A stretch of DNA of 64,000 nucleotides from Euprymna scolopes. Lineage: Eukaryota. Shown here in pieces: positions 1 through 64,000 of this stretch. The notes below the pieces were generated by a model. That model did not search any database and was not told the DNA's origin. It saw nothing but the letters and a program-made list of their open reading frames with translations. The stretch lies in NCBI GenBank assembly GCA_053919585.1, contig CM132785.1. The stretch is one strand, 5' to 3'. Position numbers and translations under genes: made by a program. How positions within the stretch are numbered: position 1 is the stretch's first letter; every line of letters starts with the position of its first letter.

Positions 1-829
1 GGCAGAAAGTTCCACTGGCGTGCAGTTCTAAGAAAAAAGCTCTGCTCATGGAATCTACGTTTGGATTTAGGCACAGATAAAGAGTGAGGAAAATTAAACA
101 CGTCGTAGGTATTCAAATTCTCTCCAGGAATTAAGATTATTACTTGTGCATTCAAACTCTCCCTAGATATTTAAACTATTTCCTACGCATTCAAATTGTC
201 TCTCAGCATTCAGCCTCTTCCCACGCATTCAAAGTCTCTCCAAGAAATCCTAACTCTTTCTTAGGCATTCAAACTTTCCTAGTCGTTCAAACTGCCCCAT
301 GCATTCAAAACGTGTAAGGATGTGTACAGTTTAATGTTGATTATATTTTAGAGAAAAATGGAATCAGAAATTTAAAAAAAAAAAAGATTTCAACGAAGGA
401 AGACAGCTATAAAATGTAGATTCAGACGAAATTTCAGCTTGATCAACTTTGGCAATAGACCAATAAAACAATATGCGCGGAAGACATTATTTCCTGCCGG
501 ATTAAAACGTAGTCGAATTCAAATGAATGAAATAGTAAAATTCGTCAAACTAGACTCCGATATACACTTATGAAATATCNNNNNNNNNNNNNNNNNNNNN
601 NNNNNNNNNNNNNNNNNNNNNNNNNNNNNNNNNNNNNNNNNNNNNNNNNNNNNNNNNNNNNNNNNNNNNNNNNNNNNNNNNNNNNNNNNNNNNNNNNNNN
701 NNNNNNNNNNNNNNNTCCACGTATGAGCTTCCGCCATAACAACTAAGTAGCTTGGAAATTCATACATATGATTTTGCTGATAGTGGTGAAGGCTTTGTGT
801 AGAACCAACCATTCTTTTTGGTTTGACTT

Positions 830-1049
830 TTAAACTTTGTCAGTACAGATGACTACCACAGACGGAATAGACAGAAGACCGCAGGTTTTGCATCAGAGTT
901 TACTTCTCCTAGATGCATGTGTTAATGAAGACTAACGGAGTATCTCTCCCGGTCAATTAATGTACCCCCAGATACCAACCTGGAAATTTCTACGACCCGG
1001 CGCGGGAGATAAAGCACCCAGGCTTCTCAAATGGTCACCCATCTGGTAC
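830..1049 (-). mobile_element. 5S-derived SINE fragment (5' part hidden in N run)
   Basis: Minus strand GTACCAGATGGGTGACCATTTGAGAAGCCTGGGTGCT equals the 5S 3' half, followed by a body. Confidence 0.6.
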
Positions 1050-1265
1050 NNNNNNNNNNNNNNNNNNNNNNNNNNNNNNNNNNNNNNNNNNNNNNNNNNN
1101 NNNNNNNNNNNNNNNNNNNNNNNNNNNNNNNNNNNNNNNNNNNNNNNNNNNNNNNNNNNNNNNNNNNNNNNNNNNNNNNNNNNNNNNNCTGTCTTTCTTT
1201 TCTTTACCCGCTTCTTTCCCTGTTTGTCTGCCTTTCCCTCTTTCTCACATTCTCTCTTTTTCTTT

Positions 1266-1355
<90 letters not shown>

Positions 1356-1493
1356 GCGTGGTGGCTTCGCGCGCGAGTGTATGTGTGTGAGTTCGTGTGT
1401 ACGTGTCTACCTGAACTAATTTTTATATGTAACGTATTAACGTATGTAACGTTAAGCTACAAACATATACTTTTATTTCGATTGCACATAGAT

Positions 1494-1568
<75 letters not shown>

Positions 1569-1664
1569 TTTCCTATGTGTGAATCTACCGAAACTATTGT
1601 GTTTATAAAAGAGTGCTCGATGAACGTGTTTATAGTATGATCATTTCTACACAGATCATTAGCT

Positions 1665-1804
1665 ACATATGTGCTTACATGTTTCTGTAGTGATTTCTAG
1701 TCACTAGGTTAGTATATTGAAAGAACATGTTTCGATCTGCAATCCTGATGACGTAGGATTTCAACCAGAGATTACTACGAAAACATGTATGCATATGTTG
1801 AGCG
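1665..1804 (+). ncRNA. Decayed hammerhead motif with partial inverted copy
   Basis: 1738-1804 reads CUGAUGA CGUAG...CUACG AAA ACAUGU-AUGC-AUAUGU U. Positions 1665-1700 are an inverted copy that retains GAAAC. Confidence 0.45.
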
Positions 1805-2104
1805 AAAAATATTNNNNNNNNNNNNNNNNNNNNNNNNNNNNNNNNNNNNNNNNNNNNNNNNNNNNNNNNNNNNNNNNNNNNNNNNNNNNNNNNNNNNNNN
1901 NNNNNNNNNNNNNNNNNNNNNNNNNNNNNNNNNNNNNNNNNNNNNNNNNNNNNNNNNNNNNNNNNNNNNNNNNNNNNNNNNNNNNCAGGAAAAAAGAGGC
2001 ATATGTACCTATATGTATATATAGGTGTGGTAGATTTTATATACGCATTTACGTGTAACTATATGTGCTGGTATGCACGTATGTATGTATTTCTCTTGTT
2101 TTAA

Positions 2105-4530
2105 TTTTCTCATCATGATTGGGCATCCTATTGGATGCCAGAAATATACTCACAGTTTCACTCACTCCAACCGAGAGATCCTCTTACGATTCTAACCGTT
2201 TTTTTTGGGGGGGGGGGTACAATTGTTTGCATATCTCTTGCATTCCGTTTACTGGGTGTATTCCACAGGTAATATTTGATTTTTTTTCATGAGTCAGGTT
2301 GCTCCGGTAATTACTGGAATGATCGAGATCTTCCTAAAAATTCCAATTTCTTTTCATATCATATATAAGACATAGGTATTACGTTATCTTGTCTTCCTCA
2401 GCTCCGTTAAGAACAGCATCGGTAGGAATAGATACTTTAACTACAGTTGCTACTTTATCCCTATATTCCATTTTCTAGGTACATTGCTATATGAATTTCA
2501 TAGTCATAATGGATGATGTGCGACTTTGTTCAAACTATTCTTTCTGGCTTCCACGACTTGGTGCTGCACTGGATATTCAGCGTTTTACAGCTTTTCCAGT
2601 GGAGATATCTACACACTCCATTACATCGTATTGTATGATAACCGTCCCCCGTCAGAACTTTAAAACTTGATGTCAGGTAGCTCATACTTTCTAATTCTGT
2701 GTGGCAGAACGTGCATTTGTTATTACTGAAATCCATCATTTTTTTTAATTATTGGTCATCAAGCCTTCATTTTCGACAGCCACTATCATTCTCTCCTGAA
2801 CTTAGTTAAGCAATCATCTTTTCAGCCAGCCTATAGAGTCTTCTTTATATATTCCTAAGCTAATTCATCTAGGAAATATTTGGAATGCAGTTGGTTGGAC
2901 CATTCTTCTACTTTTCTGTTGTGGAATGTCTTCGTGTATTTTAATCAGCTCTTCTGAGCTATTTCCGTTGCAGGCTTGTTTTCTCTTTTTGTGTCTTTTT
3001 GTAAAAAAGTCTTGTACCAAATGTTGAGCTAGTGTTTTATCGAGGTAATTCTATGCCACAATCACGTTGATACACCGGTTCTAGCCAGATCACTGAAGTT
3101 AAGTAACGATGAGCCTGGCCAGTACTAGATGGGTGACCATTTTTAAAGGCTATGCGCTGTATGCAACACGCCGAGTCGTACAAATTTCCATGTTGGTATT
3201 TGGGAGCGCTTTTAACTCACGGGGGAAAATACACCCCCGAAGTAAGAGGGAAAGCAAAGGGGAAACTATTGTCTACTTGTTTTTCCGGGATTAACATGGC
3301 TCTACAATTTGGATAAAGTTCTACTGGCTTTTGTTTCTTAGTGTTCAAATACAATCTTAAGGCTTGGTGTCTAGGAGCTCATCAAATATTGCCTGGTGCT
3401 CACTATAGTGGCTCGGTGTTGGTGGTCAATCGCTAAGAGACCGATTCCATCTGCTTTTCTGTGCAGATACAGCTATGGTAGACACTGGTTTCTGTAGATT
3501 ACTCTCTACAGTGTCAGCATTTTTCTTGTTTTACTGTCTGACCTGTTGTCTTTTTGTGGCCATCTAATAATTCCAAAGCTGTCTGTTACTACTCGCATGG
3601 CAAGTTTGTTAGTAGAAAATACATTGATTTTTTTTCCTTTTGTGAGCTGAGCTTTGTAAATCTTTCGTACCTGCCCTGCATATTCTAGACCTGTTTTTAT
3701 CTCATTTTGCCATGTTGAATTGAATCGTTTTCTTCTATACCAAGCTATTTATACTATTTGTGTTCTTTAAGGTCTTTGCTGTCAGTACATTCATCAAGCT
3801 GTGTGTTTTCTGTTGAACCTTCTTCCCAGCTTTAATATCGTTTGAGAATGTACATACAATCTGTAAGATTTGACTTAAGTAGACATCTGAACTGGCATAC
3901 AGCTTGAGGTCATCCAGGAAAATTAGGTGATTGTTTTGCGTCATGTTTGCTGAGATGGGTCAGGTTGTAGGCACACCGACTTTTATTAAGTAGATTACTT
4001 AGCGGATGTGTCGCCAAGCAAAGATGATAAACTATCTCCTTAAAAATTATTTTCATATCTCTATTCTATTGTTATTCTCCCATTATTGTTGTTTAATGTC
4101 ATGGTTATCTGCCACGTCTTTATGTGCTCATCCATGGTTTTCTTAATTATGAAATGGATCTTATATAAGTCAAGCATCGAAGTAGTCACGTGTGGGGACA
4201 CTATAATATGCCTTTTGACAATCAATCCAAGCTATGTTTAGGTTCCTCTGTATCCTCCTTGTCCGCAGGAATGATCTTATTAATCAACAACTGGTCATTA
4301 GTGCCTAAGCACTTTCTTTCTGAACCTTTATTGTTCTTTTTTCATATATGCGCTAGAGGTGTTGATAGAGGTTGTTTCCAACCAGGCTTATGAAGAGCCT
4401 GTTAACTCGTAGTGAGACAGCAGATGGGTCTATATTCATGAAGGCGCTGTGTCTCACTCGATTCAGGTATGAGATTAGTATCTTTTTAATGCACATGCTG
4501 GTTTGTCCTCCTCACCCTTCAACTGTCTGG
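2105..4530 (-). mobile_element. Decayed R4/Dong-type (RLE) non-LTR retrotransposon: RT, CCHC finger, RLE remnant
   Basis: HLIFLDDLKLYA (RT catalytic DD, 3735-3944) and KCTFCHTELESMSYLTS...RCNGVCRYLHW (2530-2739); many stops and frameshifts. Confidence 0.8.
3050..3295 (+). mobile_element. 5S rRNA-derived SINE (SINE3-type) or 5S pseudogene inserted in a LINE fragment
   Basis: 3052-3165 matches the animal 5S pattern (CACGTTGATACACCGGTTCT...GATCACTGAAGTTAAG...AGTACTAGATGGGTGACC...GCTGTA), followed by a non-5S body. Confidence 0.8.
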
Positions 4531-6224
4531 TGAAGCAGCTACTATAATGATTATGTAGTGCTGTTAGTTTTTAATTACTTTGTTGTTGTTGTTGTTGTTG
4601 TTGTTGTTCTCCTTCTTCTTCTTCTTCTTCTTCTGGAATAAGTCCAAATTTTCTTTAATCATTCCAGACGTTAGCTCTGGCTCTGGCATGTGTATCTGCA
4701 TGCAAATATGTACGTACTACGATTTTCTCCAAATGATGGGCTGTGGTATAATGAATGTGAGTGCATCCGGGACTTTTCTCCTAACAAGAATCTGATTGGC
4801 TGGTTAAGCTATAAATACCAACTGATAGAGCCACATGGGAGAGACACCGAAAAGTACGCAAGTATTACGCTAGGAACACAAGTCTCAACTACGACACTCG
4901 TGCTGTACAGCGACTTACTAGATTAAGAATGTAGCAACACACACTGAGCTAGTTCAACGATATATATCCCTTTCGAAGGACATGTCAGGTTCTATTTTCG
5001 ATACATTATTTTTGCGATTTTATTCGTATTGATAAATTACATAATATTGTCTATATCATTTCGAGATCAATCTCGTTATTATTGACAGAAGTTAAACATC
5101 AGATTTCAATAATAATCACATAGAAAAAGATTAAACTAACAATTGCTATCTTTCATCAAATAGTAAGGGTATATACTTCTCCCCCGCCGTAAGAACTGTG
5201 ACACCAGGATCGGAAAGTGGGATTGAAAAAGTCAGTGCTCAAGAGAAGGAACCTTCTGATTCTGCAAAAGATGCATGTACAGCAGGGCGTCTAAAGCGAT
5301 GAGCAATAAATTGTTGCGTTGTAGGGGTGTTTATATACACGCGTATATACAATACTAAATAAACGTACGTTTTTTTTGTTTTTTGTTTTTTTACAAAGGA
5401 GTCACCACTTATCAAGGCCTGGAGGCCACTCGAGGATAAGAGTTAATGGGCATACATTAGTCAATGGGATTATAGCATAGTAATCATAAGTAGTGGAAAT
5501 TTTGTAAATTGGATTGTTTAAGGGGACGCTTCATCAAGAACTTGTTTACGTTGGACTTGAAGATAATCAAACGTGTATATATAGTTGAATCTTGGTATGT
5601 TTATACGTGTTTACGTAGCACTAACAAATGTCTGTTGTGTTCTTATCATAAACGGAACATATGTATGTATGTATGTATGAATGTATGTACGTTGTGTAAT
5701 GGACTGTTGTGCTTAGATCCTTAATGTCTATTTTACGGCCCGTGATTCGTCTCATCTAGTAACGTTGGGGCGTGCATGTCAGAACATATAATACATGACA
5801 TGTCTGTTTTTTCTGCTCCTCCAGGGGGATTCGCCAACGTTTTGGGGAGCTGGATTCTGTTTAAAGCGAACGCTTCAGGACACACACAAGACGCTGTATG
5901 TTTTTATAAGCATATTTTTTATTCACTCTCAAGCATTTCGTCATAGCAGAATTGAAATGAATGGCTTGAGGTGATTCTTCTACGTCTCCATTTTGAGTTC
6001 TCCCCCCCCCTTATGGGGAGACCCATTTTAGCCGTCTGTCCCTCTTGGCATCTCAAATTCAACTCAACGATGCTTGCGCAAACCGGAACATGTAACGTGC
6101 GACACGTTACGCTCGGTCACATGTTCGGATACTTTCCGGTGCAAACTGACCAGGTCACAAAGTTTGACATGTATGAGAACCTGTCAAAACATGGCGCTTC
6201 TAATCTTTGTTGTCAGCTCATCAC

Positions 6225-6276
<52 letters not shown>

Positions 6277-6770
6277 CGAATAACACATAATTTACTGTTT
6301 CTGCCCGGCCACTCTCTTACAAAACAAACACTTCTCAAAAAGAGAAGGCAAATCCTGGGAGGATGGACCTCTAAAAATTGAACCAACATTACACTGCAAT
6401 CAACAGGGAACAGATCATTACAGGGATGATTTAATCTCTGTTGATTTGGGGAGCCGAGGATAATATCCCTCAAATCTTCTGTTTAAACCAAAACGGCTGT
6501 TTATCTTGTTATGTACACTTTTCTCATCTTTTTTAGCTGAGGAAGGGACATCCTACCAGATGTCAGACATTCAGCCGCTATCTCATACATTCCAGCCGAA
6601 GTATTCTTTTAAGATTCTAACCGTCTATTTAAGTACAATTGCTTGTGTCAATCGTGCACTTGGTTTATCGAGTATATTTATCAGATAGCTTTTGAAATTC
6701 GTTTTTATAAGTCCGGTTGCCGTTATAATTACTGGAATGATGGTAATCTTCCTAAGATTCTAGTTTCTTT

Positions 6771-6986
6771 TCATCATACATAAAACCTTGGTATTTCGTT
6801 ATCTTTTCATCATACATAAAACCTTGGTATTTCGTTATCTTTTCATCATACATAAAACCTTGGTATTTCGTTATCTTTTCATCATACATAAAACCTTGGT
6901 ATTTCGTTATCTTTTCATCATACATAAAACCTTGGTATTTCGTTATCTTTTCATCATACATAAAACCTTGGTATTTCGTTATCTTT
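6771..6986. repeat. Perfect 36-bp minisatellite x6
   Basis: TCATCATACATAAAACCTTGGTATTTCGTTATCTTT repeated six times with no spacers. Confidence 0.97.
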
Positions 6987-7104
6987 TCCCTTTCAGCTCT
7001 GTTTAACTCACCATCATGGAGGACACTAACTTCTAAGATTTCTTATTTTTCCTTCTTGTTCAATATTACTGCTTCATATTTATTTAATTAATCGGAATGT
7101 TTAT

Positions 7105-7540
7105 TGTGATGAGTATTATTTATTTATTGCGGACTATTATCTTCATCTTTTAGTTGTTATTTCACGACATTTCGGCTAACTATTCCTTTGTAAGGTGGTT
7201 ACCGTGACAGGATAGGAACTCCAAATCTCCTAACTGCATCTGGGACCCGTGGCGCAGTGAATAGAGACGTTGACTCTCTACAGTCCCAGGTGAGCATTGT
7301 GTGAAGATAGCGGTTTCAATTCTACCCAAAGCCGACTAGAGGCTTACTTGGCCAAAACGTGGTGAGAGGACAACAACTATGGAAGGCAGTAATTGCCGAG
7401 AATGCAGTTAGGAGATTCGGAGTTTCTATCCTGTTGTGGTAAGTACCTTACCCAGGCAATATGAATGGTTGGCCGAAGCGTCGTGAAACAACAACTAAGA
7501 AAGATGAGGATAATAGTTTGTAGTAAATAAATTAATCACT
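7105..7540. mobile_element. Inverted-arm element with central tRNA-like segment (relatives at 29620-30295 and 41440-41890)
   Basis: Arms 7105-7240 and 7400-7540 are imperfect reverse complements with CCGAAAYGTYGTGAAA-like tails. The centre has TGGCGCAGTG (A box) and GGTTTCAATTC (B-box-like). Confidence 0.65.
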
Positions 7541-7844
7541 GCTTCCTGTTAAATGGTTCCGTTTCCTAGGTACGGAACTGTAGCAATTCCGTAATTATAC
7601 TGGACGGTGTATTACTTATTTCCAACTGTTATTTCTGATATACGTTTTCAGAAGTTGTTGCTACTTTTGAAATTCAATTTTTTGCAGATGGTCCAGTGGC
7701 TATATTTATGCACTTACTTGTATTGGATTGTATAGTAGCCGTCCTCCAACAGAACCTTACGTGTCAGAATGCCAGGTGACACACACACACTCTCTACTTC
7801 TGTGTAGCAGAACCTGCACTTGTTGCCATTGGTGCGAGGACTCA

Positions 7845-8394
7845 TCTATAAATATAAAAGCGAAAATGTATGTATGTATGTATGTACGCTTTCCTCGATG
7901 TCCGCAAAAGGCTTCTTTCAGAGAAGCGCTCGCTCGCTTCACAACTTCTTAAAACTGTTTATATCATCTATAAATTGTAATATCTCGCAGTTAACCACGG
8001 AGCTCGCCTGTCTATTTAATTTTATTGACTTTCAAACGTTAATTATTCCACATTTCCCACATCGGCACGCGTTAAACTCGACTTAATCACAGGCCCAGAG
8101 CCAGTAAGTAACGTTTGGTCAATGTCGACTTCGTCATGTAGGTTTCATTTCGAGACGAGGGAGCGGGTTTTTAAAAATAAGCAAACCGATTTATTGACCT
8201 CATTAAAAACTGTCCCGCACAAAATGCTAACTGCTGAATAGCTATCGCTGTCACGTCAATCAAAAACGCGCACCTGTTTTTTTCACACTTTACTATTTTC
8301 CAACTGCGCATCGTCAAGGCTTTTTTTTCACGGGCACCTGTTTTTTTCACACACACCTACAAACACCCGGGCAACGCCGGGTAGCCCTCGCTAG
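7845..8394 (+). mobile_element. Complete non-autonomous Helitron
   Basis: A^TCTATAAATATAAAAG...(GTAT)n...CCCGGGCAACGCCGGG hairpin...CTAG^T; no TSD; inserted in the RLE LINE. Confidence 0.85.
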
Positions 8395-9469
8395 TCTTCT
8401 TATAAACATCAAACCATCACCCTCCTCTATTGATCATATCGAACTTTTTCACCAGTTTATAAAGTCTTCCTTATCGATACAGACTTGGTAAATTTATACA
8501 GAAAATACTTGATATGCTGTCGGTTAGCCCATTCTTAATTTTTTTTTTTTTTTTTTTTGTAATGGAAGGTTTTGGTATGTTTTTGAAGACTCTTTTGCGC
8601 ACTTTCCGTTATAGCCTTGCTTTGTGATTCTATGTATACCCTGTATCCTTTTTAGAATAATACTATCAGGGAGACCCAATGTTGTCCGGGATTAAATGAG
8701 GAACAACTATTGTTTCACATTTTCAATACTTTTATTGAAATCGAAATCTGTGAAGATGCCAATTTTACTAAGCTAATTAAGCTAATGGATTGGTTGCTTA
8801 ATCAAATCGTAGACCCAGTGCGATGCACCAGGAATAGGTTTCACATGCTATCTCCGCCGTAAATTAGTCCATATGCATTGTAGTCTATATTACACTGTAC
8901 AGAATTTGCTGTTTATTTGATAAAATTATTATTATATAATGGCTTGAATTAAAGTTTAAATTCAAAAGTTAAGTATCAGGGTTCAATTGTGCTCTAAACA
9001 GAAACGTTGATTTCGAACGCGATCTTGTCATATCAAAGAACCTACTTTTAATTTTATACACTCGGATATTTCTGCTTACGCCGTGATAAAACTTCTTAAA
9101 TGTACTTATGATGTTAGGCTGTATCAGAGTGTTAATTTTGGTCAAACTCAGACGATTCCTTCTTTAATCGAAATGTTTCGATACTTATCAGAGGCATTCC
9201 GATACAAATCCTATCTAAGAACTATCCCAGACACGTGAAGTATATTTCTATGAAATTTCCAAATAAATTGGCCTGGCAGTTTTGGAGTCCTTAGGGATCG
9301 AACTTGCACACACGCAGACACACACACAGACATATTGTCTTTTATATATAAATAGAAAAAAGTGATTAACAGCAATATGAAAGGCATAATTTGTCTCGTT
9401 GCAGTAGCGCCGAAACTATGGCCATGTACAAAATGGAAGGTTTTATTTCTTACATACAACCGATGTGAG

Positions 9470-9535
<66 letters not shown>

Positions 9536-9548
9536 GCATATTTGTTTT

Positions 9549-9594
9549 TTGCAATAAGTATTTCGCATAGTTTTCTATTTGCTCCTCAGACCAC
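9549..9594 (-). ncRNA. Hammerhead motif, intact core but decayed stem I
   Basis: CUGAGGA GCA-AAUAGAAAACUA-UGC GAA AUA-CU-UAU U^; stem I only about 2 bp; adjacent to (TA)n 9474-9532. Confidence 0.55.
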
Positions 9595-9947
9595 ATCCCA
9601 TTTTTACAAGTCGGTAGGATTTCTTTCCCTCTAAATATCCCTTACCCTTTTTCTGGCCTGGTACCGGAAGTTGATTGAATTTACAACCTAGAAAATGATT
9701 TTAAAAAAAAAACTGCCTTTCCTAACAATTCTGCAGAATAAAACAAAAAAATAAAAAAAAGATTTTAAATAAAAAAATAATAATAATATATTATCAATAG
9801 TTACATTCATTTTCTGTAAAAATTTATTGATATTTTTAAAACTTGTTTTTCTTTTTTTGTTTATTTCTTTTCATTGTTTTTTCTCATCTCATCAGTTCTC
9901 ATCTTTTCTATTTTTAGTCTATGTTACTTATTTCTTCTCCTTCTTCT

Positions 9948-10006
<59 letters not shown>

Positions 10007-10563
10007 TTATTATTATTATTATTTGTGGTGGCGGCGGCGGCAGCGGCTCACAAGGAGCTTTCACACAGGTTATCAAAGATCTCTCCTTGAAAACAACCTG
10101 TGGTGTTCCCTAGAAACTGGGCGACAACAAATTTCCCCAGAACTCTCCATCTCCTTCAATAACAATTCACAAATGAATTTGCGTTATCGCAACATCGCTT
10201 ACCATTGATTTCTCGCTGGCGGCGGCCATTGGTCTCCACTGTTATTTGAGTGACAATAAGCCTCTCCAAGGTCCCAGTTCTCTTCGCACTTGTCCAATGA
10301 AGATGTGGTCAGCGCTCTCTATTCGGTCTTTACAACCTCCTTGACCCTTCCCGGCTGTTTGGTATCACTGTTTTTTTTTGGGGGGGGGCAATGGGAAGGG
10401 GAAGATGGGATAGAGAAGTTATAGGTATGCAGCTTCAATGTTCTTGGTTTCATGTACCGCTTCTTCATGTTTTGTTTCGTCAGCAGTGTTTGGCCCGCGC
10501 ATGTGGCTCATGTGTATTAGTCTCCGCATTAAAGGTTTTTCTCCCATTCTTTATTATTATTAT

Positions 10564-10639
<76 letters not shown>

Positions 10640-10786
10640 ATAGCTGCGTGTTATTTATTTAGTGTGTCACGCTTACATCCCGAGAGACTGTCGTTTACTT
10701 GTTATGGCCTTCCATTTCTTGTAATGAACAATTTTGCAAAGAATTCTTCATAAGTCTTAGTCTCGGTTTCGATTATAGCCGATGAC

Positions 10787-10961
10787 TAGGGTTGTGACAA
10801 CAGAATATTCTTTTTGTCTTTTGACTCTCAAGTATATATCCGACATAGCCAGACACAGTCAATCAACCGAGAACCACATCAGTCTATATAAAAACATATA
10901 TTAACGGACATATACTCAAGCGTCAAAACAATGAAAAGAATATGCTGTTGTCACAGACCTA
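10787..10961. mobile_element. MITE with ~55-bp TIRs (hAT-like TAGGG ends); second copy at 27647-27825
   Basis: TAGGGTTGTGACAACAGAATATTC... / ...GAATATGCTGTTGTCACAGACCTA. Confidence 0.8.
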
Positions 10962-11156
10962 GTGACGGCACTTAAGTCATTTATTTTTTATAAATAATTT
11001 TACATAAGTTTTGCTTCCGGTTTCGATTATAGCTGATGGCACTCCAGTAATATATTTTTTAATAAATCATTTTATCAAGAACTCTTCATAAGTTTTGCTT
11101 TCGGGTTAGATTATAGCTGAAGGAACTCAAATTATATATTGAGTATTATATATATA

Positions 11157-11338
11157 TAGGGTGACCCCCAAAAGAACAGAGGACATTCAATTGTTTTTCC
11201 AAAAAGGCCAAACACCCTAGTGTTTTGATGTAATGCTTTGAATATAATAAACTAGTTATGACCAAAGTTTCATTTCATTCGGGAAAAACACTAAGAGGCA
11301 TAATTAGAGTTGGGGCCCGTTTTTTTTTTTTGGTAACC

Positions 11339-11341
<3 letters not shown>
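11157..11341. mobile_element. Tc1/mariner-type MITE
   Basis: TA-TAGGGTGACCCCCAAAAG ... TTTTTGGTAACCCTG-TA. Confidence 0.6.
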
Positions 11342-11407
<66 letters not shown>

Positions 11408-11874
11408 TTTCATAATTTTGGTTTCGGTTTCGATTCAAGCTGATGCACCCAAGTCATAAGGATATATTTTTTTCATATTTGAAATCGCAACTTTATAATA
11501 TATAAAACACTCTACAATAATATATACGAAATCTGCAAGATAATAAAATAACGTATTTAAGCGTACTTTACATTCGGGGCTACGCTGGGCGTCCCTGCTA
11601 GCTTAGATAAATACTTTTGTCATTTTAACAATAGAACTACAATAATATCTGAGCGTCTCCATTTACGCTGAACATTTACAGAATGTCAACATCAATATAT
11701 CACATATGGATGAGTCCCTTGTGGTATTNNNNNNNNNNNNNNNNNNNNNNNNNNNNNNNNNNNNNNNNNNNNNNNNNNNNNNNNNNNNNNNNNNNNNNNN
11801 NNNNNNNNNNNNNNNNNNNNNNNNNNNNNNNNNNNNNNNNNNNNNNNNNNNNNNNNNNNNNNNNNNNNNNNNNN

Positions 11875-13030
11875 ATCATCAAAAATTTCTCCTCGAGAAC
11901 AATCTATGGTCTTCTGTGGAGTTTGAGTGACAGGATGTTTTCCCAGTTTTCTCGTACTCTCCACCTCTTTCAATAAACTTTGCGAATTAATTTGCGTTAT
12001 CACAACATCCATTTAATATTTATATCTCGCTGGCAACGACTAATCGGCTTCACTAAAATTTGGATGGCTGTAAGCCTCGGCAACGCCTCAGTTCTCTTCA
12101 CACTCATCTAGTGCAGGTCTGATTAGTGTTTTTCCTCCTCGGTCTGTCCATCCTCCTTAACTTTCATGATTATTTGGTGTGGCGCCAATTGATGCCGACA
12201 CGTTTTTTGGGGGAGGGAGGGGGGGGGTAACTTACAATTATAATGTTTCAGTTTTCTTCATTCCATGTGGTGTTTCTTTGATTTTTTGTTGTACAACTTT
12301 ATTTCTCTCGTTGTTTCTATATGTCCAGTTAGCGTTAGTAGTTTACGTGTATTGGTTTCTGCATTCAAGTGTTTTCTTTAATATTTCAGCCATTTTCAGT
12401 AATGTTCTCCATTGTTTCTCTCAGACATCCCCCTGATTCCAATCTCTCTCATTTTTTTTTTCGAGATTGTTCTAAATGTTGTCTTGACTTTCTTCATATT
12501 CCATATTGCTTTCAGCTCTCTGGCCAGTTCCGTGTATTTGCTCTGATTTTCCGTATCCTTGATATTCCTTCTATGGTCTGCTAGAATAACGAAGTCCACG
12601 ATCTAGAAAGATTTTTCCTTCTTGTTATCCCATAAAATTTTGTAATTTCTGTTTTCAAGTTTTGCTGCCGGTTTGTTCTTGTACCATTTGTCTGCGCGTT
12701 CAATATGCAGCTGTTTGTATAATTCTTATTGTACTACTTGTTTGTCTAGTTTCATATTAATTTGAGGCTAATTTGCTGCATTCGCCTATTATGTGGCTTA
12801 ATATTCCGTCTCATTTGTGATAGAGTCTGCCTTTGCAGTTTTCTGATGTTTTGTAAATATTTATTTTGATATAGTTGGTTCTTTTTTGCAGTATCTTGTG
12901 CGGCTGTTATTAGGGATTCAGTTTCGCTGTTTAGGTTTTCTTTTCGTAGCCATTTCCAAGTGTTTTCGTTGGTCCCATCTTTTGTTATCCTTATGATTTG
13001 TCCTTGTAACTGTTATCGTTACTATTTTTC
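11875..13030 (-). mobile_element. Decayed RLE-LINE (second family) C-terminus and 3' UTR; relatives at 10030-10530 and 46825-47580
   Basis: DFVILADHRR...KYTELARELKAIWNMKKV; the same motif EFAVPANNRVGMKEKQKRIKYTELARELKGIW is at 47292-47567. The relatives end next to (ATT)/(GTT)/(CTT)n tracts. Confidence 0.75.
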
Positions 13031-24230: not shown

Positions 24231-24617
24231 TTGTAGTCCTCGACATAGAGTCCTGTTTCGTTGTATCACAACTCATCAGTGCTGCTAGACAAGCCGAGGA
24301 TTGAACCTAGAACAATGGCGTTGACAGTTCGCAGTTCTACAGATCGCCCCACGGGAGCGGCGCCCGTAAATTATCTCGCCAAATGTCTATTTTAAACAAA
24401 CATTTAACCATCACTTTTACAGTGCCCCAACTGCTTATTAACGAACAAACAGCGAGTCTCGCCTTTTTCAACTAAATTAGTAGCGGGTGAGGTTATTTAC
24501 GACAGTACTCTACCCAAAGAGGGGGCTTAAAAAATATTTGTAGTCATCGACATACAGTCCTGTTTCGTTTTATCACAACTCATCAGTGCCGCTAGACTAG
24601 CACCTCTCCCAAGCCGA
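24231..24617 (-). mobile_element. Diverged second array (~1.25 units, ~307-bp period) of the same tRNA-headed HHR family
   Basis: Homologous to 21311-21954 along its length and starts at a (TA)n tract. HHRs lie at 24235-24290 (stem I and III mismatches) and 24542-24598. Confidence 0.85.
24542..24598 (-). ncRNA. Type I hammerhead ribozyme
   Basis: CGGCA CUGAUGA GUU-GUGAUAA-AAC GAA ACAG-GA-CUGU A^ UGUCG, followed on the minus strand by T6. Confidence 0.85.
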
Positions 24618-24861
24618 TACCTTACTGAAGTGACGAATAAATTTAACTATATATATTTTGTCTTGAATGATTATTATGCAATGATCCACCCACAATTGTT
24701 GAGCTTCATAGGTCCCTATATAAAGGTTTGTATGATTTTATATGATATAGTGATTCGTGTTTATTTGTAATCCTTGTCAGATAATTAAAATGTTGTACAT
24801 CTTCCTTGTTTTGAATTTAAATAAATTTCCAATAATAATATTTTTCTATTGCATATATATA

Positions 24862-24879
24862 TCTATGATATAAAGCTGA

Positions 24880-24949
<70 letters not shown>

Positions 24950-25669
24950 TCACGAATAGGCTCCTATATGGTTGACTATTTTAAGAAACTGATTGCATAT
25001 AATGATAGAAAATGTATCGAGACACAGGAATGGGCATGTTTGATCTGGCAGAACGGTGGTTCATTAAAATTGTGGGGTCTGCATTCACGCCTGGTCCACA
25101 AAGTATCGAAATAAAAAAATTAAAAATTAAAAAAAAAACGCTTACAAGTGTTTTTGATATAGATGTACATAAGAATACTTTGATAAGTATGTTTTAACTT
25201 AAATAGGGATGGTATAATAAAATTGTGGGGTCTGCGTTCGCGCCTGGCCTCCATAAAATGGAAATAGGCACAAACTTTAATAAAGACTTTTCATATCTAT
25301 CTGCGTAAGTATACTTTGATAATTATGTTTCAGTTTGAAGAAATATGGTAAAATAAAATTATTGGGTGCTCGTTCGCACCTGACCTCCATAGAATGGAAA
25401 TATGTCACAAAGTTTAACAAGGTTTTTTAATATAGATCCACAGAATATTATGATAAGTGTTTCAGTATGAACAGATATGGTATAATAAATTATGGGGTTT
25501 ATCTATTTTATTTTTACTTTCATCATATTTTGCTTTGGTTTTGATTTCCCCAAATTCGAAGCTATCTCTTTACAACCTTTCCTTTTCATAACCTATCAGA
25601 CTTTCATAAATGAGAGTCCATTTTCTGTAGGCTGTTTTTGAACCCAGTCAACGACGGGTATTTTTGCTG

Positions 25670-25670
<1 letters not shown>
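24862..25670 (+). mobile_element. Non-autonomous Helitron (family 2), with (TG)n and internal subrepeats
   Basis: A^TCTATGATATAAAGCTGAA(TG)n...CCCAGTCAACGACGGG hairpin...CTGG^T; a deleted copy is at 19990-20380 and a minus copy at 52072-53839. Confidence 0.85.
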
Positions 25671-25757
<87 letters not shown>

Positions 25758-26199
25758 CGGCGATTAATCGAAATCGGGAATCAGAAAAATCTTTTGGGGG
25801 TATCGGAATCGGTATCGAAATCAGAAAAATGTGTACATATTTTCCGATGCAAAAACGATTCCTTTAATTATCTTTGTTTATTTGCTTTTGTTTTTAAAAA
25901 AAAACCTACCACGGTTAGTAGTAATAATAATATAATAAATATTTATTGATTTTAAACTACCAGTAAAACTAAAATCTCTAGATCATCCCTCGCAATTTTA
26001 TTCTCACGTTTTAGAAAATATATGCACCTTTAACATTTGTATTTAGGTTAATCTGATAAAAATAACAACATTATAGTTCAATATTTAGAGATTTATAAAG
26101 AATCGGAATCGGTAATCGTATCGGAATCGAGAAATTAGTGCAGTGTAGGGAATTGCATCGGAATCAGGAAAATATTGGAATCGTTCCATCACTAATAAT

Positions 26200-26275
26200 T
26201 AGATCACCGAAGTAAAGTTGATCTTGGTTAGTACCAGATGGGTGACCAGTTTGGGAATTCCAGGCGCTGTATATC
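26200..26275 (+). pseudogene. 5S rRNA-derived fragment
   Basis: GATCACCGAAGTAAAG...GGTTAGTACCAGATGGGTGACC...GGGAATTCCAGGCGCTGTA. Confidence 0.7.
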
Positions 26276-26440
26276 GGAGGACGTCAACACCTCCATTTAA
26301 GAGTTGCAAAACTTAACGTCAACATCTCCCCTAACAGGGATATACATGCGACTGGGGACCGTTTGTGAATTTCATATTCCCGTGGAACTTCCTCTTTCAG
26401 AGGAAACCGGTTGAACCCGCATAGAGTTAATGCCGTTTCC

Positions 26441-26497
<57 letters not shown>

Positions 26498-26514
26498 ATT
26501 TATAAAGTGGCGAT

Positions 26515-26567
26515 TAAGCTACACTGAATAATCGGCGTTTCATCCACTCTAGGATTCCTCAGGCTTA
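26515..26567 (-). ncRNA. Type I hammerhead ribozyme
   Basis: UAAGC CUGAGGA AUCC-UAGAGU-GGAU GAA ACGC-CGAUUAUUCA-GUGU A^ GCUUA, lying between two (TA)n tracts. Confidence 0.82.
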
Positions 26568-26739
26568 TGTACGAATTCTGTGGTTGTTTATCGTTTTTAT
26601 ATGGTCCTTTTCTATTTCTAAATTTTATAAATTACTAACTAGCTCTACCTACGTATTGAGCACTTTTGAAGTAAATACTAAAAGTTTACGCACAAATCTA
26701 TACTTTCGTATATTAATTTTATGTGAGTAAATGAAGTAG

Positions 26740-26805
<66 letters not shown>

Positions 26806-28255
26806 AAAACTCATGTGCGAGCATCTACGATACAATAATATCCTGGGGGACAGCAGATGTGTTGAGTATCCCGAACCTGTGAGATGTGATGTCCATGTAA
26901 AAAGCGGAGCAAAAGTAGGCACCTTCATTTCTTTCCAGAGATTCGTTCTCTTCACTGGATTTTGCGATGCCGCACACACGAACACACGCACAATGATTGA
27001 ACCGTTTTGTCATTGGTGTGTAAACACGAAAACAACTACACTCGATTCGTTACCTCTTCAGTAAAGGGGGAAACAAGATGGCTGAGGGAGGGAGCTTCTT
27101 AACGATATTCGCCGGTAAAGGGCATAATCGCGCACACACATGCACACACACACCAAGGTGTTACGTACGGCATGAAAAAAAAAATGGAACCTTTGGAAGA
27201 TCTTCACTGTTCCAGTAATTAGCAACACTTCATGAAAAAGAATTTTAAAAAATACTAGACAAATATACCCGGTGAACAAAGTGCAAGCCAAATACAAACA
27301 ATTGCACTTAAAAAGACCGTTAGAATTTTTTTTTTTTTAATCTCTCAATTAGAATATATGGGATAGCGCGTGAGTGTCTGGCATCCGGTAGGATGCCCTA
27401 TCTTTATCTAAAACAAAATGATAGAAAATCTAGAAAAAAGAGTGCAGATATGCGCATCAAGCGTATGTGTGTGATTTCTGTAAAAATGTCTTCTACGTTT
27501 ATCTTATTTTTCCCCAAAATTACTTTTAATTTTTTTTTTTTTTTTTTTTTTTTTTTGAATAGGCTTATTGAAAGTTAAATTTCACGATGACGGAATCGTT
27601 TTGTTAATAAATTAAAAAAGTTAGCAGATGAGCTGTTGGTTATTATTAGGCTTGTGACAACAGAATATTCTTTTTATTGTTTGGACTCTCTAGTATATAT
27701 CCGTTAATATCTTATATGTTTATATAGACTGATGTGATTCTCGGTTGATTAACTGTGTCTAACTGTGCCGGGTATATACTCGAGAGTCAAAAGAATGAAA
27801 AGAATATGCTGTTGTCACAGCCCTTATTATTATTAAAAAGTTGACTCAACAGCTTTATACAACACTAAAACTAATTTTCTTAACGTAATATTGTTTTAAT
27901 GTATTTATAAAATTATTGGATTTAAATGACTTCTAGAACGTGCAATGTTTTAAATGCGTGAGTATTTGCTAAAATATTTGACGCCAAAAATGACTTTCTA
28001 TTATCCAGAATTAGACAGTTTTTACTTTTCCGGTCATCATTAAAACAGGATGAATAATATTTTAACACAGGAAATTATTCGTTCTAAGTAAAAAAAAAAA
28101 AAAGTAACAATTGGTAAATTGTGTTGACCCTTTTTATCTTTTGATAGTTTATTCCTTCACTTAATTTAATCACTTAACACCGCACTATAAAAATACCTCA
28201 TCGTGCCACAGCACTACTGCGTTACTTTAACTAATACCACGAAAAAAATAAAACT

Positions 28256-28291
<36 letters not shown>

Positions 28292-29012
28292 CACGTTTAT
28301 TCGAATAGTTTTTTTTTATATTAAATATCATAACGTTTTTATTAACTCTCCCTTTCTTTTCTCCACCTTTCCTGTGTATTAATTTTATCCGACTCCATTT
28401 ATTTTCTTTACGACATTTAAATAAATTTTGTTGTAATTCTACATAATTTAACTCAAAATTTCCACTTATATTATTGCTCCATCTCACATATTGAACTTTA
28501 TTTATCTGCTTGGGATCGTCTGATAAATATTGATACTAATATTTATTTGGACTGTAGGTTTACAGTATTATATAATCTGTAATTCTACNNNNNNNNNNNN
28601 NNNNNNNNNNNNNNNNNNNNNNNNNNNNNNNNNNNNNNNNNNNNNNNNNNNNNNNNNNNNNNNNNNNNNNNNNNNNNNNNNNNNNNNNNNNNNNNNNNNN
28701 NNNNNNNNNNNNNNNNNNNNNNNNNNNNNNNNNNNNNNNNNNNNNNNNNNNNNNNNNNNNNNNNNNNNNNNNNNNNNNNNNNNNNNNNNNNNNNNNNCTC
28801 CTGAATTAAAACAAGGTTATTAAGAGTGCTCAATAAAAAAGAGCAAAATATAATATTTTTATTTATATAGACAAATATTACTCATCAATTAAAAACAATC
28901 CATGATGACAATAAAATAGAAAAATATACTTGAATTTATCAAACGAAATGATAAATATACGCAAAAAGGGTCTGGAACGAATTTTTAACTCTTGCCGACA
29001 GGTTGAGATCTA

Positions 29013-29377
29013 CAGGGCTTGTTCCAGAAGTAATGCCTCCTTTTTTATTCCACCCGAATGGATCAAAGGTGATTGCAAATTGCATTGTCATGATGATTGG
29101 ACTTATTGACGCATTCTAGATATGAAAGTTTCATCTCTCTGTTGCAGATATTAACAGTGTAAGACTTTAAGAAAGCAATTCCTGTCATGGACATGCGTTA
29201 AAAGCGAAAATTTGCCATTGCTTTCCTGGCAAAAGTGCATTGAAAATGCTGGTAACTATACAAAAATCATTTCCGGAACACAAAAATCTATTTGTTTTAA
29301 TGGCAACACTCCTGTCTTCAGAACTCTTTAACATTTAAGTTAAAAAATAGGAGGCTTTACTTTTGGAATGATCATCG
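29013..29377. mobile_element. Mariner-type non-autonomous remnant
   Basis: TA-CAGGGCTTGTTCCAGAAGTAATGCCTCC ... GGAGGCTTTACTTTTGGAATGATCATCG-TA. Confidence 0.65.
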
Positions 29378-30444
29378 TATGAAAAAGCACGCTCCGAGCG
29401 CCCATGCCTAGCCATCTTTCAATGCTTGCAAAGGTGCATAAAGAAAGGTAGTGACTATATAGAAAAATAAATTCTGGGACAAAAAGGTCGCTCTTTCAAT
29501 GGTACCACTCCCGACTTCGTAGCTCTTCAGCTTTCTGAGCAAAACAAAATAAGGGGTCGGTGCAAATTTTTTCTGCCGTTTTGTAAAAGAGCATTTCATG
29601 CACATTGATATGCTTAAACATATCACCATGATTAATTTTGAACTTTGTTTCTTTCAGATTATTAAAACACCTTCAACTGTATCTTTTTGAACTCGAGAAT
29701 CTGTACGGAATTTCGAACGGAACCCTTTACTTAATCCATAGGAATAGTATACTTTTTTCCGTAAATCATGACTAGATAGAAGTTCTGAATGATTCACAAT
29801 TATATTTTAGTGCGGACACGTGGCGTAGGGGATGAAGCCCTTGCTAAAATTCAGTTGTAAAGTTACAATTTTTGGGAGATTGAAGGTTCAAACCTCAATG
29901 CGGGCGACACTACAATATAATTGCGAGTTACTTAAAACGTCTATCCAATCATGCTGACAAAACGAGGGCATGCCATTTACGTTGATTAAATAAAACGTTC
30001 AAAATTTCGTACAGAATTTTGAGTTCCTATTTACAATGCCTCCCCACGGGACAGAGTTAAATACCAGGGTGGTTTTTAACGTGGAGAAAACGAACAAAAA
30101 TTAAAAAATGTCTCAGTCGTGAAGGAATTCTGAAGAACAGATACTACACTGTGATCTCAGCCCAAAGACCAAAAAGATTTCTGAGTTCAAAGAGATACAT
30201 TCAAGAAGGTCGGAGATTACATTGACTGAAATTGCAAATAACAATCAAGATGCGAACAACCGTCTGTCGAATCCAAATAAACCGAATAATTAAACCTCAC
30301 CTCAAAATTTCAGAAGTGTAAAGGTGGTTCTTGTTATAAATAAACTAAAATCACACAAGTTATCATTTTCTAGATGAAATTTTTATTTAGCAAAAAATTT
30401 GCACGATCTGCTATGCTGGTTTTTATTTTTTCTTTTGCTTTTTT

Positions 30445-32345
30445 TGGGAGTCACGACTTATCAAGGCCTAAAGGTTATTCGAGGACAAAGGTTACTGAAA
30501 GTAAGGCGGTAGTGTACTAATCGTTAATTGGGTAAGTCGAGTACATTTTGTTTATTTATGGGGACGGTTCCACAAGAACTTGTTTACATTGGATTTGAAG
30601 GTGACCATGTTGTATTCAATCGGGAAGCAAAACAGCGGAAGAATGTTCCAGAGGCGGACAATTCTGGGAAAGAAGCTTTGCTCATGGAATCTGCATTTAA
30701 ATTTAGGCACAGATAGAGAGTAGAGTGAATCGTATATAGTGGTGGTAGCTAGTCTATCTATATAAAAGTCAAGTACGTCCAAGGATGGAATACTGTTGCC
30801 ATATCTGGGCAGGAGCTGCTAAAAACAGCCTATCCTGCCTTGACAGAGTACAAAATAGACTTCATGGCTTAGTGGGGGATGCCCTTTTCTCTACCCTGCA
30901 ACCTCTCTCCCACAGAAGAGACGTTGCGAACCTATCCTTGTTTTATCGTTATTTCCATGGCAGGTGCTTGTCTGAACTCCAATCTCTGGTCCCCCTCGCC
31001 AATCTTTCACGAAAAACACCCGTCTAGCTGAATCCACTGTGAAAAATTTACCCCACTCTGTATCTGTGCCTAAATCAAAACGCGGATTCCATGAACAAAG
31101 CTTCTTTCTTAGAACTGCACGCCTGTGGAACTCTGTTCCGTCTGCCTGCTTCCCACCGGACTACAACTTGGATGTCTTCAAGTCCAACGTAAACAAATTC
31201 CTAATGAACCGCCCCCTTAAGTAAACACTTCGTCAAATCTCCACACTAACGTAATGTACTTGCAATAACCCTTATCCCTGAGTGGCTTCCGGGCCTTGAT
31301 AAGTGGTGATCACTGTGTAAAAAAAAAAGTGTGTTTTCGTGAAAGTTTGGCAAAGAGCGGACCATAGATTGGAGTTCAGTCGAGCACTTGCCATGAAAAT
31401 AATGATAAAGCACAGACAGGCCCACAACGTCTCTTCTGGGGGGGGGAGACTGCAGGAAAGAGAAAAAAGCATCACCTACTAAGTTTTCAAACCAGTTTTG
31501 AACTCTACCAGGGCTGGATATGACAACAACATCTATGGAGCACAGTAATTACTGGGTATACAACTACAAGACTTAACATTCCCATCCCCTCGCGATTAAT
31601 AACCTGAAGAACGCCAGAGGATAAGTCTTTTTGTTTGTTTTTTTACATAGGCATAACCACTTGTCAAGGCCCAGAGACCACTCGAGGATAAGGGTTAGGA
31701 GTGTATAGTAGTCAATTGGACAATATAGTAATCATTACTAATGGAGATAAGGTAAATTTGTTAACTTAAGTGGAACGGCTCATCAAGAACTTGTTTACGT
31801 TGGACTTGAAGACAACTATATTGCAGTCAGCTGGAAAGCAGGAAAACGGAAGACAGTTTCACAGGTGTGCAGTTCTAAGAAAGAAGCTTTGTTCATAGAA
31901 GGACCATAGATTGAAGCTCAGTCGAGCACTTGCCATGAAAATAATGATAAAGCAGAAACAAACTCGCAACATTTCTGTGAGAAAGATGTTGCAGGGAAGA
32001 GAAAAGGACATCCCCCATAAGGCTACAAAGTCTATTTTGAACTCTATCAAGGCAGGGCAAGTCCTTTCTAGCAGCTCCTGCCCAGATGTGGCAACAGTAC
32101 TCCATCCTTCGATGTATCTGGCTCTTATATAGATAGTGGGATATCAGTAGTAAGATATCTACTAGATTGATAGAAGGATCTCATCATTTTTCCAGCGGCC
32201 TTAGAAACAGATTTGATGTATGTGTTCCATTTAAGATCAGGAGTAAAGGTCAAGCCCAGAAGATTGCCAAAACATGAGGCCTCTCCAAGACGAGAGCCAT
32301 TCATTTCAATTGATGGCAGATGCCAGTTAGCGGAAAGGAGGTGAA
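30445..32345. mobile_element. Nested cluster of CR1/L2/Jockey-group LINE 3' fragments in both orientations
   Basis: MEYCCHIWAGA...LDRVQ...LQPLSHRR on + (30785-31027) and on - (31893-32105); a poly(A)-tailed 3' end at 31328. Confidence 0.8.
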
Positions 32346-32715
32346 ACAACAACAACAACTATGAAGATTAGAATAACAGTCCGCAAAAAAATGAATACAC
32401 TAATGCAACCTGTAATATAAAAGGAATCTACTGTTGATTTTATATGTGGAGCCTTTCGGATTGTGTGATAATAAAAGTTCTCAAATGCACATCTGATATA
32501 AGGCTGTAAAAGATGTAAACTTTGATCAAAATCACCGGTTTCAACTTTCATCGGATTATTTCAATTATCGATACTTATCGAAGACATACCGACACAAAAC
32601 CAATCTGAGAACTCTGCCAGGCATATAAAGTGCCTTCGTGTGAAATCTTATAAAAATTGGCCCAGTCCTTTTGGAGTCCAGAGGGAACAAATTCACAGAC
32701 ATACAGACACGTTCC

Positions 32716-32807
<92 letters not shown>

Positions 32808-32932
32808 TATTGTTGTTTTTTCAAGCGATAAACACGGTTAATATTGGCTCCGCCTCGAAGCTCATTTTTTTATTTACTTAGAAAGTCGCCCTTTAATTTG
32901 TTTTTATTTATTTATTATTTTTAAACAGTAAT

Positions 32933-32977
32933 CTACGTACACGCGTGTTTCGAGGTAATTACCTCTCGTCAGCGTAG
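32933..32977 (-). ncRNA. Type I hammerhead ribozyme with palindromic stem III
   Basis: Minus strand CUACG CUGACGA GAGGU-AAUU-ACCUC GAA ACAC-GC-GUGU A^ CGUAG; all stems are perfect Watson-Crick. Confidence 0.93.
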
Positions 32978-32985
32978 CTCAGCTG

Positions 32986-33053
32986 TTTCTAGGGATCGAA
33001 CGTCAGACCATGTTTACCACAGTCCGGTGGCTTAACCGTTAGGCCACAAACCC
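32986..33053 (-). mobile_element. tRNA-derived (His-like, GTG) SINE head immediately upstream of the HHR
   Basis: Minus strand GGGTTTGTGGCCTAACGGTTAAGCCACCGGACTGTGG...GACGTTCGATCCCTAG has A-box TGGCCTAACGG and B-box GTTCGATCCC, with an imperfect cloverleaf. Confidence 0.7.
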
Positions 33054-33717
33054 TATATATATATATATTCTTCCACTTATAAAATATATGCTNNNNNNNN
33101 NNNNNNNNNNNNNNNNNNNNNNNNNNNNNNNNNNNNNNNNNNNNNNNNNNNNNNNNNNNNNNNNNNNNNNNNNNNNNNNNNNNNNNNNNNNNNNNNNNNN
33201 NNNNNNNNNNNNNNNNNNNNNNNNNNNNNNNNNNNNNNNNNNNNNNNNNNNNNNNNNNNNNNNNNNNNNNNNNNNNNNNNNNNNNNNNNNNNNNNNNNNN
33301 NNNNNNNNNNNNNNNNNNNNNNNNNNNNNNNNNNNNNNNNNNNNNNNGTCTTAGACCTGTTCCGTCTGCCATTCAACGACACACCTGTAAGATAAAATAA
33401 ATTTGAAAGAAAAAATATGAATATCTATTTCGCTTTATAATGTTTACTACTGATACACACACGCATACATATATATGTTGCATAGGAGACATATTTGGAG
33501 ATTATTGAATAAAAGTGGTCACCGTAACCAAAACACCGAATATATTGCATAGGGGGCATTCATATTGGAGAGAGACGGGGACATGTAATACAAGATATAC
33601 GATGGTGATGAGGGAGAGAAGACCTTAGACATTTATACCGTTATTTGATGTTTTTTCTTATAACACAGATAGCGAGGAGGGAGTGGGTGATCAGTTCTTA
33701 TAATACAGAGGGGACAG

Positions 33718-33851
33718 TCATTACTTATAATAGAGAGGGGGAACATTACTTAGATAGTGAGGAGGGAACATTACTTAGATAGTGAGGGGGAACATTACTT
33801 AGATAGTGAGGAGGGAACATTACTTAGATAGTGAGGGGGAACATTACTTAG
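33718..33851. repeat. 23-25 bp minisatellite
   Basis: About 5.5 copies of (GAA)CATTACTTAGATAGTGAGG(A)GGG. Confidence 0.85.
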
Positions 33852-35248
33852 GATGGGTGATACAAAGTTCATTAAAGATGATTACACATTACCTTTGTTG
33901 AAGAAAGACGACACGAAGACGGCAGTTACAAAAATATGAGATGTTCTTTTATTCCATTTGACCGGTCGAAATGATGATTACTTCCAGGAATTCAAAGTCG
34001 ACTACATGATTAAACGTTTCCCCTTCGCTTCTAAAGGGACTCTCCTCTGGCTGCCTTTGTTGACTGCTCGGTCTGCCCGACTACCCCTGATCTTCGTCTC
34101 TAGCTCATATATTGAGAATTAATTTCTGTAATGACGTCATACATGTGTCTGTCAACGTGATCGACCCACGTGGCCTAAACATGCGTGGTTCGGCACGTTT
34201 CCAAACCATTTCTGCAGACAAAGAATTCTCACTTCTATTTTTTTCCTAACCCATTTTTCAACGTATTTAAATTGTATTGTTCTTTATTTTCTGACTGACC
34301 TTATTTTAATTCAATTTTCATTAAAAGAATTGAACAATTAAAATTCCTTTTACAACAACATATCTAAACTATTTCATGTGAAACTAAACAATGCTAAATT
34401 CCATTTCTGAACCTGGCTTACAAAGTTCAAATCTCGGTCTATCCTAATCTCATTTTCACTTATCTAATGTTTTTCTTACAAGAAAAGGAGAACCTTTCTT
34501 GTAAAATATACACACATATTGTATATTACATAATGTTTAGTATCACACACAAACACACACACATATGCACACACACGCGCGCACACACACACATAAATAT
34601 ATCATAGTATAATATATGTACATACACATATGTGATAAATTTAAAAAATAAGCAATATAAGGATGATATTCTTTATTCCATGGAGTTTCAAAAATTATGC
34701 CTTTTTTCTTCAGAGGAAATAACTAGCAACATAAAAGTATAGAGTTGCTTGTTAGCAATAACAATTAGAAAAAATTGAAAATTATAATTTTCGAAAAACT
34801 GAGTTAAATTGTAGAAAGATATTAAAAATGATGTCCATGAATCCAAATATAGACAAAGGATAAAATCTGATCAATAAAATTGATTGATAAACAAAAGATA
34901 GGTAAAAAAATAATATTAGAGTGAAAAAGTCTATACTCAATTAATATCTCAAGTTAGTATTAATAATATTATTTAACATGGGGCTGGCGAAGAGAATGAG
35001 TGAGAGGAGAGAANNNNNNNNNNNNNNNNNNNNNNNNNNNNNNNNNNNNNNNNNNNNNNNNNNNNNNNNNNNNNNNNNNNNNNNNNNNNNNNNNNNNNNN
35101 NNNNNNNNNNNNNNNNNNNNNNNNNNNNNNNNNNNNNNNNNNNNNNNNNNNNNNNNNNNNNNNNCTAAACTTACTTTGAATGATTTAAACAATTTAACCC
35201 GAGCACAATAAGCGACTTTACGGGGCACATTTTCTAATGCATGCATAT

Positions 35249-35320
<72 letters not shown>

Positions 35321-35631
35321 GGGGGTACAAATTACTATTTTTACTTTTGAAAAAACCTGTGTAATAATTTTTATGTTGAACGATATTATAAAAATTATGA
35401 ATATATTTTCAATGATAAGAAGTTGTCGTACATATTGAAAATCCCTACTACGATGATAGACACATTTTTTTTTACACAGTGATCACCACTTATCAAGGCC
35501 CGGAAGCCACTCAGGGATAAGGGTTATTGCAAGTAAATAATATTATTTAACATGGGGCTGGCGAAGAGAATGAGTGAGAGGAGAGAAAGAGAATGAGAGA
35601 GAGATAGAATAGATAGATAGGTAGAGAGAGA

Positions 35632-35662
<31 letters not shown>

Positions 35663-35819
35663 TCATGGCGAGCAAAGCAGATTTGATTTGATTTTAATTT
35701 TTTGACATTTTCTAAACTTACTTTGAATGATTTAAACAATTAAGGAAATAGTGTATAACTATAGGATATATAAGTATGAAAAGGATATTCTTTTTTATTT
35801 TCCTATAAAATTGTTCAAG

Positions 35820-36990
35820 CTTAAGATGGAGCATCCCACCGGATGCCAAACATTCACCCGCTAACTCAGGTATTCCAAGATCTTTTTAAGATTCTAACCC
35901 TGACTTTAAGTGCAATTGTCTGAATCTCTCTTGCACTTGATTGACCGGGTATATTTGCCAGGTTGTTTTTGAAATTCTTCTTCATGAGTTCAACCGATCT
36001 TATTTATAACTCGAATGGTAGAAATCTTAATATATCAGTGTCTTTTGACTTTCGTATTTTGTTATCCTTTCTTTTTTAACTGTTTAACTCGGCATTTGTT
36101 CCATATAACAATGTCAGGTTTTATGGCTCCGATGTTTATCTACATGGCTATAGGAATTGGATGATCATAATGGATGGTGATGACTGTTCTTTCTAATATA
36201 TTTTCCAAAGATGTTCTGCGGCATTCTATATTCATATTGTTACACACTCCATTGTGTTGGCTCGTATGGTAGATATTCCCCAGTTGGATGTCAAGTGGTT
36301 CACACTCTCTATTTCTGCGTATCAGAATCTGCACTTGTTTAGACCACTCATTTTCTTAAAAGCATTGATCACCAAACCTTGATCTTGGGAAGCCATTATA
36401 ATTCTTCCTGATCATAGTGGAACAATCCTCTTTTCAGCCAGCCTATAGAGCCTTCTTTATCAACACAGTCCTGGGTGAATTCATCCAGAAAATACTTGGC
36501 ACGTTGTTGATTGCCCAATTCTTCCAGTTGTTTTCTTTTTTTTTGTTTTTTTTTCCAATGGAAGTTCTTTGTGTATTTCTGGCGACACTTTTGTGCTATT
36601 TCTCTGGCAGATTTGTTTTCTGATTCTGTCTTCTTTGTAAGACAGTTTTGTCCAAACTCATTGGCCAGTTTTGTGATAAACGTAGTTCTTCTAGCACTTG
36701 TTTCATAGTATTCGTATACTATTTTGAGATTTAGATTTTGGAGGCTCTTAAGATATTGTCCGGTGCTTACGACTCTTGCACGATGCTGATCAATCTTCGA
36801 GAGAGACACATAGTCCCTGCTTATTTGAACGGATAGAGACTAGGCAGACACTGATTTCGGTATGTCATCATTTTCTGCGTTTTGGTGTTCAGTCTGTTTA
36901 TGTCCTTTTGTGGCGAGTCGACAATGCCAAACCTATGTCATCACAGACATGGCTAGTTGGTTGAAGGCAGTGAACTTGTTTTTGCCTGAA
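35820..36990 (-). mobile_element. Decayed R4/Dong-type LINE 3' half
   Basis: ORF 36396-36809 (...VDKEGSIGWLKRG) and a CCHC remnant (CRF*YAE..SV.HL); homologous to 2105-3045. Confidence 0.7.
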
Positions 36991-37272
36991 AATTATTATT
37001 ATTTTAATTTGAATTAAATTATGACAATATATACATAGCATTAAAACGAACCCCAATTTGTTGTATTTTATCCTCGTGAGCATTTGTCAGACTATTGGAT
37101 GGAATTAATATTACCACGGTAACATCAATTCGATGCAATATATATTTTCATAACTTACTACCTAGTTCTACTCACGTATTGAACACTGTTGAAGTAAATA
37201 CTGAAAATCGATATATTACATCTTTTATCCTCTTATCAAATGTCATGCGATACACAAAATACTACTACTACT

Positions 37273-37313
<41 letters not shown>

Positions 37314-50012: not shown

Positions 50013-51467
50013 TGACGTGTCTGTGTGTGTCTGTGTACATTTCCTTACGCAACAACTTTGTCAATTTTAAGTCTACAGGCTCGAAATTTGATATACAGGG
50101 TACTGAGATTTGGGAAAGTCTTAGTGAGATATTTGGCTGTTACGGAGTCAAAGTTTAACGATTTGACTTTTGAGAACTGTACCAGACTCTTCCAACAATT
50201 TTGGGTCCAAACACTTGAAATTTTTGATATATATTCGGTGGACAGGGTTCTAACTTGATAAGTCGATTTGGGCCAAAAACAATAAATGTTAAGGGGTCAT
50301 AATAGCGGTCAAAGTTTAAAAAAAATTGACCGCTTTCTTTTTTTTTTTTTTTGCTCAACATCCACCTCCAAACACCCAGGCAACGCCGGGCTGAAATACT
50401 AGCATATATATAAAAGTGAAAGTGTCTTTCTCTGTGTCTGTCTGTGTACATGTCACTAAATCTATGTGATCGGTTTTTGGTCAGAAATTTGCTGTTAAGG
50501 GGTCAAAGTTCAACGATTTGACTCTTCCGCCAATTTTGGGGCCCTGTCGGTGGGGCATTAGAATACACCGACTGTTCCCCTGCAGATGGTAAAAGTCCCT
50601 CAATAGGGGTCCTGGATATGACCTTAAACTATATCCAGTGGTGAGGCCTCAGATTGCGGGTTTGGAGAGTGTGGGGCCACCCTTTAATTACCATTGCTAC
50701 CAGGTACACTCTGGCCCGGAGTGGTAGTACCTGTTATGGTTCCAACTATCGGTTAAATAGAAACCGACTTGAAAACAACAAATATATTCTATTAAAATTT
50801 TTTCTTCAAAATCTTTGGATTCAGCATTAAATAACCCGAAAAGGGTTGATATGCCGTAAAACAAAAACAACCAACCAACCAACCATCCACTAATTTTGGG
50901 TCTAAACACTGGAAATTTTAAATATAGGTTCCTTGGACATGGATATAGCTTAATAACTTGATTTGAGCCCAAAACAATAACTGTTAAGGGGTCATAATAA
51001 GGGTCAAATTAAAAAAAAAAATGACCTCTGTTATCTCTACAAAATTACTCAGACAATTTAGAGATAGAACAAGCTTTTTAATCGGTATGGGTAAAAAATT
51101 TGAGCTATCAATATATAAATGTATGTATGTATGTTTGCATGTCTGCCTAAGGCTTTCGACAGAGGCGACGGAGTTTCACAAGATCAGTATCATTTTGTAA
51201 GCTCGACCGTTCAGACGACAAATACCGAACAATTGGCTAAAAACATTCATTTCTTCACCCTCAACTGGGCACTTTTCTACATGGAGGGGTCGCTTTTTCG
51301 CCGATATTTTCGAAAGTCATCCCCTCTTTTCGATTGTCTAGCCTTAATTTAACCTACGTCACTTCCAGTTTGGCGGTGGTCGTAACAGCAAAGACATTTG
51401 TTTTTACCCCCGGTTCTTTTCCTCCTTTGCGGTACGGGTTCGAACCTGCCTTCCTAGTACCATGCTA

Positions 51468-51527
<60 letters not shown>

Positions 51528-51535
51528 TTAATTAT

Positions 51536-51576
51536 CCACTGACACGCATTTCGTCCTCTACGACTCATCAGAGAGG
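51536..51576 (-). ncRNA. Minimal type I hammerhead ribozyme (one member of an inverted pair)
   Basis: CCUCU CUGAUGA GUC-GUAGAG-GAC GAA AUGCGUGU C^ AGUGG. The plus-strand partner at 51577-51633 has an internal duplication and a palindromic stem III ACACGUGU. Confidence 0.8.
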
Positions 51577-51648
51577 CTGATGAGTCGTAGACGACAAAAC
51601 ACGAGTCGTAGACGCCGAAACACGTGTCAGTGGATAATTATATTTTAA

Positions 51649-51729
<81 letters not shown>

Positions 51730-51858
51730 GCTCCCCCTGTGGGAGTACCAAATTGATTAAAGGGAAAATTATTCCCAACTCGCATTTAGGTAAAAATGCA
51801 CTTTCGTAAATAATGTAATTCATTCAAAACGTATCGCAAAAACAAAAACAAATAACAT

Positions 51859-51921
<63 letters not shown>

Positions 51922-52019
51922 TAATATTTATTATTATTATTATTAACAATAATAAAAATATTAATATTGTTAGTAATAATAATAGTAATATTACTACTAA
52001 TAATAATACTACTAAAATT

Positions 52020-52071
<52 letters not shown>

Positions 52072-52076
<5 letters not shown>

Positions 52077-53839
52077 CAGAAGTACTCGTCGTTGACTGGG
52101 TTCAAAAACAGCCTACAGAAAATGAACTGTGATTGATGAAAGTATGATAGGTTATGAAAAGGAGGAGTTTGTAAAGAGATAGGGGTTGATACTCAAAAAT
52201 CTTACCCTAAGCAAAATATGATGAAAGTAAAGATAATTTTCGCGAAAATATATTTTTTATATAAACTTGGTTTCCATTCGTAGCCAAGAGTGACCAACAA
52301 ATTGATATTTCCTTACAAAGAGAAAATGTTATATATATAATAATATAAATATACAAGAAATAAATGTTACCATATTCAATAAAAGTTACTTTTATGGTGG
52401 AAAAGTTCATTGGTTTGTATTTTTAAGTAATTTGTAATTTTTTTTTAAATTTATAAACCGGTTTAAAAAAATCAAAATGGCAGCGCCTTTGAAATGGAGA
52501 GCCCCGTTTTCAATTTGAAGGAGGGACACCTGAGCATTCTGTGTTAACAATTTAAGAGAGTTCTGTCAACGTAAGGAATATTTACAAACATATTTTGATG
52601 TTTTCCGTTATTTTGTGCTTGAGGAATATTCGATTATGGCATTTGTAGTTTATATAAACATTCATTTAAGTAGTTATCGCCTCAAATTTTGTTTTAATTT
52701 CCGTTCGTTGAAATTATTTCAAGTAAAGAGAATTAAAAACTATTTCAAAACAACCAAAAAACATGAACTGAACTTTTATTGACTGTGGTAACATTTATTT
52801 CTTGTATATTTATTTTTTCGGGTAATCGTTCGTTGGCTTTTCTGCTAAACACTCTTATTAAATAATATCGATGAAATATCGAAAAACAAAGAAACAAAAA
52901 CAGTTTTGAAAAATAATGAATCTTAATCGGATTCAGGGTTGTACTATTGTAATATAAAGAACACGCAGAAAGGGTTGTAATCAACTGAATTCCTTCTAGT
53001 ATACTGATAAAAAAGCTTAAACTGAAATATAAATAAAAAATAAAAAGGTTATGTAAATGTTTTTAAAAAGACACGTAATCACGTGAGCAGGATTTTATCC
53101 TTCTTTTGGCACGATAAAAAGTAACGTTCTTTTTTTATTATTTATCTATTAATCTATTTTCGAAAGAGTGCCACGTGCAAGTGGAGAAGGAAAAAAACAG
53201 AGTTATGCAAAATTTGTGTCGAGAATTGTCTAAAGTTCCGACTTTTAGGGGGCTTTCACTTTAATAAGAACGTGAATTTATGAGGTGTATTTATTCGACA
53301 CAATATGATACAACTAAAAAAAAATAAATGAAAACTAACGTGAATTAAGATTAAAGTTAAGGTGTTATTGTGGGCCCTCACCCCTTTTAAAAAAAACCTT
53401 GTTAAACTTTGTGACATATTTACATTCTATGGAGGTCAGGCGCGAACGAACACCCAATAATTTTATTATACCAAATTCTTTCAAACTGAAACATAATTAT
53501 GCAAGTATACTTACGCAAATAAATATGAAAAGTCTTTGTTAAAGTTTGTACCATATTTCCATGGAGTACAGGTGCGAACGCAGACCCCACAATTTTATTA
53601 TACCATCCCTATTTAAGTTGAAACATACTTATCAAAGTATTCTTACGTACATCTATATCAAAAACCCTTATAAACGTTTTTTTTTTTTTTTTCATTATTT
53701 ATTTCCATACTGTAGGGGCGAGGCGCGAACGCAGACCCCACAATTTTTCTGAACCACCGTTCTGTCAGATCAAACATACCCATTCCTGATCCTCGATACA
53801 TCTTATATCATTATATGTAATCAGTTTTTTAAACCATAT
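52072..53839 (-). mobile_element. Helitron (family 2) split by a ~1.2-kb AT-rich insertion
   Basis: 3' end at 52072-52182 and body at 53395-53839 are homologous to 24862-25670. Confidence 0.75.
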
Positions 53840-55991
53840 NNNNNNNNNNNNNNNNNNNNNNNNNNNNNNNNNNNNNNNNNNNNNNNNNNNNNNNNNNNNN
53901 NNNNNNNNNNNNNNNNNNNNNNNNNNNNNNNNNNNNNNNNNNNNNNNNNNNNNNNNNNNNNNNNNNNNNNNNNNNNNATTAATATTTAGTAACAAAATAC
54001 AGTACAGTATATAATACACATTTATATAATCAAATAACATCATAAGTAATACCGTAGGGCGGGGGAAAGTACCGTATCCAGGGGCCCCAAACATGGCATA
54101 CCACATCGTAATCTAAAAACCCGTATCCTAGGGCAACATGATATCCCGGGGCTCTACTGTGTATGCGTATGGGCGTGGCTCAGAGTCTAATGAATGAGGG
54201 TGGAGAGTTTGTTTATTCTATTCCTCAAAACATTATATTTATATAAACATTAATTACAACTAGAATTTAATTTCAAACGAACAATAAATCCTAGACTAGC
54301 AAGGTTATCTGGCATCGTCCGGCAGAGAAATATAATGCCACGTATAGAAACTCGGTCATATATGTGTAAAAATAGTTTTATTTTATTTGGTTCATTGATC
54401 GCTCATCGATAAGAATAATTATATGTTTTAATATAATCACTGTTTCCACTTGTTTGTTGTGATGGTTGATTCAATTGAGAAGTTCGCAATTGGGTTCAAG
54501 ATTTTTATTAGTGTGTGTTCTGTACATTCGTGGTTAAATTTATATAGACTTGCGCATGATAAGGTAATATAATAGTTGCGTGGTATAGCGGGTTTATTGT
54601 TGTTTTATAGTCATCCCGTAATAGTGTTCGCAATTGGCAATGATGGCCGCAACTCGTTGTTAGTAGTTACATATATTATTCGTTAATGATGAGCCCTTTC
54701 AGCTTGCTTTCAAATTCATGAAGTATGTTTCTGAATTAAATCTTCGGCGATGGTAACTTGCTTTTTATCCAACATAATTATAATATGCCCCTTTAGGTTG
54801 AGAATATATATACTTTATAGCACTCATTAAATCATAGCATATTTCCATCGTTTGTTCGCGCGTGGGAAGAGAAGTGAGTGTTGTAGTGGAAATTGGAATG
54901 ATAGTCCAGTGTGTAGACAAATACAAAGAATGGAGAGTTGACGTCAGTTAGTAGTCAGATACGCGAAGGTGTTCTCAGGGAACAGTAGTAGATAGAGAGA
55001 GAAAGAGTGTAGGTACTGTCTGTTGGCCTTTTGTCCCACATAGATAGTAGGCCGACCGGCTCGAAAGCTCGGCCTAAAAAAAAGCGATTAGAAACAGCTT
55101 GTCTCTTTGTTTTATACTCGTTTCCGGAGGTCTTTTGCGCATGTGTATATTTCCATAGAAAGCGGAAGTGACGTCGTCCATGTGTGCGTTCGTGTGCGCG
55201 TGTGTGAGTACATATGCGTGCGTTAGCATGTGTGTATATACACGTGACTGTGAGTGTATGTACGCGAACGTGAATATATGTACGTGTGTGGACGTGGGCG
55301 CGTATGTTTGCGTGTGCGTATGTATATGACATAGCTTGAAATATGAATGTGTGTTTTTGTGCGAGACTAGAAAAGGTTCGCACATACTTTATAGCACTCA
55401 TTAAATCATAGCATATTCCCATGCAAAATAAAGATGCACTTGTAAAAGACTAAAAATTCAAAGACAGAAATAGAATGAGAAAGTTAGTGCTTGTGTGCTT
55501 GCATGTGCGCCAGTCTGTACCTGTCAGTGCGTGCGTACTAGTGTGTATTTGCGTGTGCTTTCGTACATATACTCGTGTCTGCGTGAGGATCTGGGCGTAC
55601 ATGAAAATATATAGGCATATGTGGGAGTTTGCGTATATGCGCGTGTGAGCACGTACATGCATACGCGTATATGTGCGAGTTAGTAGACACATTCGACTCG
55701 ATGCGTATGTGTGTGCGCGCGATTATGCACACGACGTGTGTAGGACAGGCGCCCGCCCCTTCCAACATAGCCTTTAAATAGACATTCGAACCGCGCAGAT
55801 GCGCCAGTAAGGCAACCAACCTNNNNNNNNNNNNNNNNNNNNNNNNNNNNNNNNNNNNNNNNNNNNNNNNNNNNNNNNNNNNNNNNNNNNNNNNNNNNNN
55901 NNNNNNNNNNNNNNNNNNNNNNNNNNNNNNNNNNNNNNNNNNNNNNNNNNNNNNNNNNNNNNNNNNTATGTATGTGTAATTTAAATATATG

Positions 55992-56038
<47 letters not shown>

Positions 56039-57369
56039 CCACAATGAGAAAAAATTAATGTATATATATATGCATTGCATATATATACAGGCACGCACGC
56101 ACGCATACTCAAGTACACACACACACACACACACACACACTTGTGTACTGACCCAAAACAAAAACACACAAAGAAATATTCGTATTGATTTGGAGTAACT
56201 AAGGACAAAATCGATCTACCCTGGATTATGATCGCTTAATTGAACTCTAACAACCGTCACATCTCTATGGCACAACTTCGTTCTGGGTCGTTCGACGCCA
56301 TTTTAGGCCATACTTTATTATGGAACGATCCATTCGACTTCTCTCTTCTGGTTACATACGAGAAGTTCCGATGTAATAATATTAATTGAAAAGATTGGAT
56401 TTGACGATATTTCCTAAAGATCTATTCTGGTTTTATTATATTTATTTTTGCAATTTTTCCAGCCTTTCGGTCGTTTTAATCGCCGAACTTTTTTGCGTTG
56501 ATCTCTTTTATTAACCAACTACGCAGTTATATACGAGACTTAATTTTTGCATGTGAACAGATAGATAACATATCTACTGATGTATTGGTCAGATACAAGT
56601 AACAGCTGTGTGAAACTCAGGTTTTATCATCACATGACTGGATGTAAAGGCATACTCGAGTAAGTTATCTGACTCTTTCTTCTTTGACTATGAATATATA
56701 AAATTAAAATAAAATACTGTATGTTTTTAGCGAATCGATTCCCTTCTGTTATTCAGTGGACGTGTTACATATTAGGGACTCTGCGTCAGTAGCAATTAAG
56801 TTAGCTAGTGTTAATTTTGACACGGGACACATTGAGTGCATAATAATAACAGATATCTGTAAAACAGAATTGTTGCCAGGCTTGAATAAAAGATGTGCAA
56901 CAAGGAAGGAGCAATAGGTCAAAACACTTTAGACAAAACAATATTGAACAATGACGAATGACATCACATTTTCGAGGAAATAACGTTATGGTTTTCAGAT
57001 GAGTTTGTGAGGGAAGCGATGAGGGCGAGACATGCTAATGATGTAGAAAACAGATAATCTCAACGAATGTTTCTGATATCTCTGTCCGTCTAGGTAACTC
57101 ATTTCTTTAGTTAGCAATTTTAGTTTAAGAAGTAAATAATTCTTAACATACATGAATCTCTTTCTTCGTAAGTGCATTATTTTCGTATAAAACCTTGAAG
57201 AAACTTAGCGAACATCTCCTCGTGTCATCTTTCTGCATAGAAAGAAGCGAAAAACAGTGAGGAAGAAAAACAACAAAGTCAGTTCGTAATGAAGAGGAAA
57301 AAAATGAAAAATAGATAATTCATGTTTATTCGTATGTTCATGCTATATAACGGACATTTAATGGAGTAA

Positions 57370-57815
57370 GCTTTTATTTGTTGTTAAAAAATGAAAGAAC
57401 AGTTAGAAATGACTTATATACCATACATTATGACCAAGTACTCCCTACAGCCACCTACATTGAAAATGCTGCTGTGAAACCTAGCATAGTTATATGGAAT
57501 AAGTCAGAGAGAGTTCCAACCTTGGTTGAAGTGAGTGTCCCTTATGATGGAGGTCTGAACAAAGCTGAAAGAAAGAAACAGACCAAATATCAAGGTCTCA
57601 TGTATGATATGAAAAGAAACTGGAATCTTAGGGAGATGTGCCACGGGGATTATGAAGAAGAACCTGAAGTCCTACCTAACCAATATTCCTGGTGAACCAA
57701 GTGCAAAAGAGATTCAGACAGTTAAAGGAACAACGAGGATACTAAAATGAGCTATCGGTTGGTTTCAATAAAAAGCAGTGCAATGTTGGCAGCTGGTTTG
57801 GCTGCCTGATGCTCA
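57370..57815 (+). mobile_element. RLE endonuclease fragment of an R4/Dong-type LINE
   Basis: KPSIVIWNK...LVEVSVPYDGGLNKAERKKQTKYQGLMYD, a degenerate PD-(D/E)xK region. Confidence 0.75.
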
Positions 57816-58069
57816 GTGGTACAATCTTCATAGGAAGAAAAAAAGTTAATGTTTCATTAAGTGGTAGCACAACTGTAGTTCAATTCTCGACTCATCACGT
57901 AGACAATTGAAGTGTTGATGTATAGATAACATGTAGCAGCATCTCGTCCTTTTGTCTCCTCTTCCCTTCTCGTTAGTATCGCTTTGTTCTTTTTAATGGC
58001 GGCGCTTGTAAACGTTAAGAAATCATTTGTTATTAACAGTCATTTCAGCGTTTAAAAGTTCATTCTGAA

Positions 58070-58298
58070 CAGTATATTTTGGCGTATAAGACGATCCTAA
58101 AAGTTTAAAAATATCGTCTTTAAAAACCAATATTTCATAAGATACAGGGAGTTGCAATCTCTAGCCTAGGCTAAACAAACATGGTTTCGTGATTTAGCCG
58201 TCGTCTTATAGAACCGATATGTGATAAATTTATGAAAATTTTCTCCAATTTTGTACCTTGCCTTATCTGACGGTCGCCTTATACGCCGAAATATACGG
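58070..58298. mobile_element. pogo/Tc2-type MITE
   Basis: CAGTATATTTTGGCGTATAAGACGA / TCGCCTTATACGCCGAAATATACGG-TA. Confidence 0.7.
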
Positions 58299-58791
58299 TA
58301 ATAGCCCTAAACCGTAGGGGGAATCTAGGATAAAGCACGACCTCCTTCTTTCGCGATCTACGAATAGAGAAAGATTGTATCAGCATATTCGCCACATGTT
58401 TCATGTTTTGTGACGCGGTGTCATGTAATTTGGTAATCTAATACTTTCTGTAACCACGTTCAAGTGATTGGGTATCGATTAAAAATCAAACACATTAAAC
58501 TGTTTACGTGATAGATTAAAATAATAGTTTTATTATTAAACAAAGAATTCGCATTAAAGGCATTTGAGAATTTTACCGTTTGCGAAATAATTAAACATGT
58601 AAATAATACTGCGTGCAATGCCATTATTATTAAGTGTGGAGGTGTTTTCTTTCATTTTTATATGTATATATATATATATATAATAGGACAACAAGAGTAT
58701 GAAATGAAGACACAAAACTATATATAGGTAGATATAGAATAGATCATTTATTGAGTAATGGAATTCAGGCAACATTTGGGGGATAGAAGGG

Positions 58792-58841
58792 ACTCTTTAT
58801 GCCAGGGCATTTCGAAGGCTATTGCTTCTCTTCAGAAGAGT
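58792..58841 (-). ncRNA. Type I hammerhead ribozyme
   Basis: ACUCUU CUGAAGA GAAG-CAAUAGC-CUUC GAA AUGCC-CU-GGCAU A^ AAGAGU. A decayed homologue at 15772-15821 has GAA changed to UAC. Confidence 0.85.
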
Positions 58842-59829
58842 AGAAAAGGTGCTAGGTAGCATGGGGGAGATGCGGCGTCTAGCGTAAAGTTCATTAGGGA
58901 TGAAAAAGATTAAGGGGAATTATGTTGGGAGAAGCTTTATTGAATTCTAAATAAATAGGGAGAAGCTTATAATATATAGTATGATATATAAGAATATATA
59001 TGGTCTTTAACATAGTATTGAGATTAAGGGGTATATGCATTATGGGTAAGTAGGGGTGTATTGTTGCTGTGTGGTAATTTATTTTAACGGTTTGTGGGGA
59101 TGTCTATTTTCTATGGAGTGGGTAATTTTGATTAATTTGGAGGGGTTGTGAAACTGAAAGGTAATATGCGACAATATATTCATAAGTTGCTACTATGATA
59201 TAGGGAGTATGCTCATAAGGGGGCGGTCTGAGATTAGGGTGGCAATGACTATGAGTGCGTATAACTTGATGTAAAAGGTAAAGTTTACATATTGATGTTA
59301 AAATGGGGGAGTTAGGAAACTTATGAGAGTGGTAAACATATACCAAATAATAGTAGAGTAATTATAATAGTACGGAAGATAATAGTAATGACAATTATAA
59401 TAATAGTAGTAATAATAAAGTTGAAAATAAATTAGATGTAAACTTGAATATAAAAAAATTAATATTAAGAAAAATAAAATAAAATAAATAAAATAAAAAT
59501 AAAGGCAAAATTAAAAGTAAACATTAAAATTAAACATTAAATATAATGTTACCAATAGTTGTAATAAAATTAAATTCAAAATTACTTGTAATAACAGTGA
59601 AGATGGATATAATGGTAGCAATTATGGTGTAATGACGGGGATGATAATAATGATATCAATTATAATGATGATTATAATAATAATAATGATGTTTAAACAA
59701 TAATAATAATAACAATAGAAATATTTCTCTTTACTCCTCGCACAAGTCTCATCATCTCTCATAGACTCCCTGCATTCATTGCATCTCTTATTCCACTCAA
59801 AAACTGATACTCAATTCATGCAGTTTGAA

Positions 59830-62670
59830 GCATTTCATATGTTTCTGTGACATTTTTTTGCAAGTTTTAAATAGAATTCTATTGCATATCGTTCTTCTAA
59901 AGTGCCCTCACGTTCAGACTGCATTTTCTAAATTCACCTGGTGTGACAATCAGGCTTTAGTAAGGTGTATTCCAATTCTTGCTATAGCTGTTCCTTTGAA
60001 CTTGAAATCATCAAAATTGGTCAGTCATCTCATGTGATGTATAGCAAGAACATACTGAATTTTCAAGAGTCTACAACGATTTTAAATGTCTTTACCAAAT
60101 CTTTGTGAATGTATTAAAGGCGCCTAGTAAATCTGGCCGTGCACTTAAGCGATTTCTAGATTTTGTTTTAATTTTTATTATAGATACCTCGTAGTAAATG
60201 GAATAAATACGGCTAGAGAAATTTTGCAGTTTTTGAAATATATCCAAAACCGACAATATATACTCTTTCGAAAGTGCTGCTCTCAAATCGCATCTTTAGA
60301 GCACAGTTCGAACGCTGTTCTATATGATCTTCTTTCGCCTCTTTTTTTATCTGACCTTTTTATTTAAATCGAAACATTATGGGTTCAAAATTGATTCATC
60401 AGATGCTCCCATTTTCCTTAAGTAAAACTATCTATTAAATGATCTCGACAGTAATTTGGAATGTGTTACAATCCTTTTACAAACACTACGACCAGCAGTT
60501 GATGATTCTGTTATATCAATTATTTCTTCAAGTGATGAAGAATAAGAAAAAAATCTCGTTTTTTTCACTCGACGGCTCAACAAAGATAACTCATTTTTAA
60601 AAAGTATTAAGTTTTTCGAAGCAGTCGATCATGTTTGCATTTCTGCCTTAGATCGATAAACCCAGGTCATTCATACCACATAGCTTTATGTCAATCAAGT
60701 GCAGAAAAATTTGATTAAATTCTGGCGATTTAAAAGCATCAAGAAGACGTCATTGACTTTCTTTCAAAAAGACTGATTTCTTCTCGAAATTCTAAGAACC
60801 GTATTAAAGATCTTCTTAGTGAATGTCAGCGGACTTCAGTGTGGAAAATTAAAACGGAAAACAGCTTTGAAGATCATTGCAAAATAACTTGAAATGGCTG
60901 TGATTTAGAGCACGGCCTCTAATCCAATTGCTAATATTTACAGAAGTATCAAGTGCTTGCATCAATTCTGGAAGCAAGGTTTTCGATACCAACGCATAAC
61001 GATGAATCAAACAGTATCTTATAAATGATGGATTTCCTGTTTTATCGGACAAAAACCTGATTTATTTCCCAGCATAGCTTGAGCACCATTAGACAATAAT
61101 TCGTATATCTAGTTTATGTTTTTCGAAGAAGTCTTCAACAACCTTAAAAACATCTTTTTTCTTTAATTGCTGTTTTCAACTTTTCATAGAAAAAAAATCC
61201 TGCTTTATTTTACCACCAGCAGGGTGACCCGATGTTGCCCGGGATTGAATGATGATCCTCGAATGTTTCACACTCCCATATTTTTATTGTCATCGAAATC
61301 GGTGAAATCGCTTATTTTTCAATCAAATCGATTCATTACCTGTTCTAGTTGAAGATCCATCGCGGTGCACCAAGAGGAAGCTCACATGCCTCTCGCAGTG
61401 ACTTTATTCTCAATACATTGTGATCCACATTGCACTGTAGAGAACCTACTCTTCATTTTATAAAATCATTTTTATATAATATAGCTTGAAGTAAACTTTC
61501 AAATGCAAAAGTCAAAACTTCAATTGTGCTTTAAACAAACACATTCATTTCGAACGCGCCTCAGTCATATCAAAGAAACCACTGTTGATTTTATATGCCT
61601 GGCCTTATTTGTTGTCTGTTGATAAGTGGTGACCTCCATGTAAAAAAAAATAAATAAAAATAATAGCTTGAATTTTAAGTTGAAAATGAAATAGTCAAGT
61701 ATCATGATTTAATTGTGTGTTAAACAGTGACATCCATTTCTCTCGCGTCCCTGTCATATCAAAGAACGTACTGTTGATTTTATACGCCGGACATATTTGC
61801 TTGTGCGGTGATAAAACTTCTCATATGCATTTGTGATGTTAGACTGTGTTAAAGTGGTAATTTTGGCCAAAATGTTCTATCTTTAATGATTTTTCTTTTA
61901 CGATTATCGATTTTCGATAATTATCGGAGGCATTCCGGTACAAAACCTATCTAAGAACACTCCCAGATACATGAGGTGCATTTGTGCGAAATTTCAAAAA
62001 GTAATCTGTCCAGCCGTTTTGGAGTCTATTGTGAACGAATTCACAGACACACTTAGGCACACAGACAAATTCCTTTTATATAAGAGTAGAGATTATCGAC
62101 ATACGCTACCTGTGCAATAAGCTGTCTACAAATCAAAACGTCAGTAGTCTCATTTAACTGGATAGAAATTTTTCTAGTAACCATCTTTTAAATGTGAAAT
62201 GACATGATCCAAAATATTTAAGCTGGAATTAGAAATCCGGCTTTGAATTTCATTATTTGACAACGGTACTAGCTTCTTCCTTGCTTCCTTGGCGAGAATA
62301 ATAATGGTCATTCACAGTACACAGTTTGATGAGTTCTTCAGCAATGTTATGCGATTTCTTTGTTTTTGCTATTTTAAATGTGCTTTGATACGAAGCTGTT
62401 AACGGTGTTTTTTCAGCATTTACAAACCCTAATTTTGTAATAATTGGTCATGTATCAAAACATTCTATTTTCATTTGCAATGATTCAAAATCATGGCCCA
62501 CAATATTCACACCATCGTGCCGATTGTTGAAATGTTCTGATAACTTAGATGGTTTAAGTTTCCTTCAGACTTTTGCAGATCTTCCGTTTTTCCGATGTAG
62601 GTGAAAGCATACAAACGTAGTCGTCATTCCATCTTCGTTGCTTGGATATTATTAAGTGCTTTGATGGCAA
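59830..62670 (-). pseudogene. Decayed hAT (Buster/Charlie, ZBED5/ZBED8-like) transposase interrupted by a Helitron
   Basis: KPSKLSEHF, KIAKTKKSHNIAEELIK, IQLNETTDV (first catalytic D region), NGAQAMLG (DGA motif) and CLIHRYALVSKTL (CxxH); frameshifted. Confidence 0.8.
61213..62091 (-). mobile_element. Non-autonomous Helitron (family 3); relatives at 8663-9355 (-), 14285-14782 (+), 32560-32720 (-)
   Basis: Minus 5' TCTCTACTCTTATATAAAAG; 3' CCCGGGCAACATCGGG...CTGG; internal homology among the copies. Confidence 0.75.
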
Positions 62671-64000
62671 TCTGAAATAAAGAATTAAAAAATCAAATAC
62701 ATGGTTTTACTAAAGCTTTTACGCCATAGCGGGGACGGCTATCAGCAAATACCGAACCGTTGACGAAATGACGTCACGGTAAGGAAAAAGAAGACTATAA
62801 AAAAGAAAGAGCACGTCTGAGAAGATGATCACGTAAGATACGTAGATAACGTTCGAGAAAACGATCACGTGAGACGTCACAGCTGTAAGGAGAAGTCATG
62901 AGTGGCGAGCGAACGAGGAAATAAATATCGTTGTACAAAAATAAACGAGTTGAAATCCTTTTCGTATTCTTTGTTTATTTTGCAACTGAGGTTACAACGT
63001 TGTTAACGTGGGTACCGTTACACGTGCGTTTATTAACCATTTGATAACAAACTTAACTAACAAAATGAAGCGACCAGTACTTTGTAACAGAAAAAAAAAA
63101 CATAAAAGAATAAAATATAGTAAATATCATATTTTTTACATAATCATTTCTCGCACAACTGTAGTATAGCCTTTCACCTCCTGGTTGGGGCGAGCACCCC
63201 AGGTTGGGAAGGTCTTGGATATGACCTAAAACTATATCCGATGGTGAGGCCCCACCTTGCTGGCCTTGGGGAGTGTGTAGCGACTCTTTAATTGCTATTG
63301 CTCCCAGGTCCACTCTGACCCAGAGTGTTAGTACCTGTTAGGGTCCCAACTATGGGTTAAATAGAATCCGACTTAAAAAACAAATATACTCCATTAAAAA
63401 TCGTTCCTCAAAATAACTAGATTCGACATTAAATAACCTGAAAAAGTTGTGCCGTAAAACAAAAACAACCAACTAACCAGGTTGGGAACATCTGCGTAAG
63501 AGAAACAAAACTTGATTATTACAGATGTATCCAAATAGTATGTACATAAGATTAACCGATCGACAAACCGACGGACAAAGCCACTCACAGAATTCCATAG
63601 ACGTATCTAAGACCAAAACTGAAAATCCAATAAAGCAGCCTTAGAATTGTATCTCTGAAAATTCATAATAACTTTCTTATTTGTCAACAATGGCTATGCT
63701 TAGAACTATTCAACTACAGGTGTTGCGACAGGAAATCCAAGAAGCCAAACGGAATTTGTGGAAATTGTTCTTGAAGTATTAAGACTATTTGAATTAATAA
63801 CTAAACATTAAGAATCCGATCAAAGGATTCGGTAGAAACAGAAGAAAATATTTCTTTCATTATTTGTTTATCTTTTGTCTACACGCATTATCTTTATTCT
63901 TGTAAAATAATATTTATTCTTGTAAAAGTCATTGAAACCAATAATTAATATTAAAGGAATCTAAAAGACACTGAATTAAGAAAGGATTTTTTTTTGTAAT

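What the first reader, a model, noticed from the sequence alone, without database searches (positions are those of the whole stretch)
32933..33053. Independent second family with the same architecture: tRNA(His-like) head directly fused to a perfect hammerhead
Seen: minus-strand A/B-box head (32986-33053), then ~8 nt later CUACG CUGACGA GAGGUAAUUACCUC GAA ACACGCGUGU A^CGUAG with all-Watson-Crick stems. Both stem II and stem III are palindromic, and the sequence is unrelated to the 322-bp family. Inference: the tRNA-promoter+HHR design arose or was captured more than once in this genome, suggesting a recurrent class of ribozyme-SINEs.
Basis: partly seen in the sequence, partly recalled or inferred. 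Interest (0 to 1): 0.82.

Follow-up and report, generated by a model that had tools for sequence, protein, structure and literature searches.

The report
tRNA-headed hammerhead retrozyme copy in (TA)n
This is one young copy of a roughly 315-bp non-coding mobile element that joins tRNA-gene promoter boxes to a self-cutting hammerhead RNA and inserts into TA microsatellites; the design is already known from blood flukes, but it recurs here in several unrelated families.

Summary
On the minus strand, 33053-32982 is a decayed tRNA-like segment with A and B boxes in exact tRNA register. 32977-32933 is a complete type I hammerhead ribozyme (HHR) that would cut between 32938 and 32937.

It is not a classical SINE. 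The unit is about 313-318 bp and insertions are circularly permuted: 5' ends fall anywhere, 3' ends cluster at two sites, half the copies exceed one unit, about 30% carry an inverted partial copy, and almost all lie in (TA)n. These are the insertion marks of Penelope-like elements, so I read it as an animal "retrozyme" resembling schistosome Sm-alpha.

The genome holds at least 1,311 copies of this HHR. Diverged sister families keep the ribozyme core and show compensatory changes in helix II and in the helix III palindrome.

A B box followed by an HHR occurs 2,981 times (control 0), in four clearly unrelated groups and a doubtful fifth. In one group Rfam calls both the tRNA and the hammerhead.

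The "His-like" label and the helix II palindrome are not conserved. Promoter activity, cleavage and circular RNA are inferred, not shown. This scan has already noted the architecture many times elsewhere in this genome. Verdict: a new family of a known kind.

The parts
32801..33053 (-). One copy of family F2a. It is 5'-truncated exactly at nt 1 of the head. It runs through the HHR and the A-rich body to ...AACAATAACAATCT. That is about 0.8 of the 313-318-bp unit; the roughly 45-nt linker is missing.
   Evidence: BLAST against the unit gives 33058-32804 at 87% identity. Boundaries were read.
32982..33053 (-). Decayed tRNA-derived segment (the 'head').
   Evidence: The A and B boxes are in tRNA register. 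It is homologous to the heads of sister families F2b and F2c. Neither ARAGORN nor Rfam tRNA calls it.
33036..33046 (-). A-box-like motif TGGCCTAACGG, element nt 8-18.
   Evidence: The TRGC..A..GG positions are conserved across F2a, F2b and F2c.
32992..33002 (-). B-box-like motif CGTTCGATCCC, element nt 52-62. The major subfamily has a perfect GGTTCGATCC.
   Evidence: At 33002 most RNA-library contigs carry the G variant.
32933..32977 (-). Type I hammerhead ribozyme: helix I, CUGACGA, helix II, GAA, helix III and A17.
   Evidence: Pair counts and covariation on alignment A1.
32937..32938 (-). Predicted self-cleavage site, between A17 at 32938 and C1.1 at 32937.
   Evidence: Inferred from the hammerhead consensus. 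Not tested.
32939..32948 (-). Helix III, a 10-nt palindrome ACACGCGUGU. It forms 3 bp plus a CGCG loop within one molecule, or 10 bp between two units.
   Evidence: In co-folding, the dimer gains about -15 kcal/mol and only the dimer forms helix III. The palindrome is kept as ACAUGCAUGU in F2c and F2d, and as ACACGUGU in one F2b copy (L081).
32923..32990 (-). Extended helix I: AAACAG.UGA.CUACG pairs with CGUAG.UUA.CUGUUU. It includes the T-run, which is TTT here (32925-32923) and TTTT in the consensus.
32771..32803 (.). (CT)n run between the element's 3' end (...AATCT) and the (TA)n tract.
   Evidence: The same junction type occurs in L004, L038 and L042.
32719..32770 (.). (TA)n microsatellite on the 3' side of the insertion.
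33054..33070 (.). Short (TA)n directly abutting nt 1 of the head on the 5' side of the insertion.

Best explanation
The stretch is one young, 5'-truncated insertion of a non-autonomous, non-coding retroelement of the animal 'retrozyme' kind. I call the family F2a. Its unit is about 313-318 bp.

Within the unit a decayed tRNA-derived segment that keeps Pol III A and B boxes lies directly upstream of a type I hammerhead ribozyme. The rest of the unit is A-rich.

Proposed cycle:
1. Arrays or longer-than-unit copies are transcribed, either from the internal A/B boxes or by read-through.
2. The hammerhead cuts at A|C. Helix III is a conserved palindrome, so two units probably pair to form a double hammerhead.
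3. Unit-length RNA is closed into a circle by the host tRNA ligase (RtcB).
4. A reverse transcriptase of a Penelope-like element copies circular or multimeric RNA. Synthesis is primed from a nicked (TA)n tract, using microhomology at two UAUA-like places in the unit.
5. This yields permuted copies of 0.5-2.3 units, often with an inverted partial copy at the 5' side.

Shown here: the anatomy, the copy number, the linkage of head and ribozyme, the insertion signature, and structural conservation of the ribozyme across diverged families.

Inferred, not shown: cleavage, dimer use, circular RNA, Pol III promoter activity, and the identity of the reverse transcriptase.
For: Copies and linkage:
- 1,311 HHR copies with <=3 mismatches, 55 of them exact, against a control of 0.
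- All 40 top-scoring matches cover both head and HHR at 95-98% identity.

Unit and insertions:
- The unit and its permutation were defined from 50 copies.
- 3' ends: 33 of 50 lie at unit positions u152-166 and 14 of 50 at u34-48. Each cluster runs up to a TATA-like stretch of the unit (u161-166, u41-47).
- 5' ends are spread over the whole unit.
- Lengths are 151-710 bp; 26 of 50 copies exceed one unit and so span an intact cleavage site.
- About 15 of 49 have an adjacent inverted partial copy, and the flanks are (TA)n.
- This matches the published marks of Penelope-like elements: partial tandems, an inverted 5'-truncated copy, and a bias for (TA)n (PMC8557442).

Candidate partner:
- The genome holds 15,395 first-look GIY-YIG candidates. 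All 150 scored are above the Pfam cut-off, and many sit in uninterrupted frames of about 800-870 aa arranged as tandem or inverted neighbours.

Ribozyme:
- Across F2a-F2e, 93.6% of cells pair, against 20-43% when the partners are slid.
- There are compensatory double changes in helix II (AU<->GC in 6 sequences, GC<->AU in 3) and at the centre of the helix III palindrome (CG<->UA in 5).
- The core is invariant except N7 (C, U or A) and H17 (A or C; a single G occurs in one decayed copy, L016).
- In co-folding, only the dimer forms helix III.

Other support:
- F2a and F2c are homologous over the whole unit at about 65-70% identity.
- The architecture recurs in unrelated families and is confirmed by Rfam in family F5.
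- The family is present in contigs of RNA-labelled libraries from two studies. One contig carries a permuted ('goes back 240') joint, and others run on into the linker.
- Literature: Sm-alpha is a tRNA-Gln-derived, SINE-like element with an HHR (PMC2770079). Animal retrozymes and RtcB circularisation are described in PMC7229834.
Against: - No cleavage, circular RNA or Pol III transcription is shown. The RNA evidence consists of assembled contigs only. These cannot show ends or strand, and DNA carry-over or read-through transcripts are not excluded.
- Neither Rfam model reaches its gathering score on this family.
- The consensus has TTTT only 12 nt after the cleavage site. A Pol III transcript started at the head might therefore end after about 130 nt and never cover the unit. 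The same T-run also pairs in helix I, so its conservation is ambiguous.
- Most insertions carry a single HHR and could not release a unit-length RNA on their own.
- A 3-bp helix III with a tetraloop is close to the invertebrate HHRs that cleave well as monomers (PMC7229834), so a need for dimers is not established.
- The two changes that keep the palindrome in F2c are both CpG transitions, the commonest kind of substitution.
- No Penelope element was tied to this family by shared sequence.
Confidence: 0.7

Rival explanations
1. It is a classical tRNA-derived SINE, transcribed by Pol III from the head and copied by a LINE. The hammerhead-like stretch is an incidental or relic passenger.
For: A and B boxes lie in tRNA register. 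Three of 50 copies, the window copy among them, start within a few bases of head nt 1. LINEs that target microsatellites are known (my own knowledge, not checked here). A LINE-like RT open frame with a poly(A) tail lies beside one copy (L015).
Against: 5' ends are spread over the whole unit. 26 of 50 copies exceed one unit, with sequence upstream of the head that is the 3' part of the unit. There is no poly(A) or LINE-like tail. About 30% carry inverted partial copies. The HHR core and pairing are kept across families that differ by 30-35%.
Confidence: 0.07
2. It is a retrozyme, but it is mobilised by a (TA)n-specific non-LTR (LINE) reverse transcriptase rather than by a Penelope-like element.
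For: The 3' ends are defined, the 5' ends vary, and there is microhomology to (TA)n. These features fit any target-primed reverse transcription. No Penelope element was linked by sequence.
Against: Partial tandems plus an adjacent inverted 5'-truncated copy are the published hallmark of Penelope-like elements. The genome has very many GIY-YIG endonuclease frames that look intact. The preprint 10.64898/2026.07.22.740005 ties animal retrozymes to these elements.
Confidence: 0.12
3. It is satellite-like DNA spread at the DNA level, by unequal exchange or by excision and reinsertion of circular DNA, with no RNA intermediate. The head and HHR are conserved only because the copies are young.
For: Tandem arrays exist (L016, L024, L032, L039, L042, L043). 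Within a subfamily, copies differ by only about 1-3%.
Against: More than 1,300 dispersed sites lie on all large contigs, in both orientations at equal frequency (675/636). The 3' ends are preferred and the 5' ends variable. Ribozyme pairing is kept by compensatory changes between old families.
Confidence: 0.06
4. The head-HHR-T-run module is a small Pol III gene in its own right. It would make a roughly 130-nt tRNA-like-plus-ribozyme RNA that trims its own 3' trailer. The rest of the unit is only a carrier.
For: The order A box, B box, HHR, T-run is kept in F2a, b, c and e, and in the 322-bp family. TTTT lies 12 nt after the cleavage site.
Against: The T-run is part of helix I, so it is conserved for pairing anyway. 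It is absent behind the HHR in families F3 and F5. The whole unit, not only the module, is homologous between F2a and F2c. In this window's copy the run is only TTT.
Confidence: 0.1

Closest known systems
Sm-alpha / Sj-alpha elements of Schistosoma (SINE-like; tRNA-derived part plus type I hammerhead; about 335 bp)
   Same: A tRNA-derived segment and a type I HHR share one short non-coding unit of about 320-335 bp. Copy number is in the thousands, and both monomers and tandem copies occur (PMC2770079; PMC8490949).
   Different: The host phylum differs (flatworm against mollusc). Sm-alpha is tRNA-Gln-like and is called by tRNAscan, whereas this head is too decayed for any tRNA model. Here insertion is into (TA)n with permuted ends, and helix III is a 10-nt palindrome.
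Animal non-LTR retrozymes (coral, mussel, axolotl; Cervera and de la Pena 2020)
   Same: Type I HHR in AT-rich, non-coding repeats of 170-400 bp. Both tandem and dispersed copies occur. The proposed cycle runs through self-cleaved, RtcB-ligated circular RNA.
   Different: A review states that retrozymes seem to carry no promoter (PMC7761336), whereas this family and its neighbours keep Pol III A and B boxes. The palindromic helix III recalls the amphibian dimer type more than the invertebrate type.
Newt and axolotl satellite-2 hammerheads (HHR_Amex1)
   Same: The unit is about 330 bp. Helix III is weak and capped by a palindromic tetraloop, which allows a double hammerhead.
   Different: Helix III here has 3 bp rather than 1-2. 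The amphibian repeats have no tRNA-like head.
[quoted passage not shown]
   Same: Type I HHRs linked to Penelope-type insertions (tandem or inverted copies, microsatellite targets) and thought to act as dimers.
   Different: Those ribozymes largely lack helix III and the loop contacts, and they sit in a coding element. This one is a full three-helix HHR in a non-coding unit.

Membership tests
Hammerhead ribozyme, type I | Conserved core: C3-U4-G5-A6-N7-G8-A9, G12-A13-A14, the A15.1-U16.1 pair, and H17 not G. | tested here: met
   Read directly. These positions are invariant across 24 modules of five subfamilies, apart from N7 and H17.
Hammerhead ribozyme, type I | Three helices around the core, with helix I open, and pairing supported by covariation. 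| tested here: met
   93.6% of cells pair, against 20-43% when partners are slid. Four pairs show changes on both sides, in helices I and II and in the helix III palindrome. These represent few independent events, roughly one per subfamily.
Hammerhead ribozyme, type I | Reaches the gathering score of Rfam RF00163. | tested here: not met
   18.7 bits against a gathering score of 34. The model misaligns the longer helices II and III. Sister family F5 scores 45 bits.
Hammerhead ribozyme, type I | Site-specific self-cleavage. | not testable with these tools
   This needs an in vitro transcription assay.
Animal non-LTR retrozyme | Non-coding, AT-rich repeat of 170-400 bp carrying a type I HHR, found in tandem and dispersed copies. 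| tested here: met
   The unit is 313-329 bp. Arrays of 2 or more units occur in 9 of 49 loci. There is no ORF.
Animal non-LTR retrozyme | Expressed as unit-length linear and circular RNA. | tested here: inconclusive
   The family is present in contigs of RNA libraries, with one permuted joint. Contigs cannot tell a circle from a tandem copy or from DNA carry-over.
Sm-alpha-like tRNA-headed hammerhead element | A tRNA-derived segment with Pol III A and B boxes in the same unit as the HHR. | tested here: met
   The boxes lie at nt 8-18 and 52-62. They are conserved in F2a, F2b and F2c. The B box + HHR pattern occurs 2,981 times against 0 for the control.
Sm-alpha-like tRNA-headed hammerhead element | Sequence homology to Sm-alpha or Sj-alpha. 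| not tested
tRNA gene or pseudogene | A cloverleaf recognised by ARAGORN or Rfam RF00005. | tested here: not met
   There are no calls in the window or in 29 family loci. The anticodon stem and the acceptor 3' strand are absent.
Classical LINE-dependent tRNA-SINE | A fixed 5' end at the head, a LINE-derived or poly(A) tail, and target-site duplications. | tested here: not met
   5' ends are spread over the unit, and there are two A/T-rich 3' ends that run into (TA)n. Duplications cannot be read in (TA)n.
Penelope-dependent non-autonomous element | Partial tandem copies, an adjacent inverted 5'-truncated copy, and a microsatellite target. | tested here: met
   compared with PMC8557442.
Penelope-dependent non-autonomous element | Sequence or ribozyme shared with an autonomous Penelope-like element of the same genome. 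| not tested
   Only the abundance of GIY-YIG frames was shown. No further genome letters could be fetched.

The most novel reading that the evidence does not exclude
The A and B boxes are working Pol III promoters. This mollusc would then carry a whole guild of self-transcribing retrozymes, built at least three times on different tRNA-derived heads (F1, F2, F5). In the F2 superfamily, the conserved helix III palindrome would make cleavage depend on two units pairing, so that only multimeric (tandem or rolling-circle) transcripts are processed into circles. That would contradict the published view that retrozymes lack promoters of their own. It would also offer a natural Pol III cassette for making circular RNA.
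Probability: 0.33. Interest if true: 0.62.

Novelty: new member of a known kind. Interest (0 to 1): 0.42.

Why it matters
Hammerhead retrozymes are a source of abundant small circular RNAs in animals. How they are transcribed is an open point, and a 2020 review says they seem to have no promoter.

This genome holds thousands of units in several unrelated families. They share little beyond the order: tRNA-type promoter boxes, then a hammerhead. That is comparative evidence that the pairing is selected, which extends the schistosome Sm-alpha design to a second phylum.

The family studied here adds two things. It has a well-defined insertion signature: priming at two UAUA-like sites of a circular or multimeric template into (TA)n. 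It also has a palindromic helix III kept by compensatory change, which can be tested directly in a monomer-versus-dimer cleavage assay.

It is not a new class of element.

Tried and rejected
- Donor tRNA. A search of the genome with Rfam tRNA returned only one giant Thr/Lys tRNA cluster. The donor stays unknown. 'His-like' is rejected because the triplet is not conserved.
- Per-site conservation among F2a copies. The HHR looks more conserved than its flanks, but the copies were fished with the HHR and filtered on its core. The test is circular and is not used as evidence.
- Homology between F1 and F2. None is detectable beyond the B box.
- ORFs. The window's four ORFs of 150 aa or more have no Pfam match. 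Among the fetched loci only L015 has a reverse-transcriptase frame. It has a poly(A) tail and looks like a neighbouring LINE, not a partner.
- Rfam on other family loci returned mainly microsatellite artefacts called as miRNAs.
- Read laying. Only assembled contigs were available, so starts, ends, strand and circles could not be read. A second run search showed one run of another organism label holding a small share of the F2c unit; this was not followed up.
- Papers not held: Ferbeyre 1998, Hammann 2012 and Lunse 2017.
- The N run at 33093-33347 was not filled. Locus L001, fetched by the copy search, was printed once with flanks and showed letters there as a by-product. I set them aside, left L001 out of all later scripts, and rest nothing in this report on them.

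Full report
**1. What is at the coordinates**

Read on the minus strand, the stretch opens with a 72-nt tRNA-like segment at 33053-32982.
- TGGCCTAACGG lies at nt 8-18 and CGTTCGATCCC at nt 52-62. These are the places of the A and B boxes in a tRNA gene.
- A complete type I hammerhead follows: CUACG / CUGACGA / GAGGU-AAUU-ACCUC / GAA / ACACGCGUGU / A / CGUAG, at 32977-32933. The predicted cut lies between 32938 and 32937.
- Helix I continues through two bulges as far as 32990/32923.
- Every core position is canonical.

Curated tools do not see either part.
- ARAGORN finds no tRNA in the window.
- Rfam finds nothing at gathering score.
- In a local Rfam search, Hammerhead_1 reaches only 18.7 bits (gathering score 34, E 0.056), and tRNA is absent even at E<=10.

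It rests on motif anatomy, so the rest of the work tested it against other copies.

**2. It is a high-copy, young family, and head and ribozyme are always linked**
- The genome is 5.9 Gb. At least 46 numbered contigs carry copies. RNA runs that hold the family are labelled "mollusc metagenome". I infer a mollusc, probably a decapodiform cephalopod.
- A 136-nt query gave 2,091 first-look candidates. All 40 top-scoring matches cover head and HHR at 95-98% identity.
- The 45-nt HHR occurs 675 (+) and 636 (-) times with <=3 mismatches, 55 of them exact. The reversed control gives 0.
- The commonest variant has loop II AAUG and a perfect B box GGTTCGATCC. The window copy belongs to a minor variant with AAUU and CGTTCGATCC. 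RNA-library contigs agree: 71% of depth carries G at 32957 and 92% carries the G variant at 33002 in run X1.

**3. It is not a SINE with a 5' head**

Flanks of 50 copies were mapped on a unit consensus. The unit is 313-318 bp. Counting from the cleavage site (u1), it runs:
- helix I 3' strand plus TTTT;
- an A-rich body;
- ...AACAATAACAAAATCTA;
- a linker of about 45 nt;
- the head, from about u198;
- the HHR, ending at u313.

Insertions are circular permutations of this unit.
- 3' ends: 33 of 50 lie at u152-166 and 14 of 50 at u34-48. Each cluster runs up to a TATA-like stretch of the unit (u161-166, u41-47).
- 5' ends lie anywhere in the unit, with a cluster at u105-113 (AATATTAACC).
- Lengths run from 151 to 710 bp. 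26 of 50 copies exceed one unit and therefore contain an uncut cleavage site.
- Nine of 49 loci hold two or more HHRs.
- About 15 of 49 have an inverted partial copy at the 5' side.
- The flanks are almost always (TA)n.

Defined 3' ends, free 5' ends and longer-than-unit copies point to target-primed reverse transcription of a multimeric or circular template.

Partial tandems, an inverted 5'-truncated copy and a (TA)n bias are the published marks of Penelope-like elements (PMC8557442).

The genome has 15,395 first-look GIY-YIG candidates. All 150 scored pass the Pfam cut-off. Many lie in uninterrupted frames of about 800-870 aa arranged as tandem or inverted neighbours.

The window copy starts exactly at head nt 1, next to (TA)n. 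It ends at ...AACAATAACAATCT, followed by (CT)n and then (TA)n. It is therefore a truncated copy of about 0.8 unit. The visible 5' junction lies before the N run at 33093-33347. I did not read or fill that run.

**4. The ribozyme is conserved as a structure**

A pattern search and 20 fetched loci revealed diverged sister families, F2b to F2e.
- F2b/c alone has 1,147 exact copies of a 21-mer spanning helix I and the core.
- F2c is homologous to F2a over the whole unit, 329 against 313 bp, at about 65-70% identity.

On an alignment of 24 HHR modules (A1), counting pairs gave the following.
- 93.6% of cells form standard pairs, against 20-43% when the partners are slid.
- Helix II changes from GAGGU/ACCUC to GGAG/CUCC and GGGG/CCCC. 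Two of its pairs change on both sides.
- The CUGANGA box, GAA, A15.1 and U16.1 never change.
- Only N7 (C, U or A) and H17 (A or C; a single G occurs in one decayed copy, L016) vary. These are the two positions a hammerhead allows to vary.
- Helix III stays palindromic: ACACGCGUGU in F2a and F2e, ACAUGCAUGU in F2c and F2d, and ACACGUGU in one F2b copy.
- The central pair of that palindrome cannot form within a hairpin.

In co-folding, the single module lacks helix III (-18.5 to -19.9 kcal/mol). Two modules form a 10-bp intermolecular helix III with both cores, at -51.9 to -54.7 kcal/mol, a gain of about -15.

This favours a double hammerhead, as in newt and axolotl repeats (PMC7229834). Two cautions apply. 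Both changes in F2c are CpG transitions. And a 3-bp helix III with a tetraloop may also work as a monomer.

**5. The head**
- Heads of F2a, F2b and F2c align. They share the A-box positions, GGACUG, and GTTCGANNCC.
- The D-stem is kept with a compensatory change: GCCU/AGGC in F2a against GCGU/ACGC in F2c. I read this from the sequences.
- The anticodon stem and the acceptor 3' strand are gone.
- The triplet at the anticodon position is GTG only in F2a, and GAA or AAA in F2b and F2c.
- 'His-like' is therefore not a meaningful label, and the donor remains unknown.
- What has been preserved is mainly the promoter boxes, not a tRNA fold. This mildly favours a promoter role, but no transcription data support it.
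- A complication is the TTTT 12 nt after the cleavage site. It could stop Pol III after about 130 nt. It also pairs with AAA in the extended helix I, which by itself explains its conservation.

**6. The architecture recurs**
- B box + 10-40 nt + CUGANGA + 8-22 nt + GAAAC occurs 2,981 times, against 0 for the control.
- The listed hits fall into the F2 superfamily, relatives of the 322-bp family (F1), and groups F3, F4 (doubtful) and F5.
- In F5 (L100), Rfam calls Hammerhead_1 at 45 bits (GA 34). It also calls a tRNA match at 35.8 bits (GA 29), 10 nt upstream on the same strand.
- The F1 and F2 units share nothing detectable beyond the B box.
Whether the families arose independently or diverged long ago cannot be settled here.

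**7. RNA**
- Contigs of two RNA-labelled studies (oligo-dT and poly(A) libraries) and of several unlabelled runs carry the family.
- Some contigs continue from the head into the linker, and from the 3' end into ...AATCTAAATT.
- One contig shows a 'goes back 240' joint.
- This is compatible with tandem or circular RNA. It does not exclude DNA carry-over or read-through transcripts. Raw reads were not available for laying.

**8. Comparison with what is known**
- The closest precedent is schistosome Sm-alpha/Sj-alpha: SINE-like, tRNA-Gln-derived, carrying a type I HHR (PMC2770079; PMC8490949).
- The element class is the animal non-LTR retrozyme (PMC7229834). A 2026 preprint argues that these are non-autonomous derivatives of Penelope-like elements (10.64898/2026.07.22.740005).
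- A 2020 review states that retrozymes seem to lack promoters (PMC7761336). The boxes here would be an exception, as in Sm-alpha.
- For cephalopods I found only a count of 235 Rfam hammerheads in the giant squid genome, without characterisation (PMC6962438).
- This scan's own notes already describe tRNA-headed hammerhead retrozymes of 322, 286 and 327 bp elsewhere in this genome, and reach the same classification. I treated those notes as leads. My results agree with them.

**9. Verdict**

This is a real, well-preserved copy of a new family, and member of a new superfamily, of a known kind of element. The features particular to this family are:
- the palindromic helix III, kept by compensatory change;
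- the two-site, microhomology-type 3' junctions;
- (CT)n or (TCTA)n stutters at some junctions.

Function (cleavage, circles, Pol III drive, Penelope partner) is inferred and can be tested at the bench.

Noticed in passing
window 32771-32803; also L004, L038, L042 ((CT)n) and L036, L049 ((TCTA)n) at the element's 3' junction: In at least 6 of 50 copies, a short tandem run that repeats the element's own last letters lies between the element and the (TA)n tract. The unit ends in ...AATCT(A), and the run is (CT)n or (TCTA)n. It looks like stuttering of the reverse transcriptase at initiation, which is of interest because Penelope RTs are relatives of telomerase.
   Followed up: partly
L100:488-598 (-) and L099:525-569 (+) (G000 C2:1.62 Mb, C1:178.16 Mb): This is another family (F5). 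Rfam calls a canonical Hammerhead_1 (45 and 33.9 bits). In L100 it also calls an adjacent tRNA match (35.8 bits), whose head looks tRNA-Ala(TGC)-like. It is the cleanest example of the architecture in this genome.
   Followed up: partly
G000 C11:1.68-2.16 Mb (loci L051-L080): A giant tRNA gene cluster. 61 of the 62 scored Rfam tRNA hits lie here, at 64-80 bits. ARAGORN finds 124 tRNAs in 30 loci. Among the 63 distinct sequences are 41 Thr(TGT), 15 Thr(AGT), 5 Lys(TTT), 1 Thr(CGT) and 1 Ser(ACT).
   Followed up: no
G000, e.g. C12:14496712-14504984 and C13:17111032-17117229: GIY-YIG endonuclease matches lie in uninterrupted frames of about 806 aa, arranged as close tandem or inverted neighbours. 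The genome has 15,395 first-look candidates. These are probably young Penelope-like elements and candidate partners of the hammerhead families.
   Followed up: no
L097, L098 (G000 C1:148.63 Mb, C2:47.07 Mb): A repeated element (F4) has CUGAUGA, a 21-nt GC-rich helix II and GAAAC, preceded by GGTTCGAGACC. It may be a different hammerhead-bearing repeat. The B-box match may be chance.
   Followed up: no
L015:1882-3132 (-): A 417-aa open frame with a Pfam RVT_1 match (E 2.8e-31) and a poly(A) tail lies about 200 bp from an F2a copy. It looks like a neighbouring LINE, unrelated to the element.
   Followed up: partly
window 33061-33092 (-): An 8-nt match (TTTATAAG) to the unit's linker lies 22 nt upstream of the head, beyond the short (TA)n. 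It could be chance in AT-rich DNA, or a remnant of a longer copy. The next bases are masked (N), so this was left open.
   Followed up: no
L003, L005, L007, L021, L037, L044 (5' side of F2a copies): Several fold-back junctions between the forward copy and its inverted partial copy fall in the D-loop palindrome TTAACCG/CGGTTAA or inside the HHR. This suggests template switching at self-complementary sites.
   Followed up: no
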